Assembly: GCA_965224025.1 (NCBI GenBank)
Contig: OZ245033.1
Coordinates: 4,032,001-4,096,000 of the forward strand
Length of the DNA stretch: 64,000 nucleotides
Direction of reading: 5' to 3'
Source: Candidatus Multivorans sp.
Lineage (GTDB): Bacteria; Acidobacteriota; Thermoanaerobaculia; Multivoradales; Multivoraceae
Part shown: positions 1-64,000 of the stretch, one piece after another
Layout of the letters: each line of letters opens with the position of its first letter
Position numbering within the stretch: the first letter of the stretch is position 1
The notes under the pieces: model-generated
Told to the model about the DNA's origin: nothing
The model's database searches: none
Seen by the model: the letters and a program-made list of their open reading frames with translations, nothing else
Made by a program: the position numbers and the translations under genes

Positions 1-481
1 AGCCGTCGTTCGCGGTGTCGATGATCAATTCCCCGTAGATCGCCAGGCTCCGGTTGACCGTCTCCAGCCCGCCGACGTAGGTCGCGATGTCCTTCGGGAT
101 CGGACGTTTGTACTCCCACAGGAGATCGCCCGTCGCCGCATCGATCGCCTGGGTCACGCTGCTCGGATTCGGGTAGTACATGACGCCGTCGTAGACCAGC
201 GGCGTTCCCTGCTGGCTGCCCGGCTCCAGGCCGCGCGCCCAGGCCAGGGTCAGTTCGCCGACGTTCTCCCGGTCGATCTGCTCGAGCGGGCTGTAGGCCC
301 AGCCGTTCTGGGTACGGCGCCAGTGCAGCCAATCGGCGGGGTCGGGATCCTCCAGCATGGCGTCGGTCACCGGGACGAAGGCGCCCTCCGACTGGGCGGC
401 TGCCGCGGGCGCCACCAGGGACACGAGGGCCGTCGCCGCGGCAATCCGTAGGAAAAATCGAAGAAAACGCTCTCGACTCAT
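1..481 (-). CDS. PQQ-dependent dehydrogenase / PQQ beta-propeller protein, N-terminal part (runs off window)
   Basis: Own translation from ATG 481: signal peptide MSRERFLRFFLRIAAATALVSLVAPAAAA, then DWLHWRRTQNGWAYSPLEQIDRENVGELTLAW...GTPLVYDGVMY...AIDAATGDLLWEY, a typical quinoprotein N-terminus. Confidence 0.85.
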   Translation of the reverse strand, partial: MSRERFLRFFLRIAAATALVSLVAPAAAAQSEGAFVPVTDAMLEDPDPADWLHWRRTQNGWAYSPLEQIDRENVGELTLAWARGLEPGSQQGTPLVYDGVMYYPNPSSVTQAIDAATGDLLWEYKRPIPKDIATYVGGLETVNRSLAIYGELIIDTANDG

Positions 482-591
482 ACTCGGACTCCCCGGCCAG
501 GATCTCTTGCAGATAGCCAGCGGCGAGCGTAGCGCAGGAGAAACGGCTCACGCCGCCCGCAGCACTCGGCAGACGGCGCTATCCTCACCCG

Positions 592-1839
592 ATGGCAACG
601 ACGGACAACGGCCGGATCGTGATCACCGGCCTCGGCGCCGTGACACCGGTTGGCAACGATGTCGAGACCTTCTGGCGGCGGATGAAGGCCGGCGACTCGG
701 GCGCCGGGCCGATCAGCGCGTTCGACACCGATGCCTTCACGGTGAAGATCGCCTGCGAGGTGCATGACTTCGACCCCACCGAGTGGCTGGCCGGCAAGTC
801 TGCCCGACGCCTCGCGCGCTCGACCCACTTCGCGGTGGCATCGGCCAAGCAGGCACTCCTGGACGCCGATCTGAAGATCGACGCCGCCGCAACCCACCGC
901 TACGGGATCACGTTCAACACCGGCGGCGGCGGCGTGGCGAGCATGGAGGACGGCACGCGGCAACTGGTCGAGCGCGGGCCGCGCAAGGCGAACCCCTTCC
1001 TGATCACCGACGTGATGCCGAACGCCGTCTCGTGCCTGATCTCGATCGAGCTCGGCGTCACCGGCCCCACCACCACCTCGACCCTGGCGTGCGCGAGCGG
1101 CAACTACGCCCTGCTCGAGGCCTACAGACTGCTGCGCTCGGGCGAAGTCGACGCGGTGGTCGCCGGCGGCACGGAAGCCGCCATCACGCCGTTGATCGTC
1201 GCCACGTTCTCCCGCCTGCAGGCTCTCTCAACCCGGAACGACGACCCGCGGGCCGCGAGCCGTCCTTTCGACGCCGACCGCGACGGCTTCGTGTTCGGCG
1301 AGGGCGCCGCCGCGTTCGTGGTCGAGACCGAGCGGCACGCGGAGGAACGGGGCGCCCGCATCTACGCCGAGGTCAGAGGCGGCGCGGTCACCGCCGACGC
1401 GCACCACCTGACCGCGCCGCGCCCCGACGGCACAGGCGCGGCGGCGGCAATGACCCGAGCCCTCGAGTCGAGCGATACGGACCCCTGCGAGGTCGACGCG
1501 GTGTTCGCCCACGGCACGGCGACACCCCTGGGCGACGTCGCCGAGACGTTGGCGATCAAGGCGGCGCTCGGGGAGCGCGCTCGGGACGTCGCCGTGACCG
1601 CCACCAAGTCCCAGGTCGGCCACATGCTGGGCGCCGCGGGCGCCGTCTCGGCGCTGGCCGCGGTCAAGACGATCGAGGAGGGCACGATTTGCCCGACGAT
1701 CAACCTGGATCGGCCGGACCCGGACTGCGACCTCGACTACGTTCCGAACCGGGCCCGTGCCCACCCCACCGGCATCGCGCTCATCAACGCCTTCGGCTTC
1801 GGCGGCCAGAACGTCGTCATCGTTCTAGGCGAGGGCTGA
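592..1839 (+). CDS. fabF: 3-oxoacyl-ACP synthase II
   Basis: ITGLGAVTPVG, ACASG catalytic Cys, SRPFDADRDGFVFGEGA, AHGTAT, TKSQVGHMLGAAG, NAFGFGGQN motifs. Confidence 0.93.
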   Translation: MATTDNGRIVITGLGAVTPVGNDVETFWRRMKAGDSGAGPISAFDTDAFTVKIACEVHDFDPTEWLAGKSARRLARSTHFAVASAKQALLDADLKIDAAATHRYGITFNTGGGGVASMEDGTRQLVERGPRKANPFLITDVMPNAVSCLISIELGVTGPTTTSTLACASGNYALLEAYRLLRSGEVDAVVAGGTEAAITPLIVATFSRLQALSTRNDDPRAASRPFDADRDGFVFGEGAAAFVVETERHAEERGARIYAEVRGGAVTADAHHLTAPRPDGTGAAAAMTRALESSDTDPCEVDAVFAHGTATPLGDVAETLAIKAALGERARDVAVTATKSQVGHMLGAAGAVSALAAVKTIEEGTICPTINLDRPDPDCDLDYVPNRARAHPTGIALINAFGFGGQNVVIVLGEG

Positions 1840-1849
1840 GAAGTCCGAC

Positions 1850-2497
1850 CTACCTCCGGCCGAGCACCCTCTCCCGTACCGAAGCCAGCACACGCCGCAG
1901 CGCGCGGGGCGCTGTGTAGTCCACGATCCAGGCCGGGAGTCGGCCGCCAAGGTCGCTCAGCAGCCGGTAAACGACGACGGTCCGTTCGGGATTCAGCGGA
2001 ATCAGCGTCCAGGAGCCTTTGCTTTCCAAGACATTCCCGGAGCCCTCGACGTACGTCCAACGAGCCTGCCAACCCGGACCGGCGCTTGTCTCCACGGCCC
2101 CGGTCTCCACCCGAACCGTGTAGCGCCGATCCTCGACGGGGAACGGCATGTCCAGGATCTGCCGGTTCAGGTAGACGCCCGGCGAGATCGGCTCGACCTC
2201 GGACTCGAGGATCCGTGGCATGAACTCGTCGAAGTCCGCCGCCGCGTCGATGACACCCCGCACCGCCGCCAGAGGCGCTTCAATCAGGCCTAGGCCGCAA
2301 CCCTCGCGGATGCGGCCACCCGCGCCACGTCTCGACACACGCCACTTCCCAACTGCCGGCAGGTCCCACGCGAGGGGGCTGCCGCCGAGACGTTTCTTTG
2401 GCGCTGACCTGAGATCGACCTCACATGGGTCCATCGCCTTCGCTGGAGGGACGACCAGCGCCAGACAAACCACGAGCGCGCCGGCCGCTCTTTCCAT
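1850..2497 (-). CDS. Secreted SRPBCC/START-domain protein
   Basis: Signal-like N-terminus from MERAAGALVVCLAL; DFDEFMPRILES, PFPVEDRRY, GSWTL, DLGGRLPAWIV resemble START/polyketide-cyclase folds; start codon uncertain. Confidence 0.7.
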   Translation of the reverse strand: MERAAGALVVCLALVVPPAKAMDPCEVDLRSAPKKRLGGSPLAWDLPAVGKWRVSRRGAGGRIREGCGLGLIEAPLAAVRGVIDAAADFDEFMPRILESEVEPISPGVYLNRQILDMPFPVEDRRYTVRVETGAVETSAGPGWQARWTYVEGSGNVLESKGSWTLIPLNPERTVVVYRLLSDLGGRLPAWIVDYTAPRALRRVLASVRERVLGRR

Positions 2498-2685
2498 GCC
2501 GTCGGACTCTACTGCGGCCATGGGAGATCCCGGCTCGTTCGTCAGTTCTTCCTGAACCCCTGCCGATGGCCGACGCCTCGATCCTCGCAACCGCCTACTC
2601 CGAAGAGGCGGAGCTCTGGACCCAGGACGCGGACTCGAAGGCTTGCCGGACGTGCGCTACTTCCCGAGGTAAACCGCGACCGGTT

Positions 2686-4044
2686 TCACCCTCCCCTTCG
2701 CTCCGCCCGCAACCGCCCGAAGTAGTCGAACGCCGCTCGCTTCACCTTGGGGGCCAGCAGCAGCGTCGCGATCAGGTTCGGCACCGCCATCAACGCCAGC
2801 GCCGTGTCGATCAGGTTGATCACCATGCCGGCGCTCCACCAGGCGCCGACGAAGATGCCCCCGAGGTAGAACCAAGTGTAAAGGCCGTCCCGCTTCGCGC
2901 CGAACAGGTAGGCGAAGCAGCGCTTGCCGTAGTACGAGTAGCTGACCATCGTCGAGATCGCGAACATCATCACGATCAGCACCAGCAACGCGCGGCCCGG
3001 CGCGCCCAGGGTGCTCTGGACCGCGTCCGCGGTCAGCGAAACGCCGGTGATCTCGCCGACGGTCTCCAGGCCGCTCGACAGGATCACGAAGGCAGTCAGG
3101 CTGCAGACCACGATGGTGTCGATGAAGGGGCCCAGCATCGCGACCAGCCCCTCCCGGACCGGTTCGTTCGTCTTCGCGGCGCCGTGGGCGAGGGGCGCTG
3201 TGCCGAGCCCGGCCTCGTTCGAGAACGCGGCGCGCCGGACGCCGATCATCATGGCCTGCTGGAAGCCGATCCCCATGGCGCCGCCGGCCGCGGCGGCGCC
3301 GGTGAAGGCTTCGCGGAAGATGCGGCCGAACACCTCGACGGCAACGTCCGAGCGCACGAACAGGACGCAGAGCGCCATGCCCAGGTACAGCAGGCACATG
3401 ACCGGCACGAATCGTCCCGTCACCGCGCCGATCCGTTCGACGCCTCCGAAGGCCACCAGCGCCACCAGGGCGACGCAGCCCACGCCGGCCAGGCGCGGAT
3501 CGAGTCCGAACTGGGCGTCCAGGAGTTCCGCCACCTGGTTGCTCTGGAACATCGGCAGGCAGCCGAACAGGCCGAAGGTGCAGAACATGATCGCCAGCGG
3601 CCGGAACTTCTTTCCGAGACCGAGTTCGATCGTGTACATCGTCCCGCCGAGGAGCGCGCCCCGCTCGTCCCGGCCGCGGTAGATCTGGGACAACGTGCAG
3701 GAGAAGAACTTGGTGCCCATGCCGACGACAGCCGCCACCCACATCCAGAACACGGCACCCGCGCCGCCCTGAGTGACGGCGATCGCGACACCGCCGATGT
3801 TGCCGACGCCGATCGTCGCCGCCAGCGCCGTGGACAGCGCCTGGAAGTGGCTGATGTGCCCCGGATCGTCGTCGGAGTCGTACTTCCCGAGGGTTACCGC
3901 CGTGGCGTGCCCCATGTGGAAAAGGGGCCGAAGGCGCAGGTAGAGGCAGAAGAAGGCGCCCGAACCGATCAGCAGGACGACCAGGGGCATGCCCCAGGCG
4001 TACCCGACCGCGACCTCCAGGAAGCGGTCCAACGAGTCCAGCAT
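2686..4044 (-). CDS. Alanine/glycine:cation symporter (AGCS family)
   Basis: ISHFQALSTALAATIGVGNIGGVA, GAVFWMW, FSNEAGLGTAPLAH, GPFIDTIVVCSLT. Confidence 0.93.
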   Translation of the reverse strand: MLDSLDRFLEVAVGYAWGMPLVVLLIGSGAFFCLYLRLRPLFHMGHATAVTLGKYDSDDDPGHISHFQALSTALAATIGVGNIGGVAIAVTQGGAGAVFWMWVAAVVGMGTKFFSCTLSQIYRGRDERGALLGGTMYTIELGLGKKFRPLAIMFCTFGLFGCLPMFQSNQVAELLDAQFGLDPRLAGVGCVALVALVAFGGVERIGAVTGRFVPVMCLLYLGMALCVLFVRSDVAVEVFGRIFREAFTGAAAAGGAMGIGFQQAMMIGVRRAAFSNEAGLGTAPLAHGAAKTNEPVREGLVAMLGPFIDTIVVCSLTAFVILSSGLETVGEITGVSLTADAVQSTLGAPGRALLVLIVMMFAISTMVSYSYYGKRCFAYLFGAKRDGLYTWFYLGGIFVGAWWSAGMVINLIDTALALMAVPNLIATLLLAPKVKRAAFDYFGRLRAERRGG

Positions 4045-4095
4045 CTAGGGTTCCGTCTCCTACGCCGACTTACGAACCGGCGCATCGCACCGGCA

Positions 4096-4121
4096 GCGGG
4101 CAGGATGCCCGCGTTCCCAGG
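4096..4121 (+). repeat. REP-like palindromic 26-mer, copy 1 (GCGGGCAGGATGCCCGCGTTCCCAGG)
   Basis: Identical copy at 7675-7700; variants at 30630-30655 and 50433-50458 (reverse); all intergenic. Confidence 0.8.
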
Positions 4122-4181
4122 ATCCCGCGCGCCGGCAGCGCTTTCCGGCCGCCGCGCGCTCTCATTGGGTCACCGGCCCGA

Positions 4182-5714
4182 TCATTCGACCATCGGTTCG
4201 AGGCTCAACGGATCGCGCGCCGGCAGCATGGTGACCCCGCCGCCGATCTTCTCCGCAATCTCCGCCATCGTGGCGCGGCCATCGCTGTCGCCCGGTTCGA
4301 TCGCCTTCCAGTCGCCGACGATCAGCATGACGAGCTTGTCCGGCATCAGATGCCGCCCCGCCACCCGCTGCACATCCGCTGGTGCCACTGCCTCGATGTT
4401 CTGCCGGTAGTCCTGCCAGTAGCTGTGCGGACGGCCAAGGAACTCGTCCTGCGCGAAGATGGAGGCCACCGCCAGAGCAGACTCGAAGTTGCTCGGGAAG
4501 GTCTCGATGGCGGACGCCTTGACCGTCTGGAGTTCATCCTCAGGTACCGGTTCAGCGCGCATGCGGTCGACCTCCTCGAGCGCGATCTTGGCCGCGAAGG
4601 CCACCGTCTCGCTCTTCGACTGGAAGGCGATGCTGAGATTGCCGGGCCAGTAGTTGCCGATACCGAAGTTCGAGTACGCGCCGTAGGCGAGTCCCTCGTC
4701 CGAACGGATCCGTTTCATCAGCCGCGACGTGAAGCCGCCGCCGCCGAGGACGCCGTTCATCATCGAGAGCGCGAAGTGGTCGGGATCGTCCCAATCCTGG
4801 CGCTGGAAGGTCCGGTGGCCGATCTGCACCCGTCCCTGCGGGACGTCCTGCTGGGCGACGTAGACGCCCGCCGGGGGCTCGTGCTCCGCCCCTTGCGGCG
4901 GCCACGGCGCCTCTTGCCGTCCTTCGCCATCGAAGCGGTCAAGCAACGCCGACAGCTTGGCGGCGAGTTCGTCGCTGTCGAAGTCTCCGGCCGCCGCAAC
5001 GACCATGTGCCCCGGATGGACGTACCTGCGGTGGAAGGCGGCCAGGTTTCCCTGCTCGATCGCCGAAAGCGAGGCCTCGGTGACGAACCGTGACTCGACG
5101 TGGTCCCGTCCGTAGAGCAGCCACTGGCCTTCCCGGCCCGCTACATCGACCGGATCGTCGTTGCGCTGCTTGAGGTTCTCCAGCTCGTTCTGCTTCGCAA
5201 GATCGAGGCGCTCCACATCGAAACGGGGCTCGCTGAGCATGGAGAAGAACAGGTCGAGACACTCGTCGAGAACCGTGGACAGGCAGTTCATCGACATCCG
5301 GGCGCTCGTGCTCCCGACAAAGGACGAGAAGTTGCCGGCAACCGCTTCCACGGCCTCGTCGAAGGCCTTCGCTTCGAGTTCGCCGGCGCCGCCCGTTCGC
5401 ATCAGCGTGCCTGTGAGGTCGGCCAGCCCAGCCTGCTCCGCCGGCGCCAGGTAGGCGCCGATGCGGAGGCGCACCGTGATGTCGACCAGCGGCAGCGCGT
5501 GGTCTTCCACCAGGTAGGCGGGAACGTTGCCCGCAAGCTCGCGCCGGTAGGACTCGGCGTCGGGCAGATCGAAGTCGAGCGGACCGTAGGTCAGATCGGT
5601 CGGATGATCGACGATCTCGGCGCCGCTCTGCGCGCCGCCAGAGGCCGCCACGCCGAGGAACAGGGCCAGGAAGACCGGAACGCTCAAATGCCCAAGTTGC
5701 CCGCGACCGATCAT
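4182..5714 (-). CDS. M16 (pitrilysin-like) peptidase, non-catalytic subunit, secreted
   Basis: Start MIGRGQ overlaps upstream stop (ATGA); signal peptide; lacks HxxEH but has GGGFTSRLMKRIRSDEGLAY (R/Y pair). Confidence 0.88.
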   Translation of the reverse strand: MIGRGQLGHLSVPVFLALFLGVAASGGAQSGAEIVDHPTDLTYGPLDFDLPDAESYRRELAGNVPAYLVEDHALPLVDITVRLRIGAYLAPAEQAGLADLTGTLMRTGGAGELEAKAFDEAVEAVAGNFSSFVGSTSARMSMNCLSTVLDECLDLFFSMLSEPRFDVERLDLAKQNELENLKQRNDDPVDVAGREGQWLLYGRDHVESRFVTEASLSAIEQGNLAAFHRRYVHPGHMVVAAAGDFDSDELAAKLSALLDRFDGEGRQEAPWPPQGAEHEPPAGVYVAQQDVPQGRVQIGHRTFQRQDWDDPDHFALSMMNGVLGGGGFTSRLMKRIRSDEGLAYGAYSNFGIGNYWPGNLSIAFQSKSETVAFAAKIALEEVDRMRAEPVPEDELQTVKASAIETFPSNFESALAVASIFAQDEFLGRPHSYWQDYRQNIEAVAPADVQRVAGRHLMPDKLVMLIVGDWKAIEPGDSDGRATMAEIAEKIGGGVTMLPARDPLSLEPMVE

Positions 5715-7528
5715 GGTGCCCCCCCTTCGCCTTCCCGCAGTTCGGCTAGCCGTTCCTCGATCACGCCGCGCATCCAGTCGAGCGCCGGCCGCATCTCGTC
5801 CTCCACCTGGCCGATCTGGGCATCGATCTGCTGGAGAACCGAGTCCAATTGGGCCGGATCGTCGATCGCTTCGATCGCCTTCGCCTGGGAGATCAGGGCC
5901 GTCCGCATTTCCGGCGGCAGGGCCTCCAGTTCGGCGGGCGTCTCCTGCGCCTCGGTGCCCGCCTTGCGGTAGTAGAGGCTGACCAGCCGGTTGGACGGTT
6001 CGAAGTACTTCGCCGCCACCCGCTGCACGTCCTCGGCAGAGACCTGGTTCGTGCGCTCCGCCACCGTGTTCAGGTAGCGCCAGTCGCCCATCGCATCCAT
6101 GACCGCCAACTGGATCATCAGGAAGAACGGGTCCCGGAGTTGCCGGTAGGTGTCCGCCGAAACCCGGTTCTTGACCTTGGCGAGTTCGTCCTCCGGCACC
6201 GGCTCGGCGATCAGTTCCGCCACGACCTCGTCCCAGCCGGCGAGGAGTTGTTCGGGTGCGGCGTCGCCCTTCGTCTCGGACCGCAGGTTGAACACGCCGG
6301 CGTATTTTCTCGCCTCGTAGAAGGCGCCGGCGTTGGACGCGATCTCGGCGCCCTCGACCATTTCCTCGTACAGGCGACCGGTGCGGCCGTTGAGGACGCC
6401 CGCGATCACGTCGAGCGCGTACCCATCGGCATGTCCGAACGGCACCGCGTGGTACCGGAGCTGAAGCTGCGGCTGGCAGTCGCACTCGGCGGTGAGCCGT
6501 TTCTCGGCCAGTTGCTCGGCCTCGAGCGTGACGACATCCGGAATCTCGCGTTCGCTCCGCTCCAGGCGGCCGAAGTAGCGTTCGGCCAGTTCCCGGACCT
6601 CGGCCGGATCGAAGTTGCCGACCAGGATGCCGGTCAGATTGTTCGGGGCGTAGTAGGTGGCGAAGAACTCGTCGGCCTGGGCCTTGCTGATCACCTCCAG
6701 GTCGGACGGCCAGCCCACCACGGGCCAACTGTACGGGTGGGATTGCCAGAACATGGCGTCCGCCTGCTCGTCGTAGCGGCCCGTCGGCGTCGACTCGGTG
6801 CGCAGGCGCCTCTCCTCGTACACCACGTCGCGCTCGGAGTAGAACTCCCGGAACACCGGATTCAGCAGCCGGTCGGACTCGAGCCAGAACCAGAGTTCGA
6901 GCCTGTTCGCCGGCAACTGGTTGATGTAGACCGTGAAGTCCTCGCTGGTGAAGGCGTTCAGACTCGTGCCTCCGCCGTCGGTGTAGACCTTGTCCAGTTC
7001 GTCCTTGACCATGAGTTCCCGCTGCTCCTCCACGAGTTCCTGGAACTCCGCGCGCAGGGCGTTCAGGGTGTCGGTGCGGTGAGCCGGGTCGTAGGGGTCG
7101 TCGATCTGGCCCAGCCGGTAGCGGCGACGCTGCTCGCGGAGTTCGGCCCGGATCTGCTCCTGGACCGCCTCCTGTTCCGCGATGATCTCAAGGTCCCGCT
7201 CGATGTCCCTGGTCCCGATCGTGTGCGTGCCCTTGAACATCATGTGCTCGAAGAAGTGGGCGAGGCCGGTGATTCCCGGCCGCTCGTTCGCCGAACCGAC
7301 ATGGGCCGCCCAAGCGGCCGCCACCGTGGTCAACTCCGGGCGCCTCACGAGCAGGAAGCGCATGCCGTTGTCGAGTTCGAACTCCTCGACCGGCACGGCC
7401 GCCGCGGCCGGCGCGTCCTGAGCCGCCACGCCGCCGGGCCAGGCGAGCGGGAGTGCGAGTGCAAGCGCCGCAAGCAGAGCCACGCGGGCAGCCGCGGATC
7501 CGCCGCCGTTGTCTGGAAGCCTGGTCAC
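5711..7528 (-). CDS. M16 (pitrilysin-like) zinc peptidase, catalytic subunit, secreted
   Basis: GTG start with AGGAGG RBS; signal peptide; GSANE..GLAHFFEHMMFKGT (HxxEH), LNAFTS, ERDVVYEERR. Confidence 0.92.
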   Translation of the reverse strand: MTRLPDNGGGSAAARVALLAALALALPLAWPGGVAAQDAPAAAAVPVEEFELDNGMRFLLVRRPELTTVAAAWAAHVGSANERPGITGLAHFFEHMMFKGTHTIGTRDIERDLEIIAEQEAVQEQIRAELREQRRRYRLGQIDDPYDPAHRTDTLNALRAEFQELVEEQRELMVKDELDKVYTDGGGTSLNAFTSEDFTVYINQLPANRLELWFWLESDRLLNPVFREFYSERDVVYEERRLRTESTPTGRYDEQADAMFWQSHPYSWPVVGWPSDLEVISKAQADEFFATYYAPNNLTGILVGNFDPAEVRELAERYFGRLERSEREIPDVVTLEAEQLAEKRLTAECDCQPQLQLRYHAVPFGHADGYALDVIAGVLNGRTGRLYEEMVEGAEIASNAGAFYEARKYAGVFNLRSETKGDAAPEQLLAGWDEVVAELIAEPVPEDELAKVKNRVSADTYRQLRDPFFLMIQLAVMDAMGDWRYLNTVAERTNQVSAEDVQRVAAKYFEPSNRLVSLYYRKAGTEAQETPAELEALPPEMRTALISQAKAIEAIDDPAQLDSVLQQIDAQIGQVEDEMRPALDWMRGVIEERLAELREGEGGAP

Positions 7529-7674
7529 AAACGGTCCCCTCCTTTTCGGGTTTCCCTCCCCGCACCGCGCGAGGATATCCACCGGGGGCAAGGCGACTCT
7601 ACCGCCTCGACCGGAGCGCCGCCGCACAACGGCAACGTCCAGGATCATTCCAGAGTCCGACGCTCGCGGCGGAT

Positions 7675-7700
7675 GCGGGCAGGATGCCCGCGTTCCCAGG
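7675..7700 (+). repeat. REP-like palindromic 26-mer, copy 2
   Basis: Identical to 4096-4121. Confidence 0.8.
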
Positions 7701-7773
7701 CTCGGAAAGCCGGTTCGACAGTCCGTTCCCGGGCTCGGAGAACCGGTTCGGCGCCGATCAACGTCGCGGACGC

Positions 7774-7803
7774 TTGACACATGCTCCGCGGCGCTACTAC
7801 CAT
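7774..7803 (+). promoter_or_regulatory. sigma70-type promoter of groESL
   Basis: TTGACA (7774-7779), 18-bp spacer, TACCAT (7798-7803). Confidence 0.75.
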
Positions 7804-7829
7804 TAGCACTCACACGGGGCGACTGCTGA
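7803..7829 (+). promoter_or_regulatory. CIRCE element (HrcA operator)
   Basis: TTAGCACTC-N9-GACTGCTGA versus consensus TTAGCACTC-N9-GAGTGCTAA, abutting the -10 box upstream of groES. Confidence 0.9.
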
Positions 7830-7930
7830 CAGCGACCGCCGGAAACGCCGGTTTCCGCAGCCTCGCACAGCGACTTGCCCAACCGCAACGAACGCATCCC
7901 ACCGACACCAATCCAAGGAGGAGTTTGCTG

Positions 7931-8218
7931 GTGAGTGTACGTCCGCTTCATGACCGGGTTCTCGTCAAGAGGCTCGAGGAGGAGGAGCAGGTCCGGGGAG
8001 GCATCATCATCCCTGACGCTGCGAAGGAGAAGCCGCAGGAGGCCGAGGTCGTCGCCGTCGGTCCCGGCAAGATGCAGGAGAACGGCGAGCGTTCCGCGCT
8101 CGACGTCAGCGTCGGCGACCGCGTACTGATCGGAAAGTACTCGGGCAGCGACATCAAGATCGACGACGAAGACATGGTCATCCTCCGCGAGGACGAGATC
8201 CTCGCGGTCGTGGAATAG
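7931..8218 (+). CDS. groES: Co-chaperonin GroES
   Basis: GTG start after AGGAGG; [31 protein letters not shown]. Confidence 0.97.
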
Positions 8219-9886
<1,668 letters not shown>

Positions 9887-9927
9887 GCGAAGACGACCTC
9901 CAGGTCGACAGCCTGCGGAACGAATCG

Positions 9928-9955
9928 GGGCGGCCTTTCGGGGCCGCCCTTCTTC
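9928..9955 (+). terminator. Intrinsic terminator after groEL
   Basis: GGGCGGCC-tttcgg-GGCCGCCC followed by TTCTTC. Confidence 0.75.
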
Positions 9956-10779
9956 GTCCGGGAACTCGCGCCGCGATCGAGCGCTACGGCTTCGCGTTTC
10001 GCGGAGTGGCCGGCGCTGCGTCAATCTTCCGCAGAGCACTCTTCTATGTTGAAGAAAACAGCCCAAGCGAGAACCGAGCGCCCATCGTCGAAGTGCGCGG
10101 GCGCTGAGTATTTGAACGTATTTCCGTGCTCGTCGTCGTGCGCGAGCTCGTCGGTGTAGTCCAGTTCCACCTCGGCCAGTCCGACCGAAGCCAACGAGAC
10201 CAGTTCGCCTGTGTCGGTCCTTCCATCTCTGTCCGCATCCAACCACAGCCTCAAGGACCCGTAGATCTCGTCGCTCGCGTTGAGTCTGCCGTCATCGTTG
10301 CCGCCGTTCAACGGGTCGTCGAACATCCTCAGCGCCTGGAAGCCGTTTGGGGTGCGGCTCGGCTGTTGGGGTGAGACGTGACTGAACAGCTCTCGTCCGT
10401 CGTCAATCAGCCCGTTGCCGTTCCGGTCCAGGACGAGAAACGCATCGTCCTTGCCCGCAGTCCACGGTATCTGCTCGGTCTTGCCGTCACCGTTCAGATC
10501 AAACCCGACTCCGCCCTTGGTGCCGGTCAACTCGTAGTGGCTATCCTCGGTCGAGATGATCAAGGGGTCCTCCAGGCACTCCCAGAAGTCGATGTCGCAA
10601 TTGAGACAGAACGACCTCCTGATCCAGTAGGTCTGAGTACAGTTGAAAGCAATGGGAGGCACGAACAGGTAACCCCACCCATCTGCCCCCTTGTTCGAAA
10701 CGTGTCACCGAACGTAATCAGTTGATTAGCTGGCACGTATGGACAACCTTGCCAAACGGGAGGAAGATAGGGGATTTCT

Positions 10780-12277
10780 GCCTCTTTCGAGTTGCGAGTG
10801 GGTAGGGCGCGGGCGAGTGCAGATGCTGAGGGGGTCTTGGGATAGCGGCCTCCGCCGCCGTAGCCGCCGCCGTCGGGCTGTGGAATCTGCGGAAGACCGG
10901 TAGCGGCGAGGGCGCAAGCTGTCCGGTGGGGAGGGCGTTCGCGGCGATTTCGGGTGGCGGCTGTAGTCGCGGGCGATCGGAATGAGCAAGACTCGTCTCT
11001 CCTGTTCCGACTGAAGGAGGACGAGAGATGCAGAGGGAATTGTTCGCGAGAGCGCTGGGCGTGTCGGCGCCGTGGTTCGTTGACGGCGTGGACTTCTGTG
11101 AGAGGGAGCGTCGGTTGACGATACGGATCGACTTCAGGAAGGGCAGCCGATTCGCCCACGAGGGGGACGGCGGTTCTCATCCGGTGCACGACACGCAGAT
11201 CAAGCGCTATCGGCACCTCAACTTCTTCCAGCACGAGTGCCTGCTCGAGGCGCGAGTGCCCCGTGTGCGACTCCCCGACCAGCGGGTGGCGTTGGTGACT
11301 CCGCCCTGGTCGGGCAGATTGTCCGGCTTCACGCTGCTGTTCGAAGCCTTGATTCTGGCCATGTGCCGAGACATGACCTTCGCTGCGGTGGCCCGGTTGA
11401 CCGGGGTGTCGTGGCATCGGGTGCACGCGATCTGCAAGCGCTACGTCGAGCTGGCGGTCGACCGGGACGACCTCTCCGAACTGCGCCACGTGGCCATTGA
11501 CGAGACTTCCCGCGCCAAGGGGCACGACTACGTGACCGCGGTCGCCGACAGCGAGCGCCGGCGCGTGGTGTTCCTCGCCGAGGGACGCAAGTCCGGCACG
11601 ATCGAGGAGTTCGCCGACGATCTGCAAAGGCGCGGCGGCGATCCCGCCGCGATCAGCCGGGCGTCCATCGACATGTCGGCCGCCTTCCTCAAGGGCGTCG
11701 CCGAGAATCTCCCCAACGCCGAGGTGACCCTCGACAAGTTCCACGTCATGGCCCTGGCCTCGAAGGCGGTGGACGAGACCCGGCGCCTCGAACAGCGCCT
11801 CGATCCGTCGCTGAAGGGCCTGCGCTGGACGCTGCTCAAGAACCGCGACTCCCTGACGCCGGCCCAACGGGCCGACCTCGACCGCTTCGTCAAGAGGGTC
11901 GCCAGCCGACGCACCGCACGCGCCTGGCTCTATCGGGAGCAACTCCGCGAAATTCTCAACCGCAAGCAGATCAACGTCGTGCTGCGAATGCTCCATCAGT
12001 GGTGCACCAACGTGAACCGCTCCAAGGTCGAACCCATGAAGGCCGTCGCCCGCACCATCCGAAAGCACCTGCAAGCGATCGCTGCCTGGGCGCGAACCCG
12101 GCAGACCAACGGCTTCCTCGAAGCCCTCAACGGACTCTTCCAGTCCGCCAAACGCAAGGCCAGAGGCTACAAGCGATTCGACACCATACGCATCGCCTTC
12201 TTCCTCATCGCCGGCAAACTCGACTTCCACACGCTCAACCCGCACACCGCTTGACCCACTCGCAATTCAAAAGAGCC
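10780..12277 (+). mobile_element. ISL3-family insertion sequence (1498 bp)
   Basis: 24-bp imperfect terminal IRs (10780-10803 / 12254-12277, 21/24 match); 8-bp direct repeat GGATTTCT at 10772-10779 and 12278-12285. Confidence 0.95.
11028..12254 (+). CDS. ISL3-family transposase
   Basis: YRHLNFFQHEC, VAIDETS, SIDMSAAF, LDKFHV, TNGFLEALNGLFQSAKRKARGY. Confidence 0.95.
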   Translation: MQRELFARALGVSAPWFVDGVDFCERERRLTIRIDFRKGSRFAHEGDGGSHPVHDTQIKRYRHLNFFQHECLLEARVPRVRLPDQRVALVTPPWSGRLSGFTLLFEALILAMCRDMTFAAVARLTGVSWHRVHAICKRYVELAVDRDDLSELRHVAIDETSRAKGHDYVTAVADSERRRVVFLAEGRKSGTIEEFADDLQRRGGDPAAISRASIDMSAAFLKGVAENLPNAEVTLDKFHVMALASKAVDETRRLEQRLDPSLKGLRWTLLKNRDSLTPAQRADLDRFVKRVASRRTARAWLYREQLREILNRKQINVVLRMLHQWCTNVNRSKVEPMKAVARTIRKHLQAIAAWARTRQTNGFLEALNGLFQSAKRKARGYKRFDTIRIAFFLIAGKLDFHTLNPHTA

Positions 12278-12616
12278 GGATTTCTTCTACTAAATCGAGA
12301 CAGTGTCCCCTCGTCGTGTGGTCATGCTGGTGTGTGGTGGTGTAGCAAAGAGGATTGCACTCCACGTTCCATATTCTGGTCGTGCTTCCCGGAGTCGGAC
12401 ATGCCCAAGGCGTCGGGATGTCATGAAGCAGCGCTCCAAATGCACAAATGCCCCACCCAATGCGCCCAACGGTGTCCCCAACGCCGGCCGTAGGCGATCC
12501 GACAGGCTTGGGGTCAACGTCCGTACCGACCTGTGCGCCGACAGGGCCCATGGCCCACGCCGTTGTGGCGACCAGAAGAAGGAAGAACGGCCTGTGTCTT
12601 GGTGTGATCGCGACTC

Positions 12617-13657
12617 TCATTGTTCAAGGAACCGAGACGCGAGGCCGTCAATCTCAGCCCGGAGCGACGCTGGCATGTTGTCCCTCAGCAAATCCAGTTC
12701 CGCTTCGTAGGCCGGTCTTGCATCGTCGATGGCTGATCGCAGCATCTCAGGGCGACTACCGCTGATCGTTCTCAGAAGATCGACGAACTCCGGCGCGCGG
12801 CGCCTTGTCGCCCCGAGGCCCAACTCTTCCAGCTCCGGCGGCGACGCCCTGCGCACGACGACGCTGAGCAGCGACTGCAGCCACTGCTGGGTCAAGATGG
12901 AGTCCTGTTGACGCTGAGAATCCAGGAGGGTGATCGGTCCCGGTCCATCCAGTATGGCCGCGGCAACCGCCTGTTGCTCCCGACCCAGAGAGTTCAGGCT
13001 GTCCTCAAGAAGCTGGTCCAACGCTCCGGCCCGCTCCGCTGAAGCGACTCGGCCCAACAACCTGGACAACGCTGCCGCTCTCGCGTAGCGATCGAGCACG
13101 AAACCGAGAACGTCGCGTACGTCCCGCCCAGCAACAGTTCCGTCGTCGAGCACAACTGCTCCAACCTCTACACCTACGACCGAGTAGTTCCCTCGCGTGT
13201 CGCCGGAAGCGTCCGGTTGCTGCACGACCGGCAGGTCATGTTCAACGAACCGAGTTTCGTTCGGGCGCAGCGGGGAGTACTCGGTGGGCGCGTTCGGCGC
13301 CAGTAGCCCCGTGTACTTGTCCACTGCGAAACTGGAAACGCGGGCGGCCCCCGAATCAGAGCCAGCCACGAGATCAAGAGACCAGGCGGTAATCGTCCTC
13401 TGACTTCCGTTGCGGAGTGTCACCTGAACCTTGTCCTGGGGCGTCACGAAGACATCGTCGACCAAGAGAGCTTCCTCGGCGAGCACAGGCGCCACCGAAA
13501 TCGGGTTCGATGCGTACTGCGCCTCAATGAGAGCAGGCAGGCTCCTTAGTGGGACGGGTACGACGCTGTCTGGGTCTTGGGCGTTGGCCAACAGGGCCAC
13601 CAGCGCCAACGGCGCCAGCAGCCCAAGGCTGACCAGGTTCCGATTCATGTGTGTCAC
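12617..13657 (-). CDS. Secreted hypothetical protein, translationally coupled to the Cys-rich/SPM gene
   Basis: AGGAG RBS; signal peptide MNRNLVSLGLLAPLALVALLANA; Ig-like stretch VQVTLRNGSQRTITAW; stop overlaps next start (ATGA 12617-12620). Confidence 0.75.
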   Translation of the reverse strand: MTHMNRNLVSLGLLAPLALVALLANAQDPDSVVPVPLRSLPALIEAQYASNPISVAPVLAEEALLVDDVFVTPQDKVQVTLRNGSQRTITAWSLDLVAGSDSGAARVSSFAVDKYTGLLAPNAPTEYSPLRPNETRFVEHDLPVVQQPDASGDTRGNYSVVGVEVGAVVLDDGTVAGRDVRDVLGFVLDRYARAAALSRLLGRVASAERAGALDQLLEDSLNSLGREQQAVAAAILDGPGPITLLDSQRQQDSILTQQWLQSLLSVVVRRASPPELEELGLGATRRRAPEFVDLLRTISGSRPEMLRSAIDDARPAYEAELDLLRDNMPASLRAEIDGLASRFLEQ

Positions 13658-13681
13658 TTTTTCTCCTATGTGTTGTTCGTC

Positions 13682-13821
13682 ATGCTCCTAGCGTTTCGGA
13701 AATGCTCCTAGCGTTTCGGACAGGAATCATGCTAGCAGCCTTCAGCTCCTACGGACACGTCCGGGCGAAACGAGAATCGGACAGGAGGCGACTCGAATCG
13801 GACATCAGCGAACCGGAACCC
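13682..13821 (-). promoter_or_regulatory. Putative activator-dependent promoter with direct repeats (copy A)
   Basis: 19-bp tandem repeat ATGCTCCTAGCGTTTCGGA (13682, 13702); GAATCGGACA repeated at 21-bp period (13774, 13795); minus-strand -10 TAGCAT at 13729-13734; homologous to 16540-16669. Confidence 0.6.
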
Positions 13822-13930
13822 CACGCAGACTCTTGCGATCCCCGCCAGCCTCAGACGCGCTCCCGTTACCTGACTCTGGTAACGTCAACGGTTCCGCTTA
13901 GCGTACGTCGAGAGAAGAAGACGCTGTCCC

Positions 13931-15004
13931 ATGTCATCTGCACCGTCCGACCAACCCGTCTGGCTCTGGTGGAGCGGCGGCAAGGACTCGGCGTGGGTGC
14001 TCCACACGCTACGGAACGACCCGAAGTGGGAGGTGCGTGGGCTCGTCGCACTCGTCAATCGGAAGAACGGCCGGGTGACCATGCACGGAGTCCGTCGCCG
14101 CTTGATCGAGCGTCAGGCAGCCGCGGTCGGCCTGCCGCTCAAGCTGATCCAGTTCGACTGGACAGCCTCCGCGAACGACCACGACACGGCCATAGGGGCG
14201 GGCCTCCTCCGTTTGTGTCAGGACGATAACGCCGAGTTCGTCGCGTTCAGCGAGCTTGGCTCACCCCGGGCCGTGGAACGCCGGTCGGCGCTTCTCGGCA
14301 GCATCGGACTCCACCCTGTGTTCCCGTTGTGGGGCCGTGACCCGGCCGACCACGCCGCGGAGATCCTGAGGGCCGGATTGAAGGCCAGGGCGTGTTCCGT
14401 GGAGACGGACCGATTGCCGGCTGACCGCGCGGGCTGCCGCTTCGACGAGGACTTCGTGGCGAGGCTGCCCCGAGGCGTCGACCCGTGCGGCGAGAACGGC
14501 GAGTTTCACACGTTCGTCGAATGGGCTCCCGGATGGCCGTCGCGGGTCCCGACGGTCTCCGGTGGCAGGATCGAGTGCTACGGCTTCGGCTTCGCGGAGA
14601 TTGAGGAGTCCGCTCGGCAACCGAAGGAGGAGGCAGCCCGCCACCCAACTGCCGGCAACGACCCGTTCGACTACTACGCCAGGCTTCGGCGGGTTCGCGA
14701 GCACGTCGATCAGCATCTCAGGGAGCCTCTCGACCTGACCACACTGGCGCCCGTCGCGGCGATGAGTGCCGGGGGGTTCGGGAGGTTCTTTCGCGAAGCC
14801 ACCGGGCAGTCACTCCACGATTGGGTGGTCGGTCGTCGCCTCGAGCGAGCCGTCATCCCCCTCCGCGACCACAACGAACCGATCGGTCGAGTGGCCGAGG
14901 CCGTCGGTTTCGGCTCTGAACGAACGTTCCGCAGGCTGTTCCAGGGGCGATTCGGCTGTACTCCGTCCCGGTTCCGGTCAGAAGTACGGGGTGGACGCGG
15001 CTGA
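13931..15004 (+). CDS. PP-loop ATPase (diphthine-ammonia ligase/Dph6-like) fused to C-terminal AraC HTH domain
   Basis: WSGGKDS PP-loop, MHGVR, PVFPLWG, GVDPCGENGEFHTFV, then LRRVREHVDQHLREPL..LA..AAMS..FGRFFREATG..IGRVAEAVGFGSERTFRRLF..FGCTPSRFR. Confidence 0.88.
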   Translation: MSSAPSDQPVWLWWSGGKDSAWVLHTLRNDPKWEVRGLVALVNRKNGRVTMHGVRRRLIERQAAAVGLPLKLIQFDWTASANDHDTAIGAGLLRLCQDDNAEFVAFSELGSPRAVERRSALLGSIGLHPVFPLWGRDPADHAAEILRAGLKARACSVETDRLPADRAGCRFDEDFVARLPRGVDPCGENGEFHTFVEWAPGWPSRVPTVSGGRIECYGFGFAEIEESARQPKEEAARHPTAGNDPFDYYARLRRVREHVDQHLREPLDLTTLAPVAAMSAGGFGRFFREATGQSLHDWVVGRRLERAVIPLRDHNEPIGRVAEAVGFGSERTFRRLFQGRFGCTPSRFRSEVRGGRG

Positions 15005-15260
15005 TCTCCTCGGCCTGCCACGCCACCGCCCAGCAAGGCCGCAACCACGTCCTCGACCGACAACGCCCTCCGGCTCGCCGCGGATCAGCAAGCAGTGACA
15101 CTCCTTCGCAGCCGGGCCTCTGCGCTTCCCGCATCCAACGCTCTGGTGGTGGGGGCGGAGGTGCCCGACTTGCCAACGCCCTGCGAAAGGTTGACGGGCC
15201 GGGGCGTGCGCAACCAGCCAAGAGCACCGCTCGCCGGTTCCGCGATCTCGTTCTATCGCA

Positions 15261-16348
15261 TCAGGGGCAGAGGATTTCGCCGCGGCAGCACCGGGGCTCG
15301 ACTTCCGCCTGTTGTTCTACCTTCATCGTCGTACCGGTGACCGCCACGACCGCGTAGACGATCAGTCGGTGGTCGTGGCCGCCCTCCACCATCGCCGAAC
15401 TCAATAGCCGCTCGAGCGACGCGGTCGGCACATCCTGTTCGCTCCACAGAACCTCGGCCTCGCGGTCAAGGCCCAGAGAGTCGCGGATGTCCAGCGCGGC
15501 CACGAATCGCCACGTCTCGTCAGTCGGGATCGTGGGACCGTCGAGTCTGTTCGCCGCAGCCGACCGTGACGGCCCGTTCGGTCGATCGAAGCTGACCATC
15601 GGGCGGTGAAGGTTGAGACGTCGATGTCTCGCGACCTTGAGCGCCAACACGCGGTCGGGAGCGAATGCGCGGCGCGGCGTCGCGGTCTCGACGTTCTCGA
15701 GAGCTTCCGCGACTGCCGCGTGGTTGGACGATCCGACCGCCACGTACCGGTTGGTCAATCGATCCCGTTCCGCCACCACGTACTCGTTGACGAAGAAGCT
15801 CGAAATCGGCGTCAGACTGCCGGGTGGATCTCGGCCATGAAGCGAAGCACTAACTCCCGCATGGGGGCCGACCGTTCTTCAAGTTCGGCCTGCCGACGTC
15901 CCTGCTCGTCGTCCACTTGTGCGGCGAACCGGCTCAGCCGTCCGAGGCCATTCGGCGACAGACCGAACCGCCGAATCTCGTCCTCACGTTCGGCCACAAG
16001 GTCGCGACCCGTGGGTCCACGCTGTAACACGAAGTTGCGCCACAGTACGTGCCAGACCGGCACCAACTCGGGATTGGTCGTGCTGTTGACGAACTTGTCG
16101 GGTAAGAAACCGGGGCCGCAGTCGGGAGCCCGTCCGGCCGCTACCGCGACCCGGTAGGTTTCGCTGACAGCTTCCCGTTGGTGTCCGGCCCGCAGCTCTT
16201 CCGACGTGATGCGGTCCAGGACCGGCCACCACAGCGGCGAATCCGCGGGAGTGGTGGGGTCGGTGTATTGGCTGGCCGCTAGAGCGGGCCAGAAAGCGAT
16301 CATCGAGGCCGCGGCCCATCTGATCACGCCTACTCGCTGTCGACTCAT
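15261..16348 (-). pseudogene. Secreted hypothetical protein, probably one gene frameshifted near 15822
   Basis: GGAGG RBS before ATG 16348, signal peptide MSRQRVGVIRWAAASMIAFWPALAAS; 15261-15779 frame is open upstream to the CACCCGGC run (GSLTPISSFFVNEYVV). Confidence 0.55.
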
Positions 16349-16539
16349 TCGTCGTCCTCCCTGTTGGTTGGTGTCCACAAGAACGGGGCAACTCCAGTGT
16401 GGCCAAGTTTCGGTTCATGTGTGTCCCGCGCGACTCGCCTTCCACGTCGCATTCCGTGGAATACGTCGAGCTGCGGCGCCGGGAGCATCAATCCCGCCCG
16501 GCGGCTCGCCGCACCCTCTACGGCTTTCCTTGCTGCGTC

Positions 16540-16669
16540 TCGTTCATGAATGCTCCGGCGCCTCCGACTGCAGCCACGTTAGCGCGCCTTCCGGGCCCAT
16601 AGACATGCTCGGGCGGAACAAGAAACGGGAAAGAGGCGACTCGAACCGGCCAACAGAGAACCGGAACCC
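16540..16669 (-). promoter_or_regulatory. Putative activator-dependent promoter (copy B, homolog of 13682-13821)
   Basis: 16611-16669 matches 13763-13821 at 49/59 nt by manual alignment; minus-strand -10 TAACGT at 16576-16581. Confidence 0.6.
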
Positions 16670-16684
16670 TCCCGGTAGCCTGAG

Positions 16685-16900
16685 TGTGTTGGCAACGCTC
16701 GGAAAGTGAGCCACCCAACGTTGGAAAGTGAGCCACCTCGGCCGTGTTGAGTGTACGCAAGTCTTCTCTCGTCGGTCTCCTTGAGTCAGTAACAGTAGCG
16801 GCTGCGGTACCTGTGGGAAACCGGTCTGCCGGTTTTTCAAGGCGGTGCGGGAAACGGTCTGCCGTTTTCCGCGGCGCCGGCAGCTTCCGCAGCCGGCCGC
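16685..16900. mobile_element. Orphan IS21-like terminal remnant
   Basis: TGT start followed by two GGAAAGTGAGCCACC repeats at 22-bp period (16701, 16723), then a palindrome-rich non-coding tract; no istA/istB nearby. Confidence 0.6.
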
Positions 16901-16934
16901 CGTTGCGGTCGTCTCGGGGGCAGCGGCGCGGCGG

Positions 16935-17225
16935 CCGCCGCACAGCAACGCCGCGATCACGTCGTCGGCCGGCACGCTCGCCTTCTCACCGCGAAACCCG
17001 GACAGCCGAAGGTAGGTGTCAGCCGCAGCCCGGTGAAAGCCCTCGGGCAGCCCCACCGCGGCCAACGTGTCGGCGATCTCTTCCATCTCGCCGGCGAAGC
17101 GCCATGCCTTCGGGGCCGTCGCGGACGACCTCACACTTCGCTTCTCCAATCCCGGCTGAGACCGCGCCCACTCCCCAAGCAGGCCGTCCTCGACGCCGTA
17201 GGCGCGCGCCGCGGCGCGAAGCGAG
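16935..17225 (-). pseudogene. 3' remnant of NAD(P)-dependent oxidoreductase (DUF1932-type C-terminus)
   Basis: ARAYGVEDGLLGEWARSQPGLEKR..APKAWRFAGEMEEIADTLAAVGLPEGFHRAAADTY. Confidence 0.7.
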
Positions 17226-17394
17226 TGGGTCGGATGAAGTCCAAGAACAGGTTGATCGTCGTTGTCTTTCCCGCTCCGTTCGGTCCCAGGAGGCCGAAGA
17301 TCTCTCCTTCGGCGATCTGGAAGTCGACACCGGTGACCGCCTTCGTTCCGTCGCCGAACACCTTCTTCAAGCCCCTTGCCTCGATCATTGGCAT
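17226..17394 (-). pseudogene. 5' remnant of ABC transporter ATP-binding protein
   Basis: MIEARGLKKVF..AVTGVDFQIAEGEIFGLLGPNGAGKTTTINLFLDFIRPT then abrupt junction; no Walker B or signature motif. Confidence 0.85.
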
Positions 17395-18330
17395 GCGCCC
17401 TCTCGTGTTCCCGCCGCGGTTCGCTTACCCAAACGCCGGCTTAGGTGAACGCCGGCCCAGACCACGCCCGCAAACACCGCGAGCGCCGCGAACGCCAACG
17501 CCGCCATCAGCCACGGCCGCCCGGCCGCGATCACATGCAGGCGCAGTGTTTTCGGTTCACTCTCCACCAGGCGGTCGCCGGCCAGGGTTCAGACCTTGAT
17601 CGACCCTTCGTAGTCGCCGAGGATCTGATCTGCGGAAGCGGTGAGGGCGACCGCAGCGATCTCGCGGCCGCCGGGTTGAAGCGAGTCGAACAGCGCACGG
17701 TCCAGCTCGGCTCGCCAGCCGAACGGCACGTCGACAGTGAGTTCCACCTGCTCGAGCGTCAGGCTGCCAGCGTTGACCACCTCGACCTCGAAGCTCACCG
17801 ACTCGCCTCGCACCACCTCATGGTAGAGGTTCGGGACATCCAGCCTCAGCTCCGCCACGCCCCGCGGGATCACCTGTAGGTCTATCCCGCCAGCGGCTGC
17901 CGACGCGACCCCCGTCGCCACCTCGTCGGCGTCCGCGGTCAGGAACATCGCGAACGGGATCATCAGGTCCGGCTGCACCAGGGCCATCGGCCGGTTCGGC
18001 ATCGTCAGCTTGAGGGCCAGCCTGCTCTCCATCACTCCCTCGGGGAAGAACACGCGGCTGAACGTTGCCCCCGAATCCGGATCGGAGACCTGCGCGGAGA
18101 CCTCCGGCGGCAGCCCGTCCAGCCGAAAGCCGTACGCCGCGCTATTGCCAGCAAAGCACTCCACCTGGAGTTCGTAGACCGCTTCGTCGCCCAGTTCGGC
18201 GTCGAGAGCGACGTAGTTCGAGCGCACGACGAGAGATTCGTCCGTGCCTGCGCGCTTCCCCAACAGAACCTGACGGCGGTCCACGTTGCCGTTATAGCGG
18301 AGTTCCACGAGCAACTCCTGAACGTCCGGC
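17385..18330 (-). pseudogene. NEW3/Ig-like domain membrane-anchored protein, 5'-truncated and frameshifted
   Basis: GESVSFEVEVVNAGSLTLEQVELTVDVPFGWRAE..LQPGG..GDYE; C-terminal TM helix (WLMAALAFAALAVFAGVVW) in another frame after ~17589. Confidence 0.65.
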
Positions 18331-19272
18331 AGGAGCGCTGCGAGCCATCGGTAGTGCCGGCACTCTCGCGACAACGCGTTCCGTCGCTCCAACCGCCGAC
18401 CGCGGTCGTCTTCCAGATCTTCCCGGGCGGGGACGATTTCCTGGACTGGGTCGACCGCGAACCCGCACCGGAACCGACGGCGCCATCCGGGCCGCGGCCC
18501 AACCCGCCGCCTGCGGATACAACGCCGCCGACAGAACCCACACGAGCACGCCCAGAACGAGCGACGTCGAGGGATGCCGACAGACCACCGACGAGGCAAG
18601 AGCCAGCGCGATCCAGAAGCAGCCGTAGAGCGCAACGAGCAGAAAGAAGAGCCCCGCTCTCACCCCTTCCGAAGCGTCGAGAGTCGGGCCCCCGACCATC
18701 GTCCACAGCAGGAAGCCGAGCAGTAGCAAGGAGCATGGCAGCACGACCATCAACACGCCGCCAAGAAACTCGCCGAACAGCAGGCTCGGCCGAGACACGC
18801 CCTTCGCGAGCTGCTGCTTCAGCGTTCCCGCCTCGCGCTCCCCGTTGATCACTCCGTGCGCAAAGAAGATATTCGTGAACCCGACGGTCAGCGCCAGAAC
18901 CCACGACAGATCGACGTTGAGTCGTCGGGCGGCCTCCACCACGGGCCGGTCCCGGCGCGAGACCCTGGTCTGGCCGAATCGCCCCGGAAACGCGGCGCTC
19001 GAGCCCAACCGCTCGCCGACGCCGCGGCTCAGCAAGCTGAGCGGAGTCGGCCGCCGTTCCAGGCTCCCCTCGAACTGAGCGTACACCTGGGCCTGCTCCA
19101 TCTCCCTGTCGTGAGCGACACGGCTCGCGTCGAACAAGCGCACCCGCTCTTGGTAGTCGAACCAAGACACCCAGACGGTGGACGCCGCAAGTACGGCGCC
19201 CACTGCCCAGGCCGACAAGAACCATCCGTTCCGGAGGCTCAGCCGACAGCGTTTTACCGCGATCCGCCACAT
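18331..19272 (-). pseudogene. ABC-2 type exporter permease, frameshifted/truncated
   Basis: MWRIAVKR..; RRPTPLSLLSRG; HGVINGEREAGTLKQQLAKGVSRPSLLFGEFLG; several TM helices; frame lost near 18460. Confidence 0.75.
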
Positions 19273-19323
19273 GCAGGAACGCAGCCCGATCTGCCAACGG
19301 CTCAACTGGAGATCAGCAACCCA

Positions 19324-19497
19324 CTAGATGCTGCAGTCCCACGCGTAGCAGAACTTCAAAAAGATGACACAGCACATGCTCTCGCCACCGCAAGCCGCGT
19401 GCTCGTTCCAGCACCACGCAGCGTCAGCCCGGGGCACACTCAGAGAAGCAGCCGTCAGCACGGCGGCGACGATCAGGGTCAGTTTCTTCTTCTTCAT
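19324..19497 (-). CDS. 57-aa secreted cysteine-rich peptide precursor (not in ORF track)
   Basis: GGAGG RBS; MKKKKLTLIVAAVLTAASLSVPRADA|AWCWNEHAACGGESMCCVIFLKFCYAWDCSI*; canonical Sec signal with A-D-A site; 6 Cys in 31-aa mature part. Confidence 0.85.
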   Translation of the reverse strand: MKKKKLTLIVAAVLTAASLSVPRADAAWCWNEHAACGGESMCCVIFLKFCYAWDCSI

Positions 19498-19530
19498 CTG
19501 TCTTCCTCCCTGTGGTTGGGTTTCTTCCCG

Positions 19531-20109
19531 TCATCGGGACTCATTGGGCCTGGCAGCCCCTTCGACATGTGATCCGAACGAGGTGTTTTCCGACTGCGGA
19601 GAACAGGCCCTGTGCCGGGACCCGCGCTTTGCCATCCGGCTCAACCGGGTGGTGACGGCCAAGCTGTGAACGGACGTCCGACCACCTGCCGTCAATACGT
19701 AGACTGCTCCCGAGCCGCCGACGGCGTAATCGACGGGAAAGAGCAACTCTCCCGAGCCCTGCCCTGCCTGCCCGAACTGACGCAGAATGTCGCCGGACCG
19801 CAATTCGATCTCCAGCAGCCGGTGGTTCATCATGTCGAGAACGAAGACCCGGTTGCCGTGGGGCCCGAAACGCTTGGCACCGTCAAGTTCCAGCGCAGAA
19901 GGCCAAGGCCCTGGTTCATAAGTAGCCCGCAGTACGTCGCGCTCCGAAGTGGCGCCGACCGGCGCGGTTGCCGCAGCGCGGCCCGGAATTCCGCCGCGAT
20001 GAGCCGCATCACCCGCCTTGAGAGCGGTTCCTTCCGAACCGGCGCAGCCCACCACAGCAAGGGCCACGGCGCCGTAAAAGCTGAGCCAACTCCTCCAGCT
20101 ATCGGACAT
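19531..20109 (-). pseudogene. NHL/6-bladed beta-propeller lipoprotein, probably truncated
   Basis: Lipobox VVGC; VFVLDMMNHRLLEI..LRQFGQAGQGSGELLFPVDYAV..VYV; too short for a full propeller. Confidence 0.65.
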
Positions 20110-20422
20110 GAGACACCTCAACGGCCCGCTTCAGACTCGAAACGGCCAGGACCTTTCCGCCTTGTCCCATTGTGAGCACCAAGGCCTCGGCCGCGTCGGA
20201 CCGACACTTCGTGAAGTACTCGTCCTCAAGCCCGGCCAACGTGCCCTTGGCCCGCACGCGCAAGCCGCCTGCTGCCGAGAGCACGTCCCGGCCGCGCTGG
20301 TTCGTCTCGACGACGGCGCCGCGCGAATCGAGCAGGAGGAGTCCAACCAGGGACTCATCGACCAGGGCGCCGGCGACTCCGGAAAGGTGGCCATCGCCCG
20401 CCGACGACGCCTGCAACGTCAT
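20099..20422 (-). pseudogene. Fragment with PAS-like segment (regulator remnant)
   Basis: VGLLLLDSRGAVVETNQRGRDVL..GGLRV resembles PAS segments of LuxR-type regulators; no HTH seen. Confidence 0.4.
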
Positions 20423-20459
20423 TGCGCAATCAGCCGGAGAAGAGCTTCCCGCTCGTCCC

Positions 20460-21504
20460 TCACGGACCGATCGAGACCGAGATCACGCCGACTCCGAGGA
20501 CGAGCGAGCACAGCAGGCCTGCGAAACCTCGGCGGTACGGCGGTCGAGCCGCGACAATGGAGCGGATCCTCCCTTCCAGCTTGGAGCGATGCACGATGGA
20601 TAGCGCAGCCACGGCCGGCTGCCGCCCCAGCCCTTCGGCAAGCGCCAGCAGATGCCGGGCGTAGTCCGAAGGCCGCGTGCCCGCCGCGAGCACCGCCTCG
20701 TCGCAGGCTTCCTCGCAACTGGCGGCAGCGAGCCGCGACGCCAGCCAGCTCAAGGGGTGAAACCAGTAGAGCGCCAGAACCGCGCGGCACGCGACGACCC
20801 GGAGCGGGTCGTGCCGGCGCACGTGGACCAGTTCGTGCGTGAGCACGACCCGGCGGCGCTCAGCCGACCAGTTCGCCGCCGCCGCGGGCAGCAGGATGAC
20901 GGGGCGCCTGAACCCGCCGGCCATGGGCGTGCGCACATCCGGACCGATCAGCAGCCGGACGCCCGCGCGAACGCTCAACTCCCGGCGCAGCGACTCCAGG
21001 CCGCCGAGCCAGGCCGAATCCTGGACCGGGCGCGCAGTCGCAACGAGCCGGCGGAAGCGGCCAACGCCCACGATCGTCGCCCGGAACGCCGCGGCGCAAC
21101 CGGCGGCCCACACCAGCAGGAGCAAGAGAGCGAGGCGCCCACCCGCCCAGACGGTCTCGTCGGCCCCTTGCCGGCCAGACGTCAACGGCGGGACGCGTGG
21201 CGAAGCGGCCTCCCGGCTCGGCTCCTCCTCAAGCTGCGACAATGCCGCGACCGTCTCGCCCGTGAAGAATGTCTCGGCCGGCACTGCTGGCAGTAGAGGA
21301 AGCTCCAACGAAGGTCCGATCCAGGTCCGGACGGGTGGGGCGAGCAGCAGCACGAACGCCGTCGTCCACAGATGATGACGGGGCTCCGCGGCGCGGTGCC
21401 GCGCGAGCCACGCCAAGCCGAGTGCCAAACAAGACAACGACCGTGACCCGAACCGCAAGCGCGAGTCCACTCGATATCCAGAAGCCCTCCGGGACTCCGT
21501 TCAT
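20460..21504 (-). pseudogene. BlaR1/MecR1-family M56 peptidase, frameshifted near 21425 and lacking C-terminal sensor
   Basis: TPMAGGFRRPVILLP, VVLTHELVHVRRHD, YWFHPLSW, EEACDEAVL, YARHLL, LEGRIRSI. Confidence 0.85.
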
Positions 21505-21535
21505 GGCCCTCCTCCGCCGCCCGGTCGATCAGCGC

Positions 21536-21937
21536 CTAGATGCGTGCCTTCTCTTCCCCACTCAAGTTCCCGTGCTCGAGTTCCAGCAGCGTGGACACGG
21601 CGCCCTCGACCGACCCGCCGAAGAACGTCTTCACGACGTGCTGCAAAGCCGAACGCCGCGCCACGGAGGCCGACACGGTGGAGGAGTAGATGTAGCGCGT
21701 TCCGTCCGATTCCGTTTTCAGTTCCCCCTTCTCCACCAGAATCCGCAACGTCGAGCGCACGGCCGAGTAGCTGGGCGCGTCGGCCATGCGCGCGCGAATC
21801 TGCGCCGCCGGAGCGCGTTGAAGCTCGTGGACGATGTCCATGACTTCTCGCTCCCTCCGACTGAGCCGCGGCCGTTCACTCGCCGCCGTCCCAGCTCCCG
21901 TTTCACCCTCCAGTTTCGTTGCTTCGGGATACGTCAT
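21536..21937 (-). CDS. BlaI/MecI/CopY-family repressor (likely premature TAG near C-terminus)
   Basis: LSRREREVMDIV..PSYSAVRSTLRILVEKG..RYIY..ALQHVVKTFFGGS; ALIDRAAEEG follows the TAG in frame. Confidence 0.9.
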   Translation of the reverse strand: MTYPEATKLEGETGAGTAASERPRLSRREREVMDIVHELQRAPAAQIRARMADAPSYSAVRSTLRILVEKGELKTESDGTRYIYSSTVSASVARRSALQHVVKTFFGGSVEGAVSTLLELEHGNLSGEEKARI

Positions 21938-22043
21938 GCGGTCAGCATAGACGATCGGTGCTGAAATATCAACACGCGCCGGAAGGCCGCGCCGACGGTG
22001 ACGCCCATCGCTCCTGGATGGAGCAGGCCGACAGTGGCGATCG

Positions 22044-22592
22044 TCAAGGCAATGCGAGCGGATCGACGGCCGGGCTCAACCGCCCGACGTCTCCGCCCTG
22101 GCGGCCGCGCAGCAGGTTCAACATGCCGTAGTTCCCCTCGTGGCAGGCGTACTCGAACATCGGCAACGGGTTCCTCGTCATCGGCACGACGGCCGTCCAC
22201 GGTCCGGCGAAAGACCCCGGGTCGTCGATCGTGTACTCGTAGACGAGCCGGTCCTCGGTCAGCTTGTCCCCGTAGTCCCACCAGAACTGGTTGTAGGCAT
22301 TCGCGACGTCCGCCTGGGCGGAAAGGCCGTCGCTCGCGCGCCGGTCCTTGGTTCGCCGCGCCAGCGTCCGCTGCTCGAACTGCGCAGCCTCTTCGCTGCT
22401 GAACCGCTCCCGTTCGCCAAGTTCCTCGGGACGCTCGAGCGGCGTGATCGTCCGGAAGTCCCAGACCCCGCGCAGGTCGGGCGCGCCCCAGGGAGTGCGC
22501 TCCAGCTCGGGCGCGCCCTGCTGCGCGGCGAGGGGCGTCCCAGCCAGCACGACGATGGCGAACACTGCGACCGGCGCCTTGCGCTTGCCCAT
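22044..22592 (-). pseudogene. Secreted protein of the ..FEYACHEGNY.. family with internal deletion
   Basis: Signal peptide, RTPWGAPDLRGVW N-terminus joined directly to YEYTIDDP..PWT..FEYACHEGNYG C-terminus. Confidence 0.6.
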
Positions 22593-22623
22593 GCGAGTCC
22601 CTCCCTGCTGTGATGGAAGCAGT

Positions 22624-23949
22624 CTAGCGCCCCGTCTCTCGCTCGCCCGTCAACAGGGATCGGTCCGGCGGCCGGCAGAACCAGATCGACGCCGCGCCCA
22701 GGACGGCCAGGGCGGCGAGGGTCCAGAGCGTGCTGGCATAGGAACCCGTTCGATCCGCCGCGGCGCCGGCCAGGGCCGGTCCGAGAGCGCCGATGACGCC
22801 GATCAGGGCGAGCCGGACGCCGGTCGTGCCGACGAACGCCGCCCGCCCGAAGAACCAGCCGAACACGACGACTTCGCTCGTGTAGGCAAGACCGTAGCCA
22901 AGGCCGATCGCGAAGACGACGGGATACGCCACCGCCGCGGAGGTCGCCGACACGAAGACCGACAGACCGACCGCGGAGAGCAGCAGGGCCAGCGCGAGGA
23001 CGCGCGTCGGCGCCATGAAGTCCCCAAGCGAGCCGCTCAGCCGGCCGAACAGGCTGGAGCCGACCCGCACGCCCAGGATGGTCGATGCGGCAAGCGTGGT
23101 GAAGCCGAGATCCTCCAGATGAAGGCCGCCGTGGGCGGTTACGACTCGCCACGGCACGGTGTTCGCCGCCGTCGCGAAGGTGGCTATCCAGAACTGGGGA
23201 GTGCGCAGAGCGCGCAGCACGACGCCCTTCGGCACCGACTTGCCGGCCGCTTCGGCGCCGCTTCCCGCCAACCCTGCCCCCGCCCGACGACCCGGCTCGT
23301 CGGGGTCCGGACCGCCAGCCTCGACAGGCGGCAGTCCGTCGCGACGCTGGCCCATATCGCTCGGCTGGTTGCGGATGCAGAGCACGGCGACCGCCGCGAC
23401 GAACAGGGAGATCCCGGCGACGATCTGCCAGCCGACCCGCCAGTCCCACGACTTGAGCACGAGGCCTGCCGCCGGCGACCACAGGAAGCCGACGATCGCG
23501 GCGCCCGACAGGATGACCGCCGTCGCCCGCGCCCGATACCTGCGGAACCAGAAGACCGGCATCGCCTGGGCGGGCAGCAGGGTCGAGAAGCCGATCCCGA
23601 TACCGCCGACGAGCGAGTAGCCGACGTAGAGCTCGGCCGCGCTCTCCGCCTGGCTCACCAGCCAGAAGCCGCTGGCGGCGCACAGCGCGCCCGCGGTCAC
23701 CGTGGCCCGGATGCCCCAACGGCGGATGACCGCCGCCGCGACCGGACTGACCAGGCCGTAGGTGAACGTGAACGCCCCGAACATCTGGCCGATCTGCTGG
23801 CGGGTCAGCTCCAGATCGGCGATCAGCGACGACGCGAAGATGCCCAGGCCGTAGTACGCCGGAGCGATACCCAAGCCGTAGGTCAGGAAACCCACGGCGA
23901 CCATCGGCCAGCCGTAGAACCTCCGTCGCGATCCGGGCGAAACGGTCAA
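22624..23949 (-). CDS. MFS transporter
   Basis: RRFYGWPMV start, about 12 TM helices, [11 protein letters not shown] motif. Confidence 0.88.
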
Positions 23950-25058
23950 ACCGCCAGGTCCCCGGCCTGGCCGGCGCCGCCGGCGGGCGGCGACGAATCA
24001 GGGTACAGGTGGCAGGCGACCCGCGCCGGGCCAACCGCTTCGAGCAGGGGCTCCACGCGGTCGCAGCGGCCGAGCGCCTTCGGGCAGCGCGGGTGGAAGC
24101 GGCAGCCGGACGGCGGGTTGCGGACGCTCGGCACTTCGCCGGCGATCAGATGGTGCGCCCTCGCCGCCTCGACCACGGGATCCGGCGTCGGCACGGAGGC
24201 CAGGAGAGCCTCGGTGTACGGATGTCTCGGCCGCTCGAACAACTCGTCGCGCGCGGCGATCTCGACGATCCGACCGAGGTACATCACCCCGATCCGGTCG
24301 CTGATGTGGCGCACGACCGACAGGTCGTGGGCGATAAACAGGTACGTCAGCCCCAGCTTCGCCTGGAGGTCCATCAGCAGGTTGAGCACCTGCGCCTGAA
24401 TCGAAACGTCGAGCGCCGACACCGCCTCGTCGCAGATCAGCAGATCGGGCTCGAGCGCCAGAGCCCGGGCGATGCCGATCCGCTGGCGCTGACCGCCGGA
24501 GAACTGGTGAGGGTAGCGGTCGGCCATCGACGGCAACAGGCCGACCAGGTCGAGCAGCTCCGCGACCCGCTCCCGGAAGCGGCGGCGGCTGCCCGCCACG
24601 CCGTGGACCTTGAGCGGTTCGCCGACGATCTCCCGGACCCGCATGCGTGGATTGAGCGACCCGAACGGATCCTGGAAGACCATCTGCATCCGCCGGCGAA
24701 GCGGCCGCAGCCGGCTCTGGCTGGCTTGCGAGATGTCCTCGCCGTCGAAGACGATGCGGCCGGCCGTCGGCTCCAGCATGCGCAGGATCGCCAGCGCCGT
24801 CGTCGACTTGCCGCAACCGCTTTCCCCCACCAGGCCGAAGGTCTCGCCGCGCCCGAGATCGAAGGACACACCGTCGACCGCCTTGACGGAGCCCACGCGG
24901 CGCCGCATGAGCACGCCTTCGGTGACCGGGAAGTGGACCTTGAGATCCTCAACACGAAGCAGGACCCCCTGGCCGGAGAACGCTGCCGCCCGGTCCTCGA
25001 CACCTCCGACGGCCGTCGCGACCTTCTCGCCCGCCGGAACCGGCCCCCCGCCGGTCAA
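23946..25058 (-). CDS. Oligopeptide/dipeptide ABC ATP-binding protein (OppF/DppF-like)
   Basis: [58 protein letters not shown]. Confidence 0.93.
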
Positions 25059-26047
25059 GACGCCGCTTCCCCTTCGTAGCCGTAGCAGGCCCAGGCCCGC
25101 GCGCCGGCGCCGGTTTCGAACGACGGCGGCGCCAGCAGGCACCGATCGTGCGTGTACGGACAGCGCGGCGCGAAAGCGCATCCCGCGGGCAGCGCGGCGA
25201 GATCGGGCGGCTGGCCCTCGATCGAGTCGAGGCGACCGCCGCACTCACCCTCGAGCCGTGGCACGGACCGCAGCAGTGCCTGTGTATAGGGGTGGCGCGG
25301 GTCGGCATAGAGGGCTGCCGCGGGCCCGCTCTCCACGATCCGGCCGCCGTACATGACCGCCACCCGGTCGGCATAGCGCGCGACCACGCCGAGGTCGTGG
25401 GTGATCAGGATGAGCGCCGAATCCGCCTCCCGGGTCCGCTCCTTGAGCAGTTCCAGGATCTGCGCCTGCACCGTCACGTCGAGCGCGGTCGTCGGCTCGT
25501 CGGCGATCAGCAGCCGCGGATGGCAGGCGAGCGCCATCGCGATCATCACCCGCTGGCGCATGCCGCCCGAGAACTGGTGGGGATAGTCGCCGAGCCGCTT
25601 CCCGGCATCGGGAATGGCCACCGACTCGAGGTGTTCCACCGCCTGCTCGAGCGCCTCCCTCCGGCTGAGCCCGCGGTGCAGCCTCAGGGGCTCGGCGACC
25701 TGCCGGCCGATCGTCAGCACCGGATTGAGCGATGACATCGGCTCCTGGAAGATCATCGCGATGCGGTTGCCTCGCACCGACCGGATGCCGGCATCGTCGA
25801 GCGCCAGAAGGTCCTGGCCCTCGAACAGGATTCTGCCGTTCTCGATCCGTCCCGGGTCGGGAATCAGCCGCAGGATGGAAAGCGCCGTGACGCTCTTCCC
25901 CGACCCGCTTTCGCCGACGATCGCCAGCGTCTCGCCCGGCGCGACATCGAGCGACAGCGACGTCACCGCCCTGACCTTCGGCCGGTCGCCGAACCCGCCG
26001 CGGAAGGTGACGTCCAGATCCTCGATCCGGAGCAGAGGTTCCGTCAC
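25055..26047 (-). CDS. Oligopeptide/dipeptide ABC ATP-binding protein (OppD/DppD-like)
   Basis: [48 protein letters not shown]. Confidence 0.95.
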
Positions 26048-26100
26048 GACGGGTCAGGCGCCTCCGCCGGCGGCAAGCCGCCCACGGCTCCCCGCTGCCA

Positions 26101-27870
26101 TCAGAAGCCCATCTCCCGCTTCAGCTCCTGATCGATCCAGAGCCGCGCGTAGATCGGACCCGGACGCACGGCCCCGGCCCGCAGCTCTCCGGCGTAGTTC
26201 TTCACCCACGGCCACCAGGCCGTGTAGATGTAGGGCACCGGCAACCAGAGGTAGGGCGCCTCGTCCAGCATCTCCTTCGTGATCTGCTTGATGATCTGCT
26301 GACGTTCGACTTCGTCCCGGGTCAGGAACATCTCGTGGATCCGGCGGTCGAGGTCCGGGTCCGACCACATCGACGGATTCCAGGTCTGTCCGGTGACGAA
26401 GTTCTTGCGCAGCGTGGTCGTCGGATTCACGTGGCCGCTGGCCATCAGGTAACCCGGGCCGTGGGTGCGGGTGGTCATCATGGACAGGTAGGCTGCGTAC
26501 TCCATGACCTCGATCTCGATCGTCACGCCGATCCGGTCCAGGTAGCTGGCAAGCAGCGGCGCCAGCTCCATCCGCATCGCGTTGTTGGCCGACACCTGCA
26601 TCCTGAACGTGAAGCCGTCGGGGTAGCCCGCCTCGGCTAGCAGGCGGCGCGCCTTCTCGGGCTTGTACTCGAACAGTTCCTGCACCGACGGCGGCATCGC
26701 CTCGAGCGGCTCGAAGTAGCCCTCGAACGCGGGGTGCTGCGGATAGGCGAACAGCTCGGCGTTGCCGCCGAAGAACAGGTCGACGATCTCGCGCTGGTTC
26801 ACCGCCAGGTTCATCGCCCGCCGGACTCTCCGGTCGTCGAACGGCGCCTGGTCGACCCGCATGACCATGAAGGTGCCGACGGTCGACAGCCACCGCGACC
26901 AGCGCAGTTCAGGCGTCGTCTTCTGCAGGTGATCGACGGCGATCCAGCGGATGTACTCGAGGATGTCCAGCTTGCCCGTGCGAATGGCGGTCAGGTAGGT
27001 CGCCTCGTCCTTGATCGTGCGGTACGTGAGTTCGTCAATGAAGGGGATCTCGTAGCTCTTCCCGCCGATCGTCGTCCGGTCCCAGTAGTCCGGCCGGCGG
27101 ACGTAGGTCTGCGAGTTACCGGGAATGAACCGTTCCAGCGTGAAGGGACCGGACCCCGTGAGGTTGCGCCAGTCCTTCGGGTCCACCTCGCCGAGTTCGC
27201 GCGGCACGATGCCGGAGAAGTAGCCGTAGCCGAACCGGTAGTCCCACTCGGCGTTGAACTCGCCGAACTCGAAGACCACCGTGTGGTCGTCGCGAGCCAC
27301 CACGCGGTCGATGTGATCGAAGTAAGTCGGGATCGCCTTCGGACTGTCGCGCAGGCGCTCGAAGCTGAAGACGACATCGTGGGCGTCGAACTCCCGCGAC
27401 CTCATGACGCCCGGCTTGTCCGGGAACATCACGCCCCGCCGAAGCCGGATCGCCAGCGTCAACGGATCTTCCCATTCCCAGCTCTCGGCCAGCTCGCCGC
27501 GGATGACCTCGGGGGACAGGTACGCCTCCGAAACGAATCGCTGGTCACCGCCCCGGACCGCCGCCTGGTCGAGGTCGCCGACGAAGAGCTGTTCGTAGAA
27601 CATCCCGGTGTCGTGGTTCTGCTTCCAGTTCCAGTCCGTCGTGTCCCACGACAGCGCCGACAGCGTCACGTAGACCGTGCCCACGTTCAACTCGCCGCCG
27701 TACCGCGGGACCTCGGGCGCGAGACGATCCGGCATCAGGCCGCCGTTGCCCATGTCCGTGCCGGAAGCCGTCGTGTGACGGCGGTCCGGTCCGTCGAGAC
27801 ACCCACTCAGGAGCAGCGCGAGAACCCCGGCAGCGACCCACCCTCCTGTTCCCGGCCCGGAATGCCCCAT
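26101..27870 (-). CDS. Family-5 ABC substrate-binding lipoprotein
   Basis: Lipobox LSGC; GELAESWEW, LRRGVMF, GSGPF, PFDDRRVRRAMNLAVN, ARRLLAEAGYPDGF. Confidence 0.9.
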   Translation of the reverse strand: MGHSGPGTGGWVAAGVLALLLSGCLDGPDRRHTTASGTDMGNGGLMPDRLAPEVPRYGGELNVGTVYVTLSALSWDTTDWNWKQNHDTGMFYEQLFVGDLDQAAVRGGDQRFVSEAYLSPEVIRGELAESWEWEDPLTLAIRLRRGVMFPDKPGVMRSREFDAHDVVFSFERLRDSPKAIPTYFDHIDRVVARDDHTVVFEFGEFNAEWDYRFGYGYFSGIVPRELGEVDPKDWRNLTGSGPFTLERFIPGNSQTYVRRPDYWDRTTIGGKSYEIPFIDELTYRTIKDEATYLTAIRTGKLDILEYIRWIAVDHLQKTTPELRWSRWLSTVGTFMVMRVDQAPFDDRRVRRAMNLAVNQREIVDLFFGGNAELFAYPQHPAFEGYFEPLEAMPPSVQELFEYKPEKARRLLAEAGYPDGFTFRMQVSANNAMRMELAPLLASYLDRIGVTIEIEVMEYAAYLSMMTTRTHGPGYLMASGHVNPTTTLRKNFVTGQTWNPSMWSDPDLDRRIHEMFLTRDEVERQQIIKQITKEMLDEAPYLWLPVPYIYTAWWPWVKNYAGELRAGAVRPGPIYARLWIDQELKREMGF

Positions 27871-27875
27871 GATGC

Positions 27876-28772
27876 TCAAGTTCCTCTCATTCTCGGATCC
27901 AGCAGATCGCGCAACGCATCCCCGAAGACGTTCGCCGAGTAGACCACCACGGTCAGGCAGATGCCCGGCGCCAGCGCCAGCCACGGCCCCAGGTAGAGGT
28001 AGGTACGGCCATCACCGCTCAGCATGCCGCCCCAGGTCGGCGCCGGCGGCGGCACGCCCAGACCCAGAAACGAAAGCGCCGCCTCCGACAGGATGACGGC
28101 GCCGACGCGGGTCGTGAACAGCACGATGACGACCGGCATCACGTTCGGCAGGATGTGCCGGCGAAGGATGTGGAAGGTGCCGGCGCCGATCGACTGCGCG
28201 GCGTGCGTATAGACGTGCTCCCGCACCGAGGTCACCGCGCCGCGCACGATCCGCGATCCGGCGATGCCGTAGAGCAGACCCAGAATGATGACGATCTGGG
28301 TGATTCCCGGACCGACCACGGACACGATGACGATCAGGAGCACCAGGTCCGGGAAGGTCATCCAGGCGTCGACCATGCGCTGCGTCAGCATGTCGAACCA
28401 GCCGCCGAGGTAGCCCGACAGCACGCCGATCACGATCGACACCACGGTGGCCAGGGCGGCGGCGCAGAAACCGACGATCATCGACAGGCGAGCACCCATC
28501 AGGACCCGCGAGAAGAGGTCCCGGCCGAGGTGGTCCGTGCCGAGCAGGAACTGCGGGGACGGCGGCTCCAGGCGATGCGCTAGGTCGGTCTCGTTGATGC
28601 CGTAGGGCGCGAGCACGCCGGCGAAGATTCCGCTCAGCAGGAAGATCACGAAGACCACGGCGCCGGCGGCTCCCAGCGGTTTGGTCCGGAACAGGCGGAC
28701 CGTGAAGCGCCACCACCGCGACTGGCCACGCTCCGGCGGGGCGTCGGTTCCGGCTGCGGCAACACTGGTCAT
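27876..28772 (-). CDS. Peptide ABC permease (OppC/DppC-like)
   Basis: LLGTDHLGRDLFSR, RHILPN, EAALSFLGLG, GDALRDLLDPR. Confidence 0.95.
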   Translation of the reverse strand: MTSVAAAGTDAPPERGQSRWWRFTVRLFRTKPLGAAGAVVFVIFLLSGIFAGVLAPYGINETDLAHRLEPPSPQFLLGTDHLGRDLFSRVLMGARLSMIVGFCAAALATVVSIVIGVLSGYLGGWFDMLTQRMVDAWMTFPDLVLLIVIVSVVGPGITQIVIILGLLYGIAGSRIVRGAVTSVREHVYTHAAQSIGAGTFHILRRHILPNVMPVVIVLFTTRVGAVILSEAALSFLGLGVPPPAPTWGGMLSGDGRTYLYLGPWLALAPGICLTVVVYSANVFGDALRDLLDPRMRGT

Positions 28773-28779
28773 GCCGCGC

Positions 28780-29730
28780 TCATCCGTACCGCACCTTCGG
28801 ATCGAGCCAGCCGTAGCTCAGGTCGACCAGCAGGTTGATCAGGAGCACCGCGACGCCGACGACCAGGAAGACACCGGAGATCACCGGGTAGTCCCGCTCG
28901 TAGACGCCCTCAAGCAACAGCAGCCCCATGCCGGGGATGACGAAGATCTGCTCCATCACGACGGTGCCGCCGATCAGTAGCGGCGCCTGCAGGCCGATCA
29001 ACGTGACCACCGGAATCAGCCCGTTCTTCAGCGCGTGCTGGACGACGACCGCCCGCTCCCTCAGACCCTTGGCCCGCGCGGTGCGCACATAGTCCTGGCG
29101 CATCACCTCGAGCATCATCGTCCGCGTCATCCGCATGGTGACCGCCGACATCGACAGTCCGAGCAGGATCGCCGGCACGATCAGGTGGGTCAGGTTCGCG
29201 ATCGGGTCAACGAGAAACGGCGTGTACTCGAGTTCCGGCGCCCATCGCCACCAGACGGACGGAAAGACCATGACCAGGGTGCCGAGCCAGAACCCGGGGA
29301 TGGCCAGCATGACGAGCGAGAACGAACGGGCCGTGTAGTCGAGGGTGGAGTCCTGCCGGGTGGCCGAGAAGATGCCGATCGGCACGGCCACGGACAACGC
29401 GACGACCATTGCCAGCAGGCCCAGCTCGAACGTCACCGGCAACCGTTCCACGATTTGCTCCGTCACCGGCGTGCTGCGCCAGAGCGACTGGCCGAGATCT
29501 CCCTGCAGCGCGCTGCCCGCCCAGCGAACGTACTGCGAGGCCATCGGCTGATCGAGCCCCATCGCCGCCTCGAGGGCCTCCCGATCGAGGGAGGTCGAGA
29601 CATCGTTCTGCGCCAGCATCAGGTCGATCACGTCGCCGGGAATGACCCGCATCGACACGAAGACGATCAGGCTGGCGAAGAACAGGGTCGGCGCCATCGC
29701 CAGCAGACGCCGCAGGATGTATGTCTTCAT
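28780..29730 (-). CDS. Peptide ABC permease (OppB/DppB-like)
   Basis: YILRRLL, GDLGQS, DYVRTARAKGL, HALKN, DLSYGWLDPK. Confidence 0.95.
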   Translation of the reverse strand: MKTYILRRLLAMAPTLFFASLIVFVSMRVIPGDVIDLMLAQNDVSTSLDREALEAAMGLDQPMASQYVRWAGSALQGDLGQSLWRSTPVTEQIVERLPVTFELGLLAMVVALSVAVPIGIFSATRQDSTLDYTARSFSLVMLAIPGFWLGTLVMVFPSVWWRWAPELEYTPFLVDPIANLTHLIVPAILLGLSMSAVTMRMTRTMMLEVMRQDYVRTARAKGLRERAVVVQHALKNGLIPVVTLIGLQAPLLIGGTVVMEQIFVIPGMGLLLLEGVYERDYPVISGVFLVVGVAVLLINLLVDLSYGWLDPKVRYG

Positions 29731-29821
29731 GGGAAGGTGTCAGAGAATACAGGCGCGCGAACCTCATGGGGACACCGGCGTCCCCGAAGAACGACGCTCT
29801 CAAGCCAACCTGCCCTGATCG

Positions 29822-30574
29822 ATGCTCCCGGCAGCCATCCTTCTGACCGTCCTCGCGACGGCGATCATCTCCGGCGTGCTCGGGATGGCCGGCGGCCTGA
29901 TGCTGATGGCAGTGCTGGCGAGCATCCTGCCGGTGACCGCAGCCATGATCCTGCACGGTGCCGTGCAGGCGGCTTCGAACGGCGCGCGATTCCTGTTTCT
30001 GCGGGACCGCATGATGTGGGGCGTCCTGCCCTGGTACGGTGCCGGCGCCGCCCTCTCGGTGCTCGTCTTCGTCTCGCTCGTGGTCGTTCCCGACCCGGCG
30101 CTGGTGCTGATCCTGGTCGGCAGCTTTCCGTGGCTCGCCAGGCTACTTCCGACGCTACGGGGGCTGGACGTGCGCAACCCCAGGACTGCCACCGCCTGCG
30201 GCGCCGCGGTGACCGCGGCGCAGCTCCTGGCCGGCGCTTCCGGGCCCCTGCTGGACGCCTTCTACCTCGAGACGAACGTGGATCGGCGCACGATCGTCGC
30301 CACGAAGGCGTTCACCCAGACCGTCGGCCATCTGCTGAAGATCGGCTACTACGTCTGGGTCTCGCGCACTCTGCTCACGGAGCTGCCCGGAAGAGTGCCC
30401 GCGCCCTGGCTGATCGCCGGAGGCATGGTCCTCGCGATCGCCGGCGCCCGCATCGGCATCCTCCTTCTCGCCCGGCTCGACGACCGGCAGTTCCGGCGTG
30501 TCACGGGACCGGTCATCCTGGCCCTGGGAGCGGTGTGCGTGGTGCAGGGCGTACGCGAACTGTTGGCCGGCTAG
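29822..30574 (+). CDS. TSUP (TauE/SafE-like) membrane transporter
   Basis: ISGVLGMAGGLMLM, GASGPLL, IVATKA..QTVGHLLK; multiple TM helices. Confidence 0.8.
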   Translation: MLPAAILLTVLATAIISGVLGMAGGLMLMAVLASILPVTAAMILHGAVQAASNGARFLFLRDRMMWGVLPWYGAGAALSVLVFVSLVVVPDPALVLILVGSFPWLARLLPTLRGLDVRNPRTATACGAAVTAAQLLAGASGPLLDAFYLETNVDRRTIVATKAFTQTVGHLLKIGYYVWVSRTLLTELPGRVPAPWLIAGGMVLAIAGARIGILLLARLDDRQFRRVTGPVILALGAVCVVQGVRELLAG

Positions 30575-30629
30575 GCGGCTGCGCTGCGCGCGCAGCGCTG
30601 ACTCGCAGGAAACGGCGCGGCGTCCGGAT

Positions 30630-30655
30630 GAGGGCGAGACGCCCGCGTTCCCAGG
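30630..30655 (+). repeat. REP-like 26-mer, degenerate copy 3
   Basis: GAGGGCGAGACGCCCGCGTTCCCAGG shares its 3' 15 nt with copies 1 and 2. Confidence 0.65.
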
Positions 30656-30789
30656 AGCTTGTTCCATGCAAGTCAGCGCGGCACGAAAGCGCGGAGCCGC
30701 CTGCGGTCGGAGCCCCCGGCGTTTGCTGCTGGCCTGTATCCTGCATATACATTCTCCCTCTCACTTCCTCACTTCGGCCTCACTTCCGC

Positions 30790-33072
30790 ATGACCAGGAA
30801 CACCAACAACCCGAGCCGACGGCGACGCTGGCGCCGCATGCGACCGGCGGCCCTGCCCGCCGGCCTTCTGGGCTGCGCGCTCTTCGTGCCGATCGGGAAT
30901 CCGGCCGGCGCCCAGGATCCGGCCGCCCTGGAACAACCCTCAGCCGCGGTCCCGGATGATCCGATCGCCGCCATTTCCGGTATCTGGATTCGCGACGAAC
31001 GGCTGAGCGAGAACCCGATCGAGAAGCTCGAGGAGACCTACGGCCAGACCTTCGGCGGCGGCCCCGGACGCTCCCGCGGCGCAACGCCGGGCAGCGGCCC
31101 CGCCGGCGGCTTCGGCACCGGCGGCCAGGCCGGCTTCGGCCCCGGGCGCGGCGGACGCGGCAGCGGCCCGGGCGGCACCCAGGACGGCCCGTCGACGATG
31201 CGGGAGATGGCGCGGGAACTCGCAGAGCGGCTCGACGTGCTCCTGATCCGGATCGACGACCCCCAGGTCCTCATCCGCAACGCGAAGCGAGAAGACCGCA
31301 TCCTCTTCCTCGACGGACGCGACATCGCCGATGGTTTCGGCGGTCGCAGCCGGGCTCGACTCCTGGGCGACTCGCTCGAAGTGGAGACCTCTTCCCTGGG
31401 CCGGCAACGGATCGAGACCTTCTACCTGGAAGGCGATCAACTCGTGCTCGTGACCGACCTGCAGGGCGGCCGCTTCGCCGACCTCTCCTTCCGAACCGTG
31501 TATGAGCGTTCCGGCGACGCTCCCCCGCCTCCGGCGCCCACGACCACGGCGCGTGCGGCCGCCGCCAGCCCCGAACCAGATGACGACGGCTTCAACAAGG
31601 CGGACTACCTGCCGCCGGTGAGAGGCACCGCGGACCGGCGGACCCAACGTACCGACACCACTCGCAGCGCCCGGCCGGCGACCATCCGCATCCTGCCGCC
31701 CGAGAAGGGTCACCGGGAACTCCTGAGCGGCCGGGTGCTGATCCAGACGCTGACGATCGATCCGCAGATCGCCGTAGTCGAGTTCCTGCTGGACGGCGAG
31801 GAAGCAGGCCGCTCGAACCGGCCACCCTTCGAGGCCCGAATCGAACTCGCCGACCCGCCGCGCGAACACACGATCGAAGTCAAGGCCTACGGAGCCCGCG
31901 GCGCGTACGCGGGCAGCGACAGGATCGTGCTGAACCGCCTCGATCCTCCGTTCGCGGTACGGATCGCGGGAATCAGCCCCTCCCCTGGGGCAGGCAAACA
32001 GGCGGTAATGGTCGAAGCCGGCATCTCGGTCCCTCGCGCCGAGACCCTGGAACGAGTCGAGATCTACCGCACGGAACAGCTCGTCGCGGCCTTCGACGAC
32101 TTCGAAGGAGAGGCCGGGCCAAGCGGAGTCCGCAACGTCAGCGCCGACGTGCCCACCTCCGGCGTCTCGCCCCAGGACTTCGTCCGCGTGGTGGCGCGCC
32201 TCGGCGACGGCCGTGAACTCGAGGATGTCGAACTGCTCCAGAACGCGGAGTTCAGCAGCGAGATCGATGTCCAGCTCGTCCAGTTGCAGGTTCTGATCGT
32301 CGACCGCGGCGGCAACCCGGTCGCCGGCCTCCGGCCCGAGGATTTCGAGGTCCGCGAGGACGGCGAGCCCCGCCAGGTGGACAAGCTCTACGTCTCGAAC
32401 GACGTGCCGCTCTCCCTGGGTCTGGCCATCGACTCCTCCGGCAGCATGGAGCCCATCTGGCGCCAGACGAACGTGGTCGCCGGGGCGTTCTTCAACGGAG
32501 CGCTGACCGGGCGGGACCAGGCGTTCCTGGTCGATTTCGACTCCACGTTGCGCCTCGTGCAACCGCTGACGGGCAGCAAGCCGCTTCTGGCGCGCGGTCT
32601 CGATCGCCTCTACCCCCAGGGCAACACCGCTCTCTACGACGCCATTCTGTTCTCGCTGCTTCAGTACGGCGACGCGCCGGGCCGGCGAGCCCTGGTCGTC
32701 GTCACCGACGGCTTCGACTCGGACAGCCGCGCCGATCCCACCCGGACGATCGATTTCGGCAAGCGCCTCGGCGTCCCCGTCTATGTCGTCGCCATGCGCT
32801 CGCTCGGCTTCGGCCCGACGACGATGGAGGACGCGAACCTGCGCAACAGCATGCGCCTGATCACGGGGGCCACGGGCGGCCGCCTGTTCCAGATCGAGTC
32901 GATCGACCAGATGGCCAACGTGTTCGACCACATCGAGGAGGAGCTTCGCCGCCAGTACGTGCTGACCTACTACAGCGAACGCCCAATCGGCAGTGCCGTG
33001 GAACCCGACGTGCGCGTGAAACGGAAGGGGCTCAAGGTGCGGAGCGCCCTGCCGCTCGATGCGATCGAGTAG
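30790..33072 (+). CDS. Secreted Ig-like + VWFA-related (acidobacterial type) domain protein, intact paralog 1
   Basis: Signal peptide, Gly-rich linker, VEFLLDG..PPF Ig-like domain, GL.PEDFEVREDG, MIDAS IDSSGSM, TALYDAI, RRALVVVTDG, TGGR, ELRRQYVLTYY. Confidence 0.85.
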   Translation: MTRNTNNPSRRRRWRRMRPAALPAGLLGCALFVPIGNPAGAQDPAALEQPSAAVPDDPIAAISGIWIRDERLSENPIEKLEETYGQTFGGGPGRSRGATPGSGPAGGFGTGGQAGFGPGRGGRGSGPGGTQDGPSTMREMARELAERLDVLLIRIDDPQVLIRNAKREDRILFLDGRDIADGFGGRSRARLLGDSLEVETSSLGRQRIETFYLEGDQLVLVTDLQGGRFADLSFRTVYERSGDAPPPPAPTTTARAAAASPEPDDDGFNKADYLPPVRGTADRRTQRTDTTRSARPATIRILPPEKGHRELLSGRVLIQTLTIDPQIAVVEFLLDGEEAGRSNRPPFEARIELADPPREHTIEVKAYGARGAYAGSDRIVLNRLDPPFAVRIAGISPSPGAGKQAVMVEAGISVPRAETLERVEIYRTEQLVAAFDDFEGEAGPSGVRNVSADVPTSGVSPQDFVRVVARLGDGRELEDVELLQNAEFSSEIDVQLVQLQVLIVDRGGNPVAGLRPEDFEVREDGEPRQVDKLYVSNDVPLSLGLAIDSSGSMEPIWRQTNVVAGAFFNGALTGRDQAFLVDFDSTLRLVQPLTGSKPLLARGLDRLYPQGNTALYDAILFSLLQYGDAPGRRALVVVTDGFDSDSRADPTRTIDFGKRLGVPVYVVAMRSLGFGPTTMEDANLRNSMRLITGATGGRLFQIESIDQMANVFDHIEEELRRQYVLTYYSERPIGSAVEPDVRVKRKGLKVRSALPLDAIE

Positions 33073-33093
33073 CCCGACCGGTTAGCGACGCCA

Positions 33094-34220
33094 GTGAACA
33101 CCGGCCCTCGACGTCTGGCTGACGGACCCTGGACCGTTGCCACCCTCGCTCCGGTCCTGGTCCTGGGGCTGGCGGCCCTCGAACGGATCCACGCTCAGGA
33201 TCATGGCGCCGCAGACCCTTCGACAACTGGCGCCGTCCTTGCCGCCGGCGTGCTGGGGCCCTGGATCCTGAACGAAGAACTCAGCGAGAACCCGGTGCTC
33301 AGGGCCGGGCAGGCGGGTTCCGGCGACACGCTCTCGATCGAAACCGTCGCGAAGGAGTGGCTCGGAGTCGACACGTTCGTCGGTGAGCAAGACCAACTGG
33401 TGCGCACCACCGACCTGCGAAGCCGCGGACTGGCCAATGTCGGGGTGAGGTTCCGCACAGTCTACGATCGCCCGGCGGTCGACTCGGCATCGGACCATCC
33501 ATTCGTCGACACGGCGGGCGGCTTCGCCCGGCCGGCGACCATCCTCATCGTGCCGCCGGAACGCGGCTACCGCCAGTTGCTCAGCGGCAGGGTCGGGTTC
33601 CAGATGCTGGTCATCGATCCGGCGGTTGCCGCCGTCGAGTACCGCCTCGACGGTCGCCCCCGAAGCGGATCAGGCAGCCACGCCATCGTACGTACATCGA
33701 ACTCCACGATCCGCCACGCGAGCAGACGCTCAAGGTCTTCGCGTACGACGCCCAACACGAACTCCTGGGCGCCGACGGGATCGGAGCGTGCGGCAATCCG
33801 CCTCGTGCGGCGAACTTCCTCGACGTGACGTTGGCGCCAGCCGACAGGGCTTTTCTGGTCGACTTCGACGACACGGTGAGCCTGCGGCAGCCACTCACCC
33901 AGGACAAGGCGCTGCTCCTGCGGGGCATCGATCGACTCATCCCCTTCGGCGGCACCGCGATCAACGACGGGATCCTGTTCTCGCTCCTGCAGTACGGGCG
34001 TGAGCCCGGCCGCCGCGCCCTCGTGGTGGTGACGGACGGTGACGACGAGCACAGCCGCTCACGGCCCGAACAGTCCGCGGACTACGCGGCGCGTCTCGGC
34101 CTGCCGATCTACTTCATCGAACTCGACCCGACCGCCACGCGGACCGAGGCGAAAGACGGCTGGGTTGTTACCGATGTCTCAGCGGCGTTGCGGCGCAAGA
34201 AGGCACGGAAACGACTCGAG
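33094..34220 (+). pseudogene. VWA paralog 2, internally deleted and frameshifted
   Basis: GPWILNEELSENP, RPATILIVPPERGYRQLLSGRV, then AFLVDFDD..GGTAINDGILFSLLQYG..RRALVVVTDG in another frame. Confidence 0.8.
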
Positions 34221-34895
34221 CCCGGCGAAGGTCATCAGGGCGATCGTCCCCGCCGTCGTTGCCTGGACACTCTTGCTGACCACCGTCGGCCCGGTCGCCG
34301 CCCAGAACGCACCGGCCACCAGCTACGTCGTCCAAGGCGGCTCCACACCCGAAGCCGACCCCGCGCTGGCCCACCTCCTGGGGCCGTGGATACGAAATGA
34401 CTCGCTCAGCGAGGATGCAGTACTCAAGAACGAGAGCATGTGGCGCAGCCCGGAGGTCGTCGCGCCCGCCATGCGGGACATCGCCAGCAGCGCGGCCGCG
34501 CGCCTCGGCGCCGTCGAGATTCGCCTCGACGGCGAGCACGTCCTGTTCAGGACGCCAGAGACGAATTCGCCGAGCGCCTAGGCCTGCCAATCTGCTTCAT
34601 CCAACTCGACCCAAGCGGGCTACGGTTCAAGAACGCAAGCCTTGCGCCATCGGCATCGCCCGGCCCGCGGCTCCGCCGGATCAGCCGCAAGACCGGCGGG
34701 CGGCTGTTCACGATCGAACTCTCGCCCGACACGGCGGCCTGGACGGCGAAAGTCCGGGCGGCGTTCGACAACGATCTGAGGCGCCAATACGTACTCACCT
34801 ACTACAGCAACCAACCGCCTGGCGCCGCTATCGCGCCGGATGTCCGGGTGGCCCGGCGTGGACTCACGCTGCGAAGCGCCGTGCCGCTCGAGTAG
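34221..34895 (+). pseudogene. VWA paralog 3, only N- and C-terminal remnants
   Basis: Signal-like stretch, GPWIRNDSLSED, then TGGRLF..DLRRQYVLTYYS..LRSAVPLE*. Confidence 0.75.
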
Positions 34896-34926
34896 ACGGC
34901 ATGAGAGTCCTCCCGTGAGAGTCGCC

Positions 34927-36994
34927 ATGCCATTCCGAACCAGCCCTATCGTTCCGACCGTCATCGCGCTGACGGTCTGGTGCTCCAGCGCGCAACCCAC
35001 AAGCGCCCACGAGGGTCGTGGCCAGGAAGAGCAGATTCTCGAAACGGAAGGTCCTCCCGGCAACCTGCGCGGTCCGTGGATGAGGAACGCAGAGCTCAGC
35101 GAAGATCCCATCGCGAGAATCGCGAGCGTCTGGCCCGAACCGGAACTGGTTCCGCGAGTCCTGCGGGAATCCACGGAGGGCCTCGACGACCGTCTCGCTA
35201 CGGTTCTGATCAAGTTCAGCGGGGACTTGCTCACCGTGCTGGACGGCCGGGGCGAATTCAGGTCCTTCAGCCCGGAGGAAGTGGGAGACCGGCTACGGCG
35301 CCGCCTCCGTTCGGCTTCCCCGTACGCGACGTTGACGGGCGACGGCTTCCGAATCGAGAGATACATCGTCGGGTGGACCTGGAGCGACGACTTCACGCGG
35401 CAGGGCGACCAGCTCGTCCGGACGACCACGATTCTGGGCGGCTCGGCGCGCACGCTGGACATCCGAACGGTGTACAACCCGGTGGGAGACGAGCATCCCG
35501 CCGCCCGGGCAGCAGGTATTGCGAATCCATCCGCGCGGGCTGCTGTGATCCGTATCCTGCCGCCTGGGCGCGAGTACCGCGAACTCCTGAGCGGTCGTGT
35601 CGAGATCCGGACCCTGGTCACCCATCCGGGCATCCGAACGGTCGAGTTCCTGCTGGACGGCACGCCGGCGCAGCGGAAACGACGGCGGCCCTTCAGGGCC
35701 CGGCTCGACCTGGCGGACCCGCCGCGTGAGCAAACGCTTGAAGTCCGCGCCTACGATGCGGAAGGTCGGTTAGCCGCCGGCGACAGAATGATCCTGAACC
35801 GGATCGAGACACCCTTCGGGGTCCGCATCACCGCGCTTCGGGGCGAGGAAGTGGATGGGGAACCCGCGGTTCGGGTCGCGGCCGATGTCTCGCTGCCGCG
35901 GGCCGCGGTTCTTGAGAGCGTGGACTTCTACCGCAGCGAAGACCTGCTGGTGGGGCGGGGCGACTTCCACTCAGGGCCCAATGCGGGTGCGACCCGCGCC
36001 ATCTCGGTCGAGGCGCTGGTCAGGAACGTGTCGGCGAGCGATTTCGTCAGGGTAAGGGCCAGGCTGGCCGATGGCCGCGAGCTGGAAGACGCGCAGCTCC
36101 TCCAGGGCGCCGACTACCAGGACGAGATCGATGTCCAATTGGTCCAGCTTCAGGTACTCGTCGTGGATGACAGGGGCAGTCCGGTCTCGCGCCTGGAGCC
36201 GGACGACTTCGAGATACGTGAGGGTGGCGCGAGGCTGTCTGTCGAGGCCCTCTACACCGCGACCGACGTCCCCCTGGCGCTTGGGTTTGCGCTCGACTCA
36301 TCGGAGAGCATGCTTCCGATCTGGCGCCAGTTGAAGTACGCGGCGACGAGCTTCCTCGACGAGACCCTGACGCACAGGGACAGGGCCTTCCTGGTCGACT
36401 TCGATCAGTCGGTACGGCTGCTGCAACCCCTGACCGGCAACAAAGGCCTACTCGCACGCTGGCTGGACCAGGTCACACCCTGGGGAGGAACAGCCCTGAG
36501 CGACGGTCTCCTCTTCTCGCTCCTGCAATACGAAACGAACCGGGCCGCCGTGCCCTGGTCATGGTCACGGACGGCGCCGACCTGCACAGCCGCAAAGGGC
36601 CGGAAGACCCCGCCGACTTCGCGCGGCGGTTGGGGCTTCCGATTTACTTCGTGGAGATGAACAACCCGCTCACGAAGCTCGTGAACGGTCCGAACGGCGG
36701 AACCCTGACCAGCCGCAATACCCACTCGCAGGCTCGCAAACGGATCCGCCGGATCAGTGAAGAGACGGGAGGCCGTCATTTCGCCATCGACTCGCCATCG
36801 ACCCTCTCGCCGACGACCCGCCCTGGACCGAACGGATCAAGCAGGTCTTCGACCAGATCGAGGAAGACCTGCGTCATCAGCACGTGCTGACGTACTACAG
36901 CAGCCAGCCGCGCGCCCCGATCAGACCCGAGGTTCGGGTCACATAGCCTGGGCTCAAGCTGCGCAGCGCGGTGCCGCTCGAGGCCATCGAGTAA
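34927..36994 (+). pseudogene. VWA paralog 4, nearly full length with frameshifts and in-frame TAG
   Basis: GPWMRNAELSEDP, Ig-like domain, LDSSESM; frameshifts near 36535 and 36815; TAG at 36944 before LKLRSAVPLEAIE*. Confidence 0.8.
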
Positions 36995-37018
36995 CGCCGG
37001 CCGGGGGGGAGGCCGCGC

Positions 37019-37265
37019 CTACTGGCCGCCGGTGGCCGCCGCCTCCCGCTCCTGGGCGCGGGCGCCGGAGAGGATGTTCGTCAGGCCGTAGTTGCCCTCG
37101 TGGCACGCGTACTCGAAGATCGGGTCCTCGGTGCGGGCGAGCCGGATCATCATCGTCCAGGGCCGGACCCAGGTTGCTTCGTCCTCGTAGCTGATCTGCC
37201 ACTCGATCACGTCGGGCCCGGAGCGGGTGAAGCGCTCAACCACAGTAAGGCCCTCGGTCGCCCCC
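37019..37265 (-). pseudogene. 3' remnant of ..FEYACHEGNY.. family protein
   Basis: VVERFTR..WQISYEDE..WVRPWT..IFEYACHEGNYGLTNILSGAR; paralog of 22044-22592. Confidence 0.7.
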
Positions 37266-37289
37266 GATCTGGAACTACCCTCCGCGCGG

Positions 37290-39064
37290 ACTCGAGATGG
37301 CGATGGCGTGCCACTTCCGCGTGGCCGACCCGAGCGCGCGCCTGGGCCTGCCCGAAGTCAAGCTCGGCATCCTGCCAGGCGGCGGCGGCACCCAGCGGCT
37401 GCCCCGCCTGGTCGGCGTACCGAGGGCGCTCGAGATGATCACGAGCGGCGAGCACATCACCGCCGCGGAGGCGCTCGATCTGGGATTGATCGACGCCGTG
37501 GTCGACAGCGAACAGGAAGGCGGGCTCGAAGCCGGCGCGATCCGTTTCGTCCTGCGCGCCGTAGCGGAGGGCCGCGGCCTGCCCCGGGTTCGGGATATCG
37601 AGAGCCACCGCGACGCGGTGCGCAAGAACCCGGGTATCTTCGACGACTTCCGGCGCCGTATTGCACGCAGAACGCGGGGGTTCAACGCCCCCGGGGTCTG
37701 CATTCAGTGCGTCGAGGCGGCGGCCGCGCTGCCGTTCGACGATGGACTCAAGCGCGAGGCCGATCTCTCGCGGAAGCTCCACGCGGACCCGCAGTCGCGG
37801 GCACAGCGCTACTACTTCTTCGCCGAGCGCGCGGCGCGCAAGATTCCGGACATTCCGGCGGACACGCCGGTTCGGGAGATTGCCAAGGTCGGCGTGCTGG
37901 GCGCCGGCACGATGGGCGGCGGCATCTCGATGGCCTTCGCCAACGCCGGCCTGCCGGTTCAGGTCGTCGAGCAGAGCCGCGAGGCGCTCGCCCGCGGTCT
38001 GGCCACGGTGCGGCGTAACTACGACCGCAGCGCCTCTCGCGGACGGTTTACCCAAGACGAGGTCGAGGAACGGATGGGCCTTCTCCGGGGCGGCACGGAC
38101 CGGGACGCGCTCGCCGAATGCCATCTGGTGATCGAGGCGGTATTCGAGGACATGGAGCTGAAGAAGAAGGTGTTCGCGGGACTCGACCGGATCGTCAGGC
38201 CGGGCGCGCTGCTGGCAACGAACACCTCGTACCTCGACGTCAACGAGATCGCCGCCCAGACGGAACGGCCCGAGGACGTGGTCGGCATGCACTTCTTCAG
38301 CCCCGCGAACGTCATGAAGCTGGTCGAGGTCGTGCGCGGCGAGAAGTCCGCGCCGAACGCGATCGCGACCGCGATGTCGATCTCCCGGACGATCGGCAAG
38401 GTGCCGGTCCTGGTCGGCGTCTGCCACGGCTTCGTCGGCAACCGGATGCTCTTCCAGCGCCGCCTGCAGGCGGACCGCCTCGTGCTCGAAGGGGCACTGC
38501 CCTGGGACATCGATCGGGTGCTCTACGACTTCGGCATGCCGATGGGTCCGTTCCGGATGAGCGATCTGGCCGGGCTCGACGTGGGCTGGAACGCGGCGAC
38601 CTCGTCGTCGAGCACCTTGCGCGAGATGCTCTGCGAGCGCGACCGGCGCGGCCAGAAGACCGGCCGCGGCTACTACGTCTACGACGCCGCCACCCGCGCC
38701 GCGGCGCCGGACCCGGAGGTCATGGATCTGGCCCGCGAACTCGCGGACCGGCTCGGCATCGAACAGCGCGAGATCGACGACGAGGAGATCCTGAACCGCT
38801 GCCTGCTCTCCTCCGTCAACGAAGGAGCGAAGATCCCTCGAAGAAGGCATCGCCGTCCGCGCCAGCGACATCGACGTCATCTGGATCAACGGCTACGGCT
38901 GGCCCGTCTACCGGGGCGGCCCAATGTTCTGGGCCGACGAGTTCGGCCTCGACAACATCACAGGCATCCTCGACGACTACGCCGCCCGCTTCGACCCCGA
39001 CCAGTGGCGGGCGGCGCCGCTGCTCCGCGAGACGGCCGCCGCCGGCGGGCGGCTGAGCGGCTAG
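37290..39064 (+). pseudogene. Enoyl-CoA hydratase/3-hydroxyacyl-CoA dehydrogenase, 5'-truncated and frameshifted
   Basis: Starts mid-hydratase at [30 protein letters not shown]; [27 protein letters not shown]; extra base near 38835 before [23 protein letters not shown]. Confidence 0.88.
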
Positions 39065-39095
39065 CGCCGCGGCGGCGGGCTCACCCGACCGTCTT

Positions 39096-39255
39096 GGGTC
39101 AGGAGGGGTCGGCTCGCAGCTGGCGTTCGCGCTCGAGAGGAGATGTGAGGAGTTGCGCTCACTCCGCTTCACTCGCTCCGGTTCCGTTTCTTTCAGTGCA
39201 ACGTCGTCAAGCGTCGCTCGTTCAGAGGCACCTGCGAGCCGACCCCTCCTGACCC
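39096..39255. repeat. 160-bp element bounded by perfect 24-bp inverted repeats (MITE-like/foldback)
   Basis: GGGTCAGGAGGGGTCGGCTCGCAG (39096-39119) and exact reverse complement (39232-39255). Confidence 0.8.
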
Positions 39256-39438
39256 GACCGGGCTGAAGGTCGGTGCCGGGAGTGCTGACTCTCAAGGCAA
39301 AGCACCGAGTTGTCTCTTTGGGGGCCGCGTCGGACGTCGCTCGCTTCGAGCCCGCTGGGTCCCTTACCCCTCAGAGGCCCTGCGCAGGCTGGACGGTGTC
39401 GGCGGACCGAGGCGAGACTTCGCTGCTACTGTCCCCCG

Positions 39439-41524
39439 ATGCTTGGCCAGAGGCGTTGTCGGGATCTGAGGTGGCTACCGGTCGGGCTGACGTTGGCGCT
39501 GGGCGTCGCGACTTCGGCGCAGGAGCCTGCAGACACCGACTGGTCGGTCGTTACCGGCAACAACGCGAGTCAGCGGTACGCGCCGCTTGAGCAGATCGAT
39601 CGGGACAACTTCGGAGAGCTCGAGGTCGCCTGGCGATGGTCGTCGCCGGACAATGAGTTGATGACCGGGGATGGTGGAACTAGCGGGCGGCGCATGGTGC
39701 CACGGAACCATGAGGCGATTCCGATCAAGGTGGGTGACCGGCTCTATGTGACGACCGGCTACGGGCAGATCGCGGCGATCGATATCGAGCAGGGGAAGAG
39801 CTCCTGGACCTACGACCCGCAGGCCTATGTTCACGGCCGGCCGACGAATCTCGGCTTCACGCACCGGGGCGCCGCGTACTGGAAGGACCCGGACCTGCCC
39901 GGCGAAGGCGGCCGGCTGGTGTGGGCTGGAGGCGACTCCTTCCTGCGTGCAGTGGACACGCTGAGCGGCGAACCGATCGAGTCGTTCGGAGACGGCGGCG
40001 GGGTCGACCTGACCCTCGGTCTGCACCGCGAGGTGTCGCGCCGGGTCTACAGCGTGAGCTCGCCGGCCACGCTGTGCCGGGACGTGGTGATCGTCGGTTC
40101 CTCGATCTCGGATGGTCCGCGCGCGCCGGAGGCGCCGCCGGGGGACGTGCGCGGATTCGATGTCCGCACCGGCGAGCAGCTCTGGACGTTCCACTCGATC
40201 CCGCAGGAAGGGGAGCCCGGGCGCGATACGTGGGAGACCGGTTCGTGGAAGGTCAGCGGCAACACGAATGTGTGGACCCTGATGAGCGCCGACTCGGAGC
40301 TAGGGCTCGCCTACCTGCCGTTCGGCACGCCGACCAACGACTGGTACGGCGGACACCGCCTGGGCGACAACCTCTACGCCGAGTCGCTCGTCGCCGTCGA
40401 CTGCGAGACCGGGGAGCGGCGCTGGCACTTCCAGACGGTCCACCACGGCCTGTGGGACTACGACCTGCCGACTCCGGCGATCATCGGCGACATCGAGGTC
40501 GAGGGCCGCTCGATCCGCGCCGCAATGCAGCTCTCGAAGCAGGGCTTCCTCTACGTCTTCGACGCCCGCACCGGCGAAGACGTATGGCCGATCCTGGAGC
40601 GCGAGGTGCCGCAGACCGGCATCGTCGGCGAGCGGACGTCGCCGACCCAGCCCTTCCCCACTAGGCCGCCGGCCTTCGAACGCCAGGGCATCGGCCCGGA
40701 CGATCTGATCGACTTCACGCCGGAACTGCGCAGCGAAGCGCGGGCCATCCTCTCGCGCTACCAGTACGGCCCGATCTTCACGCCGCCCACGGAACGCGGC
40801 ACGTTTCTGATGCCCGGCTATGGCGGCGGCGCGAGCTGGCCCGGCGGCGCCTTCGACCCGGAGACGGGCATGCTCTACGTGCCGTCCTTCACCTGGCCCG
40901 TGGTCAACACGCTCCGCAAGCCGGACGCGAGCCGCTCGTCCTTCGACGACGTCGGCCGCATCAACAGCGATGTCCGCGGACCGCGCGACCTGCCCCTGGT
41001 CAAGCCGCCCTACTCCCGGATCACCGCCTACGAGTTGAACCGCGGCGAGGTCGCCTGGACCGTGCCTCTCGGCTACGGCCCGCGCCGGCATCCGGATCTT
41101 GCCGCGCTCGACCTGCCGCCGCTCGGTTCCGGCGCCCGCGGCCACGTCGTGGCGACGAAGACACTCCTGTTCGTGACCTCCGGCCGGTCGCTCGCCTCCC
41201 GCGGGATCGACCGGGAGGCCACGGCCGAGGGCGCGGGACGCGACGACTGGCGCGTCGAGACCCCGGCGCTGCGTGCGTTTCGACAAGGCGACCGGCGAAC
41301 TCGTCGGCGAAATCGAGTTGCCCGCGCACACCGACGGCAGTCCGGTCACCTTCCTGCATCGCGGCCGGCAGTACCTGGTGTTCGCGCTCGGCGGACGAGG
41401 AGCGCCGTTCGAGCTGATCGCCTACCGGCTGCCGGTCTGGCCCGCTCGCGCCCTGGCAACCGCTCCGGGCACACCGCATCGCGGCCAACAAGACCGAAGA
41501 GAAGCACGAGGAGAATCAAGATGA
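39439..41524 (+). CDS. PQQ-dependent glucose-dehydrogenase-like quinoprotein (frameshift near 41280)
   Basis: SQRYAPLEQID..LEVAWRW, PPGDVRGFDVRTG, GNTNVW, GDNLYAESLVA, FQTVHHGLWDYD, PTQPFP, KPPYSRITA; C-terminus FDKATGE..GSPVTF..GRQY in shifted frame. Confidence 0.85.
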
Positions 41525-43470
41525 GAACCGGGACCCACCTCCACCGCCACGCCCTCGGCCTGATGACGGCGGCAACCCTCGTCTCCCTTGCCGCATGCGC
41601 ACCCGGCGGCGATCCGACGTCGACCCACGAGGAAGCGCCAAGCAGTTTCGGCGCCTACACGCGGGACGCGACCCACGACGGCGCCAACCGCTACTCCGTC
41701 TACGTGCGGATGCCGGACGGCATCCGCATTTCGGTCGACTACTTCATCCCGACCGCCGGCGGCACGGAAGCGTCGGAACCGCTGCCGACCATCCTCCACT
41801 ACACGCGCTACACCCGCGCCTTCCTGATCGAGGACGAGAACGGCGAGCCCCGGCTCATCGCCACGGGCGAAACGGACCCGGTCCTCCAGCACATGCTGCA
41901 CCGCGGCTACGCCGTCGCCGTCGCCGACGCCCGCGGCACCGGCGCCTCCTTCGGCGTTCACAACGGCGCCTTCTCGATCGAGGAAACCGCGGACTCGTTC
42001 CACATCATCGAGTGGATCGCGGCGCAGCCCTGGTCGGACGGCAACGTCGGCATGCACGGGCGTTCCTACCCCGGCATGACCCAGTACCAGGCCGCGACCC
42101 AGGCGCCGCCGGCGCTCAAGGCGATCTTCGCCGAGATGGCCGGACCGACGCCCTACGACTTCGTGTTCCGGGGCGGCACCTACAAGAACGAGTTCATCGA
42201 CACCTGGGGGTCGGGCACCATGCAAGCGGATCTGTCGACTGCTCCCGCCCCTGTCGACGAGGACCCTGACGGCGCGTTGCGCGACGCCGCGGTGGCCGAA
42301 CACGCCGCCAACCTGTGGGCGCAGGACCTCGTCGGCACCGAGGCAGCCTCCCTGCGCGACTGGACCTACGAGACGGAGAATGCCCGTGCGGACTGGGACA
42401 CCACCGGCACGATCGACGACCTGGAAGCGATCGACGCTTCGGGAATCGCGATCTACCACCTCGTCGGCTGGTACGACATCTACACGTCGCAGCAGCCGAT
42501 GCTCTACGCCAGCCTGGAGGCCGCGCCCCAGAAGATGGTCATCGGCCCCTGGGTGCACAGCGGCGGCTACGGCGGCGTCGTCCACAAGACCGAATTCCTG
42601 CGCTGGTACGACCACTGGCTCAAGGGCATCGAGAACGGCGTGATGGACGAGCCACCCGTCCACTACTACGTCATGGAGGGCGACCACACCCTGCCCGACG
42701 ATCCGGCGGTCGAAGCCAGTCTCGACGAGGAACGGAGCGAAGACGGCTCGACGTGGGTCGGCACGCACACCTGGCCGCCCGAGGGACTGGCCACGCGCCG
42801 CTTCGGAGTCGCCGCGGATTCGGTCCTCGCCAACTCCGCCAGCGATCCCGGTCAGGACGAGTACACGGTCGACTACAGCTCGGCCATGGGCTCGTTCTCC
42901 CGCTGGATGAACGGCCACGGTTCCCGGCGCCAGGACCGGCGCGGAACCACCTTCTTCGACGAGCGGTCGGCCGAGAATGAGAAGGCTCTCACCTACACGA
43001 CCGAAGCGATGGCGGAAGCGATGACGATCGTCGGATATCCGGTGCTACGGCTCAACGTGACCTCCACCCACGACGACGGCGACTTCTTCGTCTACCTGGA
43101 GGAGATCGACGCGGACGGACGCTCGCACTACGTCACCGAAGGGGCGCTTCGCGCCTCCTACCGAGTGGTCGGCGACGCGCCATGGGAGGACTTCGGCCTC
43201 CCCTTCCACCGCGGCCACGCGGAGGACCTCGAGCCGCTCCCGGACGAGCCCGCCGAACTCCTGATCGACCTGATGGGGACCGCGATCACGATCGACGAGG
43301 GCCACCGCCTGCGCCTGACGATCGCCGGCGCGGACGCCGCGAACCATGCGCTGTACCCCGACCCCGAAGGCGTTGACGCGCCGACCGTGACGGTCCACCG
43401 CGGCGGCGGCGACGATGGCTCCTGGCTGGACCTGCCGGTGGCCGCCGAACCCTTGAAGTCAACCTCGTAG
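41521..43470 (+). CDS. CocE/NonD-family serine hydrolase lipoprotein
   Basis: AGGAG RBS, lipobox LAAC, MPDGIRI, DARGTGASFG, WSDGNVGMHGRSYPG (GxSYxG), GWYD, IGPWVH, RWYDHWLKG. Confidence 0.92.
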   Translation: MRTGTHLHRHALGLMTAATLVSLAACAPGGDPTSTHEEAPSSFGAYTRDATHDGANRYSVYVRMPDGIRISVDYFIPTAGGTEASEPLPTILHYTRYTRAFLIEDENGEPRLIATGETDPVLQHMLHRGYAVAVADARGTGASFGVHNGAFSIEETADSFHIIEWIAAQPWSDGNVGMHGRSYPGMTQYQAATQAPPALKAIFAEMAGPTPYDFVFRGGTYKNEFIDTWGSGTMQADLSTAPAPVDEDPDGALRDAAVAEHAANLWAQDLVGTEAASLRDWTYETENARADWDTTGTIDDLEAIDASGIAIYHLVGWYDIYTSQQPMLYASLEAAPQKMVIGPWVHSGGYGGVVHKTEFLRWYDHWLKGIENGVMDEPPVHYYVMEGDHTLPDDPAVEASLDEERSEDGSTWVGTHTWPPEGLATRRFGVAADSVLANSASDPGQDEYTVDYSSAMGSFSRWMNGHGSRRQDRRGTTFFDERSAENEKALTYTTEAMAEAMTIVGYPVLRLNVTSTHDDGDFFVYLEEIDADGRSHYVTEGALRASYRVVGDAPWEDFGLPFHRGHAEDLEPLPDEPAELLIDLMGTAITIDEGHRLRLTIAGADAANHALYPDPEGVDAPTVTVHRGGGDDGSWLDLPVAAEPLKSTS

Positions 43471-43556
43471 GGGGCTGCACACCCGCCAGGTTCCTCTCCA
43501 GGCGAGGCGTATCGCCAGCAAAGCCGAGGCAGCAACGCTTGTCCGGCCGCTCCGCA

Positions 43557-44039
43557 TCACGAGAGCAGCCGTCGATCCCACCACACGGGCGTCTCCAGCC
43601 CGACCTCGATTCGCAGACCCTCGTACTCCGGGTGGCGGGTGTTGATCACCACGTTGCGCTCCATGCGCGCGACGACCGACGGCACGACGAGGACGACGCT
43701 GCGGCGCTCCCGGTACCACGCGCTGCCGAAGCGCCGGGCCGCGTCCTCGTCGGGATGGAAACACTCCGGCAGAACGTCGGGCGTGACGACCTCGTAGCTG
43801 GTTCCCGCGGGTATGGCAGCCTCCACGAAGTGCTGGTTGCGCGGCGTCGTGAGGTGCCAGCGCGCGAGCACCTCGAGCAGGGCGGTCGAGTAGCTCGCAG
43901 AGGCGTAGATCACCTCGGCGCCGTACTCGTGCCATCGGCCCGAGGAGCGACGAGCCCCGTCCGCGCCCCACACCGGGAACACTCCGTTCGCGTCGCCGAC
44001 GCGAAAGACGCGCATCGGCGCCGCCAGAACAGGCGCCAT
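43557..44039 (-). CDS. RES-domain toxin
   Basis: GRW..VIYASASYSTALLEVL..LVVPSVV..NVVINTRHP; start overlaps antitoxin stop (TGATG). Confidence 0.9.
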   Translation of the reverse strand: MAPVLAAPMRVFRVGDANGVFPVWGADGARRSSGRWHEYGAEVIYASASYSTALLEVLARWHLTTPRNQHFVEAAIPAGTSYEVVTPDVLPECFHPDEDAARRFGSAWYRERRSVVLVVPSVVARMERNVVINTRHPEYEGLRIEVGLETPVWWDRRLLS

Positions 44040-44527
44040 CAGACGGGAATGCCGGCCTGGGCCCTGCGAATCAGCTTCAGCACGGCCCGCGCGCCCGCGG
44101 CGCCGGAGCACGCCACCTCGAGCGGCGCCCGGTTCTCCAGCAGAGGATGCCGATTGGTCAGAAAGGCCTCGATCAGTTCCCGCTCCCCGTGGTACGCCCG
44201 GCTCAACACGTCGACGACGCGTACCAGTTCGTAGAGCCTCTCGCTCATCTCTCTCGACAGCGGCTTGCCCGCGTTGCGGGCGCGCCGCAGCGTCGCCTCG
44301 GGAATCACCGGTCCCACGACGTTACTCCGGCCGAGAACGTCGACCAGCACCGAGGCAGCCTCCGGGTGCAATCCGCGGCCGACGCGGTCCGCGAGCTGAA
44401 CGTCGCTCAGCACTTCGGCGGCCTCGATCCCGAGGAGCGCCGCCACGCGGCCAGTCTCCGTTAGCGGGAGGTCCGCCGGGGCGGCGTAGGACTCGAGTAC
44501 GGCTGCTTTCTCGGCTTGACTCGTCAT
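44039..44527 (-). CDS. Xre/MbcA/ParS-type antitoxin
   Basis: IPEATLRRAR..LSREMSERL..FL..HPLLENRAPLE..GARAV; directly upstream of RES gene. Confidence 0.88.
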   Translation of the reverse strand: MTSQAEKAAVLESYAAPADLPLTETGRVAALLGIEAAEVLSDVQLADRVGRGLHPEAASVLVDVLGRSNVVGPVIPEATLRRARNAGKPLSREMSERLYELVRVVDVLSRAYHGERELIEAFLTNRHPLLENRAPLEVACSGAAGARAVLKLIRRAQAGIPV

Positions 44528-44559
44528 TCGACGAATCTAGGCCAGTCACCTGACGCCTG

Positions 44560-45312
44560 TCAAGAGCTCATCACCAGTGCCCAAAGTCGCCAGGTAGCGG
44601 CACCCCCCGAGCCGTCAGCATCGCATGTGATCGCGTACCAGCCAACGAGGGTTGCTACTACGCCCGCATCGCGGTCGAGCGTCGCACGGAGCCGCAGGTC
44701 TCCGCTGCGCTCCGTTCCCTCCGCGCCGTCCCGCCGTTCGAGTTCGACATCCGAGAACCCGAGCACCCGGCGGTGGATTGGAAACAGGGCCTTGTACACG
44801 CTCTCCTTGGCCGAGAACGCCAACGTGAACATCTCCTCCCTGGTCAGATCGCCGTTCTCGCCCCAGCGGAGATCCAGTTCCCGATCGGTCAACACCCGCG
44901 GTCCGAGACGCGAAGCCTGACCCGCCGAAACGACACGTTCCACGTCGACGCCGAGACCCCGGCAACGGCTCGCGGAGGCGACCGCCGCGAAGCCGAAGCC
45001 GGCGCCGTGGGAAATCGAACCGACCACCCCCTCCGGCCACAGCGGGACATCGTCGTCGTCCGCGGCGACATCGCCCTCGGCGACGGCAGTTCCCAACAGG
45101 TCCGACAGCGCGCGCCGCGCGCTGATGCGACCCGCCAGGTACTCCCGGCGACGCTTGTCGATGGCGCGTTCGAGGGAGGCGGGCAGAGCGATCCCCAGCC
45201 GAACCGCCTCGTCGTCGAGGTCCTCCAGTCGATCGATCCTGCGCGCGGCCGCGCTGATGCCGCGAGGAAGGTGGCGAGCCAGGCTCCCGGGAATCCCCGC
45301 GGCGGAGTTCAC
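44560..45312 (-). CDS. 4'-phosphopantetheinyl transferase (EntD-like)
   Basis: KRRREYLAGR, PLWPEGVVGSISH, GVDVE, FSAKESVYKA. Confidence 0.9.
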   Translation of the reverse strand: MNSAAGIPGSLARHLPRGISAAARRIDRLEDLDDEAVRLGIALPASLERAIDKRRREYLAGRISARRALSDLLGTAVAEGDVAADDDDVPLWPEGVVGSISHGAGFGFAAVASASRCRGLGVDVERVVSAGQASRLGPRVLTDRELDLRWGENGDLTREEMFTLAFSAKESVYKALFPIHRRVLGFSDVELERRDGAEGTERSGDLRLRATLDRDAGVVATLVGWYAITCDADGSGGAATWRLWALVMSS

Positions 45313-45806
45313 GCCAGGAAGTAGCGCCGCTGCTCCGGCGTCGGCACGGGGCACTCGGCCAACCGCCGCCCGACGCGGCGGCGGTTCCGCGCCACCAACC
45401 GGTAGCCCCAGTCCAGGACCGCCCGGGGCGCCACCCACGGAAGCAGTGCCAGCCAGCGCTCCGGCCCCCGCAACTGGGACGCCAGCCAGATCACCGCCTC
45501 GCTGCGCACCCGGATCTCACCCAGTGGAGACCCGGTTGAAGAAACGTCGTCGACCGCGTCGGCGGCCGCCGTGCCGGTCGCGGCGGGCAAGCTCTGGATC
45601 ACCATGCTGTCGAGCCCGGCGAGGTCGGGCCGCATCCCGGTCAGGCGCTTGAACAACTCACCGTCCCGAGGCGCGAAGCGGACCCCGGACGGTACTCCCC
45701 GAGCCAGACACCGGGCCACCGACCAGTTGCAGAGCGCACAGTCGCCGTCGTAGTAGACGATGACGCTGGCCGGCCAAGGCTCGTGACGCTCGTCCATGGC
45801 CTTCAT
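45309..45806 (-). CDS. DCC-family thiol-disulfide oxidoreductase (DUF393)
   Basis: YYDGDCALC, RSEAV, DWGYRLVARNR. Confidence 0.85.
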   Translation of the reverse strand: MKAMDERHEPWPASVIVYYDGDCALCNWSVARCLARGVPSGVRFAPRDGELFKRLTGMRPDLAGLDSMVIQSLPAATGTAAADAVDDVSSTGSPLGEIRVRSEAVIWLASQLRGPERWLALLPWVAPRAVLDWGYRLVARNRRRVGRRLAECPVPTPEQRRYFLA

Positions 45807-45845
45807 TCTACGGTTGCGGCGTCACCGGACGACCGGTACGCGCAC

Positions 45846-46337
45846 CTACCTGTTGGCCGCTTCGTCGAGGACTCGCAGGAAGGTCCTGCCGCTCATCAGT
45901 TGCGGCGAACCGTCGACCATCTCCATGCGCTCGACGTACGAAGCGGTCCGGCCGTCTGCGCTGTACATCACCAGAGTCGGATAGCCGCGCACTCCGAACT
46001 GCCGGGCCAACTGGCTCTCGCGGCCGCCCGACTCGGGGTTGAGACGCACGGCGACCACCGCATCAAGGTAGCTGTCGACCTCGGAGTCCGAGAGCAGCTC
46101 CCGCTCGAACTGCCCGCAGTAGGGGCACCAATCGGTGTAGATGTAGAGGAACAGGGGCAGGTTGTCGCGCTGCCGCACCTCGAACGCCTCGGCCAGGCCC
46201 GCAGCTCCCTCGTACCAGCCCTCGAAGTCGGGGCGGCCGGGCGTGTCCGCCGCCGCTGCCGGGAGCGCTTGCGCGAGGAGCGCCACGAAAGCGGCCACGA
46301 CGAGAACCGCGAGCGCTCCCAGACCCCACCGCCGCAT
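45846..46337 (-). CDS. Exported thioredoxin-family protein
   Basis: Signal peptide, YTDWCPYC, FGVRGYPT cis-Pro loop. Confidence 0.85.
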   Translation of the reverse strand: MRRWGLGALAVLVVAAFVALLAQALPAAAADTPGRPDFEGWYEGAAGLAEAFEVRQRDNLPLFLYIYTDWCPYCGQFERELLSDSEVDSYLDAVVAVRLNPESGGRESQLARQFGVRGYPTLVMYSADGRTASYVERMEMVDGSPQLMSGRTFLRVLDEAANR

Positions 46338-46371
46338 GCCGGGACAGGACGTCATGGCGAGCCAGAGGCTA

Positions 46372-48042
46372 TCACCCGGCCGCTGCCGCGCCGTGGTTCG
46401 TGGCGGCGCCCGGCAGCAGGGGCGTAGCCCGTCCCATCGCTTCCTCGGCACGCGCGATGAGCTGGTTCAGACCTGCCCGCGTGCGCGCGCTGACGCCGAT
46501 CGCGTCGAGCCGATCCGCCAGCAGCCGGGCGCGCTCCTCTGTCACCAGATCGCACTTGTTCAACACCACCAGGAGCGGCTTCGAGCTGAGCGACAGCTCG
46601 TCGATCAACCCTTCCACCGCCTCCGCCTTGGTGCGCCAAGCCGGATCGGAGGCATCGACGACGTGCAGCAGCAGATCCGCATCGCCGAGCTCCTCCAACG
46701 TGGCGCGAAACGCCCGCACCAGGTCGGGAGGGAGTTCGGCGATGAAACCGACCGTGTCGGTGATCACGACCTCGCCCTCCCTCGGAAAGCGAATCCGCCG
46801 GCTGGTCGGGTCCAGGGTCACGAAGAGCTGCGACGCGGTTTCCACCGAACTCCGGGTCAGCGCGTTGAGGAGCGTGCTCTTGCCGGCGTTCGTGTAGCCG
46901 ATCAGGGACAGCACCGGCACCCGCCGGTCGCGCCGCCGGCTGCGGGCAACGTCCCGCTGCCGCGACAGCCGTTCGACCTGCTTCTCGAGCTTGCGGATCC
47001 GGTCGCGAATACGACGGCGACCCACCTCGAGCACGGTTTCGCCCGGCCCTCGGCCGCCGATGCCTCCCGCGAGCCGGGACAGTCCCTTGTCTTTCTCGGT
47101 CAGCCGCGGCAGGGAGTACTGCAACTGGGCCAGTTCGACCTGCAGCTTGCCGTCCCGCGAGCGGGCACGCTGCGCGAACACGTCCAGAATCAGTTGGGTG
47201 CGGTCGATCGCCTTCAGGCCGGTCGCGTCCTCGAAAGCCCGAGCCTGCGCGGGCTTCAGGTCGATGTCGAAGATCGCGACCTCAGCGCCCGCGCGCATGC
47301 TCTGCAGCACGATTTCCGTCAGCTTGCCCCGCCCCACGACGGTCCGCGGATGAATACGCGAACGGCGCTGACGCATCACGCCCGCGACTTCGACACCGGC
47401 CGAGCGCACGAGCTCGACCGTCTCCCTGAAGTGGCCGTCGTCCGGCCGGACGCCGATCACGAGGGCACGCTCGCGCTGCGCTTCGCGGCCGCCGCGCCGC
47501 CGGCCCATTTCCCGTTCGACGGCCCGGATGGTCGCCGCGAAGTCGAGGTCCAGTTCGTAGACCTGCGGCGCGTCGACGCGAAGGAACTGCGCCGACCCGG
47601 CAGTGACGTCCGCGGCGGGTTCGGGCGCCAGGTAAGCCACTTCGATACCGCCCGCGGAACCGTCCTCGAGGGCCTGGACCACCGCGACCATGTCCAGTCG
47701 CAGCAGGGCCAGGTCGTTCAGGTCGTCGGCGGTCAGACTCTCGCCCCGCAGGTGGGTATGGACGAGACGCAGCCGCCGGAAGCGTCCCGGGCCTCCCCTG
47801 AGACGCCCGATGTCCGGAATCTCGAGCTGCCTGGCATCGCCGACGATCACCTTGCTGACCGCGCCGTCGCGGGTCAACAGCACGCCGACCTGACGTCCGA
47901 TCTCTCGGGACAGCGAGCACAGATGCCGGGCCAGCTCGGTCGACACCACCTGGTCCGGGCGGACCTTCCGCCGGTAGGTGCGCTCGAGAGCGCCTCGCTG
48001 CGCGGCCTTGAGTCCGCGAACGTCGCCGTGAAGGGGTCTCAT
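46372..48042 (-). CDS. hflX: GTPase HflX (long form with N-terminal extension)
   Basis: [52 protein letters not shown]. Confidence 0.95.
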
Positions 48043-48060
48043 TCGGGCCAACCGCCGGTC

Positions 48061-48091
48061 TTGAGTCGCAAAGTCAAGAAACTGCTATGCT
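48061..48091 (+). promoter_or_regulatory. Putative rne promoter (extended -10)
   Basis: TGcTATGCT at 48083-48091 with TTGAGT at 48061-48066. Confidence 0.45.
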
Positions 48092-48442
48092 TGCCGCCTC
48101 GGCGGCGACGCTGGCCCCACTTGGCACGCGCCGCGCACTCGACAGTACGAGTCAGCGCTTGGCTTCAGCCTTTGTCCTTTAGACAGTCCGTCCATTCAGA
48201 GACGACTCAGGTCGCCCGAGGGCCGTCTAGACAGCCCGTGGTGCACTCAAGGCTACACCCGCCGCCGACTGGAATGACGATCCGGTTCTTCAAGCTTCTC
48301 GCGCAGGTGGAACTGCAGCGAACGCGGGACAGCCGCCCAGCGGATTCCGTTCACGGAATCCCGCCGTGGCCCGGCGCCCGCGCAACCGGAAGCGTCCCAC
48401 CCGATTCAACCGACGGCGCACTCGCCGTCACCCGGAGACTTT

Positions 48443-50410
48443 GTGACCCGAAGAATGCTCATCAACGCGCAGAGCTCGACCGAGCTCCGCATCGCCATCG
48501 CCAACGACTCGGTACTCGAAGACCTGAAGGTCGAGATCGCCGAGCGGGGCCTGACCCGCGGCAACATCTACTACGGCAAGATCGCCAACATCGAGCCGAG
48601 CCTGAACGCCGCCTTCATCGACTACGGCGCCCCCAAGCACGGCTTCCTGGCCATCCAGGATGTCGTGCCCGACGCGTACTACCAGGCGGCGTCTAAGTCC
48701 CATCGACCCAAGATCGAGGACGTACTCGTCCGCGGCCGCCCGATCGTGGTTCAGATCACGCGCGAGCCGGAGGGTGCCAAGGGCGCTGCCCTGACCACGA
48801 ACCTGAGTCTGGCGGGGCGCTATCTGGTGCTTTCGCCCTTCGACAAGACCAGTGGCGTTTCCCGAAAGGTCGACACCGAGGAGGTTCGCCTCAAGCTGAA
48901 GGCGATGGCGGAGTCGCTGCCGGTGCCGGACGGCGGCGGCGTGATCGTGCGCACCAACGCCCTGGGCCAGACGAAGACGGCCCTCAGCCGGGACATGAAC
49001 GCACTGCTCCGGCTATGGAAGCGCATCTCCCGGGACGCCCGCGATTCCAAGGGCACGAGGCTCCTCTACAGCGATCAGGACATCGTGCTGCAGGGGCTGC
49101 GCGACTATCTCGACAGCGCGATCGAGGAGGTCTGGGTCGACGAAGACACCGCCCACGGACGCGCCGAGCAGTACATGCGCGCCTTCATGCCGCGCAGCAA
49201 GACGGTGCTGCACCGCTACACGGGCCGCAAGCCGCTGTTCTCGGTCTACGAATTGGAGCCTCAGATCGAGAACATCTTCGAACGCCGGGCGGACCTGCCC
49301 TCGGGCGGCTCGATCGTGATCGATCCGACCGAGGCCCTGACCGCCATCGACGTCAACTCGGGCCGCTCCAAGAAGGCGTCGAGCCAGGAGGAGACGGCGG
49401 CGAACACGAACGTCGAGGCCGCGGCGGAAGTCGGCCGGCAACTCCGCCTGCGGGACATCGGCGGCCTGATCGTGGTCGATTTCATCGACATGCGCAGTCT
49501 GCGCAACCGGCGCAAGGTCGAGAAGGCGATGAAGGACGCGATGAAGGCGGACAAGGCGCGCTCCAGTGTCGGCCGGATCAGCGCCAACGGACTGCTCGAG
49601 ATCAACCGCCAACGGATCCACCAGGCGCTCCAGTTGCGCACCCACGGCGACTGCCCCAACTGCGCCGGCACCGGCCGCGTCGCCAGTCCGGACCTGGTCG
49701 CCCTGCGCCTTCTCCGCAACATCGAGTCCCACGGCGCCGGCGGCTACATGCGGGGCGTGCAGATCGCCCTGCAGCCGGAGCTTGCCAACTTCCTCCAGAA
49801 CCGGCATCGCGAGGCACTCGTCAATCTGGCCAGGGAATTCGATATCGAGATCGAGATCGCAGGGCAGCCGCAAATGGAGGGCCGTGAGCCGGAGATCAGT
49901 TGGATCGCCCGCGACCTGGCCGAAGTGAAGAAGAGGGAGAAGGAAGAGGCCAAGGAGAAGAGGCTGGAGCAGGAAATGCTCGCCACTCCCTCGATCGGCG
50001 ACACCGACGAAGAAGGCGAGGCGGCCGCCGGCGACAGCGCGGCCGAAGGCGCACCGAAGCGCCGCCGGCGCCGGGGCGGACGCAGGCGGCGGTCCGGGAC
50101 CGCGCGCAAGGGGAAGGCGAAGGACGAGGCCCGCAAGAAGGACGGCGCCGCCAAGCAGGCGAAGAAGAGCGAGAAAGCACCCGCCAAGGCGAAGAAGACG
50201 GCGGGGACGGCCGCAATCAAGGTCCCCGGCATCGACACTCCGGCGGCGGACGCAGCGCCCGGCGGAAACGGCAAGGCCGGCGACGCAGCCGCGGCGAGCG
50301 GCAACGGCGCGCCCCGCACGACCAAGCGGCGGCGACGCCGACGCCGGCCCCGCCGGCCCCAGGCCGCCGCGGCAAGCGGTGAGTCACCGCCGGCCGAGAC
50401 GAGTCCCTGA
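48443..50410 (+). CDS. rne: Ribonuclease E/G family
   Basis: GNIY.G, AAFIDYG, TEALTAIDVNSG, LRLRDIGGLIVVDFIDM, CPNCAGTG Zn-link, Arg-rich disordered C-terminus. Confidence 0.93.
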   Translation: MTRRMLINAQSSTELRIAIANDSVLEDLKVEIAERGLTRGNIYYGKIANIEPSLNAAFIDYGAPKHGFLAIQDVVPDAYYQAASKSHRPKIEDVLVRGRPIVVQITREPEGAKGAALTTNLSLAGRYLVLSPFDKTSGVSRKVDTEEVRLKLKAMAESLPVPDGGGVIVRTNALGQTKTALSRDMNALLRLWKRISRDARDSKGTRLLYSDQDIVLQGLRDYLDSAIEEVWVDEDTAHGRAEQYMRAFMPRSKTVLHRYTGRKPLFSVYELEPQIENIFERRADLPSGGSIVIDPTEALTAIDVNSGRSKKASSQEETAANTNVEAAAEVGRQLRLRDIGGLIVVDFIDMRSLRNRRKVEKAMKDAMKADKARSSVGRISANGLLEINRQRIHQALQLRTHGDCPNCAGTGRVASPDLVALRLLRNIESHGAGGYMRGVQIALQPELANFLQNRHREALVNLAREFDIEIEIAGQPQMEGREPEISWIARDLAEVKKREKEEAKEKRLEQEMLATPSIGDTDEEGEAAAGDSAAEGAPKRRRRRGGRRRRSGTARKGKAKDEARKKDGAAKQAKKSEKAPAKAKKTAGTAAIKVPGIDTPAADAAPGGNGKAGDAAAASGNGAPRTTKRRRRRRRPRRPQAAAASGESPPAETSP

Positions 50411-50432
50411 CAGGCGCCGGCAGCGCCTCGCA

Positions 50433-50458
50433 CCTGGGAACGCTGGCATCCTGCCCGC
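50433..50458 (-). repeat. REP-like 26-mer, copy 4 (reverse)
   Basis: Reverse complement GCGGGCAGGATGCCAGCGTTCCCAGG, 1 mismatch to copy 1. Confidence 0.8.
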
Positions 50459-50558
50459 ACCCGGCGCGAAGCGACGATCCGCGACGCCGGAGATTCCGGC
50501 AACGCCTCGCACCGCTGGCCTACCTACTTAGCTACTAACCCCCTGAAAACACGGAGGT

Positions 50559-50588
50559 TTGACAAGGACCCGGCGAATCCATAACTAT
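50559..50588 (+). promoter_or_regulatory. Putative sigma70 promoter
   Basis: TTGACA at 50559-50564 and TAACTAT at 50582-50588. Confidence 0.6.
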
Positions 50589-50716
50589 CGCGTCGTAGTC
50601 GTTCCGCTCGCGTCGCGAGGCGTTGGCGGCGGTTTCGGGGTCAATCGGGGCGATCCCGCGACTGGGTGGGGTGGGACCCACCACTTTGTGGATGTGCCCG
50701 GAAAGGAGGTGGTCTA

Positions 50717-50761
50717 GTGGAGTACTGCAGATGCGGCTTGATGGAGGTGGCGGCTCCCTAG
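50717..50761 (+). CDS. Putative 14-aa micro-peptide MEYCRCGLMEVAAP
   Basis: GTG start 6 nt after AAAGGAGGT; TAG stop. Confidence 0.4.
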   Translation: MEYCRCGLMEVAAP

Positions 50762-51006
50762 GTAACCCCTGTTTGGCGTAGGGCATCTCCTTCGGGAAGC
50801 ATTCCCACGCCATCCCATCGGCCAAAAGCCCGGGTGGCGCGATCGGCGCCATCCGTGAAACAGTCCATGCGTCCGTCAGCGGACGCTTGGATGACACCAG
50901 GGTGGCGCGATCCGCGCCACCCGTGAACCGATCCGGGCACCCGTCATCGGGTGCACGGCTGGCACGCTTGACCGAGCTGCGGATACCGCGGTCCAAGAGC
51001 GTCGAC

Positions 51007-51047
51007 GGAGCCCCGAGGCGCATCCGCCCTCGGGGCTCCTTTTCTTT
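51007..51047 (+). terminator. Intrinsic terminator
   Basis: GGAGCCCCGAGG / CCTCGGGGCTCC stem followed by TTTTCTTT. Confidence 0.88.
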
Positions 51048-51127
51048 CCGGTTCAGCGTCGCCTCTTCCCCTCAGCCCGCGGTTCCGTACAATCGCCCAC
51101 CTCACCTTCCAACGGCGGAGACTGAAC

Positions 51128-53389
51128 ATGGCGGCGATCGGCACCCCAACCAAACTGCTCGAGGGCAAACCCAAGGTCAAGGGCTCGCTGCGCTACTGCG
51201 GCGACCTCGAACGGCCCGGGCTGCTCCATGCCCGTCTGGTCACCAGCCCACACGCGCACGCCGAGGTGCTGAGCATCGATACCGCGGCGGCCGAGGCCCT
51301 GCCCGACGTCGCCGCCGTCATCACGGCAGCAGATCTGCCCGAGCTCCCGGCCAACAGCCGGGCGATGCTCATGCTCGCCCGCAAGCGGGCGATCTTCGTC
51401 GGCCATCCGGTCGCCCTGGTCCTGGCCGAAAGCGAGGCCCGGGGCGCGGATGCAGCAGAAGCGGTCGAGGTCGACTACCGGCCGCTCGACGCCGCGGTCA
51501 CACTGGAACAGGCCGAGATGCCTTCGGCGCCGCCGGTGTGGCCCAACGGCCTGCCCGGCCAGTCCGCGGAGGCGGCGGCGCACGGCGCCGGGGGCGCGGG
51601 CGACGACGGCGGCGAGGGTCCCTCGTCGCCCAACGTGACGAACCGCATGCGCTTCGACCGCGGCGACCTCGCCGCCGGCTTCGCCGCCGCCGACGCCGTG
51701 GTCGAGCGGAGCTTCACCACCGCGGCGGTTCACCAGTCCTACGTCGAACCGCACGTGGCTCTGGTCGATCCGGACCCGATGGGCGCCGGGATGACGATCT
51801 ACAGCTCCACGCAGGCGACGTTCTACATCCGGGACACGGTCGCCTACGTGCTCGGCCTGTCTCACGAGCAGGTGCGCGTCATCGGCACGCCGGTCGGCGG
51901 CGGCTTCGGCGGCAAGTTCCTTCTCTACGAACCGCTCCTGGCCATCGCCGCGACGCAGCTCCAGCGCCCGGTGCGACTGATGATGAGCCGAACCGAGGAG
52001 ATGCTGGCCGCTACACCGGCGCCCTCGACCCGGATCACGATCCGCGCCGGCGCCAGACGGAGCGGCGAGCTGACGGCGCTGGAAGCCGAGTTGGCGATGG
52101 ACTGCGGCTGCTTCCCATCGTCCATGACCGCACTTGCCGGCACCCTGCTCGGCAGTTCCTACCAGACGCCGAATCAGTCCGTCGGCGGCTACGAAGTGGT
52201 CACGAACAAGCCCTCCATCGGCGCCTATCGCGCGCCGCTGGCGCCGCAGGCGGCGTTCGTGGTGGAGACCGTGCTCGATCAACTGGCCCAGGCGCTGGGG
52301 ATCGACCCGCTCGAGATGCGCCTCGTGAACGCCTCGGAGTCCGGCCAGCCGATGGCCTCCGGGATGCCCTGGGCCGGCATGGGCCAGCGCCAGGTGCTGG
52401 CGGCGCTGCAGGCCCACCCCTCGTGGCAGAACCGCGAGCAGGCGCGGGCGGAAGGCCGCGGGGTCGGCATCGCGCTCGGGGCTTGGCCCGGCGGCACGGA
52501 GCCCGCCGCGGCCGCCTGCGCGCTCCAGGGCGACGGTACGCTCAAGGTTCACATCAGTTCGGCCGACATCACCGGCACGAACACGAGTCTGGCCCTGATC
52601 GCGGCCGAGGCCTTCGGCGTCGAACCGGAACGGGTCACGATCGCCACCGGCGATACCTCGAGCGGTCCCTTCGCCGGCTCCTCCGGCGGCAGCAAGATCC
52701 TCTACACCGTCGGACCGCCGGTGATCCAGGCCGCCCGTGAGGCCCGGCAGCAGACCCTGGAACTGGCCGCGGCGACTTTTGAGGCCGCGCCGGAAGACCT
52801 GGAGATCGTGGATGGCGAGGTCCGGGTCAAGGGATCGCCCGACAAGGCCATTCCGCTCAAGAAGATTGCTCAGCGGACCATGCGCTTCGGCAGCCGGCAG
52901 GCACCGGTGTTCGGCCACGGACGCCATGCCCAGACCGGCCAGGCGCCCGGCTTCTGCGCCCAGCTCGCCGAGGTGGCGGTCGACCGGGAAACGGGCCGGG
53001 TGAAGGTCGAGAAAGTGGTCGTCGTCCAGGACTGCGGACGCGCGATCAATCCGCCGGCGGTAGAAGGGCAGATGATGGGCGGCGCCATGCAGGGCATCGG
53101 TTGGGCGCTCTACGAGGAGATGGCCTACAGTGACGATGGCCAACTGCTGACGGCGACCCTGAACGACTACGCCCTGCCTCACTTCGTCCACGGACCGACC
53201 GAGGTCGAGACCGTGCTGGTCGAGGTCCCTTCGGACGCCGGTCCGTTCGGCGCCCGGGGCGTCGGCGAACCGCCGGTCATTCCTACCGCGGCCGCGGTCG
53301 CCAACGCGATCGCCGATGCCTGCGGCGCCCGTCTCACGGAGCTGCCGATGACGCCGCCGCGCGTCCTGGCTGCCATCAACGGAGCCTGA
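51128..53389 (+). CDS. Xanthine dehydrogenase-family molybdopterin-binding large subunit
   Basis: SPHAHA, VHQSYVEPH, VGGGFGGK, AYRAP, DCGRAINP..VEGQ..GG..QGIGWALYE, GARGVGEPP. Confidence 0.92.
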   Translation: MAAIGTPTKLLEGKPKVKGSLRYCGDLERPGLLHARLVTSPHAHAEVLSIDTAAAEALPDVAAVITAADLPELPANSRAMLMLARKRAIFVGHPVALVLAESEARGADAAEAVEVDYRPLDAAVTLEQAEMPSAPPVWPNGLPGQSAEAAAHGAGGAGDDGGEGPSSPNVTNRMRFDRGDLAAGFAAADAVVERSFTTAAVHQSYVEPHVALVDPDPMGAGMTIYSSTQATFYIRDTVAYVLGLSHEQVRVIGTPVGGGFGGKFLLYEPLLAIAATQLQRPVRLMMSRTEEMLAATPAPSTRITIRAGARRSGELTALEAELAMDCGCFPSSMTALAGTLLGSSYQTPNQSVGGYEVVTNKPSIGAYRAPLAPQAAFVVETVLDQLAQALGIDPLEMRLVNASESGQPMASGMPWAGMGQRQVLAALQAHPSWQNREQARAEGRGVGIALGAWPGGTEPAAAACALQGDGTLKVHISSADITGTNTSLALIAAEAFGVEPERVTIATGDTSSGPFAGSSGGSKILYTVGPPVIQAAREARQQTLELAAATFEAAPEDLEIVDGEVRVKGSPDKAIPLKKIAQRTMRFGSRQAPVFGHGRHAQTGQAPGFCAQLAEVAVDRETGRVKVEKVVVVQDCGRAINPPAVEGQMMGGAMQGIGWALYEEMAYSDDGQLLTATLNDYALPHFVHGPTEVETVLVEVPSDAGPFGARGVGEPPVIPTAAAVANAIADACGARLTELPMTPPRVLAAINGA

Positions 53390-53447
53390 GCCCGCCGGCC
53401 CCGGTACCACGCCCGCGGCCGCGGTCGCCGCGGCCACCCTCGGAAAC

Positions 53448-53526
53448 CGCCGATGCCTGCGGCGCCAGACTGACCGAGCTGCCGATGACGCCGCCCAGAG
53501 TGCTGGCTGCCATCAACGGAGCCTGA
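53448..53526 (+). repeat. Direct duplicate of the last 79 bp of the Mo-subunit gene (53311-53389)
   Basis: 71/79 identical; all 8 differences synonymous. Confidence 0.9.
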
Positions 53527-53563
53527 CCGACAGCATCCGAGCGCCGCTACACTGCGGGCGAAG

Positions 53564-55657
53564 ATGGTTCGCGGCGGCATCGAGACTTGGGCGTTGGCGG
53601 CCGCCGGGCTACTCGCCGCGGCGGCGCTCGGCGCGCCGCTCCTGGGCGTTGACGGGTGGCAGCCGTTGGGCGTGGGCGGCGCCGTGGCGCTGGGTCTGCT
53701 CTACGTCGTTTGCCGCGTTCTGGCGCTGGAACCGCTCCTCGACCGCTCCGCGGCCTCGAAGCGGCCGCCGCTCGTCTTCCTGCTCCTGCCCTTCGCCTTC
53801 TACCTGGCGCTGATTCCGTGGTCGATCGGTACGCGGGCGCCCGACGGCGACGAGCCGTGGTTCCTCCTCGCCACCCACAGCATGGCCTACGACGGGGACC
53901 TCGACCTCGCCAACAACTATGGCGACCAGGATTCGCTCGCCTTCATGCCCAGGGCGATTGAGCCGCAGCCCGGCGACCCCGAAAGAAGCGACGGCGCTAC
54001 CTACTCCCGGCACGGCTTCCTCCTTCAGGCCGTCATGGCGCCGGCGTACCGTCTCGGCGGCCGGGCTGGAGCGATGATCGTCATCGCCGCACTGGCCGCC
54101 GTCAGCGCCTGGCTACTGCTCGGCCTGACCTCGTTCAGCCGGGACACGCGGGCAAGGCTCATCGTCTATCTGACATTCGCCTTCGCGGCGCCGCTGCTCA
54201 TCTACAGCCAACAGATCTGGGCCGAAGTCGGCGCCGTCGTGCTCGCGGTCCTCGCGTACCGGTGGATCGTCCACCTCACAGCGGGCACGCAAGGCCGATC
54301 ACTCGACGCCTTCCGTGCGAACTGGCGCCTCTGGCTACTGCTCGCCGGAATTCTGGCCGTGCTGCCGGCGCTCAAGCTCCGATTCGTTGCGGTCAGCGCG
54401 ATGCTGGCTCTGATCTGCGTGCTCCGTCTCGGACCGGGCCTCCGCAACCGCGGCGCGGTGCTGCTGGCGACCGTACTGGCGCCTGCCGGCGCCCTGGTCC
54501 TGTGGCTGAACCGCAGCGTCTTCGGCACCGTCCTCGGCATGCACTCCTGGAGCGAACTGGCTCTCTACCGCGAGTCGGCAGCGAAACTGGCGCTGGGGTT
54601 GAACGGTCTCTTCTTCGATCTCGCCTACGGCCTCGTCGCCTGCGCGCCGATCTGGCTGCTCCTGTTCCCCGCCGCCGTGGTCGCCTGGCGGCGCGACCGG
54701 CGGCTGTTGTTCGAAGTCGCGCTGATCGCCCTGCCGACGCTGCTGCTGACCGCCGCGCGCCGCGAATGGTACGGCGGCTGGTCGCCGCCGTTTCGGTACG
54801 GCCTCGTCGTGCTGCCCTTCCTCGCCCTGCTGCTGGTGCCGCTGTTCGAACGAGGGGCGCGGGACACCGAAACCGCGCCGGCGACCGACGGAGGAGATGC
54901 CGGACTTTCGCCTGGGATCCGCACACTGGCCCTGGTGCTGGCTCTTCTTTCCGGCGCGCTGGCCGTGCTCTTCGTCGTGGAACCGGGCTGGACCTACAAC
55001 CTGGCCGACGGTCGCCACCACCTGATCCACTACCTGGAGGCCCGTAGTGGTCTCGACTTCGCGCGCTTCCTGCCTTCAGCCACGCGGCCCCGGACTGCGA
55101 CCTGGCCGGTCCCCATCGCGGCCGTCTGCCTCGCTCTCCTTGCGGGGCGCGTCCGGCACAAAGCGGTCGCGGCGGCGCTTGCCGGCATCCCCGTCCTCGC
55201 CCTCGCCGCCCTCCCGATCCTCGCCGGCGCCCTGCCGACGCGGTCCCTGGAGATCGAGAGCGCCGCAATTCAGCGGAGCGGCGGCAACCTGGACCCGGAA
55301 CGCTGGACAATGGACCGTACGCGGTACGCGGAAGCATGGGTGTTCGCGGAGGGCACGCGCGCCGAAGCGCCGGTGATCCCCGGTGGCAACGAGGTGGAGC
55401 TCACCATGACGGTCCGCCCCGTGCGGAACCGTCCCGCGCCGGTGACCCTGATCGCACGCTCCGGCAGCCGCGAGATCGGCCGCCTCATCTTCACCGATGA
55501 GGACGGCAGCGACCCGACCGGTTGGCAGACGCGCAAGCTGCCGGCCGCCCCGTGGCTCTCAGGCGCTCCCCTCGTCCTCGAAGTCCCCTACGGCGCCGGC
55601 GAAGCGCTGCCGCAGAACGGCGTGAAGATCGACCGGGTCGACCTGCGCTGGCACTGA
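53564..55657 (+). CDS. Polytopic membrane protein, probable GT-C glycosyltransferase
   Basis: DGDEPWFLLATHSMAYDGDLDLANNY in first external loop, many TM helices, WYGGWSPPFRY, C-terminal beta domain. Confidence 0.6.
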   Translation: MVRGGIETWALAAAGLLAAAALGAPLLGVDGWQPLGVGGAVALGLLYVVCRVLALEPLLDRSAASKRPPLVFLLLPFAFYLALIPWSIGTRAPDGDEPWFLLATHSMAYDGDLDLANNYGDQDSLAFMPRAIEPQPGDPERSDGATYSRHGFLLQAVMAPAYRLGGRAGAMIVIAALAAVSAWLLLGLTSFSRDTRARLIVYLTFAFAAPLLIYSQQIWAEVGAVVLAVLAYRWIVHLTAGTQGRSLDAFRANWRLWLLLAGILAVLPALKLRFVAVSAMLALICVLRLGPGLRNRGAVLLATVLAPAGALVLWLNRSVFGTVLGMHSWSELALYRESAAKLALGLNGLFFDLAYGLVACAPIWLLLFPAAVVAWRRDRRLLFEVALIALPTLLLTAARREWYGGWSPPFRYGLVVLPFLALLLVPLFERGARDTETAPATDGGDAGLSPGIRTLALVLALLSGALAVLFVVEPGWTYNLADGRHHLIHYLEARSGLDFARFLPSATRPRTATWPVPIAAVCLALLAGRVRHKAVAAALAGIPVLALAALPILAGALPTRSLEIESAAIQRSGGNLDPERWTMDRTRYAEAWVFAEGTRAEAPVIPGGNEVELTMTVRPVRNRPAPVTLIARSGSREIGRLIFTDEDGSDPTGWQTRKLPAAPWLSGAPLVLEVPYGAGEALPQNGVKIDRVDLRWH

Positions 55658-55691
55658 GTCAACCCGCACACCGACGCCGGTGCGGGCCGAA

Positions 55692-56807
55692 TCAGGGCCG
55701 AACTTCGTAGTAGAGGTTCGCCGGGTCGTCGAAATCGTGCATCCGGAAGCGCGTGAAGCCGCCTTCACGCACCATGCGCTCCGCCACCACGGGGTTGAAG
55801 CCGAGGGTGCCGAGACCGAGGCCATCGGGTTCGGAAAGGGCGGACGACATGCAGGCCGAGACGGAGAAACCGTAGAGCAGCGCGAGCACCGGGTTGCGGA
55901 GGTTGTCCTCGAACCGGGGGCTGCTGCGGATGTCCTTGATCAGCCACGTGCCATCCTCCCGGATGGCGCGGCGGATCGCGGCGATCACGAGGTCCGGCCG
56001 CGTCATGTCGTGTACACAGTCGAAGGTAACGACCAGGTCGAAGGCCTGCTCGGCCGGCAGATCCTCGCCGCGTGCGATCCGCCACTCCGCGTTGTTCACT
56101 CCTGCTTCCCGGGTCCGCTCACGGGCTATTTCGATCGCATACTCGGAAGGGTCGATCCCTACGAACCGCGAAGCCGGAAAGGCGCGGGCCAGGGAGAGAA
56201 GCGCCACTCCTCCGCCGCAGCCGACGTCGACGACGTCGATGCCTGCACGCAGGCGTTCCTCGACACCGTCAAGCGCCGGGATGATCCGCGGCACCAGCGC
56301 CTGGCGGGTCCACGGGCCGAGCATCCGCTCGGTGCGATGGGCGGCACAGGGTCCGAGCCGCTGATAGGAGAGGCCGACACCGGTTTGGAACGCTTCCGCC
56401 AAACCGTCGATCACGTCGTGGCTGGGCGGATAGCCGAAGGCGCCGCCCGCGAAAGCAACCGATCTCTCCTCATCGGCTAGCACCGCGGCCGCCACGTCGC
56501 CGAACTCGAATCGCGGCTCGCCGCCATTCTCCGCCGCGTGGTAGTCAACCAATCCGGCCGCGGTCTGGCCTCGCAGCCATTCGAGCAGCCAGCGCTCCTT
56601 GAGTCCGCTCGCCTCGGCCAACTCCGCCGCGGTCACGGCCCCTAAGCCCTGGAGCGTCCGGTAGATGCCCAGACGGTCGCCGAGGTGGATCATCAGGGAG
56701 ACCAGCTCGCCCTGCTTGTACTTCCACACCTTCAGGGCGAAGGCGCTGACCTGTTCCGGGTCGAGCCGACCGTAGAGGCTCCGCGTGCCGCTGTCGTCGT
56801 CCGCCAT
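55692..56807 (-). CDS. Class I SAM-dependent methyltransferase with N-terminal winged helix
   Basis: LGDRLGIY..ERWLLEWL, VVDVGCGGG, FDCVHDM, GLGTLG. Confidence 0.9.
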   Translation of the reverse strand: MADDDSGTRSLYGRLDPEQVSAFALKVWKYKQGELVSLMIHLGDRLGIYRTLQGLGAVTAAELAEASGLKERWLLEWLRGQTAAGLVDYHAAENGGEPRFEFGDVAAAVLADEERSVAFAGGAFGYPPSHDVIDGLAEAFQTGVGLSYQRLGPCAAHRTERMLGPWTRQALVPRIIPALDGVEERLRAGIDVVDVGCGGGVALLSLARAFPASRFVGIDPSEYAIEIARERTREAGVNNAEWRIARGEDLPAEQAFDLVVTFDCVHDMTRPDLVIAAIRRAIREDGTWLIKDIRSSPRFEDNLRNPVLALLYGFSVSACMSSALSEPDGLGLGTLGFNPVVAERMVREGGFTRFRMHDFDDPANLYYEVRP

Positions 56808-57016
56808 TCTTGTCTTCTCCCTTAACTTGGCCAGCTCATCGGAAGCCCGGCCCGGTATCGCCGGAGGCTCGAAAACGCGTTGCACGGTATCATCCGCGGT
56901 TCGCGTCAACGGCGGCACAATAGCGCCGTTCCGCGACATCTTGGACGACATCAGGAGGGAGTTTGTCGATGCGAGCCAAGCCGTCTCAAGGGACAGGGCA
57001 CACCGGGACTGTGACG

Positions 57017-58765
57017 ATGGGGCCAGGACTTCACCGGTGGCGCTCCGCGATCTCCGCGACGATCGGTCTGGCGGCTTTGGCGATCCCGCTCGCCGCTCAG
57101 GAAGAAGGCGTAGCCGCGGCGCCGCAAACCCACTGGACGGCCACCGCACCCGCCGGCGATGGCGCCGGTCCGGTCGAGCAATCGCTACTCGAGGCGGCGC
57201 CGACCAGGGACTCCTGGCTCCACTACGGCGGCAACTACGGAAGCTGGCGCCATTCGCCGATCACCGAACTGACGCCGGAGAGCGCCTCCAACCTGCGGCT
57301 GGCCTGGATCGCCCAGACTGGCGTTTCGGGCCAGCTCGAGTCCTCGCCCGTCGTCTACGACGGCGTCCTCTACCTGACCTCCTCGATGAACCGCCTGCTC
57401 GCCTATGACGCAAGCAACGGCGACCTGCTCTGGCGCTACGACCACCAGAACCCGTCCAATCTGATCATCTGTTGCGGTCCTGTGAACCGCGGCGTCGGCA
57501 TCGCCGGCGACCTGGTCATCATGGGCACCCTCGATGCCTATCTGCTGGCGTTCAACCGCAAGACCGGCGAACTGGCGTGGGATACGGAAGTCGCGCCCTA
57601 CGCCAGGGGCTTCTCCATCACGTCGGCGCCGTTGATCGCCGAGGGCGTGGCCGTCATCGGCATCGGCGGCGGCGAGTACGGCGTGCGCGGCTTCTTCGAC
57701 GGCTACGACGTGGAAACCGGCGAGCGGCTCTGGCGCCACCACACGGTGCCCGACGACGGCGAGCCCGGGGTCGAGACCTGGGCCGGGGAGTCGTACAAGA
57801 CCGGCGGCGCCGCCACCTGGGCAACCGGCAGCTACGACCCGGCGACAAAGACCCTGTTCTGGACCACCGGCAACCCGTCTCCCGACTGGAGCGGCGACAC
57901 ACGGGCCGGCGACAACCTCTACAGCGACAGCGTGCTGGCGGTCGACATCGAGACCGGAGAGCGCAAGTGGTACTTCCAGTTCACGCCCCACGACGTCTGG
58001 GACTACGACGGCAACTCCGAGGTCTGGCTGGTCGACGTCCAGGTCAACGAACAGACCATTCCCGCCCTCGTTCAGGCGAATCGCAACGGCTACTTCTATG
58101 TCCTGGACCGCCGTGACGGGAGCTTCCTGCACGCCAGCCAGTACGTCCACCAGTTGAACTGGGCGACGCTGGACGAGAACGGACGCCCGGTCGTCAACCC
58201 CGCGATGAAGCCGGCCGAGGAGCCGACCCAGCGGGTCTGCCCCGGCCTCGCCGGCGGCAACAACGCCGCCTACGCCGGCGCCTACAGCCCGGACACCGGT
58301 CTCGCCTATGTGCCGACCATCGAGAGTTGCATGATGTTCCGCAAGGGCGTCGTCGTCTTCATCGAAGGCGCCCCCTTCTTCGGCGGCGAGCCGATTCCGA
58401 CCGACACCGTCGAAGGCAAGTCCTACGGCCACCTCTCGGCCATCGACGTGAGCACGGGCGAAACGCGATGGGCCTACCGGGATCCGACGCCGATGCTCGC
58501 CGGAGTGCTCAGCACCGAGGGCGGCCTCGTGGTCACGGGCAACGCCAGGGGTCACCTGCTCGGCTTCAACGCCGAGACCGGCGAAGAGGTGTGGCGCTAC
58601 CAGACCGGCTCCGGCATCCGCAGCCACCCGATCGCCTACCAGTACGAGGGGCGGACCTATCTCGCCGTTGGATCCGGCGGCGGCGGCATCGTCCAGACAA
58701 CGGTTGGCAGCCCACCGCAGCTTCCCGAGGGCAGCGTTCTGCTGGTCTTCGAACTCGCGCAGTGA
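57017..58765 (+). CDS. PQQ-dependent alcohol dehydrogenase, putative lanthanide type
   Basis: Signal peptide; vicinal CC (ICCGPVNRG), GGEYGVRG, GNPSP, GDNLYSDS, QFTPHDVWDYDG. Confidence 0.88.
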   Translation: MGPGLHRWRSAISATIGLAALAIPLAAQEEGVAAAPQTHWTATAPAGDGAGPVEQSLLEAAPTRDSWLHYGGNYGSWRHSPITELTPESASNLRLAWIAQTGVSGQLESSPVVYDGVLYLTSSMNRLLAYDASNGDLLWRYDHQNPSNLIICCGPVNRGVGIAGDLVIMGTLDAYLLAFNRKTGELAWDTEVAPYARGFSITSAPLIAEGVAVIGIGGGEYGVRGFFDGYDVETGERLWRHHTVPDDGEPGVETWAGESYKTGGAATWATGSYDPATKTLFWTTGNPSPDWSGDTRAGDNLYSDSVLAVDIETGERKWYFQFTPHDVWDYDGNSEVWLVDVQVNEQTIPALVQANRNGYFYVLDRRDGSFLHASQYVHQLNWATLDENGRPVVNPAMKPAEEPTQRVCPGLAGGNNAAYAGAYSPDTGLAYVPTIESCMMFRKGVVVFIEGAPFFGGEPIPTDTVEGKSYGHLSAIDVSTGETRWAYRDPTPMLAGVLSTEGGLVVTGNARGHLLGFNAETGEEVWRYQTGSGIRSHPIAYQYEGRTYLAVGSGGGGIVQTTVGSPPQLPEGSVLLVFELAQ

Positions 58766-59580
58766 CCCGACTGGCGCCGCTCGCCGGTGCGCTGGTCGTG
58801 CTGCTCTGGGCGGTCGTTCCCGCCCACGCGGACGATCTTCGCGTCTGCCTGCTGGAAGACGACCTGCCGCGGGCCAACCGCGTCGACGCTTCCGGTTTCG
58901 ACCACGACCTGTTCAGAGAAGCGGCTCGGCGACTCCGGCGCAACTTCGTACCCGTATGGCGCCCGAACGCACTGCTCTACTCCGAGATCGACGACAGCGA
59001 TCTGCCGCTTGACGATCTGCTTGCCGGCGACTGCGACCTGGCGCCCTCCGTGCCGGGAGACCTGGCCTTGGGCCCGCTGCGCGCAGCGATCGACCTCAGT
59101 CCGCCCTACTACGCGGCCGCTTTCGAGATCTACATGCCGACGACGGACCGTCTCGAATGGACCGATCTACCGGAGATCGTAGCCGGCCGCAGGGTCGCGG
59201 TTCGCTTGCAGTCGCTCGGGCATTTCGCAGCCCAATGGGCGGGTCTCGACTGGACCTCACTGCCCACCGCGGCAGACGTGGCAGCGGCCGTGGATGACGG
59301 CCGGGCAGTGGCCGCGCTCATCTGGGGGCCGGCACTGGGGCGAGTCCAGAAGGAGCCCGCGCGTGATTTCGAACCACCGCCCGGCCTACGTTTCAACGAG
59401 CACGCCGCCATGCGCTCCGGCGACAGCCTTGCTCCCGCGATCGAGCGGATCCTTGACGAGCTGCGTCGCGACGGCACGCTGAAGCGGCTCGCCGATCGCT
59501 ACGGCATCTTCCGAACCGAACCCTTCCCCACCGTGTCCTCACCGGCCGCGATCCGAGCGCTCGGCGTGGGAGCCCAGTAG
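58762..59580 (+). CDS. MxaJ/XoxJ-like periplasmic binding protein
   Basis: GTG overlaps ADH stop; LRVC..LP..SGFD, LLAGDCDL, SPPYY, ALIWGP. Confidence 0.75.
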   Translation: MTRLAPLAGALVVLLWAVVPAHADDLRVCLLEDDLPRANRVDASGFDHDLFREAARRLRRNFVPVWRPNALLYSEIDDSDLPLDDLLAGDCDLAPSVPGDLALGPLRAAIDLSPPYYAAAFEIYMPTTDRLEWTDLPEIVAGRRVAVRLQSLGHFAAQWAGLDWTSLPTAADVAAAVDDGRAVAALIWGPALGRVQKEPARDFEPPPGLRFNEHAAMRSGDSLAPAIERILDELRRDGTLKRLADRYGIFRTEPFPTVSSPAAIRALGVGAQ

Positions 59581-59607
59581 CAGCCCCAGGGAGCCGATAC
59601 CTCGTCC

Positions 59608-60105
59608 ATGACCACCCGAACACGCCTCGAGTCGCCCAGTTTCGCCAAGCGCGCGACGATCGTCGTGCCACTTCTGCTGGCGGCCTGTGCCACCGGCGGC
59701 GGGCCGTCGCCCGACCAGCCCGAAACTCCGGCCGCCACGGAGGCACAGGCCCCAGCCGCGGCGCAGCCGGTAACCGTCGACGAAGCGTCCGCCGCTGAAC
59801 CCGCCGCAAGCCGCTCGCCGGTCGCCGCCTATCTCGAGGATCCCGAGGCGATCACCGCCGGTCGGCGTATGTTCCGGGCCGTCTGCACCGGCTACTGCCA
59901 CTCCACCACGGCCGGCGTGACCAAGGACGCGCCCAACCTCTTCGACTGCGACTGGACGCACGGAAGCGGCGACGCCGATCTCTTCCGCGTGATCACGAAG
60001 GGTGTTCCCGACACCGAGATGCTCCCGTTCGACGGCAAGATCCCGGAAGAGACGATCTGGCAAGTGATCGCGTACGTGCGCTCGAACAGCATGGACTGCG
60101 GCTAG
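59608..60105 (+). CDS. Lipoprotein c-type cytochrome
   Basis: Lipobox LAAC; CTGYCH heme motif; APNL.D..W.HG; GVPDTEMLPF; IWQVIAYV. Confidence 0.85.
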   Translation: MTTRTRLESPSFAKRATIVVPLLLAACATGGGPSPDQPETPAATEAQAPAAAQPVTVDEASAAEPAASRSPVAAYLEDPEAITAGRRMFRAVCTGYCHSTTAGVTKDAPNLFDCDWTHGSGDADLFRVITKGVPDTEMLPFDGKIPEETIWQVIAYVRSNSMDCG

Positions 60106-60132
60106 GCGGGCATCTCCCGAGAACGAAGGCCG

Positions 60133-61362
60133 ATGAGCAACAGCCGGGCAAGGCCAGTTCCAGTCGCGCGCAGGCAAGTAGTGGCGGCTGCAAGCGCGGC
60201 GGTGTTACCCGCCACCGCCTCGCCCATCCTCGGGATCCAGCTCACGGGAACAGCCGAACGTAAGCTGCGCGTCGAAGAAATGGAACTCACCTCCGTGCGA
60301 GTGACCGAACGCACCGCCTGGATGTTCGTTCACCTGCGCACGAACCTCGGACTCGCCGGACTTGGCGAGTGCTCGCTCGGCAACCGGCGCGAGCTGCCGG
60401 CTCTCGCTGCCGCCTTCGAAGCCGCCCGCGGCCGCTCGCCATTCGACATCGAGGCCTACCGTGCCGCCGGACGCGAGCGGGCCGCGAAGGGCGACATCTT
60501 CGAGGCGACCGCCTTCTCCGCGATCGAGCAGGCGCTCTGGGACCTGGTCGGCAAAGCCGTGGACGCACCCGTCCACCAGTTGACCGGCGGCCTGCTGGGC
60601 CAGAGTCTGTTCGCCTACGCGAACATCAACCGCGCCACCCGGGAACGCACACCGGCCGCCTTCGCCGCCAATGCGCGCGCCGCGGTCGGGGAGGGCTTCA
60701 CGGCGATCAAGGCCGCCCCGTTCGACGGCTTTCCAGCGCTCGATGCGCCCGCGTCCGAGGTGGCCGCGGCCACCGACCTCGGCGTCGCCTGCGTCGAAGC
60801 GATCCGAGCCGCGGTCGGGCTCGATATCGACATCCTGATCGACTGCCACAGCTTCTTCGATGTCGACCTGGCGATCGATGTCGCCGCGCGGCTGGAACCG
60901 CAGAACCTCGCCTGGTACGAGGAGCCGGTCGCCCCGACCGATGTCGCCGCGACAAAGGCGATCGAACGGAGCATCGAGCAGCGCATGTCCGGCGGCGAGT
61001 TCCTGTTCGGCATCGAGGGCTTCGGCCCGCTGTGTCGGGAACGCGCCGTCGACGTGATCATGCCCGACGTGAAGCACTGCGGCGGGCTCCACGAGGCCCG
61101 CAAGATCGCCGCCATCGCCGAACTCGACGGCGTCGCCGTATCACCCCACAACCCGAGCGGTCCGGTCGCCACCGCAGCTTCCGCCCAGCTCTGCGCCGGC
61201 CTGCCGAACTTCGAGATCCTGGAGATGCAGTGGGGCGAAGTCGGGTGGCGGGGCGACCTGGTCGAGCCGCCGGAACTCTTCGAGAACGGCTCGATCGCGG
61301 TTCCGGAAGGCCCCGGCCTCGGCGTCGAGTTGAACGAAGCGGTGGTCCGGGAACACGCCTGA
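60133..61362 (+). CDS. Mandelate racemase/galactonate dehydratase-family enzyme
   Basis: GLGEC, SAIEQALWDLVGK, KAAPF, IDCH, WYEEP, SGGE, MPDVKHCGG, PHNPSGP, GPGLGVELN. Confidence 0.9.
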   Translation: MSNSRARPVPVARRQVVAAASAAVLPATASPILGIQLTGTAERKLRVEEMELTSVRVTERTAWMFVHLRTNLGLAGLGECSLGNRRELPALAAAFEAARGRSPFDIEAYRAAGRERAAKGDIFEATAFSAIEQALWDLVGKAVDAPVHQLTGGLLGQSLFAYANINRATRERTPAAFAANARAAVGEGFTAIKAAPFDGFPALDAPASEVAAATDLGVACVEAIRAAVGLDIDILIDCHSFFDVDLAIDVAARLEPQNLAWYEEPVAPTDVAATKAIERSIEQRMSGGEFLFGIEGFGPLCRERAVDVIMPDVKHCGGLHEARKIAAIAELDGVAVSPHNPSGPVATAASAQLCAGLPNFEILEMQWGEVGWRGDLVEPPELFENGSIAVPEGPGLGVELNEAVVREHA

Positions 61363-61439
61363 GTTCAAACGGCTCGGCGCCGATACCTGTTCTTCCCGTA
61401 CTCGTTGACCCAACGGCGGGAGCTTCGCCACCGGCCATC

Positions 61440-61715
61440 GGGGTCACGGACCGCTCCAGGTACTCGCGGAGTTCCTTGTTGCCAACCGCACGGCCCTTGG
61501 CAAGCAACACGTCCACCTGCTTGAGCACCAGGGTGTTCCCCTCTATGGCCGTCGAGTGATGCGCCTCCTCGTACCAGATGCCCCGCCAGATGTCGGCTGC
61601 CTCCAGGGGAGTCGGAAGGCCACCCAAGCGCCCTCGCAAGTCGGCGGCATCGTTGTGGAGACGTCGGTAAACCTCAGGTCGCGACGGCCTTCCACGGCGC
61701 CCTCCCGCCTCAAAG
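61440..61715 (-). pseudogene. Fic-family protein 5' remnant
   Basis: EAHHSTAIEGNTL..VDVLL..GRAVGNKELREYLE then loss of similarity; no HPFxxGNGR. Confidence 0.7.
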
Positions 61716-61919
61716 TGTTCGTTCACAGCGAGTTGAATAGCACCGTACAAATTGCCGGCGGCAGCACCGATAGTTGTTCGCTGGAGGAGAACCTAGATGA
61801 ACCGTACACTTCAGGCCGAATTCGAAGCTGGCCACCGCGCTTCGAGCGGCGGATATAGTCCCGTCCGCCTTCCACCCTCAGGCGCACACAAACGCGCTCA
61901 ACCGTCCGCGGAGAAGCCC

Positions 61920-62684
61920 GTGCTCGAGATCCAGACAATCCCCGTCCTGAGCGACAACTACTCCTACCTGCTCCACGAGACCGGGAGCGGCAAGACGGCG
62001 GTCGTCGACCCGCCGGAGACCGGGCCGATCGAAGCGGCACTCACGGCGCGCGGTTTCGGGATCGACTGGCTCGTGATCACGCACCACCACATGGACCACA
62101 TCGCCGCGGTGCCGGCGCTGAAGGAGAAGTACGGCTGCCAGGTGGTCGGCCCCGCCGCCGACGAGCACCGGATTCCGGGCCTCGACCTGACCGTCACAGA
62201 AGGCGACCGCTTCCAGCTCGGCGAGGCCGAAGCGGAGGTCCTCGACACGCCCGGGCACACCACGGGGCACATCAGCTACTGGTTCGAGGGCGACCGCGCG
62301 CTGTTCTGCGCCGACACCCTGTTCGCGCTCGGCTGCGGCCGCGTCTTCGAGGGCACGATGGAACAGATGTGGTCGTCCCTGGCCAAGCTGCGCGCCCTGC
62401 CCGACACAGCACTCGTCCACTGCGGCCACGAGTACACCCTCTCGAACGCGCGCTTCGCCGTCACCGTCGACCCCGACAACGAGGAACTGATGGAACGGGT
62501 CGCCGAGATCGAGCAACTGCGGGCGGATGGCAAGCCCACGGTGCCCTCGGGCCTGGGACTCGAGAAGCGTACCAACCCCTTCCTGCGCCCCGACGATCCG
62601 GGCATCCGCGCGCTGCTCGGCATGGCCGGCGCCTCCGACGCCGAGGTCTTCGGCGAGATTCGAACCCGCAAGGACAACTCCTGA
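61920..62684 (+). CDS. gloB: Hydroxyacylglutathione hydrolase (glyoxalase II)
   Basis: LSDNYSYL, THHHMDH, TPGHTTGH, DTLFALGCGRVFEG, CGHEYT, EKRTNPFLR. Confidence 0.95.
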   Translation: MLEIQTIPVLSDNYSYLLHETGSGKTAVVDPPETGPIEAALTARGFGIDWLVITHHHMDHIAAVPALKEKYGCQVVGPAADEHRIPGLDLTVTEGDRFQLGEAEAEVLDTPGHTTGHISYWFEGDRALFCADTLFALGCGRVFEGTMEQMWSSLAKLRALPDTALVHCGHEYTLSNARFAVTVDPDNEELMERVAEIEQLRADGKPTVPSGLGLEKRTNPFLRPDDPGIRALLGMAGASDAEVFGEIRTRKDNS

Positions 62685-62748
62685 CCCCCAGATCCGGAAC
62701 ATGGGCCCAGGACCGCCTCCCGCTTTCACGAAGGTAGGAATCACTCGA

Positions 62749-63747
62749 ATGAATGAACAGGAAGCGGCCTGGCTGGCCCGAAGGCAGGAAGAGCCGATCG
62801 ACCCGGACCGGGAGATCTGCGACCCGCACCACCACCTCTGGGACTACCCGGAGTCCCGGTACATGCTGGACGAGCTGCACGGAGACACCGGCGCCGGGCA
62901 CAACGTGACCTCGACCGTGTTCGTGGAATGCGCCTCCGGCTACCGCGACGAGGGTCCCGAAGAAACGCGGGTCGTCGGCGAGACGGAGTTCGTGCTCGAG
63001 GTCGCCGAACGAAGCGATTCCGGAGGCGCGGCCATCGCCGGCATCGTCAGTCACGCCGACATGCTGCTCGGAGATCGCGCCAAGGGCGTGCTCGAGGCGC
63101 ACATCGAAGCCGGCGGCGGGCGCTTCCGCGGCATCCGGCACTCCGCCGCCTTCGACCCCAGCCCGCATATCCGGGTGTCCCACTCCAAGCCGCCGGAGGG
63201 CATGCTGCTCCGTTTCGACTTTCGGCGCGGTTTCGCCTGCCTGGGGCCCCTGGACCTCTCTTTCGACGCCTGGCTCTACCACCCGCAGATCGACCAGTTG
63301 ACCGACCTCGCCCACGCCTTCCCGGACACCCGGATCATCCTCGATCACGTCGGCGGTCCGCTCGGAATCGGGCCCTATCGCGGCCGGCGGCGCGAAGTCG
63401 AGGCGGACTGGCGCAAGTCGATCACCGAGCTCGCCCGCTGCGACAACGTCGTTGTCAAGCTCGGCGGGCTGCCGATGAAGATCTGCGGCTTCGGCTGGCA
63501 CAAGCAGGACGCGCCGCCGTCCTCGGCCAAGACCGCGGAGGCTCATCGCCCGTACTACCTCCACTGCATCGACCGTTTCGGCGTCGACCGCTGCATGTTC
63601 GAATCGAACTTCCCGGTCGACCGGGCGGGCGGTTCCTACACCCTGCTCTGGAACTCCTTCCAGCGCATCGTGGCGGACTTCTCCGAGGACGAGAAGGCGG
63701 CGCTGTTCCGCGACACGGCTCGTCGCGTCTACCGCCTGGGAGACTGA
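62749..63747 (+). CDS. Amidohydrolase-2 family protein
   Basis: DPHHHLW, TVFVEC, FRGIRH, ILDHVGGP, VKLGG, FGVDRCMFESNFPVD. Confidence 0.9.
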   Translation: MNEQEAAWLARRQEEPIDPDREICDPHHHLWDYPESRYMLDELHGDTGAGHNVTSTVFVECASGYRDEGPEETRVVGETEFVLEVAERSDSGGAAIAGIVSHADMLLGDRAKGVLEAHIEAGGGRFRGIRHSAAFDPSPHIRVSHSKPPEGMLLRFDFRRGFACLGPLDLSFDAWLYHPQIDQLTDLAHAFPDTRIILDHVGGPLGIGPYRGRRREVEADWRKSITELARCDNVVVKLGGLPMKICGFGWHKQDAPPSSAKTAEAHRPYYLHCIDRFGVDRCMFESNFPVDRAGGSYTLLWNSFQRIVADFSEDEKAALFRDTARRVYRLGD

Positions 63748-63766
63748 GCCCGAGGTCCGGTCCCGC

Positions 63767-64000
63767 ATGTCGCGACTCGAGAAGACGCTGGACGAGGTCC
63801 GCGGCCTGATCGCGGAAGACGGCATCGCGTCCGAACTGCACGGAGACGGCGGGTTCCTGTGCCGCTCGGTCGCTTCCCTGGATCAGGCCGGCCCGGACCA
63901 GTTGTCGTTCGCCAAGAACGAGCGGACGCTTGGAGCCACGGACACCCGCGCCGGCGCCCTCGTCGTGCCGGCCGTGACCGGCCGGCTTGCGGCCCACCAA
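63767..64000 (+). CDS. lpxD: UDP-3-O-acylglucosamine N-acyltransferase, N-terminal part
   Basis: Own translation: ..LHGDG..VASLDQAGPDQLSFAKN..TRAGALVV matches the LpxD N-terminal domain; runs off window. Confidence 0.7.
   Translation, partial: MSRLEKTLDEVRGLIAEDGIASELHGDGGFLCRSVASLDQAGPDQLSFAKNERTLGATDTRAGALVVPAVTGRLAAHQ

Follow-up and report, generated by a model that had tools for sequence, protein, structure and literature searches.

The window, a stretch of 64,000 nucleotides of the uncultured acidobacterium Candidatus Multivorans sp., contains a broken gene whose C-terminal module is truly homologous to the Ca2+-dependent module by which the meningococcal protein FrpC processes itself (self-processing module, SPM). 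The gene, at 12620..10021 of the minus strand, is a pseudogene in the window, inactivated by an ISL3 insertion and a frameshift, and the product of the intact gene is an exported precursor of about 365 residues. The locus is considered, with moderate confidence, to be the remnant of a two-gene cassette of Thermoanaerobaculia, the intact copies of which self-cleave and release or attach an N-terminal passenger domain. The gene belongs to a very large SPM family outside the toxin-like proteins in which the SPM was described.

Organisation and inactivation of the gene

The pieces of the gene are found in two minus-strand ORFs, one of 117 residues with a signal-peptide-like start (12620..12267) and the other of 213 residues (10662..10021), which lie on either side of an ISL3-family insertion sequence (Table 1). 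An earlier note on this DNA had described the ISL3 element, the target-site duplication, the frameshift and a number of motifs, and all of them are present in the sequence where it had placed them; a conserved partner gene upstream had escaped it. The 5' piece aligns to residues 1-106 of an intact orthologue, P0003. Counted across its three pieces the passenger has 10 Cys (5 + 1 + 4), and the predicted scissile bond is encoded by gac (Asp, 10569-10567) and ccc (Pro, 10566-10564), both in agreement with the earlier reading. The stop codon of the broken gene is at 10023-10021. In the current analysis signal peptides have been recognised solely from visual inspection and a hydrophobicity rule.

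The assignment of the insertion to the ISL3 family is based on its transposase (Pfam matches DDE_Tnp_ISL3, E=7.6e-63; HTH_Tnp_ISL3, E=5.3e-18; Zn_ribbon_ISL3, 3.5e-4), on terminal inverted repeats that are complementary at 21 of 24 nucleotides when the arms are compared by reading, and on the perfect 8-bp direct repeat that flanks the element. A blastn search of the element against the window reveals no second copy. The L002 orthologue represents the empty site, with a sequence continuous over the insertion point (...CLDLVEEIPYLPPVWQGC...), and the removal of the element with one copy of the duplication, as had been suggested before, is therefore a valid repair.

The upstream frame is open to 10563, with a stop at 10562-10560, and the frame of the module is open only from 10704. 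Comparison with the intact orthologues places a single frameshift in or adjoining the five-G run. These orthologues are collinear proteins of 320-358 residues with a signal-peptide-like N-terminus, and since each is a single open frame, programmed frameshifting and a fortuitous ORF are both rejected. Both orthologues found in Candidatus Multivorans genomes are broken, in ways that differ from the copy in the window. It is conceivable, and we hold the view only tentatively, that the break is an error of assembly instead of a mutation and that the insertion alone inactivates the gene. The break is situated in a homopolymer and the frame changes beside a G-run, in the 5' part of the copies, in two Candidatus Multivorans assemblies too, a recurrent pattern that would fit long-read homopolymer miscalls; a gene interrupted by an insertion sequence is, however, already free to decay.

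Table 1. Features of the locus in the window, with their positions and the basis of each assignment
Feature	Position	Strand	Basis
ISL3-family insertion sequence, 1498 bp, 24-nt terminal inverted repeats 10780-10803 / 12254-12277	10780..12277	+	inverted-repeat search
Intact ISL3 transposase ORF, 408 aa	11028..12254	+	Pfam
Target-site duplication GGATTTCT, left of the insertion sequence	10772..10779	.	direct repeat
Target-site duplication GGATTTCT, right of the insertion sequence	12278..12285	.	direct repeat
Intact partner gene, 346 aa, signal-peptide-like N-terminus	12617..13657	-	ORF, sequence
5' piece: signal-peptide-like N-terminus (MRVAITPRHRPFFLLLVATTAWAMGPVGAQ...) and first half of passenger, 5 Cys	12279..12620	-	ORF list, sequence
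Middle passenger piece, upstream frame (…YLPPVWQGCPYVPANQLITFGDTFRTR; 1 Cys)	10691..10771	-	translation; collinear with L002 and P0003
Five-G run, reading-frame break	10686..10690	-	sequence; both frames compared with orthologues
Final passenger piece, module frame (ADGWGYLFVPPIAFNCTQTYWIRRSFCLNCDIDFWECLE; 4 Cys)	10570..10685	-	translation
Asp-Pro codons gac ccc, predicted scissile bond	10564..10569	-	sequence; Pro equivalent to FrpC P415
SPM-like module, 181 aa, Pro to last residue	10024..10566	-	phmmer against PDB, profile search

Homology of the C-terminal module with the FrpC SPM

A phmmer search of the PDB with the module of the window identifies 6sjw_A (E=8e-17) and 6sjx_A (E=1.1e-16), and in the alignment with 6sjw (query residues 33-183, chain residues 1-147) the first residue is precisely the Pro next after the scissile bond (Pro415). 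A similarity of this degree is far in excess of chance. A profile search matches the solved FrpC module with an E-value of 4.5e-28 over about 125 residues, the single-sequence search covering about 150. An AF2 model (mean pLDDT 71.9) was made of the intact orthologue P0003, because the copy in the window is broken. By Foldseek the model matches 6sjx with an E-value of 3.3e-10 and a target-normalised TM of 0.71 in 184 columns that span the whole 182-residue target, and 6sjw with an E-value of 3.6e-9 and a TM of 0.69; besides these two there is nothing at E<=0.001. The likeness to the FrpC SPM proposed in the earlier note is hence borne out, for the C-terminal 182 residues, by predicted structure as well as by sequence.

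PF26745.1, a precomputed domain of the protein database, is assigned to the 213-residue ORF and to every homologue among the matches listed. The module is the only one of its kind in the window, and the ORF comes to its end 6-7 residues beyond the module's final conserved strand.

Residues retained and replaced relative to FrpC

Residues were mapped through the 6sjw alignment, with FrpC numbering taken from Kuban 2020. As the PDB alignments of the window module, the profile and P0029 end at chain residue 141-150, D579 was mapped by way of an RTX-type module of a Sphingopyxis plasmid, in an ungapped alignment of GNT...AW-A-VFF with GNT...MG-D-LLL of FrpC.

The module of the window retains W451, D456, L475, G491 and W519 of FrpC, and the three EF-hand-like Ca2+ loops D462-E474, D499-D511 and D521-E532 are present as DRNGNGLIDDGRE, NGGNDDGRLNASD and DADRDGRTDTGE, with key positions invariant in the clade. 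The first Ca2+ site is lost: D419, D421, D423 and G424 are replaced by S, E, S and H, D456 alone being kept, and the DxDxDG motif of this site is absent from the clade. G477-D478 is represented by an invariant Ser-His, so that D478 corresponds to His. The counterpart of D579 in the window is Ala, and all 19/19 clade members have either Ala or Val there.

In FrpC, D478 and D579 are situated beside the scissile bond in a transient fifth Ca2+ site; processing is completely abolished by D579A and not by D579N, it is strongly reduced by D478A, and P415A renders the module cleavage-incompetent (Kuban 2020). With D478 replaced by His, D579 by Ala or Val and the first site gone, a working identical to that of FrpC is not to be assumed, and these replacements, as read from the alignments, count against the self-cleavage explanation. 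The earlier description of the module as FrpC-type stands for its sequence and predicted fold and falls short at D478, D579 and the first Ca2+ site. If the clade cleaves, it probably uses a remodelled catalytic environment, given that the first site and both acidic residues of the fifth are missing and that Ser-His is invariant at 477/478.

Passenger domain

The passenger consists of about 150 residues, and 8 of its Cys are invariant in the clade. Mean pairwise identity among 15 orthologues (105 pairs) is 27% in the passenger as against 65% in the module; the passenger evolves much faster than the module, a contrast that the earlier note had proposed to look for. In the P0003 model, residues 50-160 of the passenger form a confident β domain (pLDDT ~73-93), after which residues 163-169 are modelled as a linker with low confidence, and the short linker that joins the passenger to the module ends in Cys-Leu-Glu-Asp.

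The local Pfam and NCBIfam collections give no match to the passenger and the ESM Atlas none that is usable. Apart from the module, Foldseek detects no fold match in the PDB (next E=0.08). A word-based search with residues 28-170 of P0003 returned four matches, namely the query itself, two close relatives and the ORF of the window, and nothing else.

The upstream partner gene

An intact gene is located directly upstream (Table 1), and its stop codon and the start codon of the broken gene share an overlap of 4 bases (ATGA). The same overlap is seen in L001, L003, L004, L005 and L008, and a homologue of the partner is encoded immediately upstream of the module gene in 8/8 of the loci with an Asp/Glu-Pro junction (L001-L008) and in none of L009-L079. 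The signal-peptide-like segment of the partner contains no Cys, and hence no lipobox.

The structure model of the partner is composed of a β-sandwich and a helical domain, and Foldseek finds generic β-sandwich matches to it, with nothing at E<=0.001. Pfam and NCBIfam give sub-threshold noise only, a profile search against the PDB reveals no sequence similarity (best E 1.3), and the ESM Atlas places the partner with unnamed acidobacterial clusters at 0.93, the recognition value being below the mark. Complex prediction of a passenger (P0009 residues 22-165) with a partner (L004 residues 31-346) gave scores of 0.08, 0.80 and 0.00, the median of which does not reach the mark.

The junction in the clade and in the wider family

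The family comprises ~26,000 cluster representatives, which are mostly C-terminal modules of exported acidobacterial proteins, and 79/79 loci fetched belong to the phylum Acidobacteriota. The module is preceded by unrelated passengers that include M10/M12 metallopeptidases, a subtilase with PA14, NHL/SGL repeats and ricin-type lectins with CBM6. In a quick tree the clade of the window forms a separate long-branched group (SH-aLRT 100), the base of the acidobacterial group being without resolution.

Of the 19 clade members scored, 15 have Asp-Pro at the junction and the other 4 have Glu-Pro, and the Pro (+1) is invariant in a 15-sequence alignment. Over 364 scored modules the residue that precedes it is Ser in 261, Thr in 75, Asp in 19, Cys in 5 and Glu in 4; it is never Gly, Ala or Asn. 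The combination of Ser/Thr/Cys-Pro with G-x at 477/478 and Asp at 579 is observed in 162/183 scored modules, and that of an acid with Ser-His and Ala or Val in 19. As most of the relatives have Ser/Thr-Pro, the fold as such needs no Asp-Pro bond, a point against the self-cleavage explanation. The earlier note had regarded a lack of conservation of Asp-Pro in homologues as fatal to its proposal: the acidic junction is kept in the close clade, and outside it Asp-Pro is not conserved. No report of self-cleavage at Glu-Pro has been found in the literature searched, which also counts against the self-cleavage explanation.

Proposed function

In the proposed cassette, gene 1 (13657..12617) encodes an exported protein of 346 residues, and gene 2 (12620..10021), translationally coupled to it, encoded a product with a signal peptide, an all-β passenger held by disulfides, a short linker and the Pro that opens the C-terminal SPM homologue. 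In intact copies the module would fold after Sec export, strain the Asp-Pro bond and cut itself off, leaving the passenger with a C-terminal Asp anhydride. Hydrolysis of the anhydride would release the passenger, or a nearby amine may capture it; by analogy with FrpD and FrpC, the candidate acceptor to be considered first is the co-encoded partner. Clip-and-link is the most likely, though putative, ancestral function. Sec export in a diderm reaches the periplasm only. Host proteins had also been suggested as targets of crosslinking, a suggestion we do not follow, as nothing points to a host and the relatives are uncultured Acidobacteriota.

The module might alternatively be a non-cleaving, Ca2+-dependent C-terminal domain for folding, anchoring or sorting of exported acidobacterial proteins, with the junction residue kept for some other reason, for instance because a dedicated peptidase or transpeptidase recognises it or because it forms a structural turn; the protein of the window would then have been simply a periplasmic or surface protein of two domains. 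This we consider rather unlikely. The occurrence of the module <=10 residues from the C-terminus in 356/377 family members examined, behind passengers as dissimilar as those listed above, is in its favour, as are the Ser/Thr-Pro junctions of 336/364 modules, which are incapable of forming an Asp anhydride, and the absence from the clade of D579, the residue whose change to Ala abolishes processing in FrpC. Yet 364/364 junctions carry S, T, C, D or E, all of them potential nucleophiles, which is more than a turn would call for, the +1 Pro, whose replacement by Ala in FrpC prevents cleavage, does not vary, and the acid at -1 is kept in the clade although the adjoining passenger falls to ~20% identity.

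The constant presence of a potential nucleophile before Pro suggests a broader proposal, which we regard as doubtful, in which the SPM fold, far from being peculiar to RTX proteins, is a general, self-contained C-terminal 'cut-and-attach' tag of exported acidobacterial proteins, and the chemistry by which the one strained junction cleaves itself differs from branch to branch. The clade of the window would form an Asp/Glu anhydride, aided by the invariant His in place of the fifth Ca2+, and weld its passenger to the partner or to an amine of the envelope, and the Ser/Thr/Cys branch would employ an N-to-O or N-to-S acyl shift.

It is hardly conceivable that the likeness to FrpC comes merely from Ca2+-binding loops, EF-hand-like or FG-GAP-like, that came together by chance, or that the ORF pieces never formed one gene: EF-hand and FG-GAP are indeed matched only weakly in local Pfam (E 0.19-0.5) and NCBIfam has no model matching the module, but this is refuted by the E-values across the solved module, the fold match over the entire target, the intact collinear orthologues and the empty site in L002.

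The preferred reading, of self-cleaving intact copies, is of wider interest as hardly any natural protein devices besides the SPM generate a reactive anhydride on demand. It is already in use as a ligation tool, NeissLock, according to excerpts of PMC7846742 and PMC12538545. Should the acidobacterial forms cleave, they would serve as compact natural variants that have fewer Ca2+ sites, as a natural experiment on the residues that the chemistry needs and possibly as a new bacterial route to the covalent fixing of exported proteins; if they do not, the SPM fold would have a second and far commoner use.

Comparison with known systems

The von Willebrand D domains of mucins and FCGBP undergo autocatalytic Asp-Pro cleavage at GDPH. 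They resemble the proposed system in being exported, disulfide-rich proteins that self-cleave at Asp-Pro, and differ from it in being eukaryotic, of unrelated fold and not driven by Ca2+-EF-hands.

According to excerpts of PMC3034196 and Kuban 2020, the gene for FrpD lies just upstream of frpC, in the frpDC operon, and FrpD binds residues 1-414 of FrpC. The locus of the window likewise has an exported protein encoded directly upstream of the SPM protein and coupled to it, a likeness in gene order alone that holds at the 8/8 clade loci; FrpD is a lipoprotein, unlike the partner, which is without a lipobox.

In excerpts of Kuban 2020 and Linhartova 2010, possession of the SPM is what sets a subclass of RTX proteins apart. 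The module of the window is homologous to it in sequence and fold, has Asp-Pro at its N-terminal edge and keeps the three EF-hand-like loops, both Trp and the 'narrow port' of L475 and G491. It differs in the lack of the first Ca2+ site, in Ser-His for G477-D478 and in Ala or Val for D579 in its clade. It is also C-terminal and not placed inside an RTX protein, with neither nonapeptide repeats nor a T1SS signal following it, in a protein with a predicted N-terminal signal peptide; its position outside any RTX/T1SS context was rightly recognised in the earlier note. The literature searched on the FrpC self-processing module, clip-and-link and Acidobacteria contains nothing on such Sec-exported C-terminal forms.

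The Ser/Thr-Pro branch, represented by exported proteins of Pyrinomonadaceae, Blastocatellia and other Acidobacteriota that are marked with PF26745.1, has modules that are 45-50% identical. Although it differs in a junction of Ser/Thr/Cys-Pro, in G-x at 477/478, in Asp at 579 and in the absence of the partner gene upstream, it shares with the protein of the window the C-terminal position of the module and the Cys-rich regions upstream of it.

Homology of the C-terminal module to the FrpC self-processing module

The broken gene of the window combines a signal-peptide-like start, a Cys-rich passenger, an Asp-Pro junction and a C-terminal module resembling Neisseria FrpC's self-processing module (SPM). 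In a phmmer search of all PDB sequences, the 213-aa ORF carrying this module retrieved only 6sjw (8e-17) and 6sjx (1.1e-16), both entries of the FrpC module, with an alignment that starts at the Pro after the scissile bond. With a family profile, the E-value for the FrpC module improves to 4.5e-28. An AlphaFold2 model of the intact orthologue P0003 (352 aa, 15-row alignment, mean pLDDT 71.9) matches 6sjx over 184 columns (E=3.3e-10; TM normalised to the target 0.71), with 6sjw following at 3.6e-9 (TM 0.69), and no further PDB fold is matched at E<=0.001. Judged by sequence profile and predicted fold, the module is a true homologue of the FrpC SPM, and the homology, including the structural match proposed as a check in the earlier note, is solid. 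PF26745.1 is annotated in the protein database on the ORF of the window and on every listed relative; NCBIfam holds no model for the module.

Occurrence of the module outside RTX proteins

The module belongs to a family of very great size: searched with a profile of the module alone, it yields 26,478 representatives of clusters at E<=0.001, of which 19,828 remain at <=1e-10 and 6,028 at <=1e-30. The 377 module-bearing proteins examined are the best hits among the matches listed, a sample in which near relatives are over-represented. In 356 of them no more than 10 residues separate the end of the module from the C-terminus. Among the 296 proteins that have a Met start and more than 60 residues upstream of the module, 223 show a strongly hydrophobic stretch at the N-terminus. 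The non-RTX, Sec-type context inferred in the earlier note is thus a real and frequent one and no singularity. The regions upstream of the module are Cys-rich, with a median of 13 Cys, and their recognisable parts are enzymes and binders unrelated to one another: peptidases of the matrixin, reprolysin-like and subtilase types, PA14, NHL/SGL, and a ricin-type lectin with CBM6. The literature searched knows the SPM only as a part of RTX proteins; since Pfam has a family model, the sequences are already catalogued, even if undiscussed. The weight of the finding lies in this family-level pattern more than in the dead copy of the window.

Orthologues, passenger and partner gene

The closest relatives form a clade of 19 modules with Asp/Glu-Pro junctions and Ser-His at FrpC positions 477/478. 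In intact orthologues, of 320-358 aa, a signal-peptide-like start is followed by a Cys-rich region, the motif C-x-[ED]-[DE]-P and then the module, and the stop comes a few residues on. Eight Cys and the Pro are invariant in 15 orthologues. Mean pairwise identity over 105 pairs is 27% in the passenger against 65% in the module, in agreement with the suggestion that the passenger varies and the module is conserved. The P0003 passenger is predicted by AlphaFold2 as a confident all-beta domain (residues 50-160, block pLDDT about 73-93), followed by a low-confidence linker (163-169) directly before Asp-Pro. Searches of the Atlas, of PDB folds and of sequences have detected no relative of the passenger beyond close kin. 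Five orthologues (P0004, P0005, P0006, P0008 and P0009) show by eye, at residues ~10-16 of the signal peptide, a lipobox-like ...L-A-C-G/S..., and from this motif some clade members may be lipoproteins. The protein of the window and P0003 have Trp (A-W-A/G) at the position of this Cys.

A partner ORF runs by 4 bases into the beginning of the broken gene. Its homologues, with 34-98% identity by tblastn, end just before the module gene in all eight loci of the clade (L001-L008), and tblastn found none upstream of the module gene in the other loci, L009-L079. An overlap of 4 bases is also seen in L001, L003, L004, L005 and L008. The partner model (pLDDT 73.9, pTM 0.71) has a beta-sandwich at about residues 64-177 and then a helical domain (181-345). 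There is no significant PDB match to the partner by fold or by sequence, and its look-alikes in the Atlas are only unnamed acidobacterial ones. L003, L005 and L007 are cassettes on one Thermoanaerobaculia chromosome; L005 has an additional degraded cassette copy (2950-4446) beside a transposase-like ORF of 462 aa, and L007 (4530-6597) has a Glu-Pro copy split across two frames.

Disruption of the module gene in Multivorans

Features of the broken gene and its surroundings (window positions)
Feature	Position	Strand	Remarks
M16 (insulinase-type) peptidase gene	5711-7450	-	beyond the GroEL gene
GroEL gene	8249-9886	+	directly downstream of the broken gene
3' ORF of broken gene	10662..10021	-	213 aa; carries the motifs quoted in the earlier note
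D and P codons	10569-10564	-	
Direct repeat GGATTTCT	10772-10779 and 12278-12285		perfect, 8 bp; flanks the ISL3 element
ISL3 element	10780-12277		from repeat search; 24-nt terminal inverted repeats
ISL3 transposase ORF	11028-12254	+	between the two gene pieces; DDE_Tnp_ISL3 E=7.6e-63, HTH_Tnp_ISL3 5.3e-18
5' ORF of broken gene	12620..12267	-	signal-peptide-like N-terminus (basic residues, 13-residue hydrophobic stretch, VGA-Q); stop inside the inverted repeat
Partner ORF	13657..12617	-	346 aa; own signal-peptide-like start; 4-base overlap (ATGA) with the start of the broken gene
Regulator-like gene	13931-15004	+	divergent; Diphthami_syn_2 (ATP-pyrophosphatase-type) domain fused to an AraC-type HTH (Pfam 1.9e-23, 1.3e-16)

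The ISL3 element is present as a single copy within the 64-kb window. At the syntenic locus L002, on a MAG chromosome of Candidatus Multivorans, the element is absent and the site reads ...CLDLVEEIPYLPPVWQGCPYVP..., so the excision of the IS together with one copy of the duplication, as carried out in the earlier note, is correct. Past the IS, the upstream frame is open to a stop at 10562-10560 and the module frame is open only from 10704; against the intact orthologues (...TFRTRGADGWGY...) a single frame change falls in or beside the five-G run 10690-10686. The three gene pieces contribute 5, 1 and 4 Cys. The initial reading of the sequence thus holds in every detail, from the ORFs, the IS and the frameshift to the 10 Cys, the motifs and the D-P codons. 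In the window, the IS together with the frame change has inactivated the gene.

The copy on the other Multivorans chromosome (L001:4747-6801) is cut by an IS unlike that of the window, with a 296-aa transposase (DUF4372 and DDE_Tnp_1, at L001 5089-5979), and its 5' part, too, changes frame at a G-run. The copy in L002 (5989-7087) carries no IS, and only its 5' part is shifted in frame; its open frame begins at 6092, in the frame that is the alternative one in the window, and this change may have arisen by mutation or may be a miscalled homopolymer. All three copies of this lineage are therefore disrupted, each differently. Errors of assembly could account for the frame changes, which lie at G-runs, but not for the two IS insertions. 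The partner gene is intact despite the disruption of the module gene, with 96-98% identity in this lineage.

The order of the broken gene, GroEL and M16 peptidase genes is the same in L002. A 1511-aa 'ORF' (5711..10246), which runs antisense through groEL, is a frame that stays open as an artefact of DNA with 68% G+C. In L001-L004 and L007, a homologue of the regulator-like gene likewise lies close to the cassette.

Junction residue and key positions of the module

Of the 377 modules, 364 allowed the residue preceding the Pro to be scored; it is Ser in 261, Thr in 75, Asp in 19, Cys in 5 and Glu in 4. Given this predominance of Ser and Thr, Asp-Pro is a minority state. The expectation that Asp-Pro is conserved among homologues holds for the 19-member Ser-His clade in the form of acid-Pro (15 Asp, 4 Glu), but not for most of the scored modules, which have Ser-, Thr- or Cys-Pro. 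Asp-Pro is present in all six RTX-type modules fetched.

The position of FrpC D579 was located with the help of an RTX-type module from a Sphingopyxis plasmid, encoded near a toxin-activating acyltransferase gene; the PDB alignment reaches chain residue 170. The GNTFKYSAPAHFDDGRSVLAW-A-VFF of the window matches the FrpC D579-LLL region without gaps, and D579 is therefore Ala in the window; D478 is His (ELF-S-H). Positions -1, 477-478 and 579 could be scored together in 183 of the proteins P0001-P0240, the other 57 being fragments or having a motif missed by the patterns. Ser, Thr or Cys with G-x and Asp is found in 162 of these, Asp or Glu with Ser-His and Ala or Val in 19, and two are exceptions to both states. 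Asp-Pro junctions outside the Ser-His clade occur in P0058 and P0229. The latter (821 aa, lectin/CBM) falls within the Ser/Thr-Pro modules and has Asp where FrpC has D579; like FrpC, this naturally occurring form thus combines the two Asp residues.

A quick maximum-likelihood tree was built from 21 acid-Pro modules, 60 randomly chosen of 340 Ser/Thr/Cys-Pro modules and, as outgroups, 6 RTX modules. It unites the acidobacterial modules (SH-aLRT 93) and places all 19 Ser-His members in a single clade on a long branch (SH-aLRT 100). The base of the tree is not resolved, so that it fits an acid kept by the clade as well as one regained.

Possible mechanism and comparison with FrpC

The FrpC module is described as folding upon binding four Ca2+, with D414, D478 and D579 transiently coordinating a fifth that helps in the twisting of the D414-P415 amide; through attack of the Asp side chain on the carbonyl of the same residue an anhydride arises, which Lys can open (Kuban et al. 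2020, PMC7078468). The same account reports that D478A strongly reduces processing and D579A abolishes it, and that D478N and D579N are tolerated, from which its authors assign a structural role to both residues. D414A abolishes cleavage according to the NeissLock paper.

For the intact ancestors of the window gene, the best-supported reading is that the precursor would be exported, the module would cleave itself at Asp-Pro, and the passenger would be released or covalently captured. We consider this reading moderately probable and no more than that, because key FrpC residues are replaced in the clade. The main rival, that the module is a non-cleaving C-terminal Ca2+ domain, is less probable. 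The clade has the predicted fold and the junction of the SPM and departs from it in two sets of residues, the first Ca2+ site and the D478/D579 pair; at D579, a point mutation to Ala abolishes processing in FrpC. These replacements are the chief ground for caution. Since the three changes are coordinated and clade-wide and accompany an invariant His next to the junction, the site looks like a remodelled one and not a decayed one. As for targets of capture by the self-cleaving form, the host proteins named in the earlier note find no support. The 79 genomic loci kept, out of 381 confirmed, come without exception from Acidobacteriota.

In comparison with FrpC, the clade of the window retains W451, D456, L475, G491, W519 and three EF-hand-like loops. 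It differs in having S, E, S and H for D419, D421, D423 and G424, Ser-His for G477-D478 and Ala/Val for D579. The partner lies directly upstream of the module gene as frpD does with respect to frpC, where the product of the upstream gene is reported to bind the clipped-off part of FrpC (Kuban et al. 2020, PMC7078468; PMC3034196); this likeness is one of analogy, not of homology.

Follow-up and report, generated by a model that had tools for sequence, protein, structure and literature searches.

A 357-residue protein encoded in the 64-kb stretch of DNA analyzed here (the window) joins a PP-loop ATP-pyrophosphatase-fold domain to an AraC DNA-binding domain, an architecture that recurs in 110 relatives. 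We consider it probable that the protein is an AraC/XylS one-component regulator whose effector domain was recruited from a bacterial PF01902 enzyme of the DUF71-B12 type and binds a nucleotide, a reading built on sequence comparison and predicted structure.

Domain architecture of the fused protein

The features of the gene and its surroundings are collected in Table 1. Both halves of the protein have Pfam matches far above chance. PF01902 (Diphthami_syn_2) matches residues 13-225 with 83.6 bits against a cut-off of 23.2 (E 1.9e-23), HTH_18 matches residues 272-350 with 61.1 bits against 33.6 (E 1.3e-16), and HTH_AraC scores 42.5 bits against 26.6. The AF2 model has a mean pLDDT of 89, with block means of 81-97 over residues 11-230 and values below 50 in linker residues 231-242. 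Seven helices are modeled in the C-terminal domain (residues 245-354). In Foldseek searches, the N-terminal domain resembles 2d13, 3rjz and 3rk1 (E 5e-14 to 5.5e-12; target TM 0.76-0.80). The AraC half matches 3w6v, 2k9s, 3oio, 3lsg, 3mkl, 7w5w and 3mn2 at target TM scores of 0.78-0.87, a set that includes the DNA-binding domains of AdpA, AraC and SoxS; the scores against MarA are lower (0.63-0.66).

Table 1. Positions in the window of the gene, its domains and motifs, and the candidate regulatory features
Feature	Position	Strand	Basis
Whole gene, 357-aa PP-loop/AraC protein (probable one-component regulator)	13931..15004 (stop codon included)	+	uninterrupted ORF
N-terminal PP-loop ATP-pyrophosphatase-fold domain, residues 8-226	13952..14608	+	PF01902, bacterial 'DUF71-B12' type
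PP-loop motif SGGKDS, residues 15-20	13973..13990	+	sequence
FSEL, residues 106-109, at the FGD(L/I) site of stand-alone relatives	14246..14257	+	family alignment
DPCGENGEFHTFV, residues 184-196, containing the ENGEFH signature of the DUF71-B12 subgroup	14480..14518	+	sequence; PMC3541065
Inter-domain linker, residues 227-246, disordered, of variable length	14609..14668	+	predicted structure, paralogue alignment
C-terminal AraC/XylS double helix-turn-helix DNA-binding domain, residues 247-353	14669..14989	+	Pfam, predicted structure
Candidate operator, three direct repeats	13774..13819	.	~110-160 nt upstream of the ATG, divergent promoter
Second, slightly degenerate copy of the repeat core	16622..16667	.	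upstream of a minus-strand gene
Divergent 346-aa gene, candidate target	12617..13657	-	signal-peptide-like N-terminus, no family match

The C-terminal domain, of ~100 residues with two helix-turn-helix (HTH) motifs, has the form typical of AraC/XylS proteins, and the N-terminal half carries SGGKDS and GENGEFHT (pattern G-E-x-G-E-F/Y-x-T) in a HUP-class fold, as PF01902 members do. Input and DNA-binding output domains thus lie in one polypeptide, the arrangement of one-component systems. Inspection by eye revealed no signal peptide or membrane segment in either domain. The first-pass annotation of this DNA had described one continuous 357-residue ORF with SGGKDS, DPCGENGEFHTFV and a complete double-HTH AraC domain, in agreement with the ORF call and the Pfam matches; its picture of a sensor and an AraC DNA-binding regulator in a single polypeptide is borne out by Pfam and the AF2 model.

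Reality, origin and distribution of the fusion

The surroundings of the gene are battered by an ISL3 insertion, gene fragments and duplicated promoter pieces, and frameshifted or truncated copies occur among its relatives, all of which could hint at an assembly artefact, a recent deletion junction or a pseudogene. Several observations make such an origin barely credible. The reading frame is intact, and the junction falls within a linker that can be aligned across paralogues, where it accommodates insertions of up to ~50 residues. A contig piece from run X1 matches 14488-14680 with 0 differences, and contigs of 5906 and 6129 nt from runs X3 and X4, which belong to another study, span 13926-15033 with 47-49 substitutions and no gap. 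The region around 14600-14680, singled out earlier as the place to look for junction support, is therefore crossed without a gap, including by contigs of independent origin. The concern that the fusion might be unique to this assembly or lack read support is answered by these contigs and by its relatives. We gathered 265 of them, 242 with a near-full N-terminal domain, and 110 of the 242 also carry the AraC domain; the orthologues of the window protein are 71-85% identical to it.

Both domains are under purifying selection. Among six orthologues, dN/dS is 0.20-0.34 for the N-terminal domain (the near-identical pair L007-L011 left out) and 0.12-0.30 for the HTH domain, below 0.35 in each and higher in the N-terminal domain; pairwise values for the linker range from 0.2 to 4.7. 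A tree of 187 N-terminal domains, comprising 55 of the 110 fused rows and all 132 rows without an AraC match, places all 55 fused rows in one clade (SH-aLRT 100) together with four others, which are frameshifted copies of fused genes. This single clade on the N-domain tree indicates that the fusion arose once, in or near the genus of the window.

Among the genomes sampled, the fused family is restricted to that genus. Two-domain matches were found in 19 of 20 genomes of the genus, with 1-10 per genome. None of the 131 other genomes sampled in the order has one; 17 of these match the N-terminal domain only. A sample of the phylum gave the fusion in 6/6 genomes of the genus and the N-terminal domain only in 66 other genomes. 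In four genomes of four other genera, two in the same family and two in other families of the order, the nearest AraC domains are only 31-40% identical, too distant to point to a source of the DNA-binding domain.

The family comprises at least six paralogue clades within the genus and accounts for every AraC regulator detectable in the six genomes examined for this. In one of them, G000, all six HTH_18 matches above the cut-off and all five PF01902 matches fall in fused-family genes, and there is no stand-alone PF01902 gene. In the five further genomes, 16/16 HTH_18 matches are members of the family, whether full, truncated or HTH-only. A separate stand-alone homologue (36-38% identity) is present in eight other genomes of the genus. 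The only copy in genome G422 has lost the core of its N-terminal domain, which indicates that the putative sensor can be dispensed with.

The genomic neighbors vary among paralogue clades and have no pathway in common. TIGR03436 VWFA genes, found at 13 of 42 loci, were considered as a family-wide target and set aside; in G000 they lie near only one paralogue, which makes inherited synteny an equally likely explanation.

Residue pattern of the N-terminal domain

The 110 fused proteins were compared with 128 stand-alone relatives. The first-pass annotation had pointed to FSEL at a position that usually reads FGD(L/I), and the comparison agrees: the stand-alone proteins have FGDL in 57 cases and FGDI in 36, with Asp in 99%. 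The fused proteins have FGDL (42), FGEL (20), FSEL (19) or FGNL (7) at this site, and FSEL is a mark of the window protein's own orthologue group. Residues conserved in both sets are W14, G17, K18, D19, H52, Q62, P132, W134, G168, D184, G187, E191, F192, H193 and T194. In the fused proteins K18 is conserved at 91% and D19 at 85%, and G187, E191, H193 and T194 reach 98-100%. Other positions are relaxed in these proteins. Position 15 is S in 46% and T in 45%; position 108 is D in 50% and E in 40%, as compared to D in 99% of the stand-alone proteins; position 188 is E in 60% and G in 33%, as compared to E in 100%; and G190 is found in 27%, the window protein among them, as compared to 98%. Y84, L111, D113, R115 and E119 are relaxed as well. 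In turn, R117, H141, C155, T159, E197, W198, W202 and Y217 are new invariants of the fused proteins.

In the fold, as in the solved relative PF0828, the residues that contact the ATP phosphates include the PP-loop and the equivalents of H52, G187, G190, E191, F192 and T194, and G190 is conserved in both DUF71 subfamilies (PMC3541065). The fused proteins retain the PP-loop (with S or T at position 15), H52, G187, E191, F192 and T194. Given that a third of them have Gly in place of E188 and 73% lack G190, nucleotide handling may differ in some paralogues.

The acceptor-groove residues named for PF0828 are S44, E78, Y103/Q104, A149 and E183 (PMC3541065). Positions 48, 85, 113/114, 159 and 188 of the window protein align with these residues in a mapping made by HMMER sequence alignment to PF0828 at ~23% identity and from the docking model of PMC3541065 rather than from coordinates. 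By this alignment, the new family-specific invariants appear to sit at or beside groove positions. An earlier suggestion that a degenerate enzyme serves as the sensor fits this pattern of retained ATP contacts and relaxed stand-alone invariants.

The domain had also been called Dph6-like. It does share the PP-loop fold of PF01902 and the ATP-phosphate contact residues with the Dph6, PF0828 and PH1257 proteins (PDB 3rjz, 3rk0, 3rk1, 2d13), but it is not Dph6 in the strict sense. Dph6 has a strictly conserved EGGE/DxE188 motif, and diphthamide modification, and hence the substrate of Dph6, is absent from Bacteria (PMC3541065). In the window protein ENGEFH replaces this motif, with His193 at the position of Glu188, and the TIGR03679 equivalog model gives 55.9 bits against a cut-off of 197.3. 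The motif and the score together indicate that the putative sensor domain is not Dph6 (diphthine-ammonia ligase, EC 6.3.1.14).

The affinity is instead to the bacterial DUF71-B12 subgroup, for which a role in B12 salvage is predicted (de Crecy-Lagard et al. 2012, PMC3541065). Its stand-alone proteins (215-245 aa) are ~35-43% identical to the window protein and share its PP-loop, the H52 and T194 equivalents and the ENGEF/YH motif, present here within GENGEFHT. The fused proteins differ from them in the attached DNA-binding domain, in the new invariants and in the invariants FGD[LI], E188 and G190, the first of which reads FSEL in the window protein and all of which are relaxed across the family. 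Such proteins, earlier described as generally stand-alone, are not always so; fusions to GNAT, PPTase, DUF2284 and Smr domains exist in the subgroup.

What the N-terminal domain may respond to

These data lead us to the following putative mechanism. The N-terminal domain would still bind ATP or another adenine nucleotide, while its remodeled groove would accommodate a small molecule unlike that of the stand-alone enzymes. This ligand is probably a carboxylate, because carboxylate adenylation is the predicted chemistry of the fold. The flexible linker would relay occupancy to the double HTH, whose binding site would be the conserved triple direct repeat of the divergent promoter. Bound there, the regulator would control both its own gene and the divergently transcribed one, which encodes a 346-residue protein in the window's genome and a CarboxypepD_reg-domain protein in others.

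The same conservation could also reflect a domain that is still a full enzyme, adenylating and perhaps amidating its substrate. Either the enzyme-bound adenylate would be the true effector, or the AraC domain would merely autoregulate the enzyme. Conservation among the fused proteins is 85-100% for the PP-loop, H52, E191, H193 and T194, H193 stands where Dph6 has its predicted catalytic Glu, and the window protein has complete, canonical SGGKDS and GENGEFHT motifs. Because G000 lacks a stand-alone PF01902 gene, any DUF71 activity in that genome must come from fused copies. However, D108, E188 and G190, invariant in the 128 stand-alone enzymes, are relaxed; a number of 1-10 matches per genome is not what a housekeeping enzyme usually shows; copies that are truncated or reduced to the HTH persist; and the stand-alone homologue of eight other genomes means that an enzymatic role need not reside in the fusion. 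We regard a catalytic role as unlikely, though it is the foremost of the alternatives. A specific form of it, which we hold at the same low level of belief, is that the PP-loop domain adenylates a paralogue-specific carboxylate and that the bound acyl-adenylate (or an ATP-plus-ligand state) switches the AraC domain, a mode of control that would extend to the entire AraC repertoire of the genus. Such a regulator would be the PP-loop counterpart of BirA-type catalytic sensing.

A simpler sensor would bind only ATP, ADP or AMP and report adenylate charge, with no second ligand; in essence this is the nucleotide- or adenylate-sensing regulator that the first-pass annotation proposed. The ATP contacts are the best-conserved part of the domain, and several groove residues of the stand-alone proteins are relaxed, as such a sensor would allow. 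Against this reading, R117, C155, T159, E197-W198 and W202 are strict new invariants at or beside groove-aligned sites and point to a specific new function there, and a single ubiquitous nucleotide would hardly account for six or more diverged clades of paralogues per genus. We therefore judge a pure nucleotide or energy-state sensor to be improbable.

A corrinoid (B12-related) sensor inherited from a DUF71-B12 ancestor appears more doubtful still, and we give it very little weight. The ENGEFH motif places the domain in a subgroup with a predicted part in B12 salvage (PMC3541065). Among the closest stand-alone relatives, a Peripla_BP_2 (BtuF-like) gene occurs at 7 of 41 loci, a TonB-dependent receptor at at least four of those seven, and MeaB at other loci. 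The fused genes lack a B12 context: B12 genes, including B12-transport and cbiB neighbors, are absent from 42 fused loci, G000 has no CobD/CbiB (CobD_Cbib) match, its single cobalamin riboswitch (C1:1873179) is far from all paralogues, and the 64-kb window contains no Rfam element. Moreover, a B12 role is no more than predicted for the subgroup as a whole.

Candidate operator and target genes

The candidate operator consists of the repeats GAAyCGGACA, GAAyCGGACA and GAACCGGrAC, with start-to-start distances of 21 and 15 nt. Its core is the best-conserved intergenic block across eight genomes, even though the divergent partner gene differs among them. A core pattern, which was derived from five of the sequences later matched, finds nine sites in 8 of 42 genomes of the genus, as compared to 0 for the reversed control. 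Seven of the nine sites precede a clade-A regulator gene by ~160-170 nt; one is upstream of a truncated copy, and one is the extra copy in the window, where the downstream gene begins with the same codons (MNRNL) as the 346-aa gene. Genome-wide, the exact half-site pair shows no enrichment (2 occurrences observed, ~0.7 expected). Close kinship of the genomes alone could account for part of the conservation. The position and persistence of the triple repeat suggest it as a candidate binding site of the regulator.

Only one paralogue clade has the repeat core. Strict 10-mer direct repeats with 20-22 nt spacing occur upstream of the window's orthologue group only, with none upstream of the other paralogues, so an operator common to all paralogues was rejected. 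A 19-nt repeat pair at 13682-13720, which is a 20-nt tandem duplication, was also discarded as an operator; it is missing from relatives. The intergenic region gives no support for a structured leader RNA (z = +1.08), and no sigma-70 consensus promoter was found in 13500-15400.

The product of the divergent gene is probably a secreted or surface protein. No Pfam or NCBIfam model scores over cut-off on the 346-residue protein, which falls only into unnamed Atlas clusters; in other genomes the divergent partner has a CarboxypepD_reg domain as its sole recognized domain.

Comparison with known regulators and implications

The sensor folds known from AraC regulators form a limited set, and enzyme-derived effector domains occur among AraC/XylS proteins in the DJ-1/PfpI-type GlxA/FtrA and in Ada. 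The window protein resembles AraC/XylS regulators in its order of sensor, linker and ~100-residue double HTH, and in a direct-repeat candidate operator in a divergent promoter; FtrA is the best NCBIfam match of its DNA-binding part (residues 250-353, E 1.1e-17, far below cut-off). It differs in that the putative sensor has a PP-loop (HUP-class) ATP-pyrophosphatase fold. No description of such a sensor with an AraC domain was found in the literature searched. Direct-repeat binding is described in PMC9723621 as largely an AraC-family trait.

The joining of a nucleotide-handling enzyme domain to an HTH is also seen in NadR and BirA, in which enzyme domains double as the effector-sensing modules of a DNA-binding protein; PutA is a further analogue of a bifunctional enzyme-regulator. 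By analogy with NadR and BirA, DNA binding could depend on whether a metabolite or adenylate occupies the enzyme domain. Both belong to other folds and families and have another domain order; BirA has a biotin-ligase fold with a winged HTH at its N-terminus.

The PP-loop/AraC fusion is not a one-off but a selected family with many paralogues. Its host organisms are uncultured and the candidate targets carry no functional assignment, which limits its reach. On the reading we prefer, that of a recruited, nucleotide-binding effector domain, the family would show how an enzyme can become a sensor in nature, retaining its nucleotide site while its acceptor groove is rebuilt. It may also open an experimental route to the bacterial DUF71 proteins, for which a B12 role has been predicted since 2012, because reporter assays are simpler to run than enzyme assays. 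If catalytic sensing proved true, the inducers of the paralogues would reveal the substrates of bacterial DUF71 enzymes.

A single-frame union of a PP-loop domain and an AraC DNA-binding domain

The gene at 13931-15004 (+) is a single open frame of 357 codons. The first-pass annotation described it as a PP-loop ATPase joined to an AraC domain, and Pfam bears this architecture out, with PF01902 and HTH_18 both above cut-off in one frame. All three motifs that it named are present at the positions listed below. An AlphaFold2 model, computed with 41 family sequences as input, has a mean pLDDT of 89, with two domains predicted to be well folded and residues 231-242 disordered. In Foldseek, the N-domain pairs with two archaeal PP-loop proteins, PH1257 and PF0828 (2d13, 3rjz, 3rk0, 3rk1; E 5e-14 to 5.5e-12; TM on target 0.76-0.80), and the C-domain with AraC-family DNA-binding domains, including those of AdpA, AraC, and SoxS (TM on target ~0.8). 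No solved chain spanning both domains was found by Foldseek or sequence search. By every feature testable here, the protein is a member of both the AraC/XylS family and PF01902.

Features of the fused gene, its protein, and the region upstream (nucleotide positions in the window unless residues are indicated)
Feature	Position	Details
ISL3-family insertion sequence	10768-12289	transposase 11028-12254; 36-nt inverted repeats 10768-10803, 12254-12289
346-aa gene	12617-13657	divergent, directly upstream of fused gene; signal-peptide-like start
Candidate operator, three direct repeats	GAATCGGACA 13774, GAATCGGACA 13795, GAACCGGAAC 13810	spacings 21, 15 nt
PF01902 (Diphthami_syn_2, formerly ATP_bind_4/DUF71)	residues 13-225	83.6 bits, cut-off 23.2 (Pfam)
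SGGKDS	residues 15-20	read from sequence
FSEL	residues 106-109	read from sequence
DPCGENGEFHTFV	residues 184-196	read from sequence
HTH_18	residues 272-350	61.1 bits, cut-off 33.6 (Pfam)
HTH_AraC	window protein	42.5 bits, cut-off 26.6 (Pfam)

Origin and authenticity of the fusion

None of the best 120 sequence-search matches has an E above 5e-76, and most are 330-430 aa in length. Few of them are named; these are 'helix-turn-helix domain-containing protein' entries from Acidobacteriota MAGs, and one JGI record is titled diphthamide synthase / AraC-like protein. A family HMM detects a near-complete N-domain in 242 of 265 relatives, 110 of which also carry the AraC domain. A maximum-likelihood tree of 187 N-domains was built from 55 of these 110 fused rows (every second one) and the full set of 132 rows that lack an AraC match. 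One clade (SH-aLRT 100) contains all 55 fused rows plus four others, which are frameshifted copies of fused genes, a result in keeping with the fusion having arisen only once.

The concern that the junction might be unique to this assembly and unsupported by reads is not sustained, given the 110 fused relatives and the sequencing data. Logan contigs of X3 and X4, runs of a second study, span 13926-15033 unbroken with 47-49 substitutions and no indel, and a contig of run X1 matches 14488-14680 exactly. Because the second-study contigs cross the junction, it is independent of this assembly. In pairwise comparisons of six orthologues, dN/dS is 0.20-0.34 for the N-domain (near-identical pair L007-L011 left out), 0.12-0.30 for the HTH, and 0.2 to 4.7 for the short linker. 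The ratios show both domains to be under purifying selection. Alongside these data, an artefact or a pseudogene is exceedingly improbable.

Relationship to Dph6 and the DUF71-B12 subgroup

A comparative study of 2012 (PMC3541065) gives the EGGE/DxE188 motif as strictly conserved in Dph6 proper and sets apart a bacterial 'DUF71-B12' subgroup with ENGEF/YH188, whose role in pseudo-B12 salvage it offers as a prediction without demonstration. The window protein reads GENGEFHT, and with the equivalog model for archaeal Dph6 it reaches 55.9 bits, the cut-off being 197.3. The earlier label 'PP-loop (Dph6-like)' therefore holds for the PP-loop PF01902 domain and fails for Dph6, which, judged by motif and score, this domain is not.

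The nearest stand-alone relatives (PF01902 proteins lacking the AraC domain; 35-43% identity, 215-245 aa) have a Peripla_BP_2 (BtuF-like) gene in seven of 41 loci, at least four of which also contain a TonB-dependent receptor, and MeaB adjoins one group. These loci fit the B12 picture in PMC3541065. No B12-type neighbours occur in 42 fused loci, CobD/CbiB has no match in the window's own genome (G000), the single cobalamin riboswitch of that genome lies away from fused-family genes, and no Rfam elements were found in the window. Nothing links the fused family to B12. The window protein shares the motif of the DUF71-B12 subgroup but neither its genomic context nor its full set of invariant residues, and corrinoid sensing, for which that motif would speak, is very unlikely.

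Other bacterial DUF71 fusions were seen among 33 long N-domain relatives (P0125, P0128, P0142, P0147, P0149, P0161, P0169, P0174, P0213). The partners are a GNAT acetyltransferase at either end (six), a 4'-phosphopantetheinyl transferase, DUF2284, and Smr (one each).

Residue pattern of the N-domain

We compared 110 fused with 128 stand-alone N-domains, the four frameshifted rows being excluded, using the ATP-phosphate contacts and residues conserved in both subfamilies that are listed in PMC3541065. Both groups keep the PP-loop, with K18 (91%; percentages are for the fused group), D19 (85%), and Ser or Thr at position 15, together with H52 (97%), G187, E191, F192, H193 (98%), and T194 (100%). 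Four positions that hardly vary in stand-alone proteins are relaxed in the fused group: D108 (D50/E40/N7% vs D99%), G107 (G71/S24% vs G93%), E188 (E60/G33% vs E100%), and G190 (G27% vs G98%). Y84, L111, D113, R115, and E119 are relaxed as well, whereas W22, R117, H141, C155, T159, E197, W198, A199, W202, and Y217 are invariant only in fused proteins. In a HMMER alignment, positions 48, 85, 113/114, 159, and 188 correspond to PF0828 S44, E78, Y103/Q104, A149, and E183, which PMC3541065 places in the substrate groove of a docking model; by this low-identity alignment, they would line the equivalent groove here. The window protein is among the more canonical members, with its intact SGGKDS and GENGEFHT, and FSEL, present in 19 of 110 fused sequences, is a signature of its orthologue group.

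This pattern suggests that the nucleotide site is preserved and the acceptor side rebuilt in the fused family, as would be expected if an enzyme had become an effector-binding module or had taken on a new substrate. A protein that senses partly through catalysis (ligand adenylation), or one that is a true bifunctional enzyme, we regard as unlikely with D108 and E188 relaxed, if the strongest of the alternatives. Nucleotide-only sensing would draw on the preserved site and leave the rebuilt groove aside, and it is less probable again.

Distribution and paralogues

The order sample comprised 151 genomes, 20 of the window's genus and 131 of other genera (two in the same family). Two-domain matches occur in 19 of the 20 (1-10 each) and in none of the 131, the two same-family genomes included; 17 of the 131 have an N-domain-only match. 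In a phylum sample of 301 genomes, the fusion is present in all six genus genomes and the N-domain alone in 66 others. Public records of the fused form are titled Candidatus Multivorans, Thermoanaerobaculia, Holophagales, Vicinamibacteraceae, or 'Acidobacteria bacterium', and many members bear the precomputed Pfam label PF28410.1.

G000 encodes four full-length paralogues, a copy without the first 110 residues, and an HTH-only remnant. Every HTH_18 match that passes the Pfam cut-off in this genome (six) and every PF01902 match (five) falls in a fused-family gene, and so do all 16 HTH_18 matches in five further genus genomes, deleted and HTH-only copies included. Across the six genomes examined, AraC domains are therefore found only in fused-family genes, whether full, truncated, or HTH-only. 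In some of the other genus genomes a stand-alone homologue is present as well. A tree of 38 full-length copies (four rows with stops or truncation excluded) resolves at least six paralogue clades.

Several reduced copies were seen. In the smallest genome of the genus, the sole AraC gene is L102 (G422:C1:1617400-1618800), a fused-family member with SGGAKS in the PP-loop, an internal deletion of the FPLWG-to-ENGEFH core, and an intact HTH. The HTH-only remnants (154-168 aa) at G000:C1:3670117-3670620 and locus L103 retain the family-specific DPFxYFxRLxRVR lead-in before the DNA-binding domain, and the N-truncated G000 copy (C1:213768-214511) adjoins an rve integrase gene. Among the 42 fused loci, one paralogue clade has a conserved order: the trp operon, an SLT transglycosylase gene, the family member, a gene for a CarboxypepD_reg-domain protein, and then TIGR03436 'acidobact_VWFA' genes, one to three in tandem; in G000 this arrangement is on contig C2, beside paralogue 57558-58622.

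Gene neighbourhood and candidate operator

Orthologues have groES-groEL upstream, and gene fragments lie downstream of the fused gene. The ISL3 element splits the next-but-one gene; a relative has this gene unbroken (L007:5598-6593), encoding 331 aa with a Cys-rich N-terminus and Asp-rich Ca-binding-like repeats. The 346-aa protein has no family match. In two other genomes (L088, L093) its counterparts are 96-98% identical in protein sequence, and the adjacent regulator just 83-85%; the neighbour may have been exchanged recently or be under far tighter constraint. Also in the window are a repeat of ~70 nt (16687-16760) with at least seven more copies (82-97% identity) scattered over contig C1 of the genome, possibly a REP-like element or a small mobile one, and gene remnants at 16547-17394 (-), namely an 87-aa ABC_tran fragment and a DUF1932 fragment covering just profile positions 31-68 of 70.

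The degenerate core pattern of the candidate operator, built from five of the sequences it matches, has nine sites in eight of 42 genus genomes, which are close kin; the reversed control has none. Seven sites precede an orthologue of the window regulator by ~160-170 nt, and one lies upstream of a truncated copy. The ninth, at 16622-16667, falls in a second copy (16388-16669; ~75% identity) of the 346-aa gene's promoter core and first codons (MNRNL). That copy fronts an unrelated minus-strand gene pair (15261-15779, 15812-16378), and the gene behind it has only those first codons in common with the 346-aa gene; the promoter core with MNRNL start has only these two copies in the genome. The divergent partner varies: four loci have the 346-aa gene, and in four it encodes a CarboxypepD_reg-domain protein. 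Even across this variation, the core is the best-conserved intergenic block. Counted over the whole genome, the half-site pair shows no enrichment (2 observed vs ~0.7 expected), and no comparable repeat was found upstream of other paralogues.

An exact 19-nt repeat within the divergent intergenic region (13682-13720; start-to-start 20 nt, a tandem duplication of 20 nt) was rejected as an operator; it is genome-specific, and none of the related loci contains it, nor do the X3 and X4 contigs. The leader gave no signal of RNA structure (z = +1.08), and no sigma-70 consensus was found in 13500-15400.

Proposed mechanism

Other DNA-binding proteins are known to carry sensors derived from enzymes, among them DJ-1/PfpI-type AraC proteins, Ada, NadR, and BirA. 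A full-text search, with most subscription journals outside its coverage, found no paper describing a PP-loop domain joined to AraC; the architecture is already annotated in databases. The reading we favor, and consider somewhat probable, is a regulator switched by a nucleotide plus a second ligand that acts through the repeats on its own gene and the divergent one. The double HTH would bind the direct repeats, and the DNA-bound form may be a dimer formed via the N-domains. Targets would be the regulator's own promoter and the divergent gene, and the switch would depend on whether an adenine nucleotide occupies the PP-loop domain together with a small molecule in the rebuilt groove. The fused family is solid and unusual, offers a testable mechanism, and is confined to one uncultured genus.

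Follow-up and report, generated by a model that had tools for sequence, protein, structure and literature searches.

Two copies of a dispersed repeat lie inside a probable free-standing small-RNA gene with a conserved mini-ORF in Candidatus Multivorans sp.

The window analyzed here is a 64,000-nt stretch of contig OZ245033.1 of Candidatus Multivorans sp. Between an RNase E/G gene (rne) and a molybdopterin-dependent oxidoreductase gene lies a region in which an earlier note, made from the letters alone, had seen a candidate structured RNA of about 450 nt, bounded by a promoter-like site and a terminator and containing two look-alike hairpin modules. The features of this region, all but one on the plus strand, are as follows.

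48443..50410, plus strand: rne, the upstream neighbor (Pfam RNase_E_G, 5.6e-93; RNase_E_G_Thio, 6.9e-16)
50429..50490, no strand assigned: one copy of a second dispersed repeat (~45 nt, unrelated to the modules), with many genomic matches
50559..50564, plus strand: -35 hexamer (TTGACA) of the small-RNA gene, shared unchanged by all 20 aligned orthologues
50583..50588, plus strand: putative -10-like hexamer AACTAT after an 18-nt spacer; relatives have AACTAT or CAGCAT there
50595..51047, plus strand: predicted transcript, its start placed from the -10 and its end from the terminator
50604-50607 / 50626-50629, plus strand: helix P1 of the 5′ domain (alignment A1)
50630-50634 / 50660-50664, plus strand: helix P2 of the 5′ domain (alignment A1)
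50665-50670 / 50677-50682, plus strand: helix P3 of the 5′ domain (alignment A1)
50646-50649 (P2 loop) with 50697-50700, plus strand: pseudoknot PK1, directly 5′ of the ribosome-binding site
50700..50715, plus strand: extended Shine-Dalgarno sequence, 16 nt against the 16S rRNA 3′ tail (13 Watson-Crick and 3 G-U pairs)
50717..50761, plus strand: mini-ORF with GTG start, 14 codons (MEYCRCGLMEVAAP) and TAG stop, recognized by frame conservation
50735..50823, plus strand: 3′ domain closed by helices P5 and P6, in which ORF codons 7-12 (50735-50752) pair with 50808-50823
50746-50752 with 50808-50814, plus strand: P6, GGTGGCG with CGCCATC (alignment A2)
50826..50963, plus strand: inserted block, absent from most orthologues (boundaries good to 1-2 nt)
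50829..50896, plus strand: module 1, a copy of a dispersed 67-nt two-hairpin repeat (genome-wide repeat search)
50897..50964, plus strand: module 2, the second tandem copy of this repeat (genome-wide repeat search)
50964..51002, plus strand: tail hairpin of the host RNA, specific to the genus and conserved there with paired changes
51007..51047, plus strand: intrinsic terminator, an inverted repeat with 12-bp stem and 9-nt loop, then a T-run at 51040-51047
51128..53389, plus strand: molybdopterin-dependent oxidoreductase gene, the downstream neighbor (Pfam MoCoBD_1, MoCoBD_2, Ald_Xan_dh_C)

The TTGACA site and the strong terminator of the earlier note are both present. In 75 of 94 homologues, an exact TTGACA precedes the ribosome-binding site by 130-179 nt, and other lineages have CANNAT-like -10 hexamers. 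The terminator stem is a perfect inverted repeat (51007-51018 / 51028-51039) followed by TTTTCTTT; it is kept in orthologues with variable loops, and an equivalent hairpin and T-run lie 3′ of the RNA in other lineages. A consensus promoter/terminator scanner listed no plus-strand site and missed both elements, owing to a weak -10 and to a terminator loop exceeding the scanner limit of 8 nt. The predicted transcript is ~452 nt long here and ~315-330 nt in relatives without the insert, and it folds with an MFE of -249 kcal/mol (z -5.9). In relatives, the element is covered by contigs from the RNA libraries of four studies, although such libraries may also contain DNA. One such contig runs from the body of the RNA through one module into the terminator stem, and one from a relative ends at 50593, a weak hint of the transcript start. 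These are contigs rather than raw or strand-specific reads, with depths that are not comparable between genes, and stretches lacking contig cover, such as 50504-50571 and 51048-51081, carry no meaning. The sequence features support 50559-51047 as a discrete promoter-to-terminator unit, which would encode a structured RNA.

Other reading frames across the unit were considered and rejected. The minus-strand ORF at 50535-51023 (162 aa) had no Pfam match and is not regarded as a gene because it spans the insert as well as regions with 1-2-nt indels among relatives, and the plus-strand 52-codon ORFs 50559-50717 and 50623-50781 are broken by such indels. The Rfam scan that the earlier note had proposed matched no family: with Rfam 15, there were no gathering-threshold matches in the whole window and nothing credible at E<=10 in 50380-51140, while scans of 18 homologue loci returned tRNAs only and scans of five loci at E<=0.1 returned one weak unrelated match. 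A divergent tmRNA, 6S, SRP or RNase P RNA was ruled out, as that note had anticipated, since each of these has an over-threshold match elsewhere in the genome.

The observations on the modules themselves were accurate. They are two direct 68-nt copies, 75% identical, at a 68-nt period. Their hairpin A 28-mers (50832-50859 and 50900-50927) are identical at 26 of 28 positions, and the hairpin A pattern has two matches in the window vs. 0.00 expected from 100 shuffles. Hairpin B (50869-50886 vs. 50937-50954) carries two changes that preserve pairing, G-C to A-U and U-A to C-G. The loops are GATC(G/C) in hairpin A and TCAG or TCAT in hairpin B, and no repeated single-stranded binding motif such as GGA was found in them.

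The modules are, however, only two of 166 copies of a dispersed repeat, detected by iterated nhmmer at 163 loci of the same genome, 89 on the plus and 77 on the minus strand, after a first look had given at least 40 scored copies at 85-90% identity from 183 candidates. Only two loci are true tandem dimers; mosaic arrangements and solo hairpin units also occur. A crude gene call places 96 of the 160 copies with scores of 30 bits or more between genes, and most of the 64 overlapping copies sit at ORF ends. In gaps between co-directional genes, 24 copies run in the direction of the genes and 23 in the opposite direction. It was found in 16 of 18 same-genus genomes and in none of 12 genomes of other families. 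In 67 distinct ungapped copies, hairpin A was 95.4% and hairpin B 91.8% paired, compared to 24-65% when the partners were slid, with changes on both sides of a pair in 20 cells of hairpin A and 26 cells of hairpin B.

REP and BIME elements are repetitive extragenic palindromes, and RAYT is the Y1 transposase cognate to REP elements. The repeat described here resembles REP/BIME in consisting of short, GC-rich imperfect palindromes at high copy number, largely intergenic and in both orientations, among whose copies paired changes keep the hairpins. It differs from them in joining two dissimilar hairpins in a 67-nt unit that, in the genomes searched, did not occur outside this genus, and from RAYT-associated REP in that no RAYT gene was found: the Y1 transposase model (PF01797) had no match in this genome, which is 100% complete, and the control was positive in 6 of 14 reference genomes. 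Target-site duplications of at least 4 nt were absent from 70 ungapped copies beyond what the conserved ends explain, and the repeat has no terminal inverted repeats of the kind that define a MITE, as its ends are not inverted repeats of each other. These searches show the modules to be copies of a REP-like, 67-nt, two-hairpin repeat limited to the genus among the genomes searched.

Within the unit, the modules occupy the linker between the 3′ domain and the tail hairpin with the terminator. The insert measures 139 nt here vs. 1-7 nt in 30 of 35 distinct genus units; the remaining five comprise this genome with two modules, one unit with a single module, one with a 39-nt hairpin-A-like piece, and two with a 43-nt deletion. 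A relative outside the 35 units is rearranged and lacks the tail, and the tail hairpin is deleted in two relatives (L074 and L075). The module features stand far beyond chance by genome-wide repetition and not by structure-driven evolution of the transcript. Because the modules are dispersed-repeat copies missing from most orthologues, their compensatory differences are no evidence of selection on the host RNA, contrary to what had been proposed from this single locus, and their apparent "covariation" belongs to the repeat family. As the modules appear to be co-transcribed in relatives, they may conceivably help in a secondary way, for instance by stabilizing the RNA. Hairpin A of the repeat has 7-mers in common with helix P6 of the host RNA. 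One search of the organism's own genome settled the question, and the lesson for method is that paired differences between look-alike hairpins lying side by side count as evidence of covariation only once repetition across the genome has been ruled out.

The RNA that received the insert is far more widespread. Without the insert it is ~320 nt long and present in a single copy per genome. It was found in 41 of 41 same-genus genomes at 83-94% identity. At the order level, 85 of 151 genomes matched at E<=0.01, a count that includes one unpublished genome (G167) and about seven short matches to other parts of the query. The RNA occurs in most families of the order and in several other Acidobacteriota families, and all 50 of the fetched loci outside the genus have the Shine-Dalgarno/ORF arrangement. 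A strict pattern matched 37 of 401 phylum genomes, with no match for the reversed control, and a covariance model matched 24 of 151 sampled phylum genomes, once each. What is new at this locus is this conserved, previously unannotated host RNA with a mini-ORF, found in many Acidobacteriota. The earlier description as a structured RNA of ~450 nt thus holds insofar as there is a discrete unit matching no Rfam family, while the modules are not part of the conserved ~320-nt RNA.

The genomic surroundings of the host RNA are constant only within the genus, where the unit always lies between rne and one constant downstream gene, and where a TACAAT is conserved between the terminator and that gene. 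The ~45-nt repeat at 50429..50490 corresponds to query positions 19-80, which matched many sites in this genome and in same-genus genomes. Outside the genus the neighbors vary, and include aminotransferase IV with a histidine kinase, an SSF transporter, Dus, carbamoyl-phosphate synthase, PEPCK and MFS, among others. In at least 6 of 19 loci the downstream gene is convergent to the host RNA. The proximity to rne, as first noted, holds in the genus; of the 10 order-level loci fetched (L098-L107), two also have rne next to the host RNA, arranged differently, and at phylum level rne came within 1.5 kb in 0 of 11 loci checked. Because the context varies, we regard the host RNA as a free-standing gene rather than a leader.

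According to the 3′ end read from the organism's own 16S gene, the longest complement to the 16S tail in the genome is the one in the host RNA, at 14-16 nt, and the 14-mer AAAGGAGGTG[AG]TC has only two sites in 5.14 Mb, here and at the complement of the 16S gene end itself. In all 95 distinct homologues a start codon follows GGAGG at 7-15 nt, the frame of the mini-ORF is kept (12-19 codons, three stop-codon types, length changes in-frame) and the stop comes two codons after Glu-Val-Ala. There were no in-frame stops in 546 variable codons, compared to 45 and 53 of 477 in the two alternative frames and a shuffle mean of 35. Many genus-level changes are synonymous, the third positions of the GAG and GTG codons are invariant across the 95 sequences, and the N-terminal half of the peptide is not conserved. 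A second GGAGGTGG lies inside the mini-ORF at a fixed 11 nt upstream of the stop. Regulatory codon runs are absent from the mini-ORF.

Because a MAFFT alignment of 68 diverse sequences over the whole length proved ragged at the flanks, it was split into two domain alignments, A1 (68 sequences, 5′ domain) and A2 (67 sequences, 3′ domain); a stack-finder run over all column pairs was dropped for its many spurious GC-rich stacks. In A1, 91.8% of cells in P1-P3 and PK1 were paired vs. 30-49% for slid partners, with both-side changes in 14 of 19 pairs, and 0 of 500 shuffles reached the observed values; because the homologues are related, significance is overstated by the shuffle controls and by the permutation controls alike. 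PK1 has six pairs in most lineages, four of them changed on both sides, with 82.8% of cells paired, and only 4 bp in this genus. The 3′ domain was 90.9% paired overall vs. 26-47% when slid (A2). Within it, P5 was 81.9% paired with both-side changes in five of six pairs, and P6 was 98.5% paired, varied only by G-U and never changed on both sides; the conservation of P6 could also serve another purpose, such as an internal Shine-Dalgarno-like motif. The covariation among homologues that the earlier note wished to see checked is found in P1-P3, P5 and PK1 of the host RNA, and the modules are absent from most of the orthologues.

Taking the locus as a whole, it is very probably a free-standing small-RNA gene hit by a mobile-like repeat, the host RNA being conserved together with its mini-ORF. 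CsrB/RsmZ-type RNAs sponge protein via repeated hairpins with a GGA-type loop motif, and in this genome the repeated hairpins within one small RNA recall them. The modules are real, form hairpins, differ by pairing-preserving changes and fall within the transcription unit, and in relatives RNA-library contigs extend across a module. Yet we find it hardly credible that they are built-in units of a ~450-nt protein sponge, with compensatory changes reflecting selection, as the earlier note had suggested, because the same module recurs on both strands throughout the genome, is absent from 30 of 35 distinct orthologous units, differs in occupancy between close relatives (none, one or two modules, or a fragment) and has loops without a repeated binding motif. 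Unlike the hairpins of CsrB/RsmZ, these are a lineage-specific insertion of a genome-wide element, and no tie was found between the locus and a CsrA-like protein. A cis-acting leader, comprising a leader peptide and attenuator of the molybdopterin-enzyme gene, or a 3′-UTR element of rne, is suggested by the classic attenuator layout of a short ORF followed by a terminator and by the constant flanking genes within the genus. A fixed co-oriented downstream operon and regulatory codons were not found, though, and we consider this reading very unlikely given the differing neighbors outside the genus, the convergent downstream genes, the conserved promoter of the unit itself, and the TACAAT between the terminator and the downstream gene.

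Two further alternatives concern the mini-ORF. If the unit were a mere mRNA for a 14-residue peptide, with incidental RNA structure, one would expect the frame conservation, in-frame length changes, three stop types, avoidance of in-frame stops and synonymous changes that we observed. However, ~300 nt are conserved vs. a coding region of 42 nt, helices covary outside and across the ORF, the third positions of GAG and GTG never vary and half of the peptide is not conserved, so we judge such an mRNA to be unlikely. Conversely, a purely non-coding decoy for the 16S rRNA 3′ tail or for 30S subunits, with an ORF that is never translated, would be consistent with the unique 14-16-nt complement, the second GGAGGTGG copy and the compact pseudoknotted fold. 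Such a decoy needs no reading frame, yet all 95 homologues retain the frame, the start spacing and the stop position, and in-frame stops are avoided, which makes it, in our view, decidedly unlikely.

In the preferred reading, the host RNA is probably a dual-function small RNA that engages ribosomes and has its fold opened as it is translated. As in dual-function RNAs, it has its own promoter and terminator, covarying structure and an ORF selected to stay open. The long Shine-Dalgarno sequence may capture 30S subunits, and translation of the mini-ORF would melt P5 and P6, as it must because the last codons pair with the 3′ strand. The second GGAGGTGG could hold the terminating ribosome. The RNA might in this way switch between a closed and a ribosome-opened form and act as a dual-function or translation-sensing small RNA. 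This chain of 30S capture, unzipping, ribosome holding and switching is put forward tentatively, as a possibility that we rate below even. A still bolder proposal, and a rather unlikely one, is a new class of riboregulator in Acidobacteriota, in which capture by the 16-nt anti-Shine-Dalgarno complement, unzipping of the closing helices by the ORF and holding of the terminating ribosome would report ribosome or release-factor availability. The hold would occur at a stop that is mostly read by RF1, via the internal GGAGGTGG and a nascent end of Glu-Val-Ala-x-(Pro/Ser).

The host RNA resembles tmRNA as a single-gene, pseudoknotted RNA of 300-400 nt with a short internal ORF predicted to engage ribosomes. 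It is distinguished from tmRNA by the lack of an RF00023 match at the locus, the presence of two canonical tmRNA genes elsewhere in the genome, the absence of a tRNA-like ends motif, and an ORF with canonical Shine-Dalgarno sequence and start codon. The tmRNA tag usually ends in Ala-Ala, and the host-RNA peptide does not. In the portions of the literature available to us, the nearest parallel is rnTrpL, an attenuator-derived dual-function small RNA with a 14-residue leader peptide (PMC6614838); dual-function small RNAs carrying a short ORF are the subject of a review (PMC12310071). Both RNAs are small, independently terminated and carry an ORF of ~14 codons, with RNA-level and coding constraints visible in ours. 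The host RNA is about three times longer than rnTrpL, pseudoknotted, and without a regulatory codon run or fixed downstream operon, and it has the 16-nt anti-Shine-Dalgarno complement, a Shine-Dalgarno-like motif at a fixed distance from the stop and a distribution over many Acidobacteriota families. The sources accessible to us contained no report of such an RNA in Acidobacteriota, including under Candidatus Multivorans and Thermoanaerobaculia.

The host RNA joins three features that we did not find together in any Rfam family or in those same sources: a full-length complement to the 16S tail that is unique in the genome, a mini-ORF with frame and end kept phylum-wide, and last codons paired into the closing helices. 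Most Acidobacteriota lineages carrying it are uncultured. The natural alleles with zero, one or two modules provide a comparison for the tolerance of REP-like insertions inside a structured RNA. Should translation toggle the fold, the host RNA would offer a tractable way to study RNA sensing of ribosomes or of translation termination, and the proposed riboregulator class, if it exists, would amount conceptually to a second tmRNA-like structured RNA containing an ORF, built on a different logic.

All the features that the earlier note had described between the promoter hexamer and the end of the unit (50559-51047) were present where it had placed them. The two modules differ at 2 of 28 positions in their hairpin-A 28-mers and by two changes in their hairpin-B stems, both of which preserve pairing. 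The Rfam scan that the note had called for returned no family at gathering thresholds across the whole window, and at E<=10 nothing credible was found in 50380-51140. The features are, in window coordinates:

48443-50410: RNase E/G gene (rne), flanking
50559-50564: TTGACA promoter hexamer
50717-50761: mini-ORF of 14 codons, MEYCRCGLMEVAAP, with a GTG start seven bases downstream of the ribosome-binding motif
50829-50896 and 50897-50964: two direct 68-nt copies (the modules), 75% identical
51007-51039: terminator, a 12-bp perfect inverted repeat followed by TTTTCTTT
51128-53389: molybdopterin-dependent oxidoreductase gene, flanking

Comparison with relatives separated the modules from the RNA gene that carries them. 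The segment 50535-50825 is found in single copy, at 83-94% identity, in 41 of 41 same-genus genomes, and aligned orthologues keep the promoter hexamer, the body, the tail hairpin and the terminator, with the body directly joined to the tail. Occupancy of the insertion site was scored over 35 distinct genus units.

Contents of the insertion site in 35 distinct genus units
1-7 nt: 30 units
Two modules (window genome): 1 unit
One module: 1 unit
39-nt hairpin-A-like piece: 1 unit
43-nt deletion of the tail hairpin: 2 units

The closest relative (L010), which is outside these 35 units and 97% identical in the body, has at this site a rearranged repeat consisting of hairpin A, reversed hairpin B and hairpin A (from position 1900 of that locus onward). 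Its tail hairpin and terminator are gone, as is the stretch that precedes the downstream gene, so its small RNA may read into that gene. Since the insertion site lies directly 3′ of the 3′ strand of the helices that close the host RNA, it is a linker that tolerates insertion and, apparently, a hotspot.

When the organism's own genome was searched with 50559-51047, we recovered the locus itself and dozens of 67-72-nt matches on both strands (85-90% identity), and these dispersed matches cover the module part of the query only. Iterated nhmmer converged at 166 repeat copies in 163 loci (89 in plus and 77 in minus orientation), among which true tandem dimers occur at only two loci, the window locus and C1:1443993-1444127 (C1 being a contig of this genome). 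Genes were called crudely from GC3, which gave 3006 ORFs over 71% of the genome, an underestimate. By this call, of the 160 copies with scores of 30 bits or more, 96 fall between genes and 64 overlap ORFs, most of them at extreme ORF ends; in co-directional gaps, 24 copies are oriented with the genes and 23 against them. Of 18 same-genus genomes, 16 carry the repeat family, and none of 12 from other families of the order does. Pairing, scored over 67 distinct ungapped copies, reaches 95.4% in hairpin A and 91.8% in hairpin B, compared with 24-65% for slid partners, and both-side changes occur in 20 and 26 cells, respectively. Pairing-preserving differences between any two copies are thus a family property, and the compensatory differences between the two modules, which had been read as selection on the structure of this RNA, are a trait of the whole repeat family. 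We have high confidence in reading the "tandem covarying modules" as a REP-like insertion. A search for the repeat's partner gene did not find a Y1 (RAYT) transposase, and neither target-site duplications nor terminal inverted repeats were seen, so we name the repeat REP-like only, its membership in a REP-RAYT system not being proven. Nor do we class it as a MITE, as these last two features were not seen.

Other repeat-related elements were observed in and around the locus. A solo, reversed hairpin-B-like unit lies between the terminator and the molybdopterin-enzyme gene in six relatives (loci L011, L012, L017, L022, L026 and L027), so that the 67-nt module seems to be a mosaic of hairpin units that can be separated. 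Hairpin A (50834-50856, 50902-50924) shares the 7-mers GGTGGCG and CGCCACC with host helix P6 (50746-50752/50808-50814), which these 7-mers form in most lineages. The overlap may be accidental, given the GC-rich sequence, or it may hint that the host RNA pairs with the repeats. A second dispersed repeat, ~45 nt long, has a copy at 50429-50490, between the rne stop codon and the small-RNA promoter; it occurs many times in this genome and in others of the genus, with two copies in tandem at C1:1343777-1343892. Finally, a GTTCCGTA(A)CAATCGC motif at 51070-51100, between the terminator and the molybdopterin-enzyme gene, is kept in all genus loci viewed and is probably the -10 region of that gene itself.

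The host RNA is not tmRNA, 6S, SRP RNA or RNase P RNA, none of which the earlier note had recognised in it: all four score over threshold elsewhere in the genome, and the homologue loci likewise matched no Rfam family. Both tmRNA (RF00023) copies are outside the locus and the window (G000:C1:1078052-1081830; 134.2 and 132.3 bits), on the same strand and 3.4 kb apart, and may represent a duplication or a mobile element carrying or targeting ssrA. The host-RNA core was matched in 85 of 151 genomes sampled from the order (E<=0.01), a count that includes the unpublished genome G167 and, by our reading, about 7 short matches to other query parts. The same arrangement was present in all 50 non-genus loci fetched, of which a strict expression picked up 36 and a looser one the other 14; a strict pattern matched 37 of 401 genomes sampled across the phylum, and its reversed control gave 0 hits. 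A covariance model of the 5′ domain hit 24 of 151 phylum genomes exactly once each, and the hits cluster by family (e.g., 5/5, 6/6 and 2/2 versus 0/8 and 0/10). Public records matching a genus-invariant 25-mer are all MAGs labelled Acidobacteriota, Thermoanaerobaculia, 'Candidatus Multivorans' or Holophagales bacterium.

Structure was assessed in alignments of 68 sequences below 92% identity for the 5′ domain and 67 for the 3′ domain, the latter without L110, which has a long insertion; both omit the insertion or deletion units L009, L010, L012, L062, L074 and L075, as well as L155. The 5′ domain comprises helices P1, P2 and P3 and a pseudoknot, in which the P2 loop pairs with the six bases immediately before the ribosome-binding site. 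Its cells are 91.8% paired versus 30-49% for slid partners, with both-side changes in 14 of 19 pairs, and 0 of 500 shuffles reached the observed values. The closing helices of the 3′ domain (90.9% versus 26-47%) are P5 and P6, formed between the second half of the mini-ORF and a 3′ strand that lies 60-70 nt downstream; P5 has both-side changes in 5 of 6 pairs, and P6 is 98.5% paired with G-U variation only. The P3 loop may form a second tertiary contact with a motif that immediately precedes the 3′ strand of P6: complementarity runs over a mean of 5.02 consecutive bp in true pairs versus 4.44 +/- 0.08 bp after permuting loops and motifs between sequences (none of 2000 permutations reached the true value), which is suggestive only because the compared sequences are related.

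The segment 50700-50715 is complementary to 16 nt of the organism's own 16S rRNA 3′ end (13 Watson-Crick and 3 G-U pairs), and the complement is perfect over 16 nt in 4 of 95 distinct sequences, from other lineages. The 14-mer AAAGGAGGTG[AG]TC occurs twice in 5.14 Mb, in the host RNA and in the complement of the 16S gene end. The 99 loci gave 95 distinct homologue sequences, and each of these has an invariant GAG GTG GCN that shares its frame with the first GTG, TTG or ATG found 7-15 nt past GGAGG. The mini-ORF is 12, 13, 14, 15 or 19 codons long, and its end is always exactly two codons past the Ala (TAG 70, TAA 23, TGA 2); within the mini-ORF length always changes by multiples of three, which is not so in the spacer. 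Its variable N-terminal part has 0 stops in 546 codons in frame 0, versus 45 and 53 in 477 in the other frames and a mean of 35 (minimum 17) in 2000 shuffles. The third positions of the GAG and GTG codons are invariant, indicating an RNA-level constraint on top of the coding constraint; this RNA-level constraint could be pairing in P6, or else the internal Shine-Dalgarno-like GGAGGTGG at a constant 11 nt upstream of the stop. In the non-redundant set, 66 of 68 stops are read by RF1, and the peptide ends in Pro in 29 and in Ser in 24 of the 68; stop shares in this genome, by a crude gene set, are TAG 35%, TAA 5% and TGA 59%.

Proximity to rne, mentioned in the earlier note, holds within the genus and, divergently, in 2 of 10 order-level loci (L098-L107), and fails at the phylum level, where rne was within 1.5 kb in 0 of 11 loci checked. 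Beyond the rne-linked loci the neighbours are unrelated genes, and in at least 6 of 19 loci the gene downstream is transcribed convergently. In 75 of 94 homologues an exact TTGACA precedes the ribosome-binding site by 130-179 nt, and in other lineages a GC-rich hairpin with a T-run also follows the host RNA. Variable neighbours, convergent downstream genes, an own promoter hexamer and terminator-like hairpins mark the unit as free-standing, and we are highly confident that the host is a small-RNA gene in its own right, conserved and structured, whose mini-ORF is under selection.

Expression data consist of assembled contigs of public RNA libraries at >=85% likeness, which give presence and continuity, not strand, ends or level. 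Four metatranscriptome runs from four studies each had one short contig over a relative's host RNA:

50593-50857
50632-50823
50645-50827
50672-50795 joined to 50896-51018: body through one module into the terminator stem

The host RNA is thus present in RNA libraries, which may contain DNA, and body, module and tail are continuous in a relative. In two studies, contigs (one of them at the very high depth of 1465) match the host RNA over the long Shine-Dalgarno segment 50688-50723 alone and have different flanks; they are probably a distant homologue of the host RNA from another organism in the samples.

REP, BIME and RAYT, tmRNA tags, CsrB motifs and proline-dependent termination problems served as background for comparison. 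Because the pseudoknot abuts the ribosome-binding site and the last codons are locked in P5 and P6, ribosome binding and mini-ORF translation would have to compete with the fold, and the fixed internal GGAGGTGG together with the biased stop and C-terminal residues suggests that the terminating ribosome matters. The data fit less well with an mRNA that serves only its peptide, with a cis leader, with an untranslated decoy for the 16S tail, or with the sponge that the earlier note had proposed, than with a small RNA that has two functions or senses translation. We tentatively favour this last reading, that the host RNA is possibly a dual-function or translation-sensing small RNA.
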